Below, piece by piece: positions 1 through 64,000 of a stretch of DNA of 64,000 nt. The DNA is taken from the IMG/VR virus record IMGVR_UViG_3300043419_002586; one strand, written 5' to 3'. Origin of the DNA: a virus. The position numbers were made by a program, and so were the translations under genes. How positions within the stretch are numbered: the stretch's first letter is position 1; each line of letters opens with the position of its first letter. The notes beneath the pieces were generated by a model. That model made no database searches and was not told the DNA's origin. It worked only from the letters and a program-made list of their open reading frames with translations.

Positions 1-74
1 CCACTTTCGGGAGCATTCATAATACTCAAAGTTACTTTTGTTTTTAACTGTCTTGGATCTGGGGAAAGGTTCAT
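1..74 (-). CDS. 5' part of a hypothetical protein (MNLSPDPRQLKTKVTLSIMNAPES...), runs off the window edge
   Basis: ATG at 74, frame open to position 1, TATAAT 6 nt upstream (81-86); follows the 3461-aa gene on the same strand. Confidence 0.55.
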   Translation of the reverse strand, partial: MNLSPDPRQLKTKVTLSIMNAPES

Positions 75-109
75 ATTAATATTATAAAAAATAAAAAGGG
101 TTTATACCT

Positions 110-3100
110 TTACCCAGCAACTTGATTGATTGGATAAGCAGTTGGATATTGGGGGTCTATAGAATATCCACCTGGTTTAGTAATTGTAAATGAATATGAT
201 GAAGGCTTAACATTAGAAGCTAAAATTATTGAATGATTTCCACCAGCAGCAATGTCTGATATTCCGGTCACACTCATATTAGGAAGAACAACACCATCAG
301 GAATACCATCTCTTAGATTTATTGAAATAGAACTTGAAATTGACTGGGCATAACCAAGTTGTCCATAATCATTCAAACCATATGGATAAAAAAGATTTTC
401 CGATAAAGCCAAGAATCCAAATTTACCTGTAGAAACTTTTAAGAATTTTTCATTTGGATTTAAGTCTGATGCTAATCCTGCACTAAAATCATACTGAGGC
501 ACTTCACTTGACGAAAAATTATAAAGGTATATTGCATGATCATAAAATAGGTCTTGAGAAGCTGTTATCACCACTAATCTGTTTTCGTAAGTTGAAATAT
601 CATAGGCATATCCCCAACCCCTCAATGTAGATAATCCAGTAAACCAAACTATTTGATTGTCAATATCGTATGAAAGTCCAGATACGAAACCAGAAAAATT
701 GTTAAATCCTACTTCTAATCTAAACGGGTTAAGATAATTTGTGCTTCCAAGTTGTAAATCTGGATTAGGATCAATATTAATTGGAAAGAATCCAGTGTCA
801 ACGATTCCAGTTTTATTCGTGTATCTATGACTACCTGCTACCCAAACTTGCTTATTATCTGTGAAAGCAAGAATATAAGAATTACAAGATACATCCAACA
901 AACCATTATTTGATGTGTAACTTGCCCCACTAAAAGTATTCGCTCTTTCTAATATAGGTTGAAAATTAAATATATTTGTTCTTGGTAATGCTTGTCCAAA
1001 AATTCCATTAATATTAGAACCACAAACCAACAAGACTCTTTTGCTAATTGTTATATCTTCTGCAATTATAGCTGAACAATAGTCTCCAGCAGATACCTTT
1101 AAAACTTTATATTTTGACGCAAGAGGTACTAACGTTAGTGAATTTTGCTGAGTTATATTTGATGGAAATCCAAGTTGTCCATTACTGTTTGAACCACTTG
1201 CATAAAGTTTTCCATCTGCATCAACTACAAAAGTATGATAAAGACCACTTTCTATAATAGTATATTGTTTTGTGTCATCAACTAATTCAAAGCCATATCT
1301 GTTTGACGTATTTGTTCCACTTGCTATTGCCCCATATAATGCTTGTCCAGATGAAAATAATTTGTTAACTAAAGGATTTAAAGCAGCGGAAACTTTCACA
1401 TCAACAGAATATCTATTTCCTAAATTTGAACTAGGCGATGATGCTAACTTTTGTGTATCAAAAACAATTAAGCTTACTGTAAATATTCCTTCTGTATTGA
1501 ATTGATTTACAAAAGTAGAATTGTATCCTGACTTTACACCATCAATTGACCATTCATATGTAATATTTGATCCATCTTCAGAGTCATAAGAATTAGTACC
1601 ATCAAAAGTATAACTGTCTCCAACTTTTAATTCGATGTACCCCGTAACAGATGGTTCGTTTCCAAGTATTGCAATTGGGTTTTGATTAATTGGTGGTGGT
1701 GCAGGATCTTGAAACACAAATATTGTTTTATTTACTGGATCAGACTCTAAGCCTAAATTATCAAAAACACTCAAGGTTATTGTATGATTACCTACACTAT
1801 CAAACGATGTTTCAAATGTTGAGGTGTTAGAATTTTGATCAATTCCGTCCTTGAGCCATTTATAACCACTTATAAATTGATTTAAGTCAGGGTCATAACT
1901 TCCAGAAGCAGTAAAAACTATTGAAGTATTTATTCTCAAAGAAACTATACTAGATGGCAAAGTATCTAAAAGTGCCACAGGTTTACTGTTTTTAACAATG
2001 TAGTCAAGGTATGCAGTATTTGTTGCAGCTAAATTATCTGTAACCTTAAGAGCAACTTTGTAAGTGCCTGGATTTGAATAAGTGGTAGCTGCAATTATTT
2101 GATCTGAAGTATTACCATTACCAAAATCCCAAGCATATACAAGTGGGCCGTTTATATTGTCAGGATCGTAACTTCCTGCAGCTGAAAATGTAACTGAAAT
2201 TGGAGCAAAACTTGTATTAGATGGAGGATTGGCTGATATAACTGCAACTGGTGGCTCATTTGGTGTATTTACCTTGACACCAATATTTGCTAAATCACTA
2301 AAAGCACCATCATCATCTTGAACTCTAAGTGTTACAGAGTATGGAACAAATCTTGCTGTGTCAAAAGTATAAGTAAAAGATTTGGTTTTGAAAGGAGTGC
2401 CAAGCAATCCATTTATATACCATTCATAGTTTACTACTGTTCCATCAAGATCATAAGAATTTGAATCGAATGTGACTGTGAATGGTGCAATACCAGTGAT
2501 TACATTATTTATAGGTGAACTACTTGTTGATATTACAGCAAATGGTTTTCTGTTATTTATTCTTACGATTTGAGATGTTGTATTGAATAACCCCAAATTA
2601 TCATAAACAGTAAGAGATACGGTGTAATCCTTATTGCCCTTGTTATATGATTTAATTGGATTTTTTTGTAATGGATCAGTTGTTGTAAAACTTGTTCCGT
2701 CACCATAATCCCAAGACCATCTTATCAAAGCATTTTCTGGATCACTAGAATTGTCTATAAAAGCAATAGAATCAAAGGTATTGGCATTTATTGGATTATA
2801 TGAAAAACTTGCGACAGGAGGTTGGTTATTTATTGTTATAGTCTGAACTGATCTTGCAGTTTCTAAACTAACACCATTTCGATTATCTGTAACTATTAGT
2901 TTTGAAGTAAAATTTCCTACAGATTTGTAAACGTGAGAAAAAGATGCAGGATTTACAAATTGTGTAGAAGATCCATCTCCAAAATCTATTTGATATAAAA
3001 TAATAGAACCATCTGGATCTCTTGAGTCTGATACGTTAAAAATAAATGTATCATTTATCACACCAAAATTTTTATCCACTGTAAGAATTGCAAGTGGAAG

Positions 3101-6100
3101 TATATTGTCAGGAGGAGTTACAATCACTGTAACGTTTGCAGTGTCAGTAGATCCAAAATCATCAGTTACTGTAAGGGACACTACATACGTACCTTCTGTA
3201 GTGAAATTGATTGTTGCATTAGGTGTTGATGAAACAACGGAACCAGCAACACTCCAATTATAAGAAACAATAATTCCATCTTCGTCTGTAGAAGTGTCAC
3301 CATTAAGTATTAAACTACCTGGCGCTTTAACAGTCAAAGTTGTATAGGTTATTCTAGCTATTGGGCTTCTGTTAGTGACATTTATTATCAAATTAGCTAT
3401 AGAAGTGTCTCCTATATTATCAGTTACAGTTAATTGAGCTTGATATGTTCCTGGTCTAGAATATGTATGAGATTCAGTTGTTCTTCCTTGAGATATAATT
3501 GTTCCATCGCCAAAATTCCAAGCATACTTTGTAATAATTCCATCAGAATCATAAGAAGTATTTCCAAAGAAATTTATTTGATTTTTGGACAGTACTGAAT
3601 TTGGAAAAGCTGAAAATATTGCAACTGGAGGATTGTTCTTAATTACGATATCTAAGAAATATGTGTTTGACAAGTTACCATCATCAGTAACAGTTAATTT
3701 GACTGGATATGTTCCTGATCTTGTGAAAGTATGAGCAACAGTTTTTTGATATGTTTGCGAATTGTAAAAAATAGTATTGCCAGTTTCGAATTCCCACAAC
3801 CAACTTACTATTTTTCCATCAGAGTCCGTAGATTCATCTGTAAATATAATTGAAGCTGGAGCTGAAATATTATTTGCATTTACAGTAAATAATGCTATTG
3901 GAGGCTGATTAGCTGGTGGTGGTTCAACAACAAACTGAATAGATGATGTTGTAGTTTTTTTATCTGTTCCATCAGGTAAACCATCATCAGTTACTGTAAG
4001 AGAAACTGTATATGTCCCTGGAAATAAGTAAGTATTTGTTGGATTCTTTAAGTTTGAATCTGTTGTCGTAAATGTATTACCATCACCAAAATTCCAATTC
4101 CACTGAGTGATAAAACCATCAGGGTCAGAAGATGTTTCTGTAAATTTACCAATAAGAGGTTTGAAATTTGTTTGTGTACCTGTAATATTAGAAATTATTG
4201 GTGAAATATTTACTAATGGTACTACAACAACATTTTTAGTTATTGAACTAGATTTACCAGAATTGTCAGTAACAGTAAGTGTAACTTGATATGTGCCAGA
4301 TGATAAATAAGTATGAGATGGATTCTGAACAGTATTAGTAGAATTATCACCAAAATTCCAAATCCAGGAAGATATTACTCCATCTGTGTCTGATGATGTA
4401 TCTGTAAAATCAATAATTAATTTTCTATTTTGTTGTGAAAATAAAAAATTTGCTATTGGTGGATTGTTTCCTGGTGGGTCAACTGTGACTCTTATTGAAG
4501 CTGATGCTTTTAAACCTCCAGAGTCAGTCACAGTAAGAACTACTAAATATGTACCAGGAAATGCATAAATATGTTCTGGATTTTGAACTTCAGCTGTTTG
4601 ATTATCTCCAAAATTCCAGTTCCAAGCAACTATTGGCCCTTCGTCGTCACTGGAACTATCAGTAAACTGAACTTTTAATGTTGGTGAAAATGATGTTTGC
4701 GCCCACTTAAAATTTGGTGATGGCGGATTATTGACTGTCCCATTTACATTTATAACAGGACCAAAAAATTTGCTTGATAAACGAGCTAAATTATCCTTTA
4801 CAAAAAGGGTTGGAGTAAATGAGCCTGCTCTTCTGTAATCGTGAGTAAATGACGAATTATCAAACTTTATAGCAGTTTCACCATCGCCAAAGTCCCATTC
4901 ATATGTCTGTATAAAAGATCCATCATTTGCTGGGTTAGATTGATCTGTAAATGATACAGTTAGTATTACGTCTCCAGAAGTTGGCGTTGCAGAAAATTTA
5001 GCTTGTGGTGAAAGATTATTTACTGGCGCTGGATTTACAGTTATTACAATTGTTGCTGGTACACTACTTATTCCATTTGCATTTGTAGCAATCAAAGTTA
5101 CCTTAAAATCAATTGGACTTGTTGTATTGTTAACAAAAGTATGCGTTGGATTTTCTTCAGTAGATTGAGTTTCATCTCCAAAATTCCAGGCATATGTAAT
5201 AGTACTTCCTCCTGGATCATAAGAATTAGTAGATAAAAAGCTCACAAATAATGCTGATTGTCCATTAGTTGGATTAGCTTGAATATCAGCAATAGGAGTT
5301 GTGTCTTTTATATTAGATCCAGAATCATTTACACATTCTATATCAAACTTTCTAGTGCCTAATATTTTTGAATAAGGATGAAATAATACTGCTTCTATAT
5401 TACATTTACCAGTGTCAAAAGCAACAAATACTTTTCCATCATAATCTTGTTTTTTACAAGTAATCAAAGCTGGTCTTTGTCTGGGAACCTCAGCATTTAA
5501 TTCACTATTAGAATCAAAATACTTAACAATATTTCTTCTATTACTTAATTCTGAAACTAAAGCTTCATCTAATTTACCTTTTATTAAGTGCAATTTATCT
5601 GATCTTTTTTGTCCCAAATTGCTTGATGAAAGAGCGTATTCAAAATAATATATTCCTCCATTACACCAAAAAACTGATCTGTGTAACCCTAACTTTTCAT
5701 CGTAATCAGAAGTCAAGCCATAAATATTATATTGATCAGAAAGAGTGTTTCCAGTAAGTTCATCTAAATCAAAAAGTGTATTTTTATTCTGTGCTTCATA
5801 ATTTGAAATAATCTTGAAATTAATTTTTCTTGGTGACGAATTCAAAGAATAAGCAACAATATAATCTCTTGAGGAAATTTGAGCTACTGTAGGAAATGAT
5901 GAATATGCTGTACCAGATGAAGTAATTGGTTCTATCAGTCTAAAATCAGAAATGTAAGTAGGAGCAATACCATCAATAAAAATTGTTTTATCAGTTATAG
6001 GTGCATTTATATTTGTAGTACTTAATTGAATTGATCTAAAAACAATTGCTCCAGGATCAGCGTATCCAACATTAAATAATTGAGGAGCCTGATCAGAAAC

Positions 6101-9100
6101 CACATAAGAATTGTATTTTGTTCCCTTGAAAGCTTTCGATAAAGTAGAAAAATTTGCATCTATCTTGGATTGTCCATCGATAAATGGATGCCAAGAAAAT
6201 TTATTTCTCATATCTGTATTTGCTGCGATAAGAGATTCGTAATCGTGAGAACTTCTTGCTTTAGTATTTGAATTTCGTTCTGTAAGTAAAAATGTATTTA
6301 CTTTTGTTCTTTGATTAAGTTGTGTTTCAGAACTTAACAAAAATGGAAATTCACCCTTGATAGTTACTCCACTTCCTGTTGTAGAATTATAACCTACCGG
6401 GTATTTTTCATATTGTTGTGTGAAAAATGAATCAGTGGAAATGATTACTGTTTGATTTTCTTCACCAGGTTTTGTTGAAGGTACAGTGTAAGCAATTACT
6501 ATAGATTTTTCAAACCCTGATTCACAAGCTGAAAGATTTGTAGCAATATTTTGTTTTCCACCTTTGTAAGCTGCTCTTTCTCTTTTAGCTTGTGAAAAGT
6601 TTCGAGTAGAACTTCTAAAGTCTGACGGAATTTCAAAATTTTTAGACTTTTCCAATTCAATGTAATGATCAACTTTATTTTTTGCATAAACAGATCCAGT
6701 TTCGAAATATCCCTTATTATCGGATTCTGATGAACCTTTATTTTCTCTTGTAGATGCTTCAATCAAGTTTGCTTTTCTTAAGTTGTCTGGTGTACTTTTT
6801 TGAGGTGGCAAGATAAGCCCGTATCCAGGTCCTCTTGCAATCAAACCACCTCTCAAATGCAATGTGGACTCTTGAACTGTTCCATCTTGATTTCTTAATG
6901 AACTGTTTCCAAATAAGTCTGGTTTTCCTGGTGGAAAATTTCCATTTATTCTGTGAAATATAGTTTGTGCTAGAATTGTTTGTAATTCATTAAAAGAAAC
7001 ATTAATTGCATTAATATAAGATGTGCCTGATCCACTATTTTTACCACTTGGAACGGCTAAAATTCCATTCCCATACACCCAAGTTGCGTATCCAGAATCT
7101 GAGTTTAAATAGTCTGGATCTAATTTGTTTCCATAAATTCTATTACCAGTGATTGGATCTACAGGATAACTCTTATCAATTTTTTTTGCTTTCCAACCAG
7201 GATGTCTAATAATATTTGCTTGAGAATTGTTAGGATCTAACCATCTTGGATTAACATATGAATCAACTTTAGAAATTTCATCACATAATCCAGAAATAGA
7301 TTTAGGAAATAAAGTCCAAGTGTTGATGTTAGGCGTGATGGTGTTTTGCCAACTTATATCACCCTCTTCTTCATCTCTGCCGTCAGTGTTTTGTTGCCAA
7401 AATCTTCTAGTGTAATAAAAATTTTCTGAAACACTTGAATTATCAAATTTAGTTTTTTCTTGAAAAGTAGTGTTATTGCCAGATGTAATAAAATTACTAA
7501 GTGAATTATTACGAATTAATTTTACTTGTCCAAGTTCCAATTGTTCATTGTCAAGTTCAATTTTTGTGATTCTTGATATGCCATAGTAGGGACCATTTAA
7601 TGTTTCATCCTCTGGAGCATCATCAATAGCATTCACTTCAGGACCAGTAGGAGCATTTGTTATCAAGCTTGTGTTCAATAAACTATCTGCTGAGAAAGTT
7701 TTTTCTACTAATCTTACTGGTTTAACTGTAATTAATGGTGAATTAGCAGATAAAATGAAATTTTTATTATTTACAAATCTTGGTATGCCATCATAATCAG
7801 GTAGGCTATTTTTATCCAATTTAGCATATTCCAAGCTTGCTCTGTAAAAATTTTGATAATTTTCTATTTTATTAAACTTAACAACTATGCTAGTAAACTT
7901 ATCATCTGTAGCTCCATCCAAAAATTTCAACTTGATTGTAGATCCCATTGAAAATTTACTATTAGCATTAAAATCAGAAGGAATTTGTATAGTGAAATAA
8001 GCTTTGCCAGTGTTGGCTATATCATTAACATAATCAATAATTTTATATGATTTTATTAAATTTTTGGCTTTATCTTCAACTTCAATACCGTTATAAGGAT
8101 TTATTTGATTATTTTCATATGATGGTATCGGATTTATATATATAACTCCAGAACCATCCGCAAAATCAAATGTTGTTTTAGAAACTACTTCCGAGATATC
8201 TGGCAAACCTGGATCAAAATCATAAACTTCAAATTCATCAGGATAAGTTCCATCGTTACTACGATTTAATAATTCATCAATTGTTTTGCCATTTGTAAGG
8301 TCATTATTTACTATATAAATAAATAATTCTTTACGAGATATATCTTGAATCTCGCCATTCCAAGGTTTTGCTAACTTTATTCTGCCATTATTAACTCTTG
8401 GTTTGCCAAATATTATATTTGTACCAATTCCTGTTTTTGGAAATGCACTTGTATTTACCTCAAAATAATCTACTGCATTATCTTTAGAATCAGTAATATA
8501 AATAATACCAGAACTTTTTATTTTTTGTTTTATTTCATCTGTAATCCAATTAGATGATTCATTATCTTTGTTTGGTTTTGTAATGAAAAAATTATCTTTT
8601 GGAGAATTTTCTTTTGCTAGGTAACCAAAAGGATTTGCGGATTTTGGTTTTGATGTTGTGTAAGTGTTGAGTCTTGGATATGGAGAATCTTGATTGTCAA
8701 CAAAATCTATTTTATTAGATGGATTACACAAATCAATTCTTAATGTTTTGAACGATGATGAATCTGTTGATATGTTGAAAGTTTTTATAGATTCATTAGT
8801 AGAATTAGATTGCAATGTTGGACCTTTTGCAGTTTCAGTAATTGACAAATTACCACTTTGCAGCTGTCCTAATGATTTTAATTGAATTTCTAGGTATCTA
8901 TAACCAGAAAGATTTTGATCTCCATAATAATGTGGTTCGTTTGCGTTTCCATTATAAAATCTTTTATTTCCAGTGCCTTCAATGATGAATTCTTTATCTT
9001 GAATCAAAGACATAGAATTAAATTTCCAACCTCTTAAGGGTAATGGCACTGACCCTGGAAAATCATATTTATCTAATGTTAATTCTCTATTGGTTTCATT

Positions 9101-10495
9101 TATATCATAACAGCCATTTGTTGATCTTACAAACTTTGCAGGAAAATCATAGTTCTTAGGAGGGCTTTCTAAATCATCTAATGGTTCTTTGGATTTTATT
9201 GTGTCAACCAAACCAAAAATCCATTTTTGTTGATTATTAAAGTCCAATGATTTTGAAGTAGCAGACAATCCATCAGCTTCTCTAACTTCAATAAATCCGT
9301 AATAATTTCTATAAGTTTGCTCAATTAAGCCAACATTACCAGAGTTTGTTGATACAGTTGCATAAGTTGGTAATGCAACTGCTCTTTTTGAATTTCTAAA
9401 TATCTTTTTATTCTTACCATCAGAGTTAAATCCAATAACATAAGCTGTCAAGGGGTCTGTGTGTACGCTGTTCCAATCTAAAATTTTTGATTCAAATGTG
9501 ACTTTTCTAGGAGCATCAGACTTTAAGGATATTCTGGCTGTACACTTTGGATCATCAGTTCTAGTGGCACCAGGAAAAGGTTGCAAATAATAATTTTGAG
9601 TGTCAGCCTGAGCGTGATCTTTTCTAACAAAGTCTGGATCACCAGCATCAACAGGGACGTTGCTAGAAATACTTACATATCCTGAATTAGAACTAGTTGT
9701 AGTCCAAGCGTTAATGAACTTCTCATCTTCAATTTCAATATCAAGTTGTGAAGGTGCAGGAATTTCAAAACTCTTACTAAATGTTGTTACTTGCCCTTTT
9801 GGATTTGTAAATTTTAACTTCAAACCAACATATGATTTTGATTTAGGATCTATAGCTTCGTACCAATTTAAACTAGTATACTTTGGCCATTGTCTAACAG
9901 TATCTTTTGTAAGTTCTTTGTTTTTCCAATATTCATCTTCATTATCTGGACAAACAGGAGAGCCTATAAAATAATTTTCAGATGGATAATATTCATCAAT
10001 ATCAACAAATTCATTTGTTCCTAATCCGACAAAAAATTCACCCTCTATTGAACCTGATAATGTTTTATCTGGCTTTACATTTGGATCATAAGGTTCAGTA
10101 TAAAGGATTATTGTTTCAGAATACTCCTTGTAAACAATATCATTTGCTATTAATGAACCAGGAGATTGAATGAAAAAAGTCACTGGTATCTTGAGAACAT
10201 ATCTTCCACCATCTATAAAATTGCCAAAATTATACAAACCCCCTTGGTCAGGCCAAGGATGGTTTTCAGGTTTTGCTTCAGGACCTGTAGATGTTGAAGG
10301 TTTTTCACCAACATACAAAGAGCAAGAAACACTTTTGAGCTTAAAAACTGGGTAAGCGCCTGCACTAACACTTTGACGAACTCCAGTGCCTCTACTTGAT
10401 ATTAAATCGCCAGAAACTATATTTACCTGGTAATCAAACTTGAACTTACCTGTGTATTGCAAGTTACTAGATCTATCAATTTTATAGGTGGCCAT
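110..10495 (-). CDS. Giant virion protein (tail tip/fibre or adhesin) with 14 tandem PKD/Ig-like repeats and a C-terminal RCC1-like beta-propeller
   Basis: 3461-aa ORF; repeated NxxPxA...SxDxDG.I..[WY].W.FGDG...H.Y..PGTY.V.LTVTD units; C-terminal RCC1-type motifs (SGLYHTF..DADGKLYASGSNSNGQLG, GLNDYGQLG, IAAGGNHS). Confidence 0.8.
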   Translation of the reverse strand: MATYKIDRSSNLQYTGKFKFDYQVNIVSGDLISSRGTGVRQSVSAGAYPVFKLKSVSCSLYVGEKPSTSTGPEAKPENHPWPDQGGLYNFGNFIDGGRYVLKIPVTFFIQSPGSLIANDIVYKEYSETIILYTEPYDPNVKPDKTLSGSIEGEFFVGLGTNEFVDIDEYYPSENYFIGSPVCPDNEDEYWKNKELTKDTVRQWPKYTSLNWYEAIDPKSKSYVGLKLKFTNPKGQVTTFSKSFEIPAPSQLDIEIEDEKFINAWTTTSSNSGYVSISSNVPVDAGDPDFVRKDHAQADTQNYYLQPFPGATRTDDPKCTARISLKSDAPRKVTFESKILDWNSVHTDPLTAYVIGFNSDGKNKKIFRNSKRAVALPTYATVSTNSGNVGLIEQTYRNYYGFIEVREADGLSATSKSLDFNNQQKWIFGLVDTIKSKEPLDDLESPPKNYDFPAKFVRSTNGCYDINETNRELTLDKYDFPGSVPLPLRGWKFNSMSLIQDKEFIIEGTGNKRFYNGNANEPHYYGDQNLSGYRYLEIQLKSLGQLQSGNLSITETAKGPTLQSNSTNESIKTFNISTDSSSFKTLRIDLCNPSNKIDFVDNQDSPYPRLNTYTTSKPKSANPFGYLAKENSPKDNFFITKPNKDNESSNWITDEIKQKIKSSGIIYITDSKDNAVDYFEVNTSAFPKTGIGTNIIFGKPRVNNGRIKLAKPWNGEIQDISRKELFIYIVNNDLTNGKTIDELLNRSNDGTYPDEFEVYDFDPGLPDISEVVSKTTFDFADGSGVIYINPIPSYENNQINPYNGIEVEDKAKNLIKSYKIIDYVNDIANTGKAYFTIQIPSDFNANSKFSMGSTIKLKFLDGATDDKFTSIVVKFNKIENYQNFYRASLEYAKLDKNSLPDYDGIPRFVNNKNFILSANSPLITVKPVRLVEKTFSADSLLNTSLITNAPTGPEVNAIDDAPEDETLNGPYYGISRITKIELDNEQLELGQVKLIRNNSLSNFITSGNNTTFQEKTKFDNSSVSENFYYTRRFWQQNTDGRDEEEGDISWQNTITPNINTWTLFPKSISGLCDEISKVDSYVNPRWLDPNNSQANIIRHPGWKAKKIDKSYPVDPITGNRIYGNKLDPDYLNSDSGYATWVYGNGILAVPSGKNSGSGTSYINAINVSFNELQTILAQTIFHRINGNFPPGKPDLFGNSSLRNQDGTVQESTLHLRGGLIARGPGYGLILPPQKSTPDNLRKANLIEASTRENKGSSESDNKGYFETGSVYAKNKVDHYIELEKSKNFEIPSDFRSSTRNFSQAKRERAAYKGGKQNIATNLSACESGFEKSIVIAYTVPSTKPGEENQTVIISTDSFFTQQYEKYPVGYNSTTGSGVTIKGEFPFLLSSETQLNQRTKVNTFLLTERNSNTKARSSHDYESLIAANTDMRNKFSWHPFIDGQSKIDANFSTLSKAFKGTKYNSYVVSDQAPQLFNVGYADPGAIVFRSIQLSTTNINAPITDKTIFIDGIAPTYISDFRLIEPITSSGTAYSSFPTVAQISSRDYIVAYSLNSSPRKINFKIISNYEAQNKNTLFDLDELTGNTLSDQYNIYGLTSDYDEKLGLHRSVFWCNGGIYYFEYALSSSNLGQKRSDKLHLIKGKLDEALVSELSNRRNIVKYFDSNSELNAEVPRQRPALITCKKQDYDGKVFVAFDTGKCNIEAVLFHPYSKILGTRKFDIECVNDSGSNIKDTTPIADIQANPTNGQSALFVSFLSTNSYDPGGSTITYAWNFGDETQSTEENPTHTFVNNTTSPIDFKVTLIATNANGISSVPATIVITVNPAPVNNLSPQAKFSATPTSGDVILTVSFTDQSNPANDGSFIQTYEWDFGDGETAIKFDNSSFTHDYRRAGSFTPTLFVKDNLARLSSKFFGPVINVNGTVNNPPSPNFKWAQTSFSPTLKVQFTDSSSDDEGPIVAWNWNFGDNQTAEVQNPEHIYAFPGTYLVVLTVTDSGGLKASASIRVTVDPPGNNPPIANFLFSQQNRKLIIDFTDTSSDTDGVISSWIWNFGDNSTNTVQNPSHTYLSSGTYQVTLTVTDNSGKSSSITKNVVVVPLVNISPIISNITGTQTNFKPLIGKFTETSSDPDGFITQWNWNFGDGNTFTTTDSNLKNPTNTYLFPGTYTVSLTVTDDGLPDGTDKKTTTSSIQFVVEPPPANQPPIALFTVNANNISAPASIIFTDESTDSDGKIVSWLWEFETGNTIFYNSQTYQKTVAHTFTRSGTYPVKLTVTDDGNLSNTYFLDIVIKNNPPVAIFSAFPNSVLSKNQINFFGNTSYDSDGIITKYAWNFGDGTIISQGRTTESHTYSRPGTYQAQLTVTDNIGDTSIANLIINVTNRSPIARITYTTLTVKAPGSLILNGDTSTDEDGIIVSYNWSVAGSVVSSTPNATINFTTEGTYVVSLTVTDDFGSTDTANVTVIVTPPDNILPLAILTVDKNFGVINDTFIFNVSDSRDPDGSIILYQIDFGDGSSTQFVNPASFSHVYKSVGNFTSKLIVTDNRNGVSLETARSVQTITINNQPPVASFSYNPINANTFDSIAFIDNSSDPENALIRWSWDYGDGTSFTTTDPLQKNPIKSYNKGNKDYTVSLTVYDNLGLFNTTSQIVRINNRKPFAVISTSSSPINNVITGIAPFTVTFDSNSYDLDGTVVNYEWYINGLLGTPFKTKSFTYTFDTARFVPYSVTLRVQDDDGAFSDLANIGVKVNTPNEPPVAVISANPPSNTSFAPISVTFSAAGSYDPDNINGPLVYAWDFGNGNTSDQIIAATTYSNPGTYKVALKVTDNLAATNTAYLDYIVKNSKPVALLDTLPSSIVSLRINTSIVFTASGSYDPDLNQFISGYKWLKDGIDQNSNTSTFETSFDSVGNHTITLSVFDNLGLESDPVNKTIFVFQDPAPPPINQNPIAILGNEPSVTGYIELKVGDSYTFDGTNSYDSEDGSNITYEWSIDGVKSGYNSTFVNQFNTEGIFTVSLIVFDTQKLASSPSSNLGNRYSVDVKVSAALNPLVNKLFSSGQALYGAIASGTNTSNRYGFELVDDTKQYTIIESGLYHTFVVDADGKLYASGSNSNGQLGFPSNITQQNSLTLVPLASKYKVLKVSAGDYCSAIIAEDITISKRVLLVCGSNINGIFGQALPRTNIFNFQPILERANTFSGASYTSNNGLLDVSCNSYILAFTDNKQVWVAGSHRYTNKTGIVDTGFFPINIDPNPDLQLGSTNYLNPFRLEVGFNNFSGFVSGLSYDIDNQIVWFTGLSTLRGWGYAYDISTYENRLVVITASQDLFYDHAIYLYNFSSSEVPQYDFSAGLASDLNPNEKFLKVSTGKFGFLALSENLFYPYGLNDYGQLGYAQSISSSISINLRDGIPDGVVLPNMSVTGISDIAAGGNHSIILASNVKPSSYSFTITKPGGYSIDPQYPTAYPINQVAG
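1390..5305 (-). repeat. Coding tandem array of 14 PKD domains (~90 aa each)
   Basis: 14 units counted in the translation from DTTPIADIQANP to YSVDVKV; boundaries approximate. Confidence 0.8.
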
Positions 10496-10496
10496 T

Positions 10497-13400
10497 TTAA
10501 CTTCTTAAGAATCTTTCTAACATAGTTTGTACAGTCTGCTGGGTTTCCTTACGCAGCTCTTTGATTCGTTCTTCTGTCTTCATTTCTATGTTGAAAATTT
10601 CTTGGATTATTTCTTTTTTGATAGTGTTAAATTCGTTTTTAGTGATTACATTGCACACTAAATTATTTGTTACATTTTCAATTTTCTTGACAAGCAACTC
10701 TTCTACTTTGTTTTCTACTATTTTTTCTGTCTTTTTCTGCTCTTCTTTCTCTTGATGATAATTATTTGTGGTAAAAGTTTGACGATTATCTACTTTGTAA
10801 TAATTGTCTTTCTTTTCTCTGAAAACATCAATTTTAATCTGAGATGTATTGTTTACAATTCTGTTTTGTACTTGCTCGATCTTCTGTATCTTTTGAGAAA
10901 CTTTTCTTTCATTGGTAGTTTTTTGAACATTTAAAACATCCAGCAATTGAAAGAAATTATTCACCTTCCTGTCTTTGCTTGTCTTTGTTACTTTTTGATC
11001 ATTATAGAAATTCATCATATCAAAGAAGTTTTGCTCAACTTTGTATGAATTTCCCTGAACTTTAATTGCTTCGTTATTTATCCTGTCTAAACGCTTCGAT
11101 ATACGTGCAAATTCTCTCTCATTTCGCTTTTCTTGCCTAACTTGTTGTGTCAAGTTTAGTTCAGTAAATAAATTAGAAATATTCTTTTTATTACTTTCAA
11201 AACTATAACGATTTAAGATAGTAGTATTCTTTTCAGTCTCAAGCAAATTAAGATTCTGAATAAATTCTTGTAATTGAACTTTTTGTGTTTTATTTGTTAT
11301 TTGAACAGTTGAATTATTTATCTCATTATTTGTAATATTGATATCTTGTAAGGTTTCTCTTATCTTTTGTCTTTGAGAAATATTGCTTATTTTGCTTTCA
11401 AATCTATTGAAAGATTGAATATAATTCTTGCTCAAATTTATGGCAGTGATAAAGTCTTTTTGATCAATCTTACTTGTGCGATTTACAATATTATTTTCTT
11501 GAATTACATTGTTTACATAATTCAAATTTTTTACTATTTGATCAACATTTCTAACTTGCGCAATCTTATTAATTTGCTGAATACTAGTCTTGAATTCCTG
11601 ATAGTTTTGGGAAATCAAATTCAAATCTTTAGTAATTTGATTGATATTGTTAGTATTAGAAATTTTAGAAATATTCTGAGCAGTTTCTTGAGTAACATTT
11701 ACATTTTCCAAAACTTCAACATTTTTTACAACATTTGAAATCCTATTATAAATCTTTCTTTCTTGAGTGATTTTAGATAAATTTACAATGTTAAGTAACT
11801 CTTTATTTTCAACGTTAGAGATCTTTTGAACAACTTCTGAAATTTGATTTATTCTAGACAGCTTGATGTTGGATATATCATTTTTACTTGTAAGATTAAT
11901 TATCTTGTTTAATTGACTAATTTTTTCTTCAGTAATATTTTCAACTTTGCTTATTTGCTTGACAGTGTTAATTTGTTCTTGAGTTAAATTATTTATTTTA
12001 CTAATTTTGTTTAACTTTTCAATATTTTCAGAAATCAAACTTAAATTTGATACTTTTAAATTTTCAACATTTGAAACATTTATATTTTTCGAAACATTAA
12101 TAAGATTTTTTAAGTTTTGTATTTCTGTTTTAAACTCTGCAGTACTGAAACTACTTTGTAAATTACTTATTTCATCAATATTTTCTGTAATTTGATTTAC
12201 ATTATTATATCTTGCGAGTCTAGTTATTTTTCTTACAATATTTTCAGTTTTTTTAATATCCTGTGAAACATTTATGTTCTTAAGTAAATTAATTTTTTCT
12301 GTAATATTTTCTGTGTTGAAATTTGACAGTTTCTCAACAACAAAACCTACATTTGATTGATTTACAAATTGATTAAAATTATCTACATTTTTCTGATTAA
12401 TACGAATTGTAGATATTTTTGGATTTATAGAAGTTGTATTTAAATTTTCAATTACATTTGAAATATTCTTATAACTTTGAGCAATTCTGGTGAAAGATTT
12501 TGATTCTGATAAATTTACAAAAGATTTATATTCTTCAACATTTATAGATGATAATTTATTAACAATCTGATTCTCAGTGTTATTATAATCTACTACGTTT
12601 TTAGAAAGACTTACAAGTTTTTTAATGTTTTCAACTGTAGAGCTTGATACCTTAGTAATTTCTAAATTATTATTTTTTGAAAAATTCAAAACATCTACTA
12701 AATTTTTAATATTAGAAGTGTTGATATTACTTTGACGCAAAACAGTATAGATACCATTCAATTGTTCTTCATTTGTTACTAAAGATAATAATGCTCTAAC
12801 TGTTTGATTATTTGATATATTGCTTATTTTATTAATTATTATGTTAGAATATTCATCAATGTATTCAGTGTTATTGAGAACATTCTTTATTTCTTTAACA
12901 ACAAAATTGCTTGTTTTCTCTTGGATATGCACCATTCTGTGATGTACAAAAGAAATATTTTGTTGAGCTAAATTTAGATCATTCTTTATTTTAGAAATTT
13001 TATTTTCAACATATTGATTGCTATTTTTTATTGTCTTCAAAACAGCATATTGAAATTCATAATCATTGGCAGTGTATTCATAATTAACATTCTTAGTTAA
13101 ATTGATAATATTTTTATAATGATTATTTTTATGAGTAATACTATGCCTGTGAATGTTTTGATATGTATTCTTTAAGTTAACCTCAGTTTGTTTTATCTGT
13201 TGAACTGTTTCATTGAAGAAATTTAAATTTTGGATAAATTCTCTATACCTATTTTCTATATGTCTATGAAAATTGTATGTAGTAGATAAGTTCTTGAGAT
13301 TTGTCTCATAAACAGTTTTTTCAGAGTGATTGAGAATTTTGTTAAATTCAATACTTAAATTTTTACTATGCTGATTAATAATTTTGTAAAATTGATTTTC

Positions 13401-14411
13401 AACATTTGGAGCAATATTTAAGTCTTTTAAAAATGACTTATATAGATTGTCAAAATCTATTTTAGTAGCTTCAGAAAATTTATTTACATTAGTAACAAGC
13501 TCATTTACTGTCTTGTTATTATTGCTGATAAAATTGATATCAGTATTTTTAGTAGTATTTAAATTATTTACAACTCTGGATGATCTAACTTGTAAATCAA
13601 TTTTATTATTATTTTGTAAATTAATTTGATTTATATTTGTTACTGAATTGTTGTTAATTGAACGAGTATTGTTAGAAATATTATTAGACAAAGATATATC
13701 TTGAAGATATGCATTTATCTCGTCTTTTTTTACATTGCCTGGTCTTACTTCAAATTTTTTTTTTACTCTTACTTCGCTTGGATTTAGTCCTAACTTTTTA
13801 ATAGCCTCATTTACAAGAGTTTCATTTTCATTTATAGACTCTGTAGTTTCAGTGTCTTCAAAAAATTGATTAAATCCCCCAGGGCTTACACTTGCAGAAA
13901 GCATTTCCATAAATCTAGGATACAATTGAAAAAATCCATTCATAACCTTTTCATCTACAGACTCAAATTGTTCAATATCTAGTTTCTTAATTAAGTCATC
14001 AGATTTTAGGGATTTCAGATTTTGAAGTGCTTTCATAAATTCAATCTGGTCTGAATTTAAACCCAATGAGCCATAATCTATAACTTTTTCTTTGTGCTCT
14101 TTTATTTTAGTTGGATATAATATTTCAGGATTAATATTGACTTTATTTAATTCTAAATTTTCTGAATAATTAGAATGGAATGGATTAATCCTGTAGAGTT
14201 TTCTAGGAAGAATTTTTCCAGAAACATCAGGAATTTTATAATCATTTGGATCTTCAGTTGTGCCAGCAGTATGCAACTCTTTCTTAATATTATAAGAAAT
14301 TGCTTTAGTTGAAGGAATATATTGAAAATAACAATTTAATTCAGCAGACGTTATAAAAGCATCTGACTGAATTGAAATTTTATCATAATCGATAAAATCA
14401 ATATCTGACAT
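10497..14411 (-). CDS. Asn/Ile/Lys-rich low-complexity helical protein; possible tape-measure-like or internal virion protein
   Basis: 1304-aa ORF; central ~1000 aa nearly devoid of Gly, Pro, Trp and Cys; lies just upstream of the giant tail protein gene. Confidence 0.4.
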   Translation of the reverse strand: MSDIDFIDYDKISIQSDAFITSAELNCYFQYIPSTKAISYNIKKELHTAGTTEDPNDYKIPDVSGKILPRKLYRINPFHSNYSENLELNKVNINPEILYPTKIKEHKEKVIDYGSLGLNSDQIEFMKALQNLKSLKSDDLIKKLDIEQFESVDEKVMNGFFQLYPRFMEMLSASVSPGGFNQFFEDTETTESINENETLVNEAIKKLGLNPSEVRVKKKFEVRPGNVKKDEINAYLQDISLSNNISNNTRSINNNSVTNINQINLQNNNKIDLQVRSSRVVNNLNTTKNTDINFISNNNKTVNELVTNVNKFSEATKIDFDNLYKSFLKDLNIAPNVENQFYKIINQHSKNLSIEFNKILNHSEKTVYETNLKNLSTTYNFHRHIENRYREFIQNLNFFNETVQQIKQTEVNLKNTYQNIHRHSITHKNNHYKNIINLTKNVNYEYTANDYEFQYAVLKTIKNSNQYVENKISKIKNDLNLAQQNISFVHHRMVHIQEKTSNFVVKEIKNVLNNTEYIDEYSNIIINKISNISNNQTVRALLSLVTNEEQLNGIYTVLRQSNINTSNIKNLVDVLNFSKNNNLEITKVSSSTVENIKKLVSLSKNVVDYNNTENQIVNKLSSINVEEYKSFVNLSESKSFTRIAQSYKNISNVIENLNTTSINPKISTIRINQKNVDNFNQFVNQSNVGFVVEKLSNFNTENITEKINLLKNINVSQDIKKTENIVRKITRLARYNNVNQITENIDEISNLQSSFSTAEFKTEIQNLKNLINVSKNINVSNVENLKVSNLSLISENIEKLNKISKINNLTQEQINTVKQISKVENITEEKISQLNKIINLTSKNDISNIKLSRINQISEVVQKISNVENKELLNIVNLSKITQERKIYNRISNVVKNVEVLENVNVTQETAQNISKISNTNNINQITKDLNLISQNYQEFKTSIQQINKIAQVRNVDQIVKNLNYVNNVIQENNIVNRTSKIDQKDFITAINLSKNYIQSFNRFESKISNISQRQKIRETLQDINITNNEINNSTVQITNKTQKVQLQEFIQNLNLLETEKNTTILNRYSFESNKKNISNLFTELNLTQQVRQEKRNEREFARISKRLDRINNEAIKVQGNSYKVEQNFFDMMNFYNDQKVTKTSKDRKVNNFFQLLDVLNVQKTTNERKVSQKIQKIEQVQNRIVNNTSQIKIDVFREKKDNYYKVDNRQTFTTNNYHQEKEEQKKTEKIVENKVEELLVKKIENVTNNLVCNVITKNEFNTIKKEIIQEIFNIEMKTEERIKELRKETQQTVQTMLERFLRS

Positions 14412-14430
14412 ATCTTAATTGTAAAGAATA

Positions 14431-15075
14431 TTATATTTTCTTAAATTTTGGTTTTGAAGATTGAGCTTGAGCTTCAGTAGATAACTCGTTCCTATGTTTT
14501 TCAGGATGTGTCATCAACTTACCATAATTTGGACTTCCTGGAGTGTCATCATAAAGTTCGTTAAAATAATCTTCAACAGGTCCTAATACTTCATCTTCAG
14601 AAGGTCTATCTGCAATCTTGACAAACTTTGCGTTACTATGTGATATATTCAATTGACTCATTTCTCCTGACAATAATGTGACAATATAATTATCAATTTC
14701 AGCTAAAGTTTGTTCTCTTTCTTGAATTTGTCTTTCAAGAGCTGCAATATCTCTCTTAAGTCCTTCTTGAGCATCATCACTTGAAATATCGACATTTTTA
14801 CCACCAATATTTTGAAATAGTGATGTGTCATACATTTGACCAACATTTTTCTTTTCTTTGATATCAAAAACTTGTTGCTTTAGTTTTTTAAGAAATTGAT
14901 CTAAAGTGAATTTCTTATTATCAAACTTAACATTGGTTGATATTTGTTGATCAAATTTATACTTTTTTTCAATATTAGAAATTTCTTGCTCAATTTTGGA
15001 CAAATTATTGTCAAAATCCGCTTTTGTTAACTTGGGAATATAATCGTTTACCTGTGCTTCAACTATCTTAAACAT
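14431..15075 (-). CDS. Hypothetical coiled-coil protein, probably virion/head-internal
   Basis: 214-aa ORF coupled to the upstream gene (TAATG overlap); KIVEAQ and VKIAD motifs like the head proteins. Confidence 0.55.
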   Translation of the reverse strand: MFKIVEAQVNDYIPKLTKADFDNNLSKIEQEISNIEKKYKFDQQISTNVKFDNKKFTLDQFLKKLKQQVFDIKEKKNVGQMYDTSLFQNIGGKNVDISSDDAQEGLKRDIAALERQIQEREQTLAEIDNYIVTLLSGEMSQLNISHSNAKFVKIADRPSEDEVLGPVEDYFNELYDDTPGSPNYGKLMTHPEKHRNELSTEAQAQSSKPKFKKI

Positions 15076-17891
15076 TATTTTTCTCCAAGGCTATCATTTT
15101 CTTGATTTGTATTGAACTTTGAATCTTCAGGAACATTAAATGGAGATTCATTAGGTTCAGATTGATCAGGACTTTGAGGTAATTTTGTTACACCAGTATC
15201 ATTAGGTAACTTAACCAAAGGCGCAATTTTGTCAGGATTTTTCAACAATTCCATTTTTTCGTAATATTCTTTACGTAATTTTTCTAATGATTGTTGCTCT
15301 TCATTTCTAATTCTACTGACTTGAGGCAGAATTCCATTTGGAGAAGCTATAATATTAGCCATAGGAATTCCTAATTTCTTCATTGTATCTAATTGCTTTT
15401 CAAGAGGCTTGAGTTTTTGAAGTAAAATTCTTTTTCTCATCATATGACCAGCAATGTTTTTCATACTCGACCATTGAGATTTTTTTTGTTGAATTTCAAT
15501 TAAGTCTTTTTGAAATTCAGCTAACTCACCCATAGCTTGAGTTTTTTGAACTTCATTAAAGTTTTTCATATTATTATTTATAGCATTTCTGAAAATATTT
15601 AAGACAGCCTTAAATTGAGTCTCTAATCTAGTAGTAAAATCTAAAAAGTCCTTAAGCTTTGTTTGAAAGTCTTGAGGCAAATCACCAACTGTATTGACCT
15701 GATTTCCTCCACCCACTTGCACTGCTTGTGTTTCAGCAGCTTGTAAGTTTCTTTCCTTAGTAGATAATTGCTCCATCAAATAAGTTTTTTGAACTCTAAA
15801 TTTTCCTAGAGCCATAGCATCTTGATCTGCTACACCTAAAGAAATCATTGTTTCTTGGAAATTTGCTGCTCTTTGCTTACCTTGTGCAGTCATATTTCCT
15901 GCGTTATCAAAATATTGAGCGCTTTGAGGAGCATTTCCTCCTACAAGATTTAACTGCATAAATAATTCGATAACATTATTTTTAAAACCCAACAAAAGTG
16001 ATGTAACACCTGTTACAATTACTGACCAATCGCTTGGATTTCTTAACAAACCTGCTATAGCATCTTTTGCAAAAATGGCTCCTAAAATAAAAGTTCCAAC
16101 ACTTGCTATTATGCCAATAGAATTGATGATGTAGCCTTTTGTTTTGTCATTGCCAGGATAAGTAGTACCTTGTTGAGGTATTCTTTGTGCAACTTTTTGA
16201 AAATTGACATTTGATTTTACAGTAGGTTTCTGAGAGCTTTGACCAGAATTTGGTGCAACTAAATTAGCTCCCATAAAAGCACCTAAAGCACCAGCTGCAG
16301 CACCTGGACCTAAAATAGCAGCCCCAATAGGTGAATTAATAATGTTTGATACTTGTGAGCTACCACCAGTACCACTATCATTTCTTAATGCTTGAAATAA
16401 ATTATTGAATTCTTGAGAAATTGATTCAAGGCTAAAGTTTTTAGTACCTAAAGAATTTATCAATTTTCTTATCAAGTTTTTTATAGCATCATAAATTGCA
16501 ATAATTTTAGGAATGTAAGTGCTGTTCCACAATCTTTCTATGTCTGCACCTAAAGATTTTATTCCTTGCTTGATTTTTTCAACAACAGTATTTGCTCCAT
16601 TTGAAACTGCATCAAATATTTGTTCTAAAGATAGTTTAGCATCATTCTTTTGTTGTTGAGTGGCAACTGGTGCAGTTTGAGCATAAATATGTCTTGTAAT
16701 TTCTGGACTTGCCAACTTAAGGTATTTAGATTCAATATTAGAAAATTGCTGTCTTCTAGTTGGAATAGCAGTAAAAGTCTCATCCCTTTGTTGTTGTTCT
16801 TCAAATTGGGAATAGTTTGCCGTTTCAGGCGAAGTGTCACCCAAAAATATACTTGAAGCTTGATTTAATAATATTTTAGATGCATTAAGATCATAAAACA
16901 TATCACGTAAAGCTCTATACATAGGCTGAGTAATTAAGAATTCAAAAGATTGGCCCAAAAACTTGATCATTTTAACAAGTTGTTGATTCATTTCTTCTGT
17001 TTTCATCATATCGTAAATAGCTTTTTGCATATTTACTTTTTGTTGTTGAATACGTAAAGCATCTCTACTTGCTTGATATCTTCTTCTTATTTCTTCAGAT
17101 TGTTCAGGCAAATTAGACTGTGATAATTCAACAAGATTATTGAAACTTAGTTGTGATTCAGGATCTTTTGATAAATATCCTAAACCAACTTTTGGTTGAT
17201 TTCCAGCAATAGCATCTTTGAGAACTGAAAAAATATCAACAGATGGATTTAATTTTTGATAATCACAAGCTAAATCAATAATATTTTTAGCTCTTGCGTA
17301 TTGAAATTTTTGTCCATAGTATTCAATGAAAAAGTTTATTAAGTCAGAAACGTTAGTAAAACAAGATCTTGATTTCTGAATTAAGTATTCAAGCAAACCG
17401 ATAACTTCTGTGAAAGGAATCAATTTTTCCAATCTATCAAAAGTTTCTCCAATTTGTTGTTCTGACATAAATGGTTTTAGTCTAGAAATAATTTGATCTT
17501 TAGATTCTAAGAAAGGAGCATAAGCTTCTGCAGGTTGTCCAACTTGTTCTGCTCCTCCCAACAAAGTACTTTGAATTCTGTCAACAGGACTTGCACTGCC
17601 ACTAGAACTATTAGATTTATTTCCTAAAACATTCATTTTCTTGATAAAGTCTTTAACATTATCTGAATTACTTAGGATATTTTTTGCATCAGGAGAATCT
17701 AATAATTTACTTTTGTCTCTTTCTGTAGTCAACTTACTTAATGCTTCAACAAGTTCGTCAACATTATTTAAAGTTGCCGATGTAACTACCTTTTTTTCTA
17801 AGATAATATTACTTGATACGAAATTAACAATTGAGCTTTCGTCATCATTAGGAACTGAAGCAATTAAACTATCATTGAATACAAATTTCAT
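15075..17891 (-). CDS. Gln-rich helical protein with Gly/Ala-rich and hydrophobic segments; putative ejection/internal virion protein
   Basis: 938 aa; hydrophobic stretches PIGAAILGPGAAAGALGAFMGA, IINSIGIIASVGTFILGAIFA, WSVIVTGVTSLLLGF; KLAS, IYAQ and KVAQ motifs. Confidence 0.45.
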   Translation of the reverse strand: MKFVFNDSLIASVPNDDESSIVNFVSSNIILEKKVVTSATLNNVDELVEALSKLTTERDKSKLLDSPDAKNILSNSDNVKDFIKKMNVLGNKSNSSSGSASPVDRIQSTLLGGAEQVGQPAEAYAPFLESKDQIISRLKPFMSEQQIGETFDRLEKLIPFTEVIGLLEYLIQKSRSCFTNVSDLINFFIEYYGQKFQYARAKNIIDLACDYQKLNPSVDIFSVLKDAIAGNQPKVGLGYLSKDPESQLSFNNLVELSQSNLPEQSEEIRRRYQASRDALRIQQQKVNMQKAIYDMMKTEEMNQQLVKMIKFLGQSFEFLITQPMYRALRDMFYDLNASKILLNQASSIFLGDTSPETANYSQFEEQQQRDETFTAIPTRRQQFSNIESKYLKLASPEITRHIYAQTAPVATQQQKNDAKLSLEQIFDAVSNGANTVVEKIKQGIKSLGADIERLWNSTYIPKIIAIYDAIKNLIRKLINSLGTKNFSLESISQEFNNLFQALRNDSGTGGSSQVSNIINSPIGAAILGPGAAAGALGAFMGANLVAPNSGQSSQKPTVKSNVNFQKVAQRIPQQGTTYPGNDKTKGYIINSIGIIASVGTFILGAIFAKDAIAGLLRNPSDWSVIVTGVTSLLLGFKNNVIELFMQLNLVGGNAPQSAQYFDNAGNMTAQGKQRAANFQETMISLGVADQDAMALGKFRVQKTYLMEQLSTKERNLQAAETQAVQVGGGNQVNTVGDLPQDFQTKLKDFLDFTTRLETQFKAVLNIFRNAINNNMKNFNEVQKTQAMGELAEFQKDLIEIQQKKSQWSSMKNIAGHMMRKRILLQKLKPLEKQLDTMKKLGIPMANIIASPNGILPQVSRIRNEEQQSLEKLRKEYYEKMELLKNPDKIAPLVKLPNDTGVTKLPQSPDQSEPNESPFNVPEDSKFNTNQENDSLGEK

Positions 17892-17896
17892 AAGAT

Positions 17897-18073
17897 TTAT
17901 TCTGCTTTTGTAATTTTAAATGTTGATGTTGAACAGTGAGGACATTTACCTTGAAGAGCGTGTCTACTACTTTTCATAACAATTTTCTTAGGAGCGGAAA
18001 CCATAACCATAGTTCTGCACTTAACACAATACATATGATGGGTTGTTCCAGCGTCTGTAATTTCTGAACTCAT
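17897..18073 (-). CDS. Small zinc-ribbon protein (DUF5679-like), 58 aa, absent from the ORF track
   Basis: MSSEITDAGTTHHMYCVKCRTMVMVSAPKKIVMKSSRHALQGKCPHCSTSTFKITKAE*; YCVKCR...GKCPHC motifs; AAGGAG Shine-Dalgarno upstream. Confidence 0.8.
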   Translation of the reverse strand: MSSEITDAGTTHHMYCVKCRTMVMVSAPKKIVMKSSRHALQGKCPHCSTSTFKITKAE

Positions 18074-18098
18074 TTTTTGAGTACTCCTTTAATAAGAT

Positions 18099-18123
18099 TT
18101 CAAAAGATATTGTACAATTACCT
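18099..18123 (-). promoter_or_regulatory. Putative phage late promoter (AGG-N17-TTGAA variant)
   Basis: One-mismatch copy of the AGG-N17-TAGAA motif at the head of the leftward virion operon. Confidence 0.4.
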
Positions 18124-18151
18124 TTATATCTCTTACCTTAAATAATAAAAT

Positions 18152-18496
18152 ATGCCTAGATACGAATACTTATGTGAATGCTCAATTGAACCTAAAACAT
18201 TCACAATATCTCTTTCTTTTAGTGAATACCAACCTGTAATTCCTTGCCCTTGTGGAAATGGCCAAGCGAAAAGAGTTTTCAACAGTTTTAATGTTCAAGA
18301 TGGCTTGACTGCTAAAGAAAAACAATTTGGAACCACTTTAAAACGTAAACAAATGACAGAATTTGTGAAAGATCAAAAAAATGTCAGAAAAAACTCTTAC
18401 GATCCAAATTCAAGAGAGTCTAAATCAAATGAGTATTGGACCGGAAAAGAAGGCTTGGACGGTATAACATCTTTACCTGTAAATAAAAAGGATTAA
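18152..18496 (+). CDS. FmdB-family-like zinc-ribbon protein
   Basis: N-terminus MPRYEYLCEC...F...CPCG..AKRVF matches the MPxYEYxC FmdB-type pattern. Confidence 0.7.
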   Translation: MPRYEYLCECSIEPKTFTISLSFSEYQPVIPCPCGNGQAKRVFNSFNVQDGLTAKEKQFGTTLKRKQMTEFVKDQKNVRKNSYDPNSRESKSNEYWTGKEGLDGITSLPVNKKD

Positions 18497-18499
18497 AAT

Positions 18500-19282
18500 A
18501 TGAATGAAAGTGTAAATCAAGAGCCAGAATCATTTATCGTACAAAATGTAACTCTTGGCCCACATTATGTTAGTGATATCAGATTGAACTTTGGGCCTCT
18601 TCAAGCAATTGACCTTACTTGGGAAGATCCAAAGGTAGTAAAAGCTTCCAAGGACTTGAGAAATTCACTAAGATTAGGATTGCTTAGAAAGATTTCTCCT
18701 GAGCAATTTGATTCAATTGAAGAGAAGGCAGCAATTAAGGGCAAAAAAGAATTACTCAAGCAGCAAAGCAATAACAATCTCAGAACCGTTGATATTGACG
18801 GAAAATCAATTGAGGCTGAAAGTATTGATGCAGAAAAAGCTTACAAGAGTAAAAATGATGTGACAACTGCTGGATATGCAAATGATTCACTCTCTTATGC
18901 AATGGCTTTAGATATTGCACAAACTCAAGCAGAATTACAAGGTGATGATCTTTCAGTAGAGCAATTTGCAGAAAAGGTACAGAAAAACCCAGGCATTATT
19001 AATCAACTCTTAGCTCAACAGAAAAATCTAGATGCAAATAGTTCTGTCTCAGGAGTAGAAACAAGAGGTAGAGCTTTTGTTGCAGAGCCTCCTTCAGATG
19101 CAATTAGAGGTTCTAGTGTAAGAGAAGTTGAGATGACAAATTATAATCGAGATCGAAGAGTTGCTGGAGCCGATTTTGACTATAACGACAATGGCGATGA
19201 TGGATACGATTCTATTGCTGATGCTATTGATTTAGAAGCAGATATGGGCGAGGGAGAAGAGGGCTCAATTAGAAGAGTTTAG
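18500..19282 (+). CDS. Hypothetical protein with acidic C-terminus
   Basis: 260-aa ORF with AAGGA SD. Confidence 0.7.
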   Translation: MNESVNQEPESFIVQNVTLGPHYVSDIRLNFGPLQAIDLTWEDPKVVKASKDLRNSLRLGLLRKISPEQFDSIEEKAAIKGKKELLKQQSNNNLRTVDIDGKSIEAESIDAEKAYKSKNDVTTAGYANDSLSYAMALDIAQTQAELQGDDLSVEQFAEKVQKNPGIINQLLAQQKNLDANSSVSGVETRGRAFVAEPPSDAIRGSSVREVEMTNYNRDRRVAGADFDYNDNGDDGYDSIADAIDLEADMGEGEEGSIRRV

Positions 19283-19284
19283 AA
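19260..19284 (+). promoter_or_regulatory. Putative phage late promoter AGG-N17-TAGAA
   Basis: Exact motif copy 64 nt upstream of ATG 19348, overlapping the end of the previous gene. Confidence 0.45.
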
Positions 19285-19300
19285 AGTTTAATCTAGACTG

Positions 19301-19337
19301 AATAAAGGCTATCCAGTCGGATGGCCTTTATTTTTTT
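19301..19337 (+). terminator. Rho-independent terminator-like hairpin
   Basis: AATAAAGGCTATCC-AGTC-GGATGGCCTTTATT followed by a T run. Confidence 0.7.
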
Positions 19338-19347
19338 GGGAGAAAAT

Positions 19348-20457
19348 ATGGCAAACGATTTTTCAGCTCAATCTTTTAACAACAGCACCTTAGTTTATTA
19401 TAATACCCAACCATCATATCCAGGAATCTTTATAGAATGGGAAAGATCTGGAGCACAAAATGTTGCCTTTTACAAAATTCAAAAAAGCACTAATTTTGAA
19501 GGCACTTACACCACAATAGCTACTGTTACATTTCCAACAAATGAAGGTGTTGATACAAATGGCTCACCTTCAGACTATTACAGAATTCAAGAAGTAGATT
19601 CAAACGGAAATGTGCTTAATACTTCGTCTCCAATGCTAGGAGATGAATTACTCGTAAAAAGTAGTTTAAGGTATGAATTAGAGCATCTTTTGAACATTCC
19701 TATTTATGATGAAGAAGTAATTTTTAGAAGAAATAGAAGTGTAGGGTCAGTTGCTTTCCCTTTTTGGAATTCTGTACCAAAACCTGAAGTAAGAATTTCA
19801 GGTCCATCGAATCAAGGCGATAGAGATCCATTAATTCAATTATCAGAGACAACACCAATTTACTCAACAATCAACACCACTTATGATCCAATTATCAAAA
19901 ACAGGGATGGGTATGAATCACAGTATACAAATGGAAACAACTATCCAAATGGACTAATGGTGAAATATGATTTTATGGGAAATATTTATTTCATAGATTC
20001 AAATGGAAATCCAGTAGAAATTCACAGTTACGATAATGTGTTAGTATCATATAGCATTAAGATGATTACTAACGATCATATGAACAGTAGTTTGTATATG
20101 GCACTTCAAGCAATAAATTCTCAACCCGGAGCTAGTAAGTTTCAAACAGTAGCATCAGCTCCTTATTTCTATGACCCTGCATTAGTATTTGGAGCAGCTT
20201 ATTATATCCTAAGAAGTTTACTTACAAGTTTGACTAACAGACAAAGAAGATTACTTATTGAAGATCCTGATGCAAGAATTACTGATGACATTAGACAATC
20301 AGCAACAATGTACAAAGAAGAATTTGAAAAATTGTTAGAAAAATTACCAATTGCTACTTATCCTGGAATAAGATCAGTTGTTGTACCAGAATTTAATATG
20401 CCTGGAGGAAGAAGTAGATTTTTCAGATATATCTGGAATATTGGTACTGGAGGGTAA
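19348..20457 (+). CDS. Putative virion neck/head-completion protein (FN3/Ig-like N-terminus, helical adaptor-like C-terminus)
   Basis: Likely start 19348 (GGGAG SD; the ATG at 19321 lies inside the terminator stem); IEW...YKIQKS...YYRI FN3-like pattern; structural gene context. Confidence 0.45.
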   Translation: MANDFSAQSFNNSTLVYYNTQPSYPGIFIEWERSGAQNVAFYKIQKSTNFEGTYTTIATVTFPTNEGVDTNGSPSDYYRIQEVDSNGNVLNTSSPMLGDELLVKSSLRYELEHLLNIPIYDEEVIFRRNRSVGSVAFPFWNSVPKPEVRISGPSNQGDRDPLIQLSETTPIYSTINTTYDPIIKNRDGYESQYTNGNNYPNGLMVKYDFMGNIYFIDSNGNPVEIHSYDNVLVSYSIKMITNDHMNSSLYMALQAINSQPGASKFQTVASAPYFYDPALVFGAAYYILRSLLTSLTNRQRRLLIEDPDARITDDIRQSATMYKEEFEKLLEKLPIATYPGIRSVVVPEFNMPGGRSRFFRYIWNIGTGG

Positions 20458-20489
20458 ATTGTTCAGTTGCTTAATGTAGCAACAATTTA
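20455..20489 (+). terminator. Hairpin after the 19348 gene
   Basis: TAAATTG..GTTGCT-TAATGT-AGCAAC-AATTTA imperfect inverted repeat followed by an AT-rich tract. Confidence 0.35.
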
Positions 20490-20611
20490 CTTAAAAATTT
20501 AAAATTTAAAAATTTCTTTTAAAGATTAATGTTAATATACATTTTAATATTAAATATTAATTCCCATTATTAATGGGTGTAAAAAAAGAGAAAACTAAAA
20601 GGATACTAAAA

Positions 20612-21028
20612 ATGAACAAAGTGATTAAGGTATTGGACGATATAAAAACGAGAGTAGCTCAAGTGAATCCTGAGTTAAGCAACAAAATCAATAATGCTGT
20701 TTACGATATGGGAGACGCTAATCTGATGGAAACTGAAGATTCATCAATTGATTTAGGAAATAATCCTAAAATCGAATCATATGCAAGACCAAGACCAAAT
20801 GTAAGTGTTGTGAGTGATGATGGGACAGTTCATAGCTTTGCAGTTGAAATCAAAGCTATGAACAATGGTCCAATTCCAGACACGCAGTTAATGAGCAAAA
20901 TTTTACAAGCAGTTGAAAATCATTCAGATAGTGCAAAAGAATATTCCGCTGGTGATGCTCCAGAGTCAAATTCTTTTGAAGTTGTAAGCTTTAAATACGA
21001 AAGAAGAGATGACAAAAAGAAACAATAA
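20612..21028 (+). CDS. Hypothetical protein
   Basis: Likely start 20612 (AAGGA SD) within ORF 20573..21028; carries a KTRVAQ motif. Confidence 0.65.
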   Translation: MNKVIKVLDDIKTRVAQVNPELSNKINNAVYDMGDANLMETEDSSIDLGNNPKIESYARPRPNVSVVSDDGTVHSFAVEIKAMNNGPIPDTQLMSKILQAVENHSDSAKEYSAGDAPESNSFEVVSFKYERRDDKKKQ

Positions 21029-21044
21029 ACTGTAAAATCAGTTT

Positions 21045-21584
21045 ATGGACGACGATCAGATCAATGCTTTAAGACACTCTTTCACTAATCCTCATCGTGA
21101 AGATCTCCCCAAGCCAAAAATGAATAAATTTGGGCATACAGTGCTTGGGGACGAGATGGAAATGACAGATCGTGAAATTGACCTTAAAATCAATGAATTT
21201 GGGGATGTTAGTGCTGAACCAAAGCAAAGTCTTTTTGATAGCCCAGAATTTCAAAAATGGGCAGAAAAACAACCCATTTTGAAGCCAACTGAACCTGAAG
21301 TGAAAGAAGAAATAGAGCATCAAGCAGCAATTACCCCTAATTCAGTCAATATTGCAGACTTAATTTCTGAGCTTGACGAAATGGATGGTACTACAGAGCG
21401 TAAGCAAGTAGAAAAGCATCAAATGAAAAGATGTGCAAATGAAAAGTGCTTATATGCTTTGCCAATTGATGCTAAATTTTGTTTAAAGTGTGGAACGGCT
21501 CAACTAGCAAAATTCTGTACTGAATGTGGTTTTCAGTTCCTAGGTATGGAAAAGTTTTGCCCTGATTGTGGAAATAAAAGATAG
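21045..21584 (+). CDS. Protein with C-terminal double zinc ribbon (DZR-like)
   Basis: CANEKC...AKFCLKCG...KFCTECG...KFCPDCG. Confidence 0.75.
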   Translation: MDDDQINALRHSFTNPHREDLPKPKMNKFGHTVLGDEMEMTDREIDLKINEFGDVSAEPKQSLFDSPEFQKWAEKQPILKPTEPEVKEEIEHQAAITPNSVNIADLISELDEMDGTTERKQVEKHQMKRCANEKCLYALPIDAKFCLKCGTAQLAKFCTECGFQFLGMEKFCPDCGNKR

Positions 21585-21607
21585 GTAAAAAAGCTGGATA
21601 CCTAGTA
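21583..21607 (+). promoter_or_regulatory. Putative phage late promoter (AGG-N17-TAGTA)
   Basis: One-mismatch motif copy 11 nt upstream of ATG 21619, at the head of the neck/tail operon. Confidence 0.45.
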
Positions 21608-21618
21608 TTTTCTTTATT

Positions 21619-22299
21619 ATGGAACGTTCTTGGTACTATATAGCAAAAGAATGCACAGCTTTGAGAAAAAATGTCTTAAGGGTTGATTTATGTGTATTTA
21701 TTGATAACGAAGAAGCATTTTCTAACGAAGACTACTTAAATTCTACTATCAAATCAATTCTTACATCAGCTATAATTAATGGGCTAGATATTGTAGGAAT
21801 TTTATCTCCTAATACACCTTCTGTAGGCTTAAGAGCAAAAAAAATGGCTCAAGAACAACAAATGGACATTGTTGTTGCTTCTGGTCAAACATATATTTGC
21901 TCCGGTAAAGAAGAAATATATATTTATAATTTACTTAAACCAGTGCCAAGAAATCTTTCAATCGATAAAGCTTGTGGTTACGTTCACGACAATAATGGAT
22001 TTGTATTAGCCACAAATGTAAATTCAAAATTAGCTCCAGTATTAAATCGTTTACAAGGAAGTAAATTTGCACCTGATGCAGTTGAAATTTTTAATGCAAA
22101 ATCAGGTGGATATAGAGATGTTGACATTGATTTTCCTAGATTTGTAAATTCAGGGGCAACTTCAGCAAATGATCTTGATAACTCAAATGTTTTTACCTTG
22201 ATACAAAGAAAAACTGCACAAGAAATGGGATTGATACAAGGTGATGAGGGTGTTGATTACACACCAAAATATTTAAGACCTAACACAGGAGTCGTATAA
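21619..22299 (+). CDS. PHP-fold (polymerase/histidinol phosphatase-like) protein lacking the catalytic His residues
   Basis: RVDLCVF (cf. DLHxH), AIINGLDIVGIL, DAVEIFNAK, NSGATS (cf. GSDAH) in PHP motif order. Confidence 0.5.
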   Translation: MERSWYYIAKECTALRKNVLRVDLCVFIDNEEAFSNEDYLNSTIKSILTSAIINGLDIVGILSPNTPSVGLRAKKMAQEQQMDIVVASGQTYICSGKEEIYIYNLLKPVPRNLSIDKACGYVHDNNGFVLATNVNSKLAPVLNRLQGSKFAPDAVEIFNAKSGGYRDVDIDFPRFVNSGATSANDLDNSNVFTLIQRKTAQEMGLIQGDEGVDYTPKYLRPNTGVV

Positions 22300-22793
22300 T
22301 GCCACGTTCTTACTGCACAACAAATGATGTAAAGCAATATCTGCCACCTAATGTCGTAACAGAAGGTGATAATCCAATTCCAAATTTTAGAAACCCTACA
22401 CCTGAATCAGCATCAAATATAAACTTGGATTTCTTCATACAGCAAGCATCTGCAGAAATTGATGCTAATCTTGCCACAATGTATGATGTACCTTTGAAGC
22501 AAGTAAATATGGGCGGAGATGTTTCATATCCTCATCCAATTCCTGTAATATGCGCTATTCTTGCAGCTCAAATGTATTATATGCAAGCACTTCAAGGAGC
22601 TGACCCACAATATTCGGATGCACAAAAAGTAAGATTTGACTTTGCTCAAAATGAAATTGTTAGAATTCAAAATGGTGAAATTAGATTGTTTGGACAAAGA
22701 AATACTCGTGGGGACAGATTTGTAAGAGCTACTTTAAGAGGGGTTGTAAGTAATCCTACAGAGGGCAAACGTTCAAAAGGCCAAAGTCAATAG
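22299..22793 (+). CDS. Head-tail adaptor, Mu gp36/DUF1320-like
   Basis: YCTTNDVKQYLP...IQQASAEIDANLATMYDVPL...ICAILAA...AQNEIVRIQNG matches the DUF1320 pattern. Confidence 0.7.
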   Translation: MPRSYCTTNDVKQYLPPNVVTEGDNPIPNFRNPTPESASNINLDFFIQQASAEIDANLATMYDVPLKQVNMGGDVSYPHPIPVICAILAAQMYYMQALQGADPQYSDAQKVRFDFAQNEIVRIQNGEIRLFGQRNTRGDRFVRATLRGVVSNPTEGKRSKGQSQ

Positions 22794-22802
22794 GTGAAAT
22801 AA

Positions 22803-23579
22803 ATGCTTGAACGAGTTTATGATACCTTAAGAGGCATTTTGTTCTACGAATTACCAAAGAATACCAAAGGTGAAGCTGTAATTTTTGATAGACCTGTATC
22901 AGGATTTTACATAGGAGAAGCAGCTGTAAGACCAAATGCAATTTCTATAATTTTCAAGGGTGCAAGTTCTCCCTTAAAAGACATTTCATTTGGATTACAA
23001 GAATTTGAACACAACGTCAATATAGAAGTCAATGTTGGCGCAGATAATATTGAAACTACTGAAAGAGTTACCCAAGAAGCTACAAGAATAATTTTATCTA
23101 TCTTAAGAAAACATAGAAGAATTTGGGTTGTTGATATTTGTCCTATTTGTGAAAAGTTTACATTATCTCCAGCTCATTTTACTGTAGATCACAGCAATAT
23201 CTTAAGTTCGTATGCAACAACAGTGACAAACGAATTCAATAATCTTTGGTCAGAAACCCATCCTGCAAATTTAGCAGCTCCAGCTTTACCTGATTCTGGT
23301 AAAGCTGCAGAAGCATTCATCAGAATGTATAACGATGTTGGAGCTGGAACTACAGTTGCAAATTTACCAACCAAAGCCAGAAACAACATTCTTAGAATGC
23401 AAGCTGACAATGTAGAGCCTGTAAGAATGCTTTATGATGTTTTATGCAATGATAATAAATCATCTGATGATGCTACAGGAAAGCAACTTTTTAGAAGTGG
23501 CACTATTACTATAACAGCTAAAGAATTAGTTAGACAAATTTACTTTGGTCCAGATAACGTTCCAACTACAGCATATTAA
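22803..23579 (+). CDS. Putative tail terminator/neck protein with an inserted Cys2His2 motif
   Basis: Follows the adaptor gene; beta-rich fold pattern; CPIC-x8-H-x4-H insertion. Confidence 0.4.
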   Translation: MLERVYDTLRGILFYELPKNTKGEAVIFDRPVSGFYIGEAAVRPNAISIIFKGASSPLKDISFGLQEFEHNVNIEVNVGADNIETTERVTQEATRIILSILRKHRRIWVVDICPICEKFTLSPAHFTVDHSNILSSYATTVTNEFNNLWSETHPANLAAPALPDSGKAAEAFIRMYNDVGAGTTVANLPTKARNNILRMQADNVEPVRMLYDVLCNDNKSSDDATGKQLFRSGTITITAKELVRQIYFGPDNVPTTAY

Positions 23580-23581
23580 AA

Positions 23582-26500
23582 ATGAGTCTCGTATCTAAAA
23601 AAGGCCTTGAATTTATCATAAATCAAGTCGGAAAAGCAAAATTTGCTTTTAAAGATTTGGTTGGTGATTTGTCCCTGAAACACGGATATTTTTTAGATTA
23701 TGAAAGAATAGTTGTAAAGTTTAGAGGATCAACAATTTTTCACGATTATGATTTAGCTGGAAAAACACCTCAAGGTCTAGTACTAAAACCTTATCAAACA
23801 TTTGACACTACAGAAAACATTTCTTTTGGATTTCAAGGTGGTAAATATATTGTTGATCAAAAAATTTCTAGTTTCGCAAACACTGGTGGCTGGACTCCTC
23901 AATATTATAATCCGCCAACAACAGAAGGATGGGGAGTTTGGGATTACAATGCTTGGCAATATTTTATTCCACCATACAATGCTGCTGGAAATGCAAATAC
24001 AGCTTACATAATTTACAATATAAATTCTGAACCTGGAGATGGATATGACAGAACAAACTATGATTACCCTGTCAGATGGGATGGTAGTCTTTATAGAAGA
24101 GTAAATTTATTTAATTCTTCTAGATGGATTTCTGTCAAAAACACAGGCACAGTTTCTAACAATGAAGCGCATATTATAATTCCAAAGTCTTATTTTGAAG
24201 GCGCACAATTTATAAATCCATACACAAATACACCAAAAGATTTAGGAATAGCTTCACATATATATCTTAAGACTCAAGGAATAGGATCAACCTTTTCTTT
24301 AGGTGGAAGTATGGCAGGATTAGCTCTAACTTATCTTGCCTTCAATGTTCTTGAAGTATCTTCTACTGGATCAACTACAGAAAGAATTAAAGATCATTAT
24401 TTATTCAAGGTAAAGACACCACCATCTTGGACTGCAAATTATTGGTATCATTTAGCATTTTATTGGGATACTCACGATACGAATTTTCTTCTTACTTATC
24501 CAACATACACAAGTGGAACTGCCTTAACTTTTGATTCTAATAACTTAACATCTACTTGGAATATTTACCCAAGAAAAACTTATTTACAAAAAGATATTCA
24601 AAATTACATAGCATTTGATAAAACAGGTGTAAATGATACAAATGTTTATCTTTTTTCAAGAAATAAAACAAATCAAAAATATTATGATGGCGATTATATA
24701 ACAACTACAGAGCCATTCAGATATCTGTATCCAGAAACATTTAGTGCATATGGTGATACAAATTCCTTAGCAAACTATGTTTCATTAAGTTCATTCGAAT
24801 ATTTACCTGTTATATTAGCAACTAAAAACATTATATCTGGTAATCAATATGAAAATGGAGATATAGACTTTTTCTTGTTTTTTGGAAAAGCTATGCCTCA
24901 AGAATCTGTACCTGTAGATTGGGAAGATTTTAAGAATTATCCAACAATTGAAAATGATTATGACATTGTTGCTAAAATGATTCTTTCATATCCATCTTTT
25001 AAAACTTCAGGAACGATTAAAACAAAATCAAATACAACTTACAACTTAAATAATGCTTCAATAATATATATAAAAAGAGATGCTGATAATTTTGCAGTTC
25101 CTCCTATAGGCGATAGTGATTTAATTAACGAAACTTTGCAAGATGTAATCTCTATGACCACATTCTCTAGAAGTGATGAATATAAAAACATTTACGATAA
25201 ACTAGGTGCAGATTTAGTTGCTCCATTTTCAAATTTTAAATCTTATGGAACAAGCAGCTATGTAGATATTAAAAATAATAGTTTCAAAAAAACAAAACTA
25301 CTACATAATTTATTAAAATACCCAATTGCTCCAGCCTTAAAATCAAATTTCCAAACAACTAAAGGAAGTGGAAAAATTTCAATAGCCTCTGGAAATAATA
25401 TAGTAATTGGCAATGCTTCTAAATTTACAAAAGAAATTACTGAAGGTGATTTTCTTTATAGTACAGATGGCAAAATTCTATATGGACAAGTTCTTTCAAT
25501 TGTTACTGACACATACTTGATCCTCGAAGAAAATTACAAATCTTCTGTTGACAGTCAGACATATGGAATCAAGAATAATCCATTAGAAACAGAGCCAATT
25601 AACATAGAAGTTGAAGAATCTGGCGCAAACGCAATGATTTCTTGGCTCTCATCTCCTCCTACTAAAATTATCTTTAAGTACGATGAGAATGGAATGAATT
25701 TATATGATATTAATTTTGAAAGCGATACAGAATTTGAATTTTATCAAGAAATTTCAAATGTACCAGATTTATTAGATCAAGAAACTACTGGAATAAAATT
25801 GACTAAAGATTATTCTTTCTCAATAGTATTTCAAAATACTAAGAGTGATAAATTTATAAAGAATATAAAATTAAATTCTTCTAAGTTTTTTATTTCTGAT
25901 GATGAATATCTTAATAGACAAAAGAAAAAATTATCAACATCCGGGTATTTCAAGCAAGGATCACAAACAGAAAGATCAAATAATGCTCCCGGAACCTTCA
26001 ACTCAATAGAAGAATATCGGCTGTATGGTAATGCTGCAATAATTCCTAATATGCAAATGGGTGAAAGCAGAGTAATATCAACTAAACAAGTACAACCTGT
26101 AGACTCCACAAAGCAAACCAAAACAGATTTTATTGCTAACTTAAAATCTTCTAATCCAAATATTACTGAAGCTCAAATTCAAGATAATATTAGTGATTAT
26201 GAATTAACAAAATCTTTTTACAATCCAGATTCAAATAAATTTACAAATTCATTTTCTTCTATTAAGGAAATGGGGATGAGCGTTTCAAATTATGCATATA
26301 ATAGAAATACTCATTGGATTTCAAATTATGAAGAAATAATTGGTGGAGATAAAAATAGAAGAATTCACACAGCACAAAATATTTTGGATTTAAGATCTGA
26401 TTCTTTCATTATTTCTATTGCTGGATATTCAACATCAGATGCATCAATTAATAGTCTTGAAAATTTAAACAAACAACAAATATCAATATTTGAAGCTACT

Positions 26501-28285
26501 AATATCAATCAAACTGTTAAGGGCAGCTATAAGAGTGTAAATTACAACAGATTTGCTTTTAAAATTACACCAAACGAATATCAAGATATCAAATCATTAA
26601 AAATAAGATTACAAAGTTTAGCAATTTGTAATAATCCTGATGCTTATATCCAAGTAAGTATTTGGGATAATTATAATAGTCTTCCTAATGCCAAACTTAT
26701 CACGGGCTCTAAAGTTTTCTATACATCTATAAAGAATTATCTTGATGATGTTTATTTTTATGTAAATTATTCATTTACTAAAGATAGAACATATTGGATT
26801 GTATTTGAATCTAATACAAACCCGCCAAATTATGATGAAAAAACTTCTGGATTAGTAAGCGTAAGTGGAACAGCAGTAAGTGGACTTTATAATCCTGTCA
26901 ATAATACATATTCTAACTTTAATAAATATCAAAAGTATGCTTCTATAGGTTTCGGAAGTACTTTATCAAACAATATTTCTACTTGGTATGAAATTGCATC
27001 TATTGGCTCTTCATCTTATATGACTTTGGCTGGAAGTGCTGGTACAAGTGAAAATCAAAATTATGTTATAAAGTATGACCTTAGATTACAAATTCAAGAA
27101 TCTCTTTCTCCAACAGCACTTAATTTAGCATTTTATGATGGATATTCTTGGACATCATCTACAGGGACACCATACGTGATGTTTTTCGGATTAGACGATG
27201 AAATTTATGCTGGATTTAATAGGGATTTCAAAGATTCATCTCTTATAATGCCATCACCGAATAAATCAAGAGAAAATGATACTGATTATTTTGTTGATGA
27301 ATTTTGGACCTTAAATAATCAAAATTTATTTACGCCTTCACAACTTTATATTTATCCAAGATCATTTCTGTCAAGAGTTGTCTCAATTGGAGCAACTGGA
27401 AGCTCTGGAACAAATTTACTTTATATGCCAGTTGAAAATTTTGATCCATCAGTTATGGTAGGTATAGCTGTCACATCAAATGTTTTAACAAGCGGAACTG
27501 CAATTACTAACTTGATTTATGATTCTGATATTGATTCATATAAAATTTATTTAAATAATAATTTATCAGGTACAGCTAATACTTATTACTTTGGAGATAA
27601 TTTGAATAGATTTATCAAAAGATCAAATGATATTCATTTATATCTCAAATACAATGTTGATAATCAATTGCAAACCAAATATGTAAAATTAGACAAATCA
27701 CCAACTTGGATTACTAATTGGTATAAGAAATCTTCTTGGAATTATCTTGAATTAGATAAAAATGAAATGAGCGACTTAACTTCAGCAAATTATAATTTAA
27801 ATTTTTATAATTTTACTGGATTAGGTCAAACAAATTATTTTAGTGGTTATTCTTTGGGAGATTTTACTGCATTATCTTCTATAGGTGCAACATTTGATTT
27901 CAGAGTGACTACAAACGGTGGTGTAAAACTATATATAAATAATCAAGAAAATCCTTATATAAGCGATTGGAATAATTCTTCAACAAATTCATATATAGCA
28001 TCATACGTTGCCACAGGAGCTTCACAACCAATATCTTTAGAATTACAGTTTAATAATTATCAAAACTTACATAGCTTAAAATTAGAATGGAGAAAAACTG
28101 GCGAATCATCTTGGCAAGAAGTTAATAATTCTTTCTATCAAGATTTATCAGTGAGCCCTATATTAATTGATAGTAGTAAAATTGAAAATTTGACTTATTT
28201 AGTTGTAGGCAAAACTTTAGAAGAAATCAATGATCAATATTATGGTTTTCCAATTACTGACAAGATTGTGATTAGGAACAAATAA
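23582..28285 (+). CDS. Large virion (tail/baseplate/fibre) protein with C-terminal PA14-like domain
   Basis: 1567 aa; FDFRVTTNGGVKLYINN..ISDW...PISLEL.F......LKLEW is PA14-like; GSGKISIASGNNIVIGNASKF fibre-type motif. Confidence 0.6.
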   Translation: MSLVSKKGLEFIINQVGKAKFAFKDLVGDLSLKHGYFLDYERIVVKFRGSTIFHDYDLAGKTPQGLVLKPYQTFDTTENISFGFQGGKYIVDQKISSFANTGGWTPQYYNPPTTEGWGVWDYNAWQYFIPPYNAAGNANTAYIIYNINSEPGDGYDRTNYDYPVRWDGSLYRRVNLFNSSRWISVKNTGTVSNNEAHIIIPKSYFEGAQFINPYTNTPKDLGIASHIYLKTQGIGSTFSLGGSMAGLALTYLAFNVLEVSSTGSTTERIKDHYLFKVKTPPSWTANYWYHLAFYWDTHDTNFLLTYPTYTSGTALTFDSNNLTSTWNIYPRKTYLQKDIQNYIAFDKTGVNDTNVYLFSRNKTNQKYYDGDYITTTEPFRYLYPETFSAYGDTNSLANYVSLSSFEYLPVILATKNIISGNQYENGDIDFFLFFGKAMPQESVPVDWEDFKNYPTIENDYDIVAKMILSYPSFKTSGTIKTKSNTTYNLNNASIIYIKRDADNFAVPPIGDSDLINETLQDVISMTTFSRSDEYKNIYDKLGADLVAPFSNFKSYGTSSYVDIKNNSFKKTKLLHNLLKYPIAPALKSNFQTTKGSGKISIASGNNIVIGNASKFTKEITEGDFLYSTDGKILYGQVLSIVTDTYLILEENYKSSVDSQTYGIKNNPLETEPINIEVEESGANAMISWLSSPPTKIIFKYDENGMNLYDINFESDTEFEFYQEISNVPDLLDQETTGIKLTKDYSFSIVFQNTKSDKFIKNIKLNSSKFFISDDEYLNRQKKKLSTSGYFKQGSQTERSNNAPGTFNSIEEYRLYGNAAIIPNMQMGESRVISTKQVQPVDSTKQTKTDFIANLKSSNPNITEAQIQDNISDYELTKSFYNPDSNKFTNSFSSIKEMGMSVSNYAYNRNTHWISNYEEIIGGDKNRRIHTAQNILDLRSDSFIISIAGYSTSDASINSLENLNKQQISIFEATNINQTVKGSYKSVNYNRFAFKITPNEYQDIKSLKIRLQSLAICNNPDAYIQVSIWDNYNSLPNAKLITGSKVFYTSIKNYLDDVYFYVNYSFTKDRTYWIVFESNTNPPNYDEKTSGLVSVSGTAVSGLYNPVNNTYSNFNKYQKYASIGFGSTLSNNISTWYEIASIGSSSYMTLAGSAGTSENQNYVIKYDLRLQIQESLSPTALNLAFYDGYSWTSSTGTPYVMFFGLDDEIYAGFNRDFKDSSLIMPSPNKSRENDTDYFVDEFWTLNNQNLFTPSQLYIYPRSFLSRVVSIGATGSSGTNLLYMPVENFDPSVMVGIAVTSNVLTSGTAITNLIYDSDIDSYKIYLNNNLSGTANTYYFGDNLNRFIKRSNDIHLYLKYNVDNQLQTKYVKLDKSPTWITNWYKKSSWNYLELDKNEMSDLTSANYNLNFYNFTGLGQTNYFSGYSLGDFTALSSIGATFDFRVTTNGGVKLYINNQENPYISDWNNSSTNSYIASYVATGASQPISLELQFNNYQNLHSLKLEWRKTGESSWQEVNNSFYQDLSVSPILIDSSKIENLTYLVVGKTLEEINDQYYGFPITDKIVIRNK

Positions 28286-29139
28286 TGGCAATGAATTATG
28301 CTTCGGCAATCACAATGAATAATTTAGTACTTGCTCTTGATCAAACATTCAGAACAGTTGATATGGCATTAGCTTCTCAAGAATATGCACTTTCTTACAA
28401 TACAGTTGAAAGAAATTTGCAACTTCTTTACGGTCTATCAGCAATCAAATCACAAAACTACAATATGGCACTAGATGTCTTAAGTTTTGGTAAAGGGCTT
28501 GTAAAAACAGCTTTATTGTCTAATAATATCGAACTCCCTGCTGGTAATGAGCAAGGATACACAATTCAACAAATATTAGGCAATATTGATACAATTTCGG
28601 ATGGTTATATCTTTGGAAAAATATTCTTAACTTCCGACACAATAGATGGGCAAGAATTAATTTTTTCGTTAGCTAGACCATCAAGTGACCCAAATGGAAG
28701 TCCGCTGATAATTAATAAAGACATTGATATCAACACTGCAGAAGAAATTATCAAAACATCACAAGAATTGTCTTTTGTAACTGATAAAACATATGATTTA
28801 GAATTATATAAATTTATTGCAGATGTTTCGTATTACGATCAAACTATTAAGAATTCAAGAGTATTTTTTAAGCTTATCGATGAAAGATTACCAAGAGGTT
28901 ATTTTGGATACACAGAAGAGAACATTTCAAAGATAGTAGTTTCATCTATCATAAGAAATTATGCGTTAATTTCAGAACAATATAATACGCAGAAAAATTT
29001 AACCAAAAGTATAATTTCAAATTGGGTTGGTAGTTCTTCTTGGGAACCTGATTTTGCAACATATTGGCAAAATTCAAGTCAATCATTACCAGCTAGACTT
29101 TTATCTTACCTATCATTAGAGTTGGGTGTAAATATATAA
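28285..29139 (+). CDS. Hypothetical virion protein
   Basis: 284-aa ORF coupled by a TAATG overlap within the tail operon. Confidence 0.6.
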   Translation: MAMNYASAITMNNLVLALDQTFRTVDMALASQEYALSYNTVERNLQLLYGLSAIKSQNYNMALDVLSFGKGLVKTALLSNNIELPAGNEQGYTIQQILGNIDTISDGYIFGKIFLTSDTIDGQELIFSLARPSSDPNGSPLIINKDIDINTAEEIIKTSQELSFVTDKTYDLELYKFIADVSYYDQTIKNSRVFFKLIDERLPRGYFGYTEENISKIVVSSIIRNYALISEQYNTQKNLTKSIISNWVGSSSWEPDFATYWQNSSQSLPARLLSYLSLELGVNI

Positions 29140-29141
29140 AA

Positions 29142-31592
29142 ATGGCAATATCATCAAAAGTAGAAGAGATCGTTCTTGAATTAACAAAAACAGTTGGTAA
29201 TATTTATGATGCCTTGAATTATGGGATCGGTGATATTGATAAACCTGGATCTTCTATATTTGAAATCAATAATTTACTATCAATGGCAAATACAGGATTC
29301 CCATATTTTGGAATTTTGGAAACTGCTCCATTAGGTTGCGATACAACTTATGATATTACTTATGATCCTTATTATGTAACTGTGAGAAGTGGTCAATTAG
29401 CTTACAATGGATCTGTTATAAATTTACAACCACAGAAGATTCCATTAAAAAAAGAATGGTCAAAAAATTACTCAGTGGGTGGATTTGGTTCTAGTTATAA
29501 ATATGGAGTAACTTTGGGCTTACCTATTACAGAAGCGCAAAAAGCAACTCAAACTTGGGCAACTACTGTAAGTGACACTTGTTTGGCAGGGACATCTATT
29601 TTATTAGTCAAAGATGCATCTATAGCAGTAAATCTAGGATTTCCAATTCAAGCATTTGTAGGTAATTATTTGATCACTTTTTCAAATGTCACAGATGATT
29701 TGACAGGCTTGATTGTAGATCCTTCATACTACAATGGATCTTCTTTTGGAACATTACCAGCAACATACTATTTGGATAATCCAGTAAGTTTTTTGTTTCA
29801 ACCAAGAGTAAAATACATTACAGGTTTTCCAGTTTTAGAAACTTCTGAAAATGTAAATACTTTTGATTATTTTCCACCATTACCTCAAAGTTGGATTCCA
29901 ATCAGTAAGGTTATGGTCAAAAATCCTGAAAATCCAGTTGTTGTAGACTCAGGTACTGGTCTTACTAGAACTGTAATTGATATGCCTACAGATATATCAA
30001 CATATCAAATTTTGGGCGATACTACTGATAAAAATTTAATTATTCAAAGTTGCAATGAAGCTAATAGTTCCTTGACAGCCTATAAATCAAATGATTATGT
30101 CAGGAATACAGTTTCAGCAGTGTATCGATACTTAAGTACAGTGTCTTCTAACTCTGGTCTTACGAACAGAGAATTGTTAGCTTCTCAACCATTTAGGAAA
30201 ACAGAGTTCTATTCTAAGGGTACATCTTTTAGCGGTCTTGAAAGATTTGAATTACCTTATAATTTTTCTAAAGCATATTTCGAAACAATTGGCTCTGATG
30301 TTCAACACACATTTGCAGTTTTTAGAGGTGATTTAATAACATATAATGCTGCAATTGGAAGTGACAATACTGCTTCTGCAACTGGATTTACAAATGTGGT
30401 AATTCCTTGTTCGAATTATATTTCATCACTTTCTTCTGGTACTCAAATTTATGGTGTGACAATTGTTTATAATATTTCAACTGACGAATATGTTGAAAGC
30501 ATTCCAGTTTACAGTAATTTGATTTCTTCTAATTTTACTTCTAGCAATTATCTTGTTGAATTAAATTGGACAGGTGCTGGAATTACAAATCCGCTTTTTT
30601 ATCACGTTTACAAAAAGCCTCAATTATGCAGCGACTTAATAGAAAGAAAGCTTACAAATATAAATGAAATTCAACATCCTTCATTTAATTCTATGACAAG
30701 TATTGAAGATAATTCTGATTTGTCTTTGAATAATGGATTGACAGCATTCAAGATTACTCCAAATGAAGATTGTTTCATAGGAGGAGTTTCATTAAAATTA
30801 AAATACACAGCTGGCGGACAAATGACAGGATCAGGCTCTACAGGTCTTTCAATTTCAATTTATTCTGCCACAGGTTCTACTCCTACGCCTAATGGTATGA
30901 TTACAAGTTCATCTCTTATAAGAAATTCTGATATTCAACAAGGAACTAATGAATATACAATCAAATTTAGTTCAGGAGCTAACTTAAATCAAGGTTCTAC
31001 ATATTGGCTAGTCATCAATAAACCCTCAGATTTTACAACTGGTTTAGGTTCAACGGCTTTATATACCAGAATAATTACAGGAGGATCAGGTCAAGGTTTA
31101 ACTTCTGTAAACAATGGATCATCTTGGACTGGAACTGGTGGAACTGCGTATTATAAATTTAGAGGATATCTTGATGACGGAAACATATCTGGTGAAGTAT
31201 TAAGACGTGGAGTTAAGCTTACTAATAGAATAGCACTGCAGCCAAGTAAAATTTCTGTTTATGTACCTTATGTAGAAGATTTGACATCATCAAATGTTGT
31301 TTTCAATGGATCAACAACAGGAATTGCAACAACTGATGATCAAACAATCAAGAATGATCTTATCGTTACTGTAATTGCTAAAAATGGTGAAAATGGTGAA
31401 CCTACAACGTTAACTACTACAGTTCCAAAAGGTACACCAAGAAATCAAAGATTTGCTCTTGGAAATGATTTACAAGTGTTTGATAGAGTGATAGATGCTT
31501 ATATTACTCCAGGAACAGACTTGACAAGAATAAACAATGGTCCAATTTTATGGGATATTTATGATCTTATAACTATTGAAACTACACCATAG
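29142..31592 (+). CDS. Putative tail/virion structural protein
   Basis: 816 aa, Ser/Thr/Gly-rich, beta-rich; shares an AFKITPNE...TYW domain with the 1567-aa protein. Confidence 0.55.
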   Translation: MAISSKVEEIVLELTKTVGNIYDALNYGIGDIDKPGSSIFEINNLLSMANTGFPYFGILETAPLGCDTTYDITYDPYYVTVRSGQLAYNGSVINLQPQKIPLKKEWSKNYSVGGFGSSYKYGVTLGLPITEAQKATQTWATTVSDTCLAGTSILLVKDASIAVNLGFPIQAFVGNYLITFSNVTDDLTGLIVDPSYYNGSSFGTLPATYYLDNPVSFLFQPRVKYITGFPVLETSENVNTFDYFPPLPQSWIPISKVMVKNPENPVVVDSGTGLTRTVIDMPTDISTYQILGDTTDKNLIIQSCNEANSSLTAYKSNDYVRNTVSAVYRYLSTVSSNSGLTNRELLASQPFRKTEFYSKGTSFSGLERFELPYNFSKAYFETIGSDVQHTFAVFRGDLITYNAAIGSDNTASATGFTNVVIPCSNYISSLSSGTQIYGVTIVYNISTDEYVESIPVYSNLISSNFTSSNYLVELNWTGAGITNPLFYHVYKKPQLCSDLIERKLTNINEIQHPSFNSMTSIEDNSDLSLNNGLTAFKITPNEDCFIGGVSLKLKYTAGGQMTGSGSTGLSISIYSATGSTPTPNGMITSSSLIRNSDIQQGTNEYTIKFSSGANLNQGSTYWLVINKPSDFTTGLGSTALYTRIITGGSGQGLTSVNNGSSWTGTGGTAYYKFRGYLDDGNISGEVLRRGVKLTNRIALQPSKISVYVPYVEDLTSSNVVFNGSTTGIATTDDQTIKNDLIVTVIAKNGENGEPTTLTTTVPKGTPRNQRFALGNDLQVFDRVIDAYITPGTDLTRINNGPILWDIYDLITIETTP

Positions 31593-31600
31593 GTTTTTAT

Positions 31601-33073
31601 ATGAGAAAAGATATTAATGCAAGTTCTTCTCCAGCAGATATGAATGCTCTTGCTTTTGATCAAACCGTTATAGCTCCAAGCATAGGAAGTTCAGAAGCTT
31701 TTCCAAGTCAATATCTATATAAAGAAGCTTACAATAATTTCAGCTCTCATTTGTACGCTCCAGCATTTGAAACTGGATATTATGATATTTTTGCACTATC
31801 AAGAGAATATTCTGAAGATCCAGATTTTAATTTATCATTCAATAATATAAATACAAATTATCTGTTTTCTATAGATAATTTTAATATTCAAGGCGCTCAA
31901 GAATCTGATGCTGGACAAAGATACGCTGGAGAGGGATCAAATCCCAATACCTTTCAATTAGGTCCAAAAGAATACAATGTCAGCTTTACTTATCCATTCA
32001 AAGTAGACAGTTGGGGTTACTTAGATTTTTCTCTTGCTGCTTTCTTTGATTATTGCATTCAAGCATTTAAGGGATCACCAACATCATTTATAGGAAGATT
32101 TACTACTGATAATGCATCAACCATAACTGCTGGAACTACACAACTTTACATAGATAATATTTCGGAATTTATGGGATTATCTTTACCATTCAATGCAAAA
32201 ATTAAATCTGATATTAATACGAATTATGATTTAGTAGAAGTTACTGCAATTGATAAAGCTAATAGATTGCTTACCATTGCTGCAGGAGTAAATGTTGCTT
32301 TCAGTAGAGATACTTCTTTTATATCAGCATATCCTCAATCTGCAGGAAGAGAAGCTTCTTTCTCATTATTCACTTTGAAACAGGGCTTGCTGAGTGGCTG
32401 TTTAGTAGAAAAGTTTGCAATAAATTTTAAACCTGGAGAACAAATAACAGCTTATATTGATTTGAAAGTTCTGAATGTAGACAGAACTTATCAAGTGCAA
32501 ATGTATAACAATTTTACATCAATTATTGAAAATTACTTTAAGAAAAAACCTAGTTACATTCTTAACGGTTTTAATGTTAGAGTGTATAAAAGTGCACCAG
32601 AGTATGGTCTATTTGGTCTTGGCACTTTAATAGATTCCAAATTATTTAGAGGATTTCAACAATCACAATTAGACAGCATTTATGTTACAGAAATGGACAT
32701 AAGTATTGAAAATAACTTAAAACCTGTGTTTACCCTAAATTCAAAATCAAGTGATTCTAAACAAAATTTCTTTAAAAATTCTTTACCATATGGATATTAC
32801 TCAGAAGGACGTAAAATTTCTGGATCTATTACATACACTGGTCCTATAAAACCTTGGGCAATGGTTGAATTTTTATCTGGACCTAGCAGCATAAATAATG
32901 ACGGTATAACTTTTGATATGGGTCCAATCAAATTAGAATTGCCTGAATTGGTTTGGTCAACTGTTTCTCAAGAACATTCTAGAATTGAATATCAAAAGAA
33001 TAAAGTAAACTTTACAGTGGCAACACAAAACTATACTTTTGACCCAGTACTAAAATCAACAGGAAGTTATTAA
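31601..33073 (+). CDS. Putative tail tube protein
   Basis: GCLVEKFAINFKPGEQITAYIDL and MDISIENNLKPVFTL...GRKISGSITY resemble non-contractile tail tube proteins. Confidence 0.55.
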   Translation: MRKDINASSSPADMNALAFDQTVIAPSIGSSEAFPSQYLYKEAYNNFSSHLYAPAFETGYYDIFALSREYSEDPDFNLSFNNINTNYLFSIDNFNIQGAQESDAGQRYAGEGSNPNTFQLGPKEYNVSFTYPFKVDSWGYLDFSLAAFFDYCIQAFKGSPTSFIGRFTTDNASTITAGTTQLYIDNISEFMGLSLPFNAKIKSDINTNYDLVEVTAIDKANRLLTIAAGVNVAFSRDTSFISAYPQSAGREASFSLFTLKQGLLSGCLVEKFAINFKPGEQITAYIDLKVLNVDRTYQVQMYNNFTSIIENYFKKKPSYILNGFNVRVYKSAPEYGLFGLGTLIDSKLFRGFQQSQLDSIYVTEMDISIENNLKPVFTLNSKSSDSKQNFFKNSLPYGYYSEGRKISGSITYTGPIKPWAMVEFLSGPSSINNDGITFDMGPIKLELPELVWSTVSQEHSRIEYQKNKVNFTVATQNYTFDPVLKSTGSY

Positions 33074-33459
33074 TGAGTATTTTTGTAGATGCTGGAAAGA
33101 GATTTGAATTAAAGATAAATTGCAATATCATCAAAAATGATAATGGCGAAATACTTTGTTACAAAATAGATCCTAATGGCAAATGTGAAATTTCTTGTGA
33201 TGTCAAAGGAAGAAACTTCTCAGATATGTCAAATATTATAGAAGAAGCAACTATTATTAATTCAGTTACTGGAAATCCTCTCCTAAGAACGTCTGTACTT
33301 TGCAAGAGTATCATAACAAGTTTTTTTTCTGTAATCAAAATTAGAGAGGAAGATAATGAAGAAACGTATTATCCAGATCCTCATAATGTTAATATGATTA
33401 GATATGAATTAGTTAAAGCTTTGTCAAAAAAATGGTTAGAAATGACGGGCGGAAAATAA
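33073..33459 (+). CDS. Hypothetical protein, possible tail assembly chaperone
   Basis: 128 aa directly after the tube-like gene. Confidence 0.4.
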   Translation: MSIFVDAGKRFELKINCNIIKNDNGEILCYKIDPNGKCEISCDVKGRNFSDMSNIIEEATIINSVTGNPLLRTSVLCKSIITSFFSVIKIREEDNEETYYPDPHNVNMIRYELVKALSKKWLEMTGGK

Positions 33460-34701
33460 ATGCCAGATATCGTAAACAATGTCATAAATGGAATATATCC
33501 AGCATCAGGACACAATATTTTTGTGTGTGAACTTGCTCCATTTAATGAAACAGGTTTATATACACAGCAATTGAAATCGTTTGGTGGTTTTAGAATTGCA
33601 AAAAACACAACTGGATCAAGATCACACCTATGGGATTTATATCTATTAAGCGCAAATATGACCAATCGTGCATCTTTAGGATATTATTTCACTAAAAGGT
33701 TTTCTTCAGACTATAAGCCATTATATTGTTCAAGTTTTACTGATAATGCAGGAGATAATGTTTATCAACCTGTTCAAAACTTTTCAGGACTTTCGGTATT
33801 AAATCATCCTACATTTACAAATTATCAATATTCTGGAAATTTTTCTTTTAATCCAATACTTTCAACAAATATAAATCAACAATACTCAGCAGAAATTATA
33901 ATGTACAGAGCGTCATTCATACCTCTCTATCCTTTAATTTTTTGTTCCAGTATCCCAACTCATAAATCTTTTGGACCCGCATTTGTCAGCAACTTTCAAA
34001 TTAGTGTCGATGGTACTAATCAATTAGGAGATGTTGAAATAAATTGCTCTTTAGTTGGAGGAAGATCTGTCATTTCTCCAGATAATGTAACTATATATAG
34101 ACCATTTTTAAATAATAATTATATTCAAATGAAGTCTTTGAATGAGTCAGATAATCAATCTATAACAATAGAATCGAATAATTTTCAAGACAAATATAGA
34201 GCTATAAATCTTTCTGACTGTGCATTTTATCCTGGATTGTTCACTGGAAACAATGCATTTAGAAATTTTGCAAAAGCAGTGCAAAGTTCCTACAGTTCAA
34301 ATAATATGCCAATTCACAAAATTGTAAGTATGTCTTTATCAGTCCAACAATCTGTAGACTTTACATATACATACCCTGGTTATTCTTATGGAAATAACTT
34401 ATATGAGTTTTTCGATATTGCTGGACCTAGATTTGCAGCATTAAGCAATAGAAGAGTAACAGGATCATTAAAATTATTTAGTCCACAAAATTATAGTTTC
34501 ATTCAAACAAATGCATCAGCTTTGACATTATATTTTGGAAGTGTGTTTTTTTACAGTATGAAAAATGTAGATTGGCAACAACCCACTATCACTATAAGTC
34601 CTGGAAATGGATTTTTTATTGAATATAATTTCACTGCTAGATTAACTGAATTTACTGCTTTTAATGGCTTGAACAATACAAGAGTTTCGGAATTTTTATG
34701 A
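33460..34701 (+). CDS. Second tail-tube-like protein
   Basis: AFVSNFQISVDG...VEINCSL and MSLSVQQSV...RRVTGSLKLF parallel the motifs of 31601..33073. Confidence 0.4.
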   Translation: MPDIVNNVINGIYPASGHNIFVCELAPFNETGLYTQQLKSFGGFRIAKNTTGSRSHLWDLYLLSANMTNRASLGYYFTKRFSSDYKPLYCSSFTDNAGDNVYQPVQNFSGLSVLNHPTFTNYQYSGNFSFNPILSTNINQQYSAEIIMYRASFIPLYPLIFCSSIPTHKSFGPAFVSNFQISVDGTNQLGDVEINCSLVGGRSVISPDNVTIYRPFLNNNYIQMKSLNESDNQSITIESNNFQDKYRAINLSDCAFYPGLFTGNNAFRNFAKAVQSSYSSNNMPIHKIVSMSLSVQQSVDFTYTYPGYSYGNNLYEFFDIAGPRFAALSNRRVTGSLKLFSPQNYSFIQTNASALTLYFGSVFFYSMKNVDWQQPTITISPGNGFFIEYNFTARLTEFTAFNGLNNTRVSEFL

Positions 34702-35285
34702 TGCAAGAATTTATTGAATTTTACGAAAGAAACAAATCTAACAAAGTACATATTATCGATATTGACAGTGTGAAGTTTATTGTGCGAGAAATTACTTGGA
34801 AAGAGGGGCTTTTGATCGATGCTAAATCATTTAGAAAGAAAGATAATATTGTTTATCAAAATTCTGAATTTGAAAAAAGAGAAATCTTAAGTTTAGCTAT
34901 ATTAAGAGCATATGACTCATCCACAAATACAGATTATATGCCTAAATTTGAAATTTCATTATTGGAAAAGTTAGACTATACAATAATAGAAAAGTTGTGG
35001 GTTGAATATCAAAATTATCTCTATCTAAATGCTGATGAAGCTAATTTTTATTATATTGCTACAAAAAAATATTACAATCCAAACGATACAGAAACTTATC
35101 CCGTGCCACCTCTAATTGTTGAAATTGATTATATGACACGAGGATTAGTTTCTATGAGCAAAGAAGAATTTTCAAATTTGAGTATGAAAGAGTTTGAAAC
35201 AATACAATTAATTTTAGCTACTAAGAATGAGGCTAAACCTGAATCTGCAGCTGATTTAGATATTGATTTAGAGAGAGAATTTTAA
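34698..35285 (+). CDS. Putative tail assembly chaperone
   Basis: FIVREITWKEG...LEKLDYTIIEKLW chaperone-like pattern; follows the tube-like gene. Confidence 0.45.
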   Translation: MMQEFIEFYERNKSNKVHIIDIDSVKFIVREITWKEGLLIDAKSFRKKDNIVYQNSEFEKREILSLAILRAYDSSTNTDYMPKFEISLLEKLDYTIIEKLWVEYQNYLYLNADEANFYYIATKKYYNPNDTETYPVPPLIVEIDYMTRGLVSMSKEEFSNLSMKEFETIQLILATKNEAKPESAADLDIDLEREF

Positions 35286-36068
35286 GGTTTCTGATTCTTT
35301 CTTTATAAAATGATGAGCTAATTCAGTTCTATCCCATTGATGAAAAATACAATATGGTTCACCCTCTTTATTAGTAACATACTTTCCATCAAAATAAACT
35401 TCAACATTATCTCTCTTTATAGCTTCGCCTGTGCAAGCAAAAGTATCTTTGTATGGATGACAAAGCATATTTTTCGGATTCTGCTTAAGAAATTGACTTA
35501 AGTATCCTAAAAACTGCTGATCCACAATGTTGAATTGAGTCAATCTGTTTGTATTCGAATACATCATTAAACAATGATTTATTACGTGTTCTATCTTTCC
35601 ACCAAATATTCCACCATTAATTACAAACTCATCTTCATATGGTGTGTTGTGAAATCTTAAAACTTTTCTTAGAGATTGTGACCACCAAAGATTACACTCG
35701 TTTTCTATTATTTTCATACCCTCAAGCGAATAAAACATATTGATTTCAGGATTTGATTCAAAGAAGACAAATGGATCTTTCTGAATTACAACATCACGCA
35801 GATCAGAATGCATAACATATTTGTAACTATCTATGTTTTCATTTAGCCATTTATATAAAATATAATAACCAGTCAACATACTTTCATTATGAGGAATTAT
35901 TTTATCAAAGTATCTGGACAACTTCTTTATATTATATTGGCTCACGCTATTTACAAAAATAACTTTTTCAAATGAATCAAATTTTGCAAGTGAATTTAAG
36001 AAAATATCTCCTTCAATAGAATCAATGCATTTATCTCCAATTGATATATTAACTAATAAATTTTTCAT
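35268..36068 (-). CDS. Glycosyltransferase-like (GT-A) protein
   Basis: YVMHSDLRDVVIQKDPF (DxxD), INGGIFGG, DQ and HQWDR motifs. Confidence 0.7.
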   Translation of the reverse strand: MKNLLVNISIGDKCIDSIEGDIFLNSLAKFDSFEKVIFVNSVSQYNIKKLSRYFDKIIPHNESMLTGYYILYKWLNENIDSYKYVMHSDLRDVVIQKDPFVFFESNPEINMFYSLEGMKIIENECNLWWSQSLRKVLRFHNTPYEDEFVINGGIFGGKIEHVINHCLMMYSNTNRLTQFNIVDQQFLGYLSQFLKQNPKNMLCHPYKDTFACTGEAIKRDNVEVYFDGKYVTNKEGEPYCIFHQWDRTELAHHFIKKESETLKFSL

Positions 36069-36855
36069 TATTTTTATTCCTTAATTTTTTGTACGTTTCT
36101 GTTATACCAATTTGTAATCCTGATAAATTTACATCTATTGAATCTAAATTGTAATCACCAATATAACTCTGCCCAATCCCTTGAGTTTGTAATTCAACTT
36201 TCACACTATAGTCATTTAATTCATTTATCATACAAGCAATATCATTAAGTTTGAACTTTTCTTTATATGTAAAATTTATTGATTTTGGACAATTTTCATT
36301 ATCAATATAAAAATTAATAATATTTAAAAAATCATTCATATAAAAAAAATCCATGTACTTGTCTTGGTGAATTACAATCTTAGAATTTTCGATATATCTT
36401 AAAATATTTGATTTTATAAATCTAGAATCTAACTCGTCATAATTAAAAAGAGCAAAAATATTAAGATTATAAAAATTTTCTGTATGCAAAATTGAATTTG
36501 CAATAATTTGTTTACTCAAACCGTAAGGTTTATCATTCGAGTAAAATTGAGCACCAGAACCAAAAGTAATAAGTTTTCTGAAGTGTTTATTTTTAAGTTG
36601 ATGTAAGTTATAATACATTTTCAAATTATTGTCCATTTCATTATAACTATCAACTCTTAGCCTACTTCCTCCAACCACAGCACAATGAATTATAATATCA
36701 AAGAACTTGTTCTCAAAATAAGCATTTACTTCAGAAGAAACTGATAAATCAAAATTTTGTCTTGTAACTAATGTAACATTATGTAAATGTTTTAAAAAAT
36801 TATAAATATTTCGAGCTACAAATCCATTACCGCCAGTTATTAATATAGATTTCAT
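36049..36855 (-). CDS. NAD-dependent epimerase/dehydratase/reductase (extended SDR)
   Basis: ILITGGNGFVA, IIHCA, GSGA, YGLSK. Confidence 0.85.
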   Translation of the reverse strand: MKSILITGGNGFVARNIYNFLKHLHNVTLVTRQNFDLSVSSEVNAYFENKFFDIIIHCAVVGGSRLRVDSYNEMDNNLKMYYNLHQLKNKHFRKLITFGSGAQFYSNDKPYGLSKQIIANSILHTENFYNLNIFALFNYDELDSRFIKSNILRYIENSKIVIHQDKYMDFFYMNDFLNIINFYIDNENCPKSINFTYKEKFKLNDIACMINELNDYSVKVELQTQGIGQSYIGDYNLDSIDVNLSGLQIGITETYKKLRNKNNEKFIS

Positions 36856-36867
36856 AATAATTTTATC

Positions 36868-37809
36868 TCAATAATCCAAATCTATAAGTTTCTTCATACC
36901 AAGATGAGTTTCTGGAATGTCACTTGATACAAGTGTTGCCGTTATATTAGTTTTTTGCTTGACATATTCTAAAATAACTGGAATTTTTTTTGCAATTCCT
37001 CCAGATAAGTATATTTTATCTATTTCAGAAAAATCTATCTCACAAATATATTGATCAATGTAAGCCTTAAGTAATGAACTTAAAAAGTTTATTTTTGTAA
37101 GGTTAAATTCATTGATATTTTTTATAAAACCAAAATTATCAAAGTTTCTTGATTGCTCAAAAATATTTATATTAAAAATTAAAGATGAGTTGTTAATATC
37201 TTGCAATGAAACTGATTGTAACTCTTTGAAAAAATCTTTACCAAAACACTTAAAAAATCTTTCAAAAGCTAAAAACATTCTGCCACTTGGGAAAAATGAA
37301 ATAATTTTATTTTTATAAATTATTTGTGATCCAGTTCCAAGATTTATGAGAATTGATTTTTCATCTAATTCAACTGATCTTTTTACGCAATCAGTATCTC
37401 CTAAACAACTTAAAAATACTTTATTATAAAAAACTCCCAATTTTTTTAAATTAAATATATTGCTTTTTGAATCATGATCATTGTGCAAATGATAATTTTT
37501 TTGTTCTTTGAATAAACACCCTACTACACTCTCTTTCTTGTAATCAGAATTTGGGTTTAGTGCTTTCCAACTTACATACTCATTGTTTTCAAATGATCCA
37601 TTCTTGATTGAACAAGAAACTACCACATCATAATAATTATAAGAATTCATAATTTCAATCAAGCAAGTTTCAATTTCAGTGCAAGTTATTTTATTTTTTT
37701 CGCTCAATGGAGAATTATATTCTTTATAATCGGTAAAGACATTTAGTTCTTTATTGTAAATACTAGATTTTATAAAGGATGCTCCAAAGTCAATAAGTAA
37801 AAATTTCAA
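36868..37809 (-). CDS. ASKHA/FGGY-like carbohydrate kinase (sedoheptulokinase-like, shortened)
   Basis: LLIDFGASFIK, LGDTDC, INLGTGSQ, YLSGG. Confidence 0.65.
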   Translation of the reverse strand: MKFLLIDFGASFIKSSIYNKELNVFTDYKEYNSPLSEKNKITCTEIETCLIEIMNSYNYYDVVVSCSIKNGSFENNEYVSWKALNPNSDYKKESVVGCLFKEQKNYHLHNDHDSKSNIFNLKKLGVFYNKVFLSCLGDTDCVKRSVELDEKSILINLGTGSQIIYKNKIISFFPSGRMFLAFERFFKCFGKDFFKELQSVSLQDINNSSLIFNINIFEQSRNFDNFGFIKNINEFNLTKINFLSSLLKAYIDQYICEIDFSEIDKIYLSGGIAKKIPVILEYVKQKTNITATLVSSDIPETHLGMKKLIDLDY

Positions 37810-38809
37810 TTACTCTTTCCTCTAGTTTTTCATCAATGTCTGTTGGTAAAAATAATGATATACCTGGCTTTGGACTATTAACAAAGTAAATTTTGTTATT
37901 GAAAACTTTTTTATCTGATACTATTCTATTGTAAATTTCCAATGGATTTAGATTTACAATTTTATCAATATCAACATTTTTCTTAACTATCTTGTCAATC
38001 TTTTGGTTATTATCAAATAGTCTGTTTATAATATAAATTCCTAATAAAACAGCTTCTCCGTGTAAAATCTCATAATTTGTCATTGATTCTATAATGTGAC
38101 CAAAAGTATGCCCGTAATTTAGTACTTTTCTAATATTTTGCTCAAATTCGTCAACTTCGATAATACTTTTTTTAATAATCAAGGAACTTTTGATTTTATC
38201 TTTCAAGGAAAAATTTTCAAAATTATCTACAAAAAAATCTCCACCAGTTATAAATAACTTTATAACTTCTCCAAATCCAGAATAAAGTTCTTTTTCAGGT
38301 AAAGATTGTAAAAAATTTGTGTCTATAACTACTTTTTTAGGAGATGAAAAAAGAGCAATTTGATTCTTAAAATCCCCATAATTTAACGCTGTTTTTCCTC
38401 CAATACAACTATCACATTGAGACAACATTGTAGTTGGATAATAAACCCAGTCAATGCCTCTCTTGTAAATTTTTGCAGTAAACGCACAAAGATCTTGAAT
38501 TACACCACCACCAATAACGTGCAAGATGTCTGATTTTGAGAATTTTCTATTCAACAAAAAGTCACAAATTTCCAAACTTTTGTATGGCGTTTTTATATCT
38601 TCTGTGGGATCTATCAAAAACATATTTGAACTTGTTATGCCATAGATGTCTGAAATATTTTTATCAATAATCAAAAAATCATTTCTATTGATTTTTGGCA
38701 TTTTGTCAAAAGTCACATCATAAGGACTAGGATGAGATTGAATCCAAAAATTATCATCTATTTCACTATTGACATTAAAAGAAAGATTATCTACAAAAAA
38801 ATTATGCAT
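37790..38809 (-). CDS. 3-dehydroquinate synthase / sugar-phosphate cyclase family protein
   Basis: IGGGVIQD, PTTMLSQCDSCIGGKTALN, KNQI, GEVIK, LNYGHTFGH, HGEAV (metal ligands retained). Confidence 0.85.
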   Translation of the reverse strand: MHNFFVDNLSFNVNSEIDDNFWIQSHPSPYDVTFDKMPKINRNDFLIIDKNISDIYGITSSNMFLIDPTEDIKTPYKSLEICDFLLNRKFSKSDILHVIGGGVIQDLCAFTAKIYKRGIDWVYYPTTMLSQCDSCIGGKTALNYGDFKNQIALFSSPKKVVIDTNFLQSLPEKELYSGFGEVIKLFITGGDFFVDNFENFSLKDKIKSSLIIKKSIIEVDEFEQNIRKVLNYGHTFGHIIESMTNYEILHGEAVLLGIYIINRLFDNNQKIDKIVKKNVDIDKIVNLNPLEIYNRIVSDKKVFNNKIYFVNSPKPGISLFLPTDIDEKLEERVIEIFTY

Positions 38810-39429
38810 TATGGTAACAAGCAGCTATATCCACCATCAATTATTAAATTTTGTCCAGTTATAGCATTATTAGATTTAATAAGGTACAAGCACATTTTAG
38901 CAATTTCATCAACGTCTGTCAATCCTAGTGGAATTATGTTTTCTAGTTCTTGAATTCTTTTTTTGGAATTATTTTTTCTTGTCAATTTAGTGTCAACAAA
39001 TCCAGGAGAAATCATATTTACTTTAATTTTTTTTGGTGATAATTCAAGAGCTAACGTTTTAACAGACGCAATTAAAGCGTGTTTCGAAAAAGCATACATA
39101 ATCCTTTCTGGCTTCACTAATGTAGCGTAAAGTGAACCTATTGCAATTATATTTGAATTATTGTTAAATTGAATTTTATTGCAAAGTTTAATAAAACTTA
39201 TGGTGTTGATTTGTAATAGTTCATCAAATTTTTTATAATCTATATCATTAAAATTACAAATATCATTAATGCCAGCACAATGTATAAATCCATCAACATC
39301 ATTTATTGTTAAGTCAAATTCATTAGAAAGATCTAACTTTAATTTGATTACTTCTATATCATTGCTTTCTAAAAGATCGCATATTTTTCGTCCAATTCCC
39401 CCAGTTGATCCTGTAATAACTACTTTCAT
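38809..39429 (-). CDS. Classical SDR oxidoreductase
   Basis: VITGSTGGIG, HCAG, YAFSK, VNMISPGFVDT, TGQNLIIDGG. Confidence 0.9.
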   Translation of the reverse strand: MKVVITGSTGGIGRKICDLLESNDIEVIKLKLDLSNEFDLTINDVDGFIHCAGINDICNFNDIDYKKFDELLQINTISFIKLCNKIQFNNNSNIIAIGSLYATLVKPERIMYAFSKHALIASVKTLALELSPKKIKVNMISPGFVDTKLTRKNNSKKRIQELENIIPLGLTDVDEIAKMCLYLIKSNNAITGQNLIIDGGYSCLLP

Positions 39430-41180
39430 TAAAATCCTTCTGTAACAGCCATGTCAGTTAATGATCCAGGAATAATTTTTCCTTGATCATCAATTCCCTT
39501 TGCAATAACTTTGGGTTCGTGTTTTTCATTCGGATGACAAAAAAGCTCAACAATACAAAGTTCTTTTAAGCATATTATTTCTTCTAGTTTTTTATTTATT
39601 TCTTTATTATTTTTGATTGAAAAATATCTAATATTGAATGATTCAGCAATTTTTTCAAAGTTAGGTAAAGTCACACCACTTTCACTACCAGAAGCAAACA
39701 TTTCTCCATTAAAAAATGATTCTTGAGTCATCTTAATCGATAAATATCCGTCATTGTTTATGATAAAAATTACAATTGGAAGGTTGTGATGTTTTGCAGT
39801 TTGAAGCTCCTGTAAATTCATCATTATACTTCCATCACCCTCGAAACAAATGACTTGTTTTTTACTACCAATACACGCCCCAATTGAAGCAGGTAATCCA
39901 TAACCCATACTTGCGCACCCAACATTTGTAAACATTCTTTGATTGTTGTTTAATCTATACATCTGCATCAATACAACATGAGCAGTTCCATTTGATGTTA
40001 CAATTGTTTGATCTCTCAAATGAGACTTAAGCATATAAGTAAAATAATACATACTCATAAAGTTATTCATATTTTCATGCTTTGGATAGTAAAAAATTTG
40101 AGATAATCTTTTTGAAACAATATGTTCTTGCCAATCAGAAATAGATAATTTTTTGTTGTACTCATCCAAAGATAAAATAAAATCTTTAATGTCATTATTT
40201 ATTTTTAAGTTAACAAAAAAATTATGTTTATTTATTTCATTTTCATCAATATCAATAATAATTTTTTTCGATTCTGGTGAAAATCTCATTACATCGTAAC
40301 CAGTCATTTTCACGGGACATCTTGAGCCAATAATTATTATCAAATCAGCTTCTTGAACTATTTGATTTGAAGTAATTTGTCCTAAAATACCTATTCTTCC
40401 AGCATAATATTTGTAATCATTGTCAATTACATCAACTCCTGAGTGTGGACCAGTCACTACAGGAATTTCAATTTTCTTTACCCATTCGTTAAAAATGTTA
40501 TATGAATTTGACAGCCTAATTCCATTTCCAGCTATTATAAGTGGTTTCTTAGACTGCTCAAGCAATTTGATGAAATTAAATATTTTATTTTTATCATTTT
40601 CTTTATTCGAAATTATCTCATCACTTATTTGATTTTCTTTGCTTGGTTTCTTTTCATCAATAAAAGAAGCTTGGATGTCCAAAGGGATATCAACCCAAAC
40701 AGGACCAGGTCTGCCAGAAATTGCAATATTGTAAGCTTTTTCTAATTCAAATACAATATTTTCTGCCTTAGTGATAGTTACAGAATATTTAGTGCAATTC
40801 TTTATAGTTTGAACAATATCAAATTCTTGATCTCCAATTTGTCTACATCCAGTTCCACGAGACAATTGGTTGCTTGGAACTTGACCAGATATAATTATCC
40901 CAGGAATACTATCAAGCCATAAACCTAATAATCCAGTTATAGTATTTGTTCCACCGGGCCCAGTAGTAACAATGTTAAGTGATAAATTTCCAGTTTCTCT
41001 CGTGTAACCTTCACTTGCCATCAATGCAGCTTGTTCATGGTGCACACAATAAGTCTTTATTTGACTAGATTTTCTCAAGGAGTCTATTAAGTGAATACAT
41101 CCTCCGCCAGAAACCGTAAATGCCGTATTTATATTTTTGTTTTCAAAAAAACTAATTACATAATCCGAAACTTTTATCAT
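39429..41180 (-). CDS. Thiamine-diphosphate-dependent enzyme (acetolactate synthase/YerE-like)
   Basis: HHEQAA, TTGPGGTN, GRPGPVWVDIPLD, SMGYGLP, GDGS...NNDGY ThDP motif. Confidence 0.9.
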   Translation of the reverse strand: MIKVSDYVISFFENKNINTAFTVSGGGCIHLIDSLRKSSQIKTYCVHHEQAALMASEGYTRETGNLSLNIVTTGPGGTNTITGLLGLWLDSIPGIIISGQVPSNQLSRGTGCRQIGDQEFDIVQTIKNCTKYSVTITKAENIVFELEKAYNIAISGRPGPVWVDIPLDIQASFIDEKKPSKENQISDEIISNKENDKNKIFNFIKLLEQSKKPLIIAGNGIRLSNSYNIFNEWVKKIEIPVVTGPHSGVDVIDNDYKYYAGRIGILGQITSNQIVQEADLIIIIGSRCPVKMTGYDVMRFSPESKKIIIDIDENEINKHNFFVNLKINNDIKDFILSLDEYNKKLSISDWQEHIVSKRLSQIFYYPKHENMNNFMSMYYFTYMLKSHLRDQTIVTSNGTAHVVLMQMYRLNNNQRMFTNVGCASMGYGLPASIGACIGSKKQVICFEGDGSIMMNLQELQTAKHHNLPIVIFIINNDGYLSIKMTQESFFNGEMFASGSESGVTLPNFEKIAESFNIRYFSIKNNKEINKKLEEIICLKELCIVELFCHPNEKHEPKVIAKGIDDQGKIIPGSLTDMAVTEGF

Positions 41181-42250
41181 TGAATGTCTCTCGATGTTAA
41201 AGGAGAATTTTTTTTCAAACTTTTATTCAAAATATAATAACTGTTACTAAACTCTCTTGATGTAATTTGATTAATTTCTTTCAAATAAGGAATTGCAGGA
41301 TAAACATCATCTATTGTAATTTTATGACCTTCAGGAAGATCTTTATTCAAATATAGGCCTCTATATAATGAAAAAAGATACTTCGCTTCATCATCATCAA
41401 TAATTCTACGTTTATTTTCAAAACCACCACACATCAACTCTGCTCTAAGGAAAGCTTTAAACCAGATGTCAATTTGATCAGGTAATGAACAATATTTACT
41501 TACACTTTTTTGCTCATGACCATCGGGATATGGAATGTCAATGTGACGTTCCCAAGTTCTTGCACCTTTAGCATAAGAAATGTGCATTGATGCTTCCCAA
41601 TCATGATATTCATGAGTTGAAAATCCAATTATATTTCTAGGATATTTATTTCTTAAGTAGTCAATTTGATTTAATTCTAAATCAAAATCTTCTGTAGGAT
41701 ATTTTGATACACAATGATTTATAGCTAGAGGAATATTTCTATTTTTGAAAAATCTAACAACATCATCAATCTGTTTTTCATTTGCACCGCCCGTAGATAT
41801 AATTACTGGCTTTTCTGTTTGTGCTATTTTATTCAATAAAATCCAATCATTAATATCTGAACTTGCAACTTTGATTATTTCAATGCCTAATTGTACGCAC
41901 CAATCAACTGATTTTTCATCAAATGGAGTTGCCATAGGAATGCAACCTAAATTTTTTATGTAACCTACCATCACCCTTAGATCTTCATATGAAAGTTTTG
42001 TTCTTAAGGTTTTTTGGATATATCTATCCTTTTTTTCTAATGATGATAAATCTTCATTTTGTCGATTGATAAATGAATCAGGATGAATGAAACTGTCAAC
42101 ATCTCTAAATTGTAATTTTATAGCTGCTCTTACTTTATTTTTGACAACGACAAAGGCAAAGTCTTTGATAATTTGCTTGCCTCTTTCAAGGCTTCCCCAA
42201 TGATTATTAGCAAGCTCCAAAACAAATAAATTATTAAAAATTTCGTTCAT
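41177..42250 (-). CDS. N-acetylneuraminate synthase (NeuB/SpsE) family PEP-dependent synthase with SAF domain
   Basis: ELANNHWG, KLQ, TPFD, KVAS, STGG, HCVSKYP, GFSTHE, ERH. Confidence 0.85.
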   Translation of the reverse strand: MNEIFNNLFVLELANNHWGSLERGKQIIKDFAFVVVKNKVRAAIKLQFRDVDSFIHPDSFINRQNEDLSSLEKKDRYIQKTLRTKLSYEDLRVMVGYIKNLGCIPMATPFDEKSVDWCVQLGIEIIKVASSDINDWILLNKIAQTEKPVIISTGGANEKQIDDVVRFFKNRNIPLAINHCVSKYPTEDFDLELNQIDYLRNKYPRNIIGFSTHEYHDWEASMHISYAKGARTWERHIDIPYPDGHEQKSVSKYCSLPDQIDIWFKAFLRAELMCGGFENKRRIIDDDEAKYLFSLYRGLYLNKDLPEGHKITIDDVYPAIPYLKEINQITSREFSNSYYILNKSLKKNSPLTSRDIQ

Positions 42251-42252
42251 AA

Positions 42253-43209
42253 TTAGTTTTTCTCAAAAATAAATTCTAGTAAAGGCATATCAAGACCAGA
42301 TTGTACAATTCTTTTATGATTATATCCATATTTAGCTAAATGCTTAATACAAATATCATCACAAAATTTACCATCAACGATGTGAGTTTCTACGATAATT
42401 TTTGGATTGAACTTTGAAAAAAAATCATCATCTTCAAATATGCAAGATTCAGCTCCCTCAATGTCACACTTAATAAAATCAACTTTTTGCAAATTGTATT
42501 TTTTGCAAATATCATTCAGTGTATAACAGTCTACAGTTTTAATTCTACCTCTTTGTCCAACAATTGAAACTGCTGAAGAACCCATACTTTCCTCAGTTGA
42601 AAACTCCAAATCTCCACTATAATTCCAAACAGCGGCATTCAAACATTCAATATTTGCATTTTCTTTAAGTTTATTTACATTTTTCAACAAACAAGAAAAA
42701 TTCAATTCATCAGCTTCTACAGCGATTACTTTTCCATTATTTCCAACTTTTTGTGCAAATAATATTGAAGTTAATCCAGAATATGCCCCCAAATCTAATA
42801 CTACATCTCCACTGTCTAAATTTGCATAATCTAAATATTGAGAAGCTGTTTCATAAGTCTCAGCTAAACTTGGGCAATACAGATCAAATAAATCAAAACC
42901 TATTACTTTGTGTTCTTTTGGATAGGAAAAATCTACAACAAAATTTCCATCAATTAGTTCACTCTCTACAGCGTCAAAATGAATTTCAAAAAATCTCATT
43001 AAAGTTTTTATATAAATTTTATGAGAAAAAGAAATTTTTATAATTTTATTATTTTTTTGAATATAGTAGAAATTTTCATCATTATATAATTTAATTTTAT
43101 TTTCTAAAATCAAATCATCTATAGTCTTTACAACTGGCTGAATATTCATATTGAGTGTTTTCCTTAAAGAAATAACGAATCGCTTAAACAAAAGTTTAAT
43201 TATTACCAA
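42253..43209 (-). CDS. FkbM-family SAM-dependent methyltransferase
   Basis: VLDLGAYSG, VIAVEAD, DFIKCDIEGAE, IIVE; start could be 43209 (TTG) or the later MNIQP ATG. Confidence 0.85.
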   Translation of the reverse strand: MVIIKLLFKRFVISLRKTLNMNIQPVVKTIDDLILENKIKLYNDENFYYIQKNNKIIKISFSHKIYIKTLMRFFEIHFDAVESELIDGNFVVDFSYPKEHKVIGFDLFDLYCPSLAETYETASQYLDYANLDSGDVVLDLGAYSGLTSILFAQKVGNNGKVIAVEADELNFSCLLKNVNKLKENANIECLNAAVWNYSGDLEFSTEESMGSSAVSIVGQRGRIKTVDCYTLNDICKKYNLQKVDFIKCDIEGAESCIFEDDDFFSKFNPKIIVETHIVDGKFCDDICIKHLAKYGYNHKRIVQSGLDMPLLEFIFEKN

Positions 43210-44159
43210 ACAAACTTTTCTTTGTAATACTTGACAATATGCTTAATTTCTTCATCAAAAACACATTCAGGTACCCATCCCAATGCTCTAATTTTTGAAT
43301 CATCAAGGGCATATCTAACATCCTGACCTGGTCTATGAACATCAAAGTTAATATAATCTGAATGTAAATATTCAGCTTCAGGATAAAACTCTTCAATAAT
43401 TTTATAAACAGTATCCAAATTAGATTGCTCAAAACCACCAGCAATATTAAAAGTTTCGTTCTTGACACCTGCTTCGATTATAGTTAATACTGCTCTGGCT
43501 GTATCTTTTGCATGAAGCCAATTTCTAACAGGTGTTCCATTGTTATGTAATGGAATTTTTCTACCTAATGACAAAAATTTACAAGCTTTAGGAATTAATT
43601 TTTCAACATATTGACCTATACCGTAGTTATTAGTAGGCCTCAATATCACGTAAGGTAATTTATAAGTACGAGACCAAGCTGTTATTAATTGATCTGCTGC
43701 TGCCTTAGTGGCAGAATAAGGATTTGATGGTCTGAGTAAATCAGTTTCATTGTGAGCACCATCAGAAATATCACCATAAACCTCATCAGTACTAAAGTGA
43801 AGAAAAGTAGGCAAAACATAACCTTCTTTTTTATAATCTTTTAAAAGTTCAAGAATGTTATATACGCCAACTACATTACTCTGCAAAAAATCTTCACTTT
43901 TACGAATCGAATTATCAACATGAGTTTCAGCAGCAATATTTATAAAATAGTCACAATCTACAAGTCTATCAATCTGACAAATGTTTTTCTTTTCAAATTT
44001 AAATTTTGAATAAGTATTGAAAATTTTTAAGCAATCAGAATCAGATGCATATGTACAATCATCTATTCCATATACATACCAACCTTTATCAAGTAATAAT
44101 TGAGTAACATATCTTCCTATAAAACCTAAACAACCTGTCACATAAACTATTTTCATCAT
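43203..44159 (-). CDS. rfbB: NDP-glucose 4,6-dehydratase (RmlB/RfbB-like)
   Basis: VTGCLGFIG, AAETHVDNS, STDEVYG, PSNPYSATKA, NNYG, RPGQDVRY; start moved to the ATG after the AAGGA SD. Confidence 0.85.
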   Translation of the reverse strand: MMKIVYVTGCLGFIGRYVTQLLLDKGWYVYGIDDCTYASDSDCLKIFNTYSKFKFEKKNICQIDRLVDCDYFINIAAETHVDNSIRKSEDFLQSNVVGVYNILELLKDYKKEGYVLPTFLHFSTDEVYGDISDGAHNETDLLRPSNPYSATKAAADQLITAWSRTYKLPYVILRPTNNYGIGQYVEKLIPKACKFLSLGRKIPLHNNGTPVRNWLHAKDTARAVLTIIEAGVKNETFNIAGGFEQSNLDTVYKIIEEFYPEAEYLHSDYINFDVHRPGQDVRYALDDSKIRALGWVPECVFDEEIKHIVKYYKEKFVW

Positions 44160-44178
44160 ATTTCCTTGATATGCCAAT

Positions 44179-45495
44179 TTACTGCTTTTCACTTACAAAA
44201 TGATCAACAATTTCGCCAATGTAAGCTATTTGTTCTTCCGTTATTACAGGAGAAGTACCTAAGAAGAAAGTATCTGTTGTAATTTTCTTAGCTATAGGAA
44301 AATCATTTAAATCCATATCACCAACTAAATGACTATAAGCAGGTTGCATTAATATATTGCCAGCAAAATATGGTCTTGTTTGAATTTTTCTTGATTCTAA
44401 ATATTGACAAAATTCACTACGCTTAAAAGGAGCATTGTTTTTGATTGTGATAGGAAAAGCAAACCAATTAACATCTGAATTCTTTTGAGCAATTGGAAGA
44501 ATAAAATAATCATCGTACTTACTGAAAATATCAAATAATAACTTATAATTTCTTTGACGTAAATTCTTTATCTCTTTAAGTTTTTCAATTTGAGCTAGTA
44601 ACATTGATGCCTGTACTTCTATTGGCTTTAAGTTATATCCAATTTCTTCATAAACATATTTATGATCAAATACTTCCCCTGGCATACTTGGAAGCCATTC
44701 AGAAAATCTTTTATTACAAGCACCACACTCTGTAATATTTTGTTTGCCAATACAAAAACAACCACGACCCCAATCACGAATGGAACGAATGACTTTTTCC
44801 AATCCTTCATCATTACAAACAACTAAGCCGCCCTCTCCACAAGTAATATGGTGAGCTGGATAAAAGGAACAAGAAGCCATCGTACCAAAACTACCCAAAG
44901 GATTACCGTCAAAAGTAGATCCTAAAGCGTCACAACAATCCTCAAGTAAAATTAAACCATAATGATCAATAATATCTAAAAGCCTGTACATATCAGGAGG
45001 ATTTCCTAATACATGAGCGAAAGTAATAATTTTAATTTCTGGATCCGCTTGTAATGTAGCCTCAACATCATCTAAATTTAAATTCAAACCATCTAAACAA
45101 ATATCTACAAATACTGGCTTAAATCTACATTGAAAAATAGGGTTAATTGTTGTGGGAAAACCAGCAATAGGAGTAAGTACCTTAGTTCCTTCAGGCAAAT
45201 TCAAGTATCTTTTTGATTTTAAAGCAGACATCATCAAAAGATTTGAACTACTACCAGAATTAGTAAGCAAAGCATGGTTTCTGCCAAATAATGCAGCTAA
45301 TTTGTTTTCAGCTTTATATGCTTCTGAACCTAAAACTAACCAGCCATCTAATAAAGTAGAGATAGATCTTGTAATTTCTGCTTGATCAAAATAAGGACCA
45401 GCATAATGAACATAATCTTTACCTGGTTTCCATTTTTTCTTCGGCTCAGATTTTATATACTCTTCAATAAGTTTTAAAAGATCTTCTTTTGACAT
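44179..45495 (-). CDS. rfbH: CDP-4-keto-6-deoxyglucose 3-dehydratase E1 (RfbH/DdhC), PLP/PMP- and Fe-S-dependent
   Basis: NSGSSSNL, AHVLGNP, EDCCDALG, SFYPAHH (His in place of the aminotransferase Lys), RDWGRGCFC...C Cys motif, DHKY, GYNLK. Confidence 0.9.
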   Translation of the reverse strand: MSKEDLLKLIEEYIKSEPKKKWKPGKDYVHYAGPYFDQAEITRSISTLLDGWLVLGSEAYKAENKLAALFGRNHALLTNSGSSSNLLMMSALKSKRYLNLPEGTKVLTPIAGFPTTINPIFQCRFKPVFVDICLDGLNLNLDDVEATLQADPEIKIITFAHVLGNPPDMYRLLDIIDHYGLILLEDCCDALGSTFDGNPLGSFGTMASCSFYPAHHITCGEGGLVVCNDEGLEKVIRSIRDWGRGCFCIGKQNITECGACNKRFSEWLPSMPGEVFDHKYVYEEIGYNLKPIEVQASMLLAQIEKLKEIKNLRQRNYKLLFDIFSKYDDYFILPIAQKNSDVNWFAFPITIKNNAPFKRSEFCQYLESRKIQTRPYFAGNILMQPAYSHLVGDMDLNDFPIAKKITTDTFFLGTSPVITEEQIAYIGEIVDHFVSEKQ

Positions 45496-45501
45496 AAAAT
45501 A

Positions 45502-45509
45502 ATTATACC
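45502..45509 (-). promoter_or_regulatory. -10 box (TGGTATAAT) 6 nt before ATG; probable leaderless promoter
   Basis: TGGTATAAT-TATTTT-ATG, no SD. Confidence 0.6.
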
Positions 45510-45513
45510 AAAT

Positions 45514-45541
45514 AAAAAAGGAGCTTCACAGCTCCTTTTTT
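45514..45541 (-). terminator. Rho-independent terminator (bidirectional)
   Basis: AAAAAAGGAGC-6 nt loop-GCTCCTTTTTT. Confidence 0.8.
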
Positions 45542-46235
45542 ATTTTATAGGCAAATCATCTTCTTCAAAAATAAGAGGATATTTAGCTTCTGTATGACAA
45601 CCAATTACCTCACCACTATGATAAAACTTGTAATCAAAATTATCTTCCCACATAAAACCTATCTCTGTAAAATGACCCTGGGGACGATCTATTCTTGAAT
45701 CACTCAAATGCTCCCAATAACTGCCTTTTTCAAATCCACGAAAAACATTATCCTTCAAAGAATAAATCCACTTATGATGAAAAAATCCACGATAACCCTT
45801 AACACCATACCATTGCTCAAAACGTAAATACTCTGCATACTTTGAAGGAACAGATACGAAACCTCTCTTAGCAATCTTCTGCAACATATCGCAAACTAAA
45901 GATGGATTACTAATATCCTCCAATGTGTGAGTGCAAATAACATAATCAAACTTGCCATTTTCTGCAACATAATCTAAAACTTGATGCCAATTATCCCTCT
46001 GAGTTATATCAAAATCAAAGAAAATTCTGTCTGGATGAGATTGAACAAATTCATCCTTACTACCTGGATCAACAAATATATCTACAACATGAGTAGTATG
46101 CTTACACCAAGAATTAATTCCACCACCAACATCAATTACAGTAAGATTAGGCTTACTTTCTTTAAGTTCTTCAATATATAGGTCAACAAAAGTCCTTGGT
46201 TTTGTAAAATTTCTTATCGATTTATGAGTTATCAT
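45540..46235 (-). CDS. Class I SAM-dependent methyltransferase-like protein
   Basis: VIDVGGG, FDYVICTHTLEDI, GFVSVP, HHKW. Confidence 0.75.
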   Translation of the reverse strand: MITHKSIRNFTKPRTFVDLYIEELKESKPNLTVIDVGGGINSWCKHTTHVVDIFVDPGSKDEFVQSHPDRIFFDFDITQRDNWHQVLDYVAENGKFDYVICTHTLEDISNPSLVCDMLQKIAKRGFVSVPSKYAEYLRFEQWYGVKGYRGFFHHKWIYSLKDNVFRGFEKGSYWEHLSDSRIDRPQGHFTEIGFMWEDNFDYKFYHSGEVIGCHTEAKYPLIFEEDDLPIK

Positions 46236-46241
46236 AAAAAT

Positions 46242-46249
46242 ATTATACC
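46242..46249 (-). promoter_or_regulatory. -10 box (GGTATAAT) 6 nt before ATG 46235, encoded by the last codons of the endonuclease gene
   Basis: AAG GTA TAA T-ATTTTT-ATG. Confidence 0.55.
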
Positions 46250-47388
46250 TTCAACGCTTCTTCAATACACATACCCAACTTTAATAACCTAAAACGCAAC
46301 TTCTGATAATTTATCTCACAACGGATATCCTGAGACCAAGCTAATATACTTTTTTCCTCACCCTGATAAGTAAATAAATGAGTCTTTTTCTTTGCATCAG
46401 GATTTGCCCATAAAGTTTTACCTTTGTCAGGAATAACAGTCATAGCAATCTCAGGTGGAACATTTCTTTTAAATAATCTGTCATAAAGAGTGTTTTTATC
46501 TACAATACATCTTTCATCTTTTAACCAATCAAGATAGTGCTTGTTTTCTCCCCAAGCTTCAACATATAATTGAGAACGAACATCTCTATTGTCTTTTTGA
46601 GTATGAGTTAAGTTATCTAAAATTGGTTTTATGCTACATCTGTTTACATTGTATTTCAAAGATAATTCATTTGAGTTTAAACCGTTTTTATAGTCATTTC
46701 TAATCTTTTCTGCTAAAACAAAATCAACTTTGACAGTTTGTTCCAAGTAATCTTCTTTGTTGATAAATTCATTGTATATATCAAATTTTCTCTTAAGTCT
46801 AGTTTCTTCAGTGCTGTCCTTATAGATCCAATCTAAAAATGATTTAGTGTGATTTGAGCCAGTGTATATCAATTCATAATATGTGTCATTGTTTTTGATT
46901 GAGCCACATTCAGAGCCATAATGTTTTTCAAATTCTGATTTCAATCTTTCAATGAATGGCAACGTACTGACAAGCTTTACTACTAAATTTTTATTATTGG
47001 GATTATGCGCTTGAGCTAATCCAATATGACCATCACCATCAAAATAACCTCTTACAAAATGAGTTACAAATTCTTCTGGTATTTGTTCAATCCATTTAAG
47101 TTCTTGAGATTTATGTCTTGTAAGCCCAAAATTCATTAAGTCTTGAGTAATCTCTTTGGAAACAACCCACAAGTTGGCGCTTGGCAAATTTTTTCTCAAA
47201 TAAATATTTCCATCATAATTTAAAAAATTCTTAAAATTTTCTAAAATATATTTATCTTTAGTATGTAGTTGTATTGATAGCATATTTCTATGAGTAGCTA
47301 AATGACCATCTGCACATATAAATCCCAAGAAATATGCCATTTCTATTGACCAAGTCTGAAAATACTTTTCGTTTTTAGTTCTTTTCAT
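46243..47388 (-). CDS. Free-standing two-motif LAGLIDADG homing endonuclease with C-terminal HTH and two repeated DNA-binding modules
   Basis: AYFLGFICADGH and HFVRGYFDGDGH motifs; HTH-like IRNDYKNGLNSNELSLKYNVNRCSI; repeats VEAWGENKHYLDW... and FTYQGEEKSILAW... Confidence 0.85.
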   Translation of the reverse strand: MKRTKNEKYFQTWSIEMAYFLGFICADGHLATHRNMLSIQLHTKDKYILENFKNFLNYDGNIYLRKNLPSANLWVVSKEITQDLMNFGLTRHKSQELKWIEQIPEEFVTHFVRGYFDGDGHIGLAQAHNPNNKNLVVKLVSTLPFIERLKSEFEKHYGSECGSIKNNDTYYELIYTGSNHTKSFLDWIYKDSTEETRLKRKFDIYNEFINKEDYLEQTVKVDFVLAEKIRNDYKNGLNSNELSLKYNVNRCSIKPILDNLTHTQKDNRDVRSQLYVEAWGENKHYLDWLKDERCIVDKNTLYDRLFKRNVPPEIAMTVIPDKGKTLWANPDAKKKTHLFTYQGEEKSILAWSQDIRCEINYQKLRFRLLKLGMCIEEALKV

Positions 47389-47396
47389 TTGATTAA

Positions 47397-47404
47397 ATTA
47401 TACC
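47397..47404 (-). promoter_or_regulatory. -10 box (GGTATAAT) 8 nt before the endonuclease ATG
   Basis: AGGTATAAT-TTAATCAA-ATG, no SD. Confidence 0.55.
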
Positions 47405-47430
47405 TTTCAAAATACTTCAGTTTTTTTGTC

Positions 47431-47466
47431 AAAATAATAGGAGGAGAATAAATCTCCCCCTACTAT
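47431..47466 (-). terminator. Terminator of the capsid operon, downstream of exon 2
   Basis: ATAGTAGGGGGAGA-TTTAT-TCTCCTCCTATTAT-TTT. Confidence 0.7.
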
Positions 47467-47485
47467 AGTAAACCAGACTATCGTC

Positions 47486-47525
47486 TCAACTCACGGAAAT
47501 GCGACTGACAGCGTAATCGTTGATG
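47486..47525 (-). CDS. Exon 2 of the major capsid protein gene ((CT)C ATC AAC GAT TAC GCT GTC AGT CGC ATT TCC GTG AGT TGA = L-INDYAVSRISVS*)
   Basis: Follows the omega-G at 47526; joining to 47814 restores the frame and gives a 284-aa MCP; 9 of 12 residues match the intron-borne C-terminus. Confidence 0.9.
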
Positions 47526-47813
47526 CTCCTGTTCGGTTTAGGCTCTTTATCCTAAACTTACCTCCTCATTTCTAAGGAGTGTCGGACTATATCTTCATCT
47601 ACTAGAGATGCTTCGCACTCTTGGAAATTTCATCCGTTCTGGATTACTTTTTCTAGTCTCTGAACCTTCTAAATATTCCTATTTAGCTTGGTTGCTGATT
47701 GCCATATCTTTCGACTTAGGTTTCCAGCAATTCACGAAGTTTGTTCTATAATGTCGCCATTATAGAGCCCCCATTAATTAATACTGATTCTACTTACAGC
47801 GTAATCTTGGATA
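47526..47813 (-). ncRNA. Group I self-splicing intron (subgroup IA-like, 288 nt, no endonuclease ORF) in the MCP gene
   Basis: P GAAUUGCUGGAAA (47733-47721), Q AAUCAGCAAC (47700-47691), R UUCAGAGACUAG (47664-47653), S AAGAUAUAGUCC (47595-47584); P2, P3 CUUCG/CGAAG, P4, P6a, P7 GACUA/UAGUC, P8 and P9 all pair, with GNRA loops; IGS UUAAUGGGGGC pairs with GCCCU| (U.G) and with exon-2 CAUCAA; terminal G. Confidence 0.95.
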
Positions 47814-48628
47814 AGGGCGAATCCGAGCTCTTCATAAACAACCCAGCCTAATCTCAATCTCTTTGGATCGTCAGCTGGAAGAACTGTGATGTCTTGGCGA
47901 ACTGGCATTGCACCAACAAATTGGGCAGGTGCGAGAACGTAAACACTGTTCTTAGGAACCATTGTGGAAACGTGGATGTCTGCGGAATAAATATGTCCGT
48001 AGAGACCAGTCATAAGAATATCTCTTTGAGTTGCCTCATCGAAGAATTCCTTACCCCAGTTTCTGATATCCTTGTAGCGTTGTGGGTGAAGAACAACCTT
48101 AGCACCGATCAACTCGTGCTCTTCAATGAGGGTCAACGCAAGGTTGACGTTCTCTGGTTGGAGAGTACCGGAAACGGAAATTGCTTGGTCAGTTGGAACG
48201 CCAGCGTTGATAACCTTGAAGACTTCGGTATCTTCTTGTCTTTGGAGGGAGTCCTTAGCACGAACTTGAGCTCTATCGACAATGTAGAATCTTCTTTGGC
48301 GAATTTCGTTCAAGCGGATTTGTGGGTGTGCAGCTAATTCAACTGTAGGAACGAGAAGCTCTTCAGCCTCAACTTCTGCAGTAGGAACAGCACCACGCTT
48401 AGGAATGACGTATGACTTGACAGCAACGTCTCTCTCGTAGCGAGCAAGAGCGCCTTGTGGGAGCTCATCAACCATCAAAAGCTTTCGACCGATGGCTTGG
48501 TACATGAGGGAGGTCTTGATTGGCTCAACCATTGCTTGTGCAAGAGCTGTGCGTCCCTCTGGAGTCTCGAGAGCCATTGCAATAATGGATTCTCTTTGCT
48601 CATTTGTGTTTCTCTTAATCATTGACAT
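47774..48628 (-). CDS. Major capsid protein, HK97 fold, encapsulin-sized (unspliced form; spliced form is join 48628..47814, 47525..47486)
   Basis: 284 aa; follows portal-protease-scaffold-decoration genes; AAGGAG SD; GC3-rich highly expressed codon usage; GRKLLMVDELPQG, VVLHPQRYKDIR, GLYGHIYSADIHVS, GWVVYEELGF. Confidence 0.85.
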   Translation of the reverse strand: MSMIKRNTNEQRESIIAMALETPEGRTALAQAMVEPIKTSLMYQAIGRKLLMVDELPQGALARYERDVAVKSYVIPKRGAVPTAEVEAEELLVPTVELAAHPQIRLNEIRQRRFYIVDRAQVRAKDSLQRQEDTEVFKVINAGVPTDQAISVSGTLQPENVNLALTLIEEHELIGAKVVLHPQRYKDIRNWGKEFFDEATQRDILMTGLYGHIYSADIHVSTMVPKNSVYVLAPAQFVGAMPVRQDITVLPADDPKRLRLGWVVYEELGFALIQDYAVSRISIN

Positions 48629-48661
48629 TTGAATAATTCTCCTTAAAAAATTCTTTACCGA

Positions 48662-49315
48662 TTAGACGCCACTAAGTTGGGTGAAGTAAAGAAGGCCAGC
48701 TGCAGAGTCATAAGAATCAACTCTACCAACGATAACGCCGTCTGTTCCAACAGTGCCTAACTTGACAAGCTTACCAGCATTTGCAACACCAGCTGCAACG
48801 GTAAGAAGATCACCTACAGCAGGTGTCCAGCCAGCAGCAACACCATCAGTGGTGATGTTTGTGGATGCAACTGATGCAAATCTGTCGGTAATAAATTGTG
48901 CGCCTGGGGTATTGAAAACGCCAACACCTCTTCTTGGACCTTCGTATCCTGAAGAACCAGCAGTTGGGTTTGTAACACCATTGACGTTCTCAGCCAAGAA
49001 GTCGCCAATAGCTCTCTTTGAAACAACATAAAAACCGTTGTTGTTTGCTTGAAGAACACCAGAAGCGTCGGTGTATGAAGATCCAACTGGATCAGCAAGA
49101 ATCATAGTGTTGCCGGTTCTAGCTGTATCATCAGCTGAGAAGCCAACAAACTTACCTAATTGTTGTTGAAGTGTTGTAAAACCAGTTGCTGATCTGTATG
49201 CAGCAGCTACAGTTCCGTCAGATTGAAGGAAAAGAGCATCACCTGCAAGCCATGAGCCAGAAGCAGCTGTGTTGTAGTTTGCAACTACGAGTGTGTTTAA
49301 TGCACGAATAGCCAT
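48662..49315 (-). CDS. Putative capsid decoration/cement protein
   Basis: 217 aa, Gly/Ala/Thr-rich beta protein immediately upstream of MCP, AGGAG SD, MCP-like codon bias. Confidence 0.6.
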   Translation of the reverse strand: MAIRALNTLVVANYNTAASGSWLAGDALFLQSDGTVAAAYRSATGFTTLQQQLGKFVGFSADDTARTGNTMILADPVGSSYTDASGVLQANNNGFYVVSKRAIGDFLAENVNGVTNPTAGSSGYEGPRRGVGVFNTPGAQFITDRFASVASTNITTDGVAAGWTPAVGDLLTVAAGVANAGKLVKLGTVGTDGVIVGRVDSYDSAAGLLYFTQLSGV

Positions 49316-49348
49316 TGTTTATGTCTCCTAATTATTTGTGTGAGGAAA

Positions 49349-51019
49349 TTAGTCCTCGATTTTTGGCATTGTCCAAGTACCCTTGAGAGCGCCTTGGATG
49401 TCAAGAGCTGCACTATTGTTGGATAAACCACCACTTAATGCAGGAGATGTAGATACGCCTAATGTTGAAGCGGTTCTAGTACTCATTCTTTCAGCTGCAG
49501 CAGCTGCAACTCTTTCGGTTGAAGACTGTGCGGACTTAAGTAAGAGTTTGGTTTGTCTGATCATAGAATCAGACTTAAGACCATCGTTGATCATTTGTTC
49601 TGCATATGAATCAACTTCTTCGGAAGTAATAATTCCAGCTAAAGCTAACTTTGTAGCACAGCTATAAGAAGTTTTGACTCTTGCAAGATCAACTGCAGAT
49701 GACTTGAGTTGATTTACAGTGTTGTATGCATCATTCAACTCAACTTGAGTGTCATTGATTTTCTTTTGTGTATTAACATGTTGTCTTGTGTCAACATTTT
49801 GTGCTTCAACTTCCTTGTCTTTAGACTCAGCATTTGTTGGGCAATCCTTGTTTGCACACTTGGTGTTTGGATCTTCCATAGCTGCTTCTGACAATCTCAT
49901 AGAAGCGCCACAAGTTGTACACTCTACATCATGCTCATCTTTTGAAGCACCAACTGTTCTGGTGGTCTTATGTGGCATTGAAGGCATTTGAGTTGGAATT
50001 TCTGGTTGATCAGCATCTTCAAGTCCTTCGGAAGGATTCTCTAGCTTGTTCCAATCAACTGTATACTCTAATGAGCCATCTCCAGAACCTTCAAACTTAC
50101 TAGGCTTTGTGACTGAAGGGAATTCTAATGAATCTGGATTCATTGTAGGAACTCTTTGTTCAGCCCAAGTTGGATTTTGTTCCTTGAGTGAGTTACCCTC
50201 ACTGTTTTCCATTGTCATGCTTGGGTAATCAACTTCACCCATCATGTCAACCAAATCTTCGTTATACTTAAATGAGGCTGACGCTGGATAAGTTTCTTCT
50301 TCTGAAGCAATCTTCTTGAGAATTTCTTCTCTTTCAGCTCTTCTTAAGAGAGCTTCTCTCTGTGCCTTGCGCTCAGCCAATGCTTGTTTAGTCATTGATC
50401 TAACCTCGTTGCTTTTTTTCATAAATTGTGTTTCATTGTCTTCGTCATCATCTGACTCATCTTCTGAATCCATATCATCTTCGTCATCGTTAAAATGGGT
50501 GATATCTTCATCATCATCTTCGTCAGAATCATCATCTCCGCCAAGAAGATTATCTAGCGCCTCTTGCACAGCTTTTTGTGCTTGGTCTACCATATCAGCG
50601 GGAACTTCAATCTCAAAAGTGGCGACATCATCACTATCTTCTACTTCGTCTTCGTCTTCCATATCTTTATCAGACATGTCATCGTCATCTACATCTTCTG
50701 AATCTTCATCACTCTCAAAGTGATGAAATTCCATATCATCGTCATCATCATCAGAATTATCGTTTGCGAAGTCAACAGTCTCTTTACCATGATCAAGGTT
50801 CAAGTTAGAAACATCAAGACCAGCTTCTCTTGCAATGTTTGGAAGATACTTTGCTCTAATTGCTTTTGCGACAACAACAGCTTCATTTGTTTCCAAAGAT
50901 GCTGTCTTTTCCATGTCGGAAACGCAGTTCATAAGATCTTCCTTATCAGTTGCATTAATTTCAGCTAATCTCATTGCTGCATATCTTTCTTGATTGGCTT
51001 TATTCGAATTTTTATTCAT
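49349..51019 (-). CDS. Putative scaffolding/prohead core protein, highly acidic
   Basis: 556 aa with D/E tracts, coiled coils, CTTC...CANKDC motif; lies between the protease and capsid genes. Confidence 0.55.
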   Translation of the reverse strand: MNKNSNKANQERYAAMRLAEINATDKEDLMNCVSDMEKTASLETNEAVVVAKAIRAKYLPNIAREAGLDVSNLNLDHGKETVDFANDNSDDDDDDMEFHHFESDEDSEDVDDDDMSDKDMEDEDEVEDSDDVATFEIEVPADMVDQAQKAVQEALDNLLGGDDDSDEDDDEDITHFNDDEDDMDSEDESDDDEDNETQFMKKSNEVRSMTKQALAERKAQREALLRRAEREEILKKIASEEETYPASASFKYNEDLVDMMGEVDYPSMTMENSEGNSLKEQNPTWAEQRVPTMNPDSLEFPSVTKPSKFEGSGDGSLEYTVDWNKLENPSEGLEDADQPEIPTQMPSMPHKTTRTVGASKDEHDVECTTCGASMRLSEAAMEDPNTKCANKDCPTNAESKDKEVEAQNVDTRQHVNTQKKINDTQVELNDAYNTVNQLKSSAVDLARVKTSYSCATKLALAGIITSEEVDSYAEQMINDGLKSDSMIRQTKLLLKSAQSSTERVAAAAAERMSTRTASTLGVSTSPALSGGLSNNSAALDIQGALKGTWTMPKIED

Positions 51020-51115
51020 TTTATGCTGCTTCCATTAATGTTTGTTTCGATTTACATTTAATTATTCAATTCAATGTAAATTTACTATTTTGTTATAGTA
51101 ATAACTTTTTTTATC

Positions 51116-51140
51116 TTCTAGATAAGTTGTTTTTACACCT
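51116..51140 (-). promoter_or_regulatory. Putative phage late promoter AGG-N17-TAGAA
   Basis: Exact motif directly after a terminator, upstream of scaffold-decoration-MCP. Confidence 0.6.
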
Positions 51141-51150
51141 TTTTTTAAAG

Positions 51151-51184
51151 AAAATAGTGGGAGAAATAATCCCCCACTATTTAT
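51151..51184 (-). terminator. Rho-independent terminator after the protease gene
   Basis: AAATAGTGGGGGA-TTATT-TCTCCCACTATTT-TCTTT. Confidence 0.75.
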
Positions 51185-51188
51185 CAAA

Positions 51189-54100
51189 CTAATCTATCCA
51201 AGTAATGGATACATCGAGCTTTGATGGATCTTTCTTTGAAGCTTGTACAGTTGTTCTTGAATAATTTCCACACTTGTAGCAGAAAGTATTATTCTTGACT
51301 TTATGTGCTTCTCTGTCACCACAAGATGGACAAATCATACCTACAGGAAGCATTGCTTCTGATGTTCTGTCAAATGATGGTAATGCGGTCTTCAAATAAA
51401 CATCAGAATCAACTGTTGCTGATAACCTAACCATAGTTTTAATTTCAGATGCTACTGGACCCATACCAGGAGCAGCAGGTGATTGAGCAGGAAGCTCTGC
51501 AGGTGCAGTAGCTGCGCCTAAACCAGTTTCAGGTCCAAGACCCATTGGCTCTTCTTCTGGTGAACTCTTGCCCTTATCTCCCATTGAAACTAATTCAATT
51601 TGTTGAAGAATCTTATAGGTTGTTCCACAGCTTTGACAATCAGCATTAGATTCTGAAATATTTACATCATCTGATCCACATACAGGACATACTGAGCCCC
51701 AAGGCTTTTTCTCACCTGGTTCAGCAATAGCATCCATATCAGCTGATTCGTTCATATCAGCTCCACCAGTTAATGAAGAAATTCCTAAATCACCACCAGC
51801 AGGAGCGCCAGCGCCTAAACCTGGATCAACAGGACCCGCTGCTGGACCAGCAGGAGCAGGTGCACCTGCAGCAGGAGCACCCATTCCTGGCATAGCTTGT
51901 GCGTATTTTGACAAAATATTGTCTCTTCTAGCCTTTCTAGCTAATCTTGCACCTTCGGTCATAATAACAGGCATTTCTGCACTTTCTTCAGAGTGCATTT
52001 CAGAAGATTCATCGTCAGTTCTGAATGTTTTTGAAGAGGCAGTTGAAACTGTGGCAGTTACATCACCATTTTCAGAAACAATCAAGTCTGTGAATGAGAA
52101 TGTATTTGGATCTACTTGGAATCCGTGACCTTGAAGAACTTCAATTGCTTTCTGCTTGAATGACTCATCAAAATTGCTATCACTTGGTTTTACTCCGTCT
52201 AAGTCTTCAGCTCTACACATAAATCTAATACAATCAGACTTGCTTTGTGTAACGGTCATACCAGCTGTTCTTTCAGAAGCAACAACTGCTTTAGCAACTA
52301 ATTTTTCAGCAACTTCAAATTCTTCACAAAGTCTCTTTGCTGCTTTAGCAATTCTTCTTGTGCTGATACCAAAGTTTGTTGAGTAGTCTGCAAACCAACC
52401 AATTACATTTTCAGAAATATTTTTAGTAGATGCAGTCTTTACACCATAGAATTCTCTTCTTGCTCTGGATCTCAATCTTCCATCAGTTGCTGTTGCTGTC
52501 TTAGCTCTATCAATTGCAGCCATCAATTGCTTTTCAGGCATTGCATCAACAGAATCTACAACTTCATCAGGAGTTGTGCCGGTTTCTTTAGCAGACATAG
52601 CCATAGCAGAAATAGCAGACTTAAGATCATCTTTAGAAATAAGATCAGCGTCAGCATCTACAGCAGACATAAGTGCAGACTTAAGTTCTTCATTCTTTGA
52701 AGGTGCAGCGTCAACATCCAATCCCTCAACAGGAACATTTGCTTGACCCATAAGAAGTTCGGCAATTCTTGAAACGCCTTCCTTGGTCATTTCGCCTTCT
52801 TCAACTGCAACTGAAAGAGCGTCAGCAAGATCCTTTGCAGTGATTTCAGAATTTACAGCAGCTCCAAGCTCCTTAAGAACAGCAGAGACTGAATTTTCTG
52901 GCTTAGCGTCTCCACCAAAGAAATCTGCCTTTTCTGCCTTATCAGCTTCCATACCAGCACCAGCAGCTGCAGTACCAATCATTTCAGGAAGCATTGGTTC
53001 TGATGCTAATGTTTGAGCAACACGAACGATAGTTTTTGGTGTTTCAAGTGAAGAAATTACAGCCTTGCCTAATGCATTGATAGTAGCTGCCATAATTTCG
53101 TGTGCAGATGCAGAACCCTCTGCACGATGGTTAGATAATTGCATCTCTAAAACTTCAGTAGGAACACCGTGTGTGACTTCATCAACAAGTTCAGTTAAGG
53201 ATTTACGAACTTCTACATCCTTGATTCTTCTGCCGTAAAGTCCAGCATCTCCAAGAAGAATTTCTCTTACCGCATCCTGGCTTTCACCTGTTTGCTTTGG
53301 TGCTAATTGCTTTTCACGAACTTCATTTACAACGCCAGTGTTTTTTGACTTGACACCTTCGTATAAATTATCATATGATTCACCACTTCTGACTTCATCA
53401 AGTTGTCTCTCTCTGTCATCAAGTCTTTCTTTGACATCAAGTAAAGCAGTCTTGACAAATTGTGAATAATCCTTGAGCAATTCAGCAGCAACTCTTGTAC
53501 CTTGTCCGTTTTCCATCAAGCCAAGTTGATTTTCATTAAGGATAGGTTCCCAAGCAGTTCTTTTTCCATTTGTGTAACCTGTGATTGAACCATCAGTAGA
53601 AAGAACAACTCTATTACCTGCATTGTCCTCGACTTTAAAATCGATTGTAACTGCAGCAGCAAGTTTTTTTCTTTGCTCTGATGCAATCTTTGCAAAGTGA
53701 TCCATTTGATTTCTGCTCCCCGCCACGAAAGGCGTATTTGTTTTTATATTTTTGCTTCTTTCATTAGCAATTCTAATGACATTATCAATACTTTTTTGAA
53801 TTTGAGCACTATTATTTAAATTTTCTTTTAAATTTAAGATACTTTGTGTTAAATTCAAAATTTTATTGGAAGATGAACCGTTTTGAGTGCTAGCAAAAAC
53901 TTCTCTTTTACCATCTCTTGAAGCCCATACCAAATTGTGATTGCTAGAGGCTAATGCAACACCGCCTCCAACTTGCGTACCTTGATCTCCGGAATAAGTA
54001 AGATCCATAATTTTTCCGACAGATTCAGTTGGTGCGTAATTTGCCAGACCAATATTGGCGTTCATTGGAGAAGCTTGTGGTGCTTGTCCCTGTTGCATAT

Positions 54101-55340
54101 TTTGTGGCTGATTAATTTGTTGTGGTCTTTGTCCTGACCCAACATCTATACCATCATCAATCATATCTTGCATTGTAGATTGAAGTTCTGCCATTGATTT
54201 AGTAACTTTTCCTACGTGTCCCAAATCAACATTATCTTTTCTTGCAAACATATTCATCACTGCAACTTCTAAGAAATTCAATGATAAATTGATCAAGTCA
54301 AGAATATTAAGACCAGATCTAGGATCAATTCCTAATGCTGTTAATACTGCTTGAACTGTAGAATTTTGATTTGCTCCTGCTCCAGCCAATAAAGGACCAC
54401 CAACAAGAGTACCTGCTTGTTGCGCCAATCTTACTGCAGTTTTTGCTGTGGAATTCGCTACTCTTAAGCAGTTTTCGTATTCTGTTCTAGATGAAGATTC
54501 TTGTGGAGATCCTTGTAATGCTAAAACAATATTTGCAGAAATTTCATTAGCTTTTTTCTCTAAATTCATTGCAGCATCAAGAACATCATCTACATCATAA
54601 ATTTCTTGAATTTCGCAAGATTCAAAAGCTCCATCACCTACACAGCTAAGTTCAATAAATTTGACACCATAGTTTTTTTCATAAGCTTTCTTGCCAGTTT
54701 CAGGATAAATTTTACCTTTATATCTCTTAAGGTGATCACAATAATCTCTTTCAGTATATGCTTTATTGCCACACACTGAACAAACACCCCATTCAACACT
54801 CGCACCCATCGAAACATCGTGAATTACGCCTGTTCGAATATTTCTTGCAATGTCTGGGTAAGCTTCTTCATCTACAAAGAAAGTACAATAAACACAATCT
54901 TCTTCTTCATCCCATTCAGCGTAAACAACCATTCCTTTGGCTTGTTCAATATCATCATTTTTGTGATTTGTATAAATTGGAACGCCTTCAAAGGTTTTAT
55001 AAGATGGGATTTTTTTGCCTTTGATTTCAACTTCTTTAAGTAATTCTTCCTTAGAAAAAAGATCACCATTAGCGTTGACGACATCTGCATCAATAGCTCT
55101 AGCTCTTACCCATAAAAGTTTTGCACCCTTACGAGCTTGCATTTCTTTCACGATGTCGAAATCTTTGTATTTTTCTAGGACTTCTTTCGGATCAGCATAG
55201 AGAGATTGAAGACCAATCTTAGCTGCTTCTCTCATATTTGATGAAGCGGTCTTAATAATATAATCTCTAGCTATATTTCGGTCATTTTCGTTGAGGAAAC
55301 TATTAATTGTAATAGCACCTCCTTTTGCAACCTTGTACAT
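51189..55340 (-). CDS. Prohead protease polyprotein (N-terminal maturation protease, long Ala-rich core region, C-terminal zinc ribbons)
   Basis: NANGDLF, YTNHKNDD (His), DVSMGASVE (Ser), CSVCG...CDH, FIELSCVGDGA; lies between portal and scaffold; C-terminal CPVC/CQSC and CPSC/CYKC. Confidence 0.75.
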   Translation of the reverse strand: MYKVAKGGAITINSFLNENDRNIARDYIIKTASSNMREAAKIGLQSLYADPKEVLEKYKDFDIVKEMQARKGAKLLWVRARAIDADVVNANGDLFSKEELLKEVEIKGKKIPSYKTFEGVPIYTNHKNDDIEQAKGMVVYAEWDEEEDCVYCTFFVDEEAYPDIARNIRTGVIHDVSMGASVEWGVCSVCGNKAYTERDYCDHLKRYKGKIYPETGKKAYEKNYGVKFIELSCVGDGAFESCEIQEIYDVDDVLDAAMNLEKKANEISANIVLALQGSPQESSSRTEYENCLRVANSTAKTAVRLAQQAGTLVGGPLLAGAGANQNSTVQAVLTALGIDPRSGLNILDLINLSLNFLEVAVMNMFARKDNVDLGHVGKVTKSMAELQSTMQDMIDDGIDVGSGQRPQQINQPQNMQQGQAPQASPMNANIGLANYAPTESVGKIMDLTYSGDQGTQVGGGVALASSNHNLVWASRDGKREVFASTQNGSSSNKILNLTQSILNLKENLNNSAQIQKSIDNVIRIANERSKNIKTNTPFVAGSRNQMDHFAKIASEQRKKLAAAVTIDFKVEDNAGNRVVLSTDGSITGYTNGKRTAWEPILNENQLGLMENGQGTRVAAELLKDYSQFVKTALLDVKERLDDRERQLDEVRSGESYDNLYEGVKSKNTGVVNEVREKQLAPKQTGESQDAVREILLGDAGLYGRRIKDVEVRKSLTELVDEVTHGVPTEVLEMQLSNHRAEGSASAHEIMAATINALGKAVISSLETPKTIVRVAQTLASEPMLPEMIGTAAAGAGMEADKAEKADFFGGDAKPENSVSAVLKELGAAVNSEITAKDLADALSVAVEEGEMTKEGVSRIAELLMGQANVPVEGLDVDAAPSKNEELKSALMSAVDADADLISKDDLKSAISAMAMSAKETGTTPDEVVDSVDAMPEKQLMAAIDRAKTATATDGRLRSRARREFYGVKTASTKNISENVIGWFADYSTNFGISTRRIAKAAKRLCEEFEVAEKLVAKAVVASERTAGMTVTQSKSDCIRFMCRAEDLDGVKPSDSNFDESFKQKAIEVLQGHGFQVDPNTFSFTDLIVSENGDVTATVSTASSKTFRTDDESSEMHSEESAEMPVIMTEGARLARKARRDNILSKYAQAMPGMGAPAAGAPAPAGPAAGPVDPGLGAGAPAGGDLGISSLTGGADMNESADMDAIAEPGEKKPWGSVCPVCGSDDVNISESNADCQSCGTTYKILQQIELVSMGDKGKSSPEEEPMGLGPETGLGAATAPAELPAQSPAAPGMGPVASEIKTMVRLSATVDSDVYLKTALPSFDRTSEAMLPVGMICPSCGDREAHKVKNNTFCYKCGNYSRTTVQASKKDPSKLDVSITWID

Positions 55341-55380
55341 ATATTCAATCCTTAAAAAATAAAGTTATCAATAGGGTTTG

Positions 55381-55405
55381 TTCTATTTTCAACATATTAA
55401 AACCT
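55381..55405 (-). promoter_or_regulatory. Putative phage late promoter AGG-N17-TAGAA
   Basis: Exact motif directly after a terminator, upstream of the protease gene. Confidence 0.6.
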
Positions 55406-55413
55406 GTAAAATT

Positions 55414-55439
55414 TAAACCCGTCGAAATCGACGGGTTTA
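55414..55439 (-). terminator. Terminator hairpin after the portal gene
   Basis: TAAACCCGTCG-4 nt loop-CGACGGGTTTA perfect 11-bp stem. Confidence 0.75.
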
Positions 55440-55465
55440 TTGTACAGTGACAAACTATTCTTCAA

Positions 55466-57826
55466 TTACAAATATTCTGAATTTCCCTCACCCATACCTG
55501 TTCGCTTCTTGATTGCTTTTATCAACACGTTTAAACAATCTTGAGGGTGATCATTAATTTCCTTATCAGTAAATCTAACAATTATCCATCCATTTGCAGC
55601 TAATTCTGAATCTCTACGTTTGTCTTTTGCAATCTTATCTGGATTATTGTGCCAAATTTCTCCATCAGCTTCTATGCCTATTTTAAGATTTGGAATTGCA
55701 GCATCTAATTGATAATCCATAGTAGGTCCTGCAGAATATTGAGCATAAAGAGGGTATGGCATATTCAAGGACATAGTTAATCCATATAATTTCTTTTCAA
55801 GACTTGTAAACATCTTAGGTTGCTGAGTGATATCTATTTTCTTCTTTGCATATTTCTTGATAGATTCGTTTTCATTATTTGCAACTTGATAAATTTCTTG
55901 CAAAGCATAATTATTTAGTGGATGAGAGTTGTCTCCTCCGCATATAGGCATTTGTAAAGAGCCAAATAAGCCATCATATTCGCTTGGAAGAGGACCAAGA
56001 GAACCTCTGCCTGTTACTGGTGTTAAGGACATAAGGAAGCCTTCGTGAGCAGCAGATTTGATTCTTTTACTTGCAGTTCTTACACCAGAATTTTTTGCAT
56101 TAATTCTTTCATCATAAATTTGATTAATTACTGAACTAGCAAATTTATAGTTTTTCGTCATTATTTCTGCAGTAGGAGTAGGGCCAGCATTTGGAACTGG
56201 AGGAGGAGCGCCTGCTAATCCTTGAGCACCACCTCCAACAGCTAAGTCAGCTGGTGGAGGAGCCATTCCTGCACCAGACATATCAGGAGCACCAAAGCCT
56301 TGACCTGTAACTCCTCCACTTTGAAAACTTAGAGAAATATTAGGAGTTCCAAAAGATTGATCATTTACAAAGTTTGCACCTTGTTCAAAACGTAATCTTT
56401 CAATTTCTTGATCTGAATCTAATCCAAAAGCTTCTATAAGTGAAACATTTGAAATTACGCCATTTTGATTAGCGGTGACAAGCATCTGTAATTTTCCAGT
56501 ATCATCACGCAATTGAAGATCATCGAATTTAATTTTTGGATAAACTAATTCGTCTTGCCCTCTCTCGCCTTCAATTACAAAACCATTCCACTTTGCAACT
56601 GGCATAAAAACATTTTGTTCAATCCAATGGGCAACTTCTCTTCTAAATGTTTCTAATCTTTGAGCCATAGCAAGAAGACCAACTTGAGCATTGCCATAAG
56701 TTGGGCCCTCACCATTTAACAGAGCTTTATTTAGCATTACGCCATCTAAAATCTCTTGTTCAATCAATTCAAATTCACCAGTCAAAGGATGAATTTTTCC
56801 AGTTGCACCATACCATTCCAAATCAAAATTGTGGTGTGTTACAAGAGTTAAGTTTGGATCATTAGCAATAGATGCCAATTCATCTTGAACATTGTCAATA
56901 TCTTCTTGTGATGCTGGTCTTGTATCGCTACCAATTTTTACAACCTTGATTGGCAAGATAAGTCTTTCAGCTATCATATATTGAGCTTGGCGAAGTTTAT
57001 CTTTGTAAGTTAAAATTGGAAACAATGGTCTGATCATAGAAATTCCATAATCTTCCCAAGGGTTTGATCCATATTTGAAATGATGAATTGAAATTGGATT
57101 TAATTTGATTGGATTTCCCTGAATAATCATTTTTTTGATATCATCAGGAATTTTGTCATAAATCTCTTTAGGATGTCTTTCATTTACAATTCTAATTTCT
57201 TCAGCAGAAGGTCGGTAAGCATAGCTACCTGGTTGATCAATCATACCAGGGCTTTTAATTACAGAATCAGGATTTAGAATTGAAATTGATTTCCAAGTGG
57301 CTCCATCGTGCTCACATTCTTTATTTTTGTCATTGTCCCAGTTTGAACCGTGACAATGTGGGCAGTCAAGCGAAAGAAGAACAAAAGAGTCGCCCAATAA
57401 GTGATATGTTTTAGAGATTTCAGGAAGCCATTTTTGAAAATTAAGTGATTCTACTAACTTTTCAAAATAATCCTTAACATAAGAAGAAGAACATTCTAAC
57501 TTCCAACCAGAGAAAGGATAGTTGGTGTAAAAATTGACAGCTGCTGCAATTTTTGGCTCATTATTTCTCCACCAGTTTGCCCAAAGATAAACTTCACGAC
57601 GAGCATTAGGTATTTGGAACGAAGATGGAGTTAAGAATGGCGAATAGAAATTAGGAGATGTTGTTACTGTATTTACACTAGCAGTTCTTGTTACACTCGG
57701 ACCTAAACCAAGACCAATTCTACTACTTGCATAATTTTTATCTACAGAAGCTGTTGAAGAGGTTGTTCCTGATACTTGTGTTGCTGCTGTTCTGATAGCA
57801 GAAGCCAATGATGTTCTATTTGCCAT
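55466..57826 (-). CDS. Portal protein with C-terminal DUF559/Vsr-like endonuclease domain
   Basis: Portal-like core (EPKIAAAVNFY, HHFKY...WEDYGISMI, KVVKIG, IKFDDLQL); C-terminus LDAAIPNLKIGIEADGEIWH...KDKRRDSEL..NGW.IVRF. Confidence 0.75.
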   Translation of the reverse strand: MANRTSLASAIRTAATQVSGTTSSTASVDKNYASSRIGLGLGPSVTRTASVNTVTTSPNFYSPFLTPSSFQIPNARREVYLWANWWRNNEPKIAAAVNFYTNYPFSGWKLECSSSYVKDYFEKLVESLNFQKWLPEISKTYHLLGDSFVLLSLDCPHCHGSNWDNDKNKECEHDGATWKSISILNPDSVIKSPGMIDQPGSYAYRPSAEEIRIVNERHPKEIYDKIPDDIKKMIIQGNPIKLNPISIHHFKYGSNPWEDYGISMIRPLFPILTYKDKLRQAQYMIAERLILPIKVVKIGSDTRPASQEDIDNVQDELASIANDPNLTLVTHHNFDLEWYGATGKIHPLTGEFELIEQEILDGVMLNKALLNGEGPTYGNAQVGLLAMAQRLETFRREVAHWIEQNVFMPVAKWNGFVIEGERGQDELVYPKIKFDDLQLRDDTGKLQMLVTANQNGVISNVSLIEAFGLDSDQEIERLRFEQGANFVNDQSFGTPNISLSFQSGGVTGQGFGAPDMSGAGMAPPPADLAVGGGAQGLAGAPPPVPNAGPTPTAEIMTKNYKFASSVINQIYDERINAKNSGVRTASKRIKSAAHEGFLMSLTPVTGRGSLGPLPSEYDGLFGSLQMPICGGDNSHPLNNYALQEIYQVANNENESIKKYAKKKIDITQQPKMFTSLEKKLYGLTMSLNMPYPLYAQYSAGPTMDYQLDAAIPNLKIGIEADGEIWHNNPDKIAKDKRRDSELAANGWIIVRFTDKEINDHPQDCLNVLIKAIKKRTGMGEGNSEYL

Positions 57827-57833
57827 AACATAT

Positions 57834-57841
57834 ATTATACC
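57834..57841 (-). promoter_or_regulatory. -10 box (GGTATAAT) 7 nt before the portal ATG
   Basis: CGGTATAAT-ATATGTT-ATG, no SD. Confidence 0.5.
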
Positions 57842-57859
57842 GTTCTAAAAATAAAGAAC

Positions 57860-58402
57860 TTAGTACCAAGTTTGATTAGAAGGTTTGTTGCCAAAAAGTA
57901 TAGGATCTTGTTTACCTTTAAGCGCTTGATAATATCCTTCACCATTTTTAAAATGCTGAAAACTATTTCCCTTTTCAATCGATGCCATACTTTGAGGGTC
58001 TCTATTGTTATTTTGTTGTCTAGAGCCTTCTAATTGTTCTTCAATAGATGTGTTTTCTGGAGCTTCGTGATAAGGTGAGTGTCTACGTGCTTCATTTGCT
58101 GCTGATTGAGGAGAAACTATATAATTACCATCATCGTCCATATTCATTCTGTGAGGACGATCAACTAATAAATTCCAAATTTCTTTTTGCTGTTCTTGAT
58201 TCATTTGGTAATAATCATCAAGATTTTTGCCCATTTTTTCAAGAATTCCAGCTAATTCGTCATACAATTCAGCAGGTTTGACATCTACAATTTCAGCCTT
58301 ATCAATTTCAGATTGAGTAGTGCCAGAAGCCATAGTTGCGTCTTGCTCTTTTTGTTGTACTGCACCACCACCGAATTGAGCTAAAACTTGTTTATACCAC
58401 AT
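57860..58402 (-). CDS. Hypothetical head-associated protein
   Basis: 180 aa, starts MWYKQVLAQ; contains a SIEEQL motif. Confidence 0.65.
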   Translation of the reverse strand: MWYKQVLAQFGGGAVQQKEQDATMASGTTQSEIDKAEIVDVKPAELYDELAGILEKMGKNLDDYYQMNQEQQKEIWNLLVDRPHRMNMDDDGNYIVSPQSAANEARRHSPYHEAPENTSIEEQLEGSRQQNNNRDPQSMASIEKGNSFQHFKNGEGYYQALKGKQDPILFGNKPSNQTWY

Positions 58403-60053
58403 CGTCGTATTCTTCTCTTTTAGATTCCATTACATAATCTAAGCCAAGTTCATCAGCAAATTTTTTAAGATCTTCATCTGAAAATTGATGACCAAAACTA
58501 TCTTCATCATCTTCACTCAAGAGAGCTTCAATATTTTTGGTGATTTTTGTGTTGTGTCTTGTATCTTCTAATTGTTCATCTTTAGGCACATCAACAACAT
58601 TTTTCTTTCTAGTTTCATTTAGAATCTGTTCTTGATTCATTTCTTTTTTTGATGCGGTAATATTTTTATCTAATTGATGAATAATCGATTCTTTTGGTTC
58701 ATCTTTATCCTTATTCAATTCATCTCTGTAATTAACAACATCTTTGTCATTTACATTTAGTTGATCAGCATAAGAGTTTTCCATTTCACCACGGCGAGAA
58801 TAAAGATCATCAGAATCAAGTTGTTTTTCTCTTGTTTCATCTGTTTCAGAAACTTGTTGATTAAGTCTTCTCAACAATATTTCTAAATAATCTGTACCTT
58901 TTTGATCTTTTCTTGGCAATTGAGAATCTATAGTTTTATTAGCATCAGTTTGGGCTTGTTTTGGGCGCATAACTGGCTTATCACCTTGTTGATGCCCATA
59001 ATTTGATTGCTTAATTTCAGACAATTGTTTTTCTCTAGAATCATCGACATTTTGTTTGCCTCTGATTTTGTTTGCACCTCTATCTGAATTATCAAATCTA
59101 GCTTCATATCCAATTTCACCTTCGGTCAATTTTTGGGATCTTTCGCCTTCTTTGAGTTCTAGAGCGTTTGCTTCATTATCAGGGTGCTTATGAACATCCA
59201 ATCTTGCCATCACTTCATCGTGGGACTGGAATGCAACCTTAAGCCAATCTTGATACGCACAAGATACGTGTCCATCTTTATCAACACGGGAATCGATGCA
59301 GTTTTCACGGCACTTAGAAATTTCCATAGGAATTGGAGCTTTGAATCCTTGAAATTTACCTTTAGGGCAAAGTAAGTAAGGTTCATTTGCTTGCGTTGAT
59401 AATGATGTGTAAGCTACTCTTCTATTTTCTTTTGGTGTAATCTCTGAATACCAATTGTGTAAATAGTTTGAAACCTTGGTTGATTGAAGCTTATTGCCTG
59501 ATAATACAATGTTTCTAGCACTTTGAAGTTTAGAAATTCTCAGTGATGTAGAAGCAAACTTCTGTAGTTTATCTAATGAATCTATAGCTTCTATTTGCCA
59601 ATAACCGGCTGAATTATCTGATGTTTTATATGCAGTTCTTTCAAGTCTAGCAGCTTCATTATTTTTATTGATAAAGTTTTGTAAAGCCATATACGCATAG
59701 CGAAGAATATTTCTTTCTTCTGCTAACTTGACGTTATTTAATTTATTGTAAGCGTGATGTAAATGATGATGAGCATCTTTTCCAGGAAGAGCTACAATTT
59801 TAATAATGTGCTCAGGGCCACCCATATTTTTAAATGCTGAAATTACAGGATCATCACCAAAATCATTCATATCTAATACGTGGAAAGGAGAAGACATCGG
59901 CATAGAATCACCATCTCCAAGTCCAGCAATTGTGTCTTGAAGCATACTGAGCAATCCAGTTCCGCCAATTAATGGTTTCTTTTCCATAATCTCGTGAATT
60001 TTTTTAGGATCGTGAGTTTCGTATGTTGCTTTGATCTTATAACCTTTATCCAT
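58392..60053 (-). CDS. Hypothetical head-associated protein with a Cys cluster and ExQL repeats
   Basis: 553 aa; CPK...CRENC...C; about 10 ExQL-like repeats. Confidence 0.65.
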   Translation of the reverse strand: MDKGYKIKATYETHDPKKIHEIMEKKPLIGGTGLLSMLQDTIAGLGDGDSMPMSSPFHVLDMNDFGDDPVISAFKNMGGPEHIIKIVALPGKDAHHHLHHAYNKLNNVKLAEERNILRYAYMALQNFINKNNEAARLERTAYKTSDNSAGYWQIEAIDSLDKLQKFASTSLRISKLQSARNIVLSGNKLQSTKVSNYLHNWYSEITPKENRRVAYTSLSTQANEPYLLCPKGKFQGFKAPIPMEISKCRENCIDSRVDKDGHVSCAYQDWLKVAFQSHDEVMARLDVHKHPDNEANALELKEGERSQKLTEGEIGYEARFDNSDRGANKIRGKQNVDDSREKQLSEIKQSNYGHQQGDKPVMRPKQAQTDANKTIDSQLPRKDQKGTDYLEILLRRLNQQVSETDETREKQLDSDDLYSRRGEMENSYADQLNVNDKDVVNYRDELNKDKDEPKESIIHQLDKNITASKKEMNQEQILNETRKKNVVDVPKDEQLEDTRHNTKITKNIEALLSEDDEDSFGHQFSDEDLKKFADELGLDYVMESKREEYDDVV

Positions 60054-60055
60054 TA

Positions 60056-61036
60056 TTATTTACCCAATCCTAAATTTGATAATTCTTCTTTATCAAAACC
60101 TCTATCATTAAGTGCTGATTTGATTTGTTTCAATTCTTCATTGATACCTTTCTTATCAACAGCATCTTTGAAATCTCCTTGCTTAGTTGTTTTTGAATAA
60201 TCTTGTAAATCCATAAGAAAACAAGCTCTCATAATTAATTCAGCAGTTGATCTTTTTTCAAAGTTGGGTTTTGAATCATAATTTAAAGCAGCAATTTTAA
60301 CTGAGGCATTCTTGTTGCCTTTTTCTTCAGTGTCATTAATTTGCTCAATTGTTTCTTCGACATCTTTAGTTTTCTTTTCAACATCTTTTTTTTCTCTAAC
60401 TAATTTGTCCAAATCAACAGTTTCTGCAGTCTTTTCTGACTTGTCGTCTTTATCTTTGCCTTGCTCTAATTTTTTATTATATTCTTTAACAATATCAATA
60501 GCACGTTCGATTGTTTCTTTATTCCAATACTTGAGCTTTGAAATGTATCTGACAATATCGTTTTTTTCGACACCGTGATCAAGCAACTTTCCTACTTTTC
60601 CCATCAAAACACGGAAAGGATTGCCTCTAGTTTTCTTTTTCTTTTTGACCTGTGCGGTTTTGGAATTGTTGTACACGTTCTTAGCCTCGGATAAATAAGT
60701 TTCTTCAATCTTATTAGCTATATCAGAATAGCTTGGATCCAACTCTTTAGTAATAGGATCTTTTGTTCTAGTTCGATTGTCATTTGACATAATAAGTGCT
60801 TTAGATAACTTATATAATTGATGTCTTAAGTTTTTATCTTGAACCTTGTCTGCTATGATGGTAACTTCGTTGGATAACTCACCAAAATTTTCATTAGCAG
60901 ATCTTACTTTGTTCATCAATTGTCTCATTTCGTCTTTAGTTACACCTTCGACATTTTCACCGTTCAAAGGAATATTATTAATTCCATTTGCAGGATTAGA
61001 TGCTAAAGGCGGAGCCATTTGAGACAATTTATTCAT
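60056..61036 (-). CDS. Hypothetical Lys-rich head-associated protein
   Basis: 326 aa; KTAQ and KIAA motifs; basic KKKKKTRGNPFR segment. Confidence 0.65.
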   Translation of the reverse strand: MNKLSQMAPPLASNPANGINNIPLNGENVEGVTKDEMRQLMNKVRSANENFGELSNEVTIIADKVQDKNLRHQLYKLSKALIMSNDNRTRTKDPITKELDPSYSDIANKIEETYLSEAKNVYNNSKTAQVKKKKKTRGNPFRVLMGKVGKLLDHGVEKNDIVRYISKLKYWNKETIERAIDIVKEYNKKLEQGKDKDDKSEKTAETVDLDKLVREKKDVEKKTKDVEETIEQINDTEEKGNKNASVKIAALNYDSKPNFEKRSTAELIMRACFLMDLQDYSKTTKQGDFKDAVDKKGINEELKQIKSALNDRGFDKEELSNLGLGK

Positions 61037-61851
61037 TAATCAATATCGTCAAAATTAATATCAATACTGTTATAAATTTCATTAACAGTTTTTGCTCTTG
61101 ATTGAGCTTTGTTGTTCATATCGCTTTGAATATTCTTCTTAATTGCCATTCTTTCATTTCTATTCTTCTCTTGATTGGCAATTCTCATTGATTCACGATT
61201 GTCCAGAGCAGATGGATCAATCATTCCAAATGTTGAATTAAATTCATTGTCTGAAGAAGTTCTTAAGATAGAATGTGCTCTTGAAGAAACAACAGAAGAT
61301 TGTCTCAGATTATTAATTTGGCTATCTTCCCAAGCTTTATGACGAGATGCTTTGGCTTCTCTGGCTCTTTGATTCTCAACAATTGATTGTTCACTTGTAG
61401 AAGATTGTGAGTTTAAAAATTCTTCTGAAATTGCAATCATATCTGGATTGAAAATTGATGCTGATCTAGACAGCATAGCGTTCATATATTCGTCTGCTGA
61501 AAACGCTCTCAAACCACTTGTAGTTGTTCTAGCATTTTCACCTTGATCATATTGTGAACCAGCTCTTCTGATAGCACCAAAATCTTGAGAAAGAATTCTA
61601 TCTTCGATTGTGGTATCTCTTAAGTCTTGATAAGTGGAAGCACTTTGGATCTTTTCCCAAGATTTATTAATTGTGTTTGCTTCTTTTGTGAAACCAATAT
61701 TTTGTTTAGAAATTGATTGTCTGTTTGCAGTTGAATTTCTCTTTAACTCAGCGTATGGATCTTCTTCAACTTCAACTTGAGCGCCAATAAATCTCTTTTC
61801 CAAAAATGATGGAATATTTTCGATTTCTGATACTTTTCTAAATCTGCTCAT
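61036..61851 (-). CDS. Hypothetical protein
   Basis: 271 aa, AGGA SD, coupled to the next gene. Confidence 0.65.
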   Translation of the reverse strand: MSRFRKVSEIENIPSFLEKRFIGAQVEVEEDPYAELKRNSTANRQSISKQNIGFTKEANTINKSWEKIQSASTYQDLRDTTIEDRILSQDFGAIRRAGSQYDQGENARTTTSGLRAFSADEYMNAMLSRSASIFNPDMIAISEEFLNSQSSTSEQSIVENQRAREAKASRHKAWEDSQINNLRQSSVVSSRAHSILRTSSDNEFNSTFGMIDPSALDNRESMRIANQEKNRNERMAIKKNIQSDMNNKAQSRAKTVNEIYNSIDINFDDID

Positions 61852-61899
61852 GTTTATTTTCCTGCTCTTACTTTTATTTCATCCTCAAATTTTAGAATG

Positions 61900-61921
61900 T
61901 CCCAGGGCTTTCGCCCTGGGA
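61900..61921 (-). terminator. Strong GNRA-capped hairpin after the 355-aa gene (terminator or processing/stabiliser element)
   Basis: TCCCAGGGC-GAAA-GCCCTGGGA; weak U tail on the minus strand. Confidence 0.55.
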
Positions 61922-61943
61922 TTTTTCTTGAGGAGTGTAATTA

Positions 61944-63011
61944 CTACTTGTCGTACTTCTTGGTGAATAGAGCATCAATCCACTCTTGATCACCGTATCC
62001 GAGTTCATTCTTCCAATAATCAATAATTCTTGAATAATCAGCATCGGAAAGAGTTGCAACCTTGATCATTGAAGAAGCAGCAGCAACCTTAACAGTAGTG
62101 TCTAGATCAGAAGCAAGAACATTCTTGATATCAGACAAATTGTCAACTGCAGGAGTTGATGTCTCACCTAACCTAGCATTTACATATTCAATCGGAAAAC
62201 CTTCTGCCAATGCTTTTGCTGCAAATGCTTGTCTTGCTGCAGATGAGAATGCTTTTACTTCTTTCATTTCTGATTTTTCGGCTGTTTCTTTTTCATCTTC
62301 CATTTCAGCTGCTTCTTTTTCATCATCCATCTTTTCAGCAACTTTTTGAACTAATGCTTCTCTGTAAGCTCTTCTTTGTGCAAGCTTAAGATTAGTTTCT
62401 TGTTGTGCTTGTACTTGACGCTCAATCTTGCTAGCTAAACGAACTCTTCTTTCGTGGCGAGCTGCAAGAATAGCATCCTTAAGATCTTCATCACCAGCTG
62501 CAATTGCAGCTTCAACTGCTTCAGCTGATAATTGCGATGCGTGGTTGAAATGAAATGCCTTCTTGTCGGATTTGGATTTAGGACCCTTTCTTGTCATTGG
62601 ACCCTTATCTTCCTTATCTTCCTTGTCATTTTTGTCATCGCATTCGCAAGGATCACATTCACAAGCTGGGCATTCTTTTGAATCTTCAGATTCAGCTTTC
62701 TTTCCCTTACCATTCTCTTCCATCCACTTTCTCAAGCCTTCTGGAAGACCTTTCTTAGCTTCTTTCATATGACTGTCAGACTTATGATACATGGAAGACT
62801 TTTCATCATGATCATCATGATCTTCACCTTGCATCTCATCAATCTTTTCGTCACCAATAGCATCAATAAGAGCCTTCAAGCCCTTGTTCTCTTTTGGTTC
62901 TTTTGCTTCAGCTAATCTTTGGTTAAAGTTATCCCAATCGATTCCTTGAAATACCAAGTCAGAATCAAGAGGATCTTCTTGAAATCTGTTTGGGAAAATT
63001 CTATCTGCCAT
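61944..63011 (-). CDS. Hypothetical charged head-associated protein
   Basis: 355 aa, GAGGAG SD, CPACECDPCEC cluster, many [KR]xA motifs. Confidence 0.7.
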   Translation of the reverse strand: MADRIFPNRFQEDPLDSDLVFQGIDWDNFNQRLAEAKEPKENKGLKALIDAIGDEKIDEMQGEDHDDHDEKSSMYHKSDSHMKEAKKGLPEGLRKWMEENGKGKKAESEDSKECPACECDPCECDDKNDKEDKEDKGPMTRKGPKSKSDKKAFHFNHASQLSAEAVEAAIAAGDEDLKDAILAARHERRVRLASKIERQVQAQQETNLKLAQRRAYREALVQKVAEKMDDEKEAAEMEDEKETAEKSEMKEVKAFSSAARQAFAAKALAEGFPIEYVNARLGETSTPAVDNLSDIKNVLASDLDTTVKVAAASSMIKVATLSDADYSRIIDYWKNELGYGDQEWIDALFTKKYDK

Positions 63012-63051
63012 AATTAATTTTTCTCCTCAAGAAAAAATACATTAAGAAAAT

Positions 63052-63076
63052 TTCTAAATTTAATGCTCAAATTCCT
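63052..63076 (-). promoter_or_regulatory. Putative phage late promoter AGG-N17-TAGAA
   Basis: Exact motif 40 nt upstream of ATG 63011. Confidence 0.6.
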
Positions 63077-63089
63077 TTAATGCATCCAT

Positions 63090-63470
63090 TTATGTTTTTT
63101 TACTGAAAATTACTTTCTTGCCCTTCAAAAGCAATTTATCTCCAATGCTAATGCCAAGTTTTTTGAACAATCCTTTATTTGCTTCTACAACAAATACAAT
63201 ACTGTTTGAGTCTGGAGATACAGATTTAGGGTCATCTGCTTCCATATCCTTAATGTCAACTATTTTGTAATTTTTATCTAAAAATGCTAAAGAAAGTGGA
63301 AAAGAAACATTTTTATTCCAAAACGAATAGCAATCTGGATAATCAAAAGTAAAAAACACTACTTCAAAATCGTCCAAAGGTTCAGCATTCATCAAACCTT
63401 TTGTTCGCAGCTTTTCAGTATCCGCTACAAACCTAACATTGAATTCATCACGGAATTCTTTGCTAGTGAG
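63090..63470 (-). CDS. DUF192-family domain, in frame with the upstream ORF across a single TGA
   Basis: FVADTEKLRTKGLM...FWNKNVSFPLSLAFLD...VVEANKG...GD DUF192 pattern; its conserved start lies upstream of the first usable start codon (63395). Confidence 0.7.
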   Translation of the reverse strand, partial: LTSKEFRDEFNVRFVADTEKLRTKGLMNAEPLDDFEVVFFTFDYPDCYSFWNKNVSFPLSLAFLDKNYKIVDIKDMEADDPKSVSPDSNSIVFVVEANKGLFKKLGISIGDKLLLKGKKVIFSKKT

Positions 63471-63962
63471 TCAAGAACCTACTTTTTTAAATTTATTTGA
63501 TGAAGCTTGAACACTTCTTGCTTCTTCAAGATCAAATCTATCTTTTGTTCTTTGCTTTCTAAACTCATTAACATTGTCGGTACTTAAGTAATGGTCACGC
63601 AATGCTAATTTTGCTCTTTCAGTAAGTTCTACAGATCTTCCATAACCAGTAAGTAATCCAGCAGTTTTTAAGGCTAAAAGATCATTGTCAGAAATTTCAG
63701 TTGGAACACCACACACTTTGCTGTCTTTATGTAAAGCAACATAGCTTGCTGCAGTAACTAAAGCATCTGTATTTGCATCAATTGACTTTAACATATCAAG
63801 ATATTTATCACTTAGTTTAGCAGCCTCAATTTTCTTAGGAGTTTGTGAAACACCAAGAAGTTGAATTTGGATATCTGAAAGACCAAGGCCTTCCATTGAT
63901 GGCCCGTCAAAAAGCTCTGCATGTAAATCTAAAGAATGAACTGGTTTAATAGGTATTGGCAT
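63471..63962 (-). CDS. Hypothetical protein; possible N-terminal part of a UGA-readthrough fusion with DUF192
   Basis: 163 aa, AAGGA SD, ends KFKKVGS-TGA. Confidence 0.7.
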   Translation of the reverse strand: MPIPIKPVHSLDLHAELFDGPSMEGLGLSDIQIQLLGVSQTPKKIEAAKLSDKYLDMLKSIDANTDALVTAASYVALHKDSKVCGVPTEISDNDLLALKTAGLLTGYGRSVELTERAKLALRDHYLSTDNVNEFRKQRTKDRFDLEEARSVQASSNKFKKVGS

Positions 63963-64000
63963 AATTTTATTTCCTTATCTGATTGGTATTCTGTTTTTCC

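Follow-up and report, generated by a model that had tools for sequence, protein, structure and literature searches.

A group I intron in a phage major capsid gene with an in-frame stand-in for the downstream exon in its P1 loop

The capsid gene, its intron and the two tails

The DNA analyzed here (the window) is a 64,000-nucleotide (nt) stretch of a 122-kb fragment from the IMG/VR virus record IMGVR_UViG_3300043419_002586. The record was judged to be about one third complete, and the virus is therefore a jumbo phage. Among named phage genomes we found no close DNA relative, and only the core of the intron described below matched other phage introns. The open reading frame (ORF) at positions 48628-47774 of the negative strand encodes, when read without splicing, a protein of 284 amino acids (aa). 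Its product matched the major head protein family PHROG 2522 (E value of 2.5e-67) and was recognized as an HK97-fold major capsid protein (MCP) by the NCBIfam model NF042927 (187 bits, with a cut-off of 80). The protein shares 48% identity with gp27 of Bacillus phage G, and the MCP profile matched the structure of phage G gp27 (PDB 6WKK) with an E value of 1e-115, the alignment to this chain of 280 residues reaching residue 279. An AF2 model of the MCP had a mean pLDDT of 66, which corresponds to moderate confidence overall, and predicted a terminal beta-strand at residues 278-283 with a pLDDT of approximately 90. If the model is correct, a subunit truncated at the splice site would be devoid of this strand.

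Two further genes lie on the 5′ side of the capsid gene. One encodes a protein of 556 aa in which Asp/Glu residues form long runs (49349-51019, negative strand) and the other a 217-aa protein (48662-49315, negative strand). Neither matched a Pfam or PHROG family; judged by position, they are possibly a scaffold and either a decoration protein or a second head protein. The features of the capsid locus itself are listed in Table 1.

Table 1. Features at the 3′ end of the capsid gene, with positions in the window
Feature	Position	Strand	Remarks
Exon 1, major capsid gene	47814..48628	-	815 nt; the splice-site U is the last base
Group I intron	47526..47813	-	288 nt; no ORF within it; ends with the terminal (omega) G
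Spare tail	47774..47812	-	12 in-frame codons and TAA, 39 nt, in the expanded P1 loop
Internal guide sequence	47767..47777	-	P1 half 47771-47767; P10 half 47777-47772, overlapping the TAA
Exon 2	47486..47525	-	Last base of a Leu codon, 12 codons and TGA
Terminator hairpin and T-run	47432..47461	-	3′ of exon 2
Free-standing LAGLIDADG homing endonuclease gene, 381 aa	46243..47388	-	Directly downstream, after exon 2 and the terminator

The intron is inserted 12 codons and one base upstream of the MCP stop codon. It matched the Rfam group I intron model RF00028 over the full length of the model (1-253; window positions 47790-47562, negative strand) with a score of 93.7 bits (gathering score of 50, E value of 8e-23). 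The first-pass annotation, made from the letters of the sequence alone, had described a complete group I core with its omega G at 47526, and both the full-length match and the G at this position bear out that description; the coordinates and pairings that it gave likewise proved right throughout. No further group I intron was found in the 122-kb virus record.

Exon 1 ends with GCCCU at position 47814 and exon 2 starts at position 47525. The GGGGC of the internal guide sequence pairs with the GCCCU of exon 1 to form P1, which places a U.G pair at the 5′ splice site, and positions 47777-47772 pair with five of the first six nucleotides of exon 2 to form P10 (four to six of six in the relatives). 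It had been proposed that the guide sequence fixes both splice sites, and comparison with intronless MCP alleles supported this proposal: joining the exons at the predicted sites exactly restored the frame and sequence of these alleles. All close intronless relatives end in ...A-L-I-N-D-Y-A-V-S-R-I-T-V-S, which runs uninterrupted across the predicted junction. The 3′ flank of three intronless loci (L003, L018, and L024) is, moreover, collinear with exon 2 and the terminator of the window. Because intronless relatives match exon 2 together with the terminator, exon 2 represents the ancestral end of the gene and the copy borne by the intron is the newcomer. We also considered placing the 5′ splice site one base further on, behind the second U, and rejected this; exon 2 would then be shifted into another frame, whereas the site used here yields the sequence of the intronless alleles.

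The capsid frame does not end at the 5′ splice site but continues into the intron for the 12 codons that we refer to as the spare tail, a stand-in for exon 2. The joined exons comprise 855 nt and would encode 284 aa, the same length as the unspliced product, in agreement with the earlier claim of two equally long proteins. The spare tail and exon 2 agree at 26 of 40 nucleotides and at 9 of 12 amino acids, a resemblance that is not a matter of chance, which leaves 3 of the 12 tail residues different. The silent-codon differences between the tails that had been pointed out before were confirmed from the sequence; silent-site divergence between the two tails of one genome is strong (pS of 0.4-0.9 for spare tail versus exon 2 across the genomes compared). 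Only the 248-nt ribozyme core separates the two copies, and the stop codon of the spare tail (TAA, 47776-47774) falls inside the guide segment, as previously noted for the window.

In an unrelated phage contig, a capsid gene of the HK97 type also contains a member of this intron family (L087, 5320-5577, positive strand; Rfam score of 87.7 bits). This intron carries an immediate in-frame TAA and has a P1 loop of only approximately 13 nt; its splice site and guide sequence are about 13 nt apart, versus 41 nt in the window. Measured against this related intron, the P1 loop of the window appears to be enlarged by about 30 nt.

Occurrence in relatives and the neighboring endonuclease genes

A scan of IMG/VR yielded 80 loci with related capsid genes at no more than 99% protein identity. 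All of these loci are intronless and none has a double tail, and a search of IMG/VR with exact intron patterns returned no matches. The same layout was, nevertheless, present in six other metagenome contigs originating from different samples (L081-L085 and L090). Two of them were reached through proteins with deviant tails: protein P0002 led to L081, which has the same intron and the same double tail, and protein P0053 led to L090, where a much diverged copy of the intron occupies the same site. A metagenome scan yielded the remaining contigs, L082-L085, with an open 12-codon spare tail in each. Since the scan pattern began after the stop codon, it did not select for an intact tail. The double tail is visible in L081, L082, L083, and L085, exon 2 being intact in each of them, while the L084 and L090 contigs end before exon 2 and therefore display the spare tail only. 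The sample is small and comprises six distinct spare tails, with L081/L082 and L083/L084 being close kin. An assembly artifact was rejected as the source of the duplication, given that the ribozyme lies between the copies in each of seven independent contigs.

In all seven contigs the spare tail consists of 12 codons followed by a stop, and this holds for both intron lineages, between which core identity is only 69%. Insertions and deletions in the loop occur exclusively after the stop codon (1 additional nt in L085 and approximately 17-21 nt in L090), and none falls within the 12 codons. The six other spare tails are free of indels, and exon 2 is intact wherever the contig reaches it. The stop codon of L090 is located 21 nt upstream of the guide sequence. 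Overlap between stop and guide thus does not determine the length of the tail, and the notion that the stop has to lie in the guide sequence could not be upheld.

The ribozyme itself was recognizable in both lineages, with RF00028 scores of 88.0 bits in L081 and 58.6 bits in L090, where the end of the contig truncates the match. All 8 pairs of the P1 stem are invariant in five sequences, and three double-sided, compensatory pair changes were observed among five close intron sequences. In L090, P2, P5, and P6 are wholly re-paired and the core is identical to that of the window at 123 of 177 positions (69%). The exon end and the guide sequence have both changed in this contig, and the pairing between them is retained (GCUGU with GCAGU). 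Such compensatory changes show that the predicted ribozyme is maintained. In the comparison of the five intron-bearing loci, the ribozyme core (93-98% identity) is much better conserved than either tail (58-98%) or the last 300 nt of exon 1 (86-98%), and a 36-nt core of the terminator is identical in all five.

The capsid gene of one further relative carries a different, unrelated insert of approximately 265 nt, one codon upstream of the site used in the window (L091, 2370-2640, positive strand). There, the frame continues through 16 unrelated codons to a stop, and the canonical tail lies behind the insert. Exon 1 ends with U and the insert with G, and an HNH-like gene lies downstream; the insert had no Rfam group I match even at an E value of ≤1. 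As this insert has no stand-in, a spare tail is not an automatic consequence of insertion at this place.

The ORF that follows exon 2 and the terminator in the window was assigned to the LAGLIDADG endonucleases by two Pfam families (PF14528, 35.5 bits with a cut-off of 22.5; PF00961, 27.5 bits with a cut-off of 23.1) and by PHROG 4645. Among the relatives, the gap between the MCP and methyltransferase genes is a hot spot for several LAGLIDADG lineages that are 29-63% identical to the enzyme of the window; such genes are found in the window and in L001, L003, L024, L026-L037, L083, and L085. Intron and endonuclease gene occur together in the window, L081 (where only the start of the gene is covered), L083, and L085. 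The endonuclease gene is present without the intron in L024, L003, L001, and others, and L082 has the intron and only a 25-residue remnant of the endonuclease. A strict linkage between the two was not found. Exon 1 of the window is 96% identical to that of the intronless loci L002 and L010 and 95.5% to that of L005, but only 86% identical to that of the intron-bearing L081, and its identity to the intronless group falls over the last ~100 nt. This pattern is as would be expected if the intron had arrived with its flanks by recombination. Homing endonuclease genes are known to cluster at capsid and other essential genes, where they mark recombination boundaries (PMC10448857), and the MCP locus fits this picture.

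Diversity is raised at the 3′ end of the intronless MCP genes, too. Nucleotide diversity in their last 11 codons is 0.23, versus approximately 0.10 in the rest of the gene, and the C-terminal peptide is conserved despite this doubled diversity (window positions 47486-47520, negative strand, and the same codons in L001-L046). The MCP tails of genomes with a downstream endonuclease gene are distinctly recoded.

Evolution of the two tails

We compared the tails of the five complete examples. The ratio of pN to pS amounted to 0.24 in the spare tail, as against 0.19 in exon 2. The variable sites were distributed over the first, second, and third codon positions as 5/2/10 in the spare tail and 4/2/11 in exon 2. 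The excess at third positions corresponds to binomial P values of 0.027 for the spare tail (10 of 17 sites) and 0.008 for exon 2. Pairwise comparisons of the spare tail of the window gave the same picture, as fewer amino acids were changed than random placement of the nucleotide changes would predict: 6 nt and 1 aa changes relative to L085 (P of 0.0008), 13 nt and 4 aa changes relative to L081 (P of 0.0008), and 17 nt and 5 aa changes relative to L090 (P of 0.0004). Collectively, these comparisons show a coding-like mode of change in both tails. The first-pass annotation had inferred protein-level selection on both copies from the silent differences within one genome; it is the comparison across genomes that supports coding-like evolution, whereas those silent differences do not show it by themselves. 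The coding-like pattern could, however, derive from recombination with the functional tails of other phages rather than from selection on the spare tail, the last 11 codons being a site of high diversity in intronless genes as well. We also asked about RNA structure as the cause of the conservation of the spare tail and rejected it. RNAalifold found no conserved consensus pairing within the spare tail, which is why structure does not explain the pattern, and the inner hairpin seen in the single-sequence fold is broken in relatives.

One residue sets the spare tails apart. The second residue of the tail is Asn in 155 of 158 cluster representatives of the capsid family and in all 155 that are intronless; the three representatives without Asn are the intron-bearing P0002 and P0053, and P0073, whose frame reads into another insert. 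In each of the six distinct spare tails this Asn is replaced by Gln, His, or Thr (Q, H, or T), while exon 2 retains it. The codons concerned (CAA, CAT, and ACA) all have a C in one of the first two positions. The constant absence of the invariant Asn from the spare tails had not been mentioned in the first-pass annotation. Because it never carries the Asn, the spare tail represents a separate lineage and not a recent copy of the working tail. Avoidance of the Asn codon or, alternatively, a relaxed position would account for this.

These observations bear on the possibility that the spare tail has no role at all and is a by-product of duplication, a scar of break repair or template switching in the course of homing that looks like coding sequence because it is young or has repeatedly been overwritten from real tails. 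Overwriting should sometimes have restored the Asn, yet none of the six spare tails has it, as opposed to every intronless tail. The exact length of the spare tail in two lineages whose cores differ by 31%, the confinement of indels to positions outside the 12 codons, and the silent-site divergence between spare tail and exon 2 of the same genome also argue against a scar. The account does agree with a locus at which recombination and homing are concentrated and endonuclease genes come and go, with the doubled diversity at the MCP 3′ end, and with an exon 1 that is closer to L002 and L010 than to L081 and loses this identity toward the intron. On balance, we regard it as rather unlikely.

The opposite relationship between the copies would hold if the spare tail were the working end of the gene, with the ribozyme and exon 2 as a displaced remnant that is spliced rarely or to no effect. 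Ribosomes do reach the spare tail first, gene callers give the spare-tail form as an intact 284-aa protein (P0002 and P0053), and alternative 3′ ends supplied by homing elements have a precedent in fungi (PMC4019555). A remnant, however, would hardly be expected to be intact in five of five complete examples, to have a pN/pS of 0.19, and to keep its Asn. It would likewise be needless to maintain the terminal G, P10, and the ribozyme, the latter with compensatory changes, if splicing were irrelevant. This explanation therefore appears unlikely to us.

The reason for the difference between the copies may also lie in the DNA. Avoidance of the Asn codon could possibly reflect the target of the neighboring endonuclease or recombination with exon 2; the copy would then be kept different so as not to rebuild the endonuclease target or to make the intron prone to deletion between direct repeats. 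A free-standing LAGLIDADG gene ~100 nt downstream, the C placed by every differing non-Asn codon in its first two positions, and the heavy recoding of tails in intronless genomes that have a LAGLIDADG gene, compared with those that do not, are in line with this idea. Still, it accounts for the difference from exon 2 and not for the existence of the copy or its frame, and intron and endonuclease gene are found apart (L082 on the one hand; L024, L003, and L001 on the other). Taken as the explanation of the spare tail, a role in the DNA is quite improbable; it is, at the same time, compatible with the fail-safe role proposed below and does not exclude it.

Possible role of the spare tail and comparison with known systems

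Group I introns are rare in the protein genes of bacteria and phages, and the standard explanation is that transcription and translation are coupled, with ribosomes arriving before the intron has folded. Bacterial ribosomes travel behind the polymerase and can run into an intron that has not yet folded; an early in-frame stop is usual in phage introns, and interference of ribosomes with folding is established (PMC3984707). Against this background, we propose that the spare tail acts as a fail-safe, in that ribosomes on unspliced RNA would still make a complete capsid subunit. Judged from the sequence comparisons described above, we regard this reading as the most likely one and assign it a probability of roughly 0.55.

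In the proposed mechanism, spliced RNA would give rise to the canonical tail. Unspliced RNA, read where translation closely follows transcription on the most heavily translated late gene, would yield a protein of equal length that has Gln, His, or Thr in place of the invariant Asn and altered last residues. Since read-through would produce a complete subunit, RNA that is unspliced or slowly spliced would presumably be neither wasted nor harmful. Selection may keep the stand-in because a subunit without the terminal beta-strand would be wasted or might poison assembly, and the stand-in could thereby make an intron tolerable at the MCP site. The element sits in a homing hot spot, with LAGLIDADG genes just downstream and a patchy distribution of the intron. 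Whereas the anatomy, the junction, the substitution pattern of both tails, and the upkeep of the ribozyme are shown by the sequences, we infer that splicing takes place in vivo, that the spare-tail form is translated and assembled, and for what selective reason it is kept. The spare-tail protein does not have the Asn found in all 155 intronless representatives and may therefore be less fit or non-functional.

The systematic difference at this Asn and the conservation of both tails could also be read as a sign of two functional isoforms, ribosome traffic over P1 and the guide setting the ratio of Asn to non-Asn subunits in a very large capsid. The overlap of stop and guide in the lineage of the window would suit such a device, but it is not conserved in L090. 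Most relatives build their capsids with a single tail, all 80 IMG/VR loci being intronless, and nothing indicates a separate role for the second form. We consider this reading very doubtful. It would be similarly bold, and we give it little credence, to regard introns with surrogate tails as a general adaptation for colonizing capsid genes of phages and giant viruses, in which loss of the Asn leads to a second class of subunits and to a switch of capsid composition that senses translation.

For the fail-safe reading, the most instructive comparison within phages is with the td, nrdB, and nrdD genes of phage T4, whose group I introns have an in-frame stop just inside the intron (PMC3984707). 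As in these genes, a self-splicing IA-type ribozyme would reside in a phage protein gene, the exon 1 frame extends briefly into the intron and stops before the catalytic core, and translation and folding would interact. In the T4 genes, however, read-through adds unrelated codons and results in a truncated product, whereas the element described here offers a look-alike of the exon that is exact in length and kept in relatives.

The first-pass annotation noted that phage group I introns usually sit in DNA-metabolism and similar genes. The capsid-gene site alone is not new, since group I introns are documented in the capsid genes of mycobacteriophage LittleE and lactococcal phage Tuc2009, and splicing of the LittleE intron was demonstrated by RT-PCR and N-terminal sequencing (PMC3706429). 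These introns share with the intron of the window a position in the most highly expressed virion gene. In contrast to it, the LittleE intron is located near the 5′ part of the gene, contains an endonuclease ORF, and must splice, and no surrogate exon has been reported for it.

The nearest analogue of the tail duplication itself is found in fungal mitochondria, where, as summarized in one report, homing endonuclease elements have given rise to alternative or duplicated C termini of atp6 in Allomyces, atp6 and cox2 in Phlebia, and rps3 in Ophiostoma (PMC4019555). In these genes, as in the window, a mobile insert near the 3′ end brings an in-frame replacement C terminus and the resident one is displaced downstream. 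The fungal inserts are endonuclease ORFs; use of the displaced copy is not required, and there is nothing that would join the old tail to the gene again. The insert in the window, by contrast, is a ribozyme that is predicted to be able to rejoin the resident tail, and both tails are intact; no endonuclease ORF lies between the copies, the gene following only after exon 2 and the terminator.

The gene arrangement further resembles collaborative homing, in which an ORF-less intron cooperates with a free-standing endonuclease gene, as in the DNA polymerase genes of T3/T7-like phages and psbA of cyanophage S-PM2 (PMC3984707, PMC10448857). Here, too, a conserved gene harbors an ORF-less intron close to its 3′ end and is immediately followed by an endonuclease gene. 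The likeness concerns the gene arrangement, and the linkage of intron and endonuclease is loose among the relatives. In the literature covered, which is incomplete, so that this is absence of evidence only, we found no description of a group I intron with a surrogate of its downstream exon encoded in the P1 loop.

If the fail-safe reading is correct, an intron that encodes a stand-in would remove the cost of ribosomes entering before folding and would account for the persistence of a ribozyme in a virus's most heavily translated gene. The number of such elements is probably underestimated, because the capsid gene looks intact to gene callers and the intron is thereby hidden. The 284-aa protein called at this locus, a point on which the earlier claim that gene callers see an intact MCP was accurate, is the spare-tail form, and C termini of capsid proteins in databases may accordingly be stand-ins rather than canonical tails. 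Introns sharing a 19-nt word of the core were also observed in other genes of two other viral contigs (L086, 3900-4300, positive strand; L088, negative strand).
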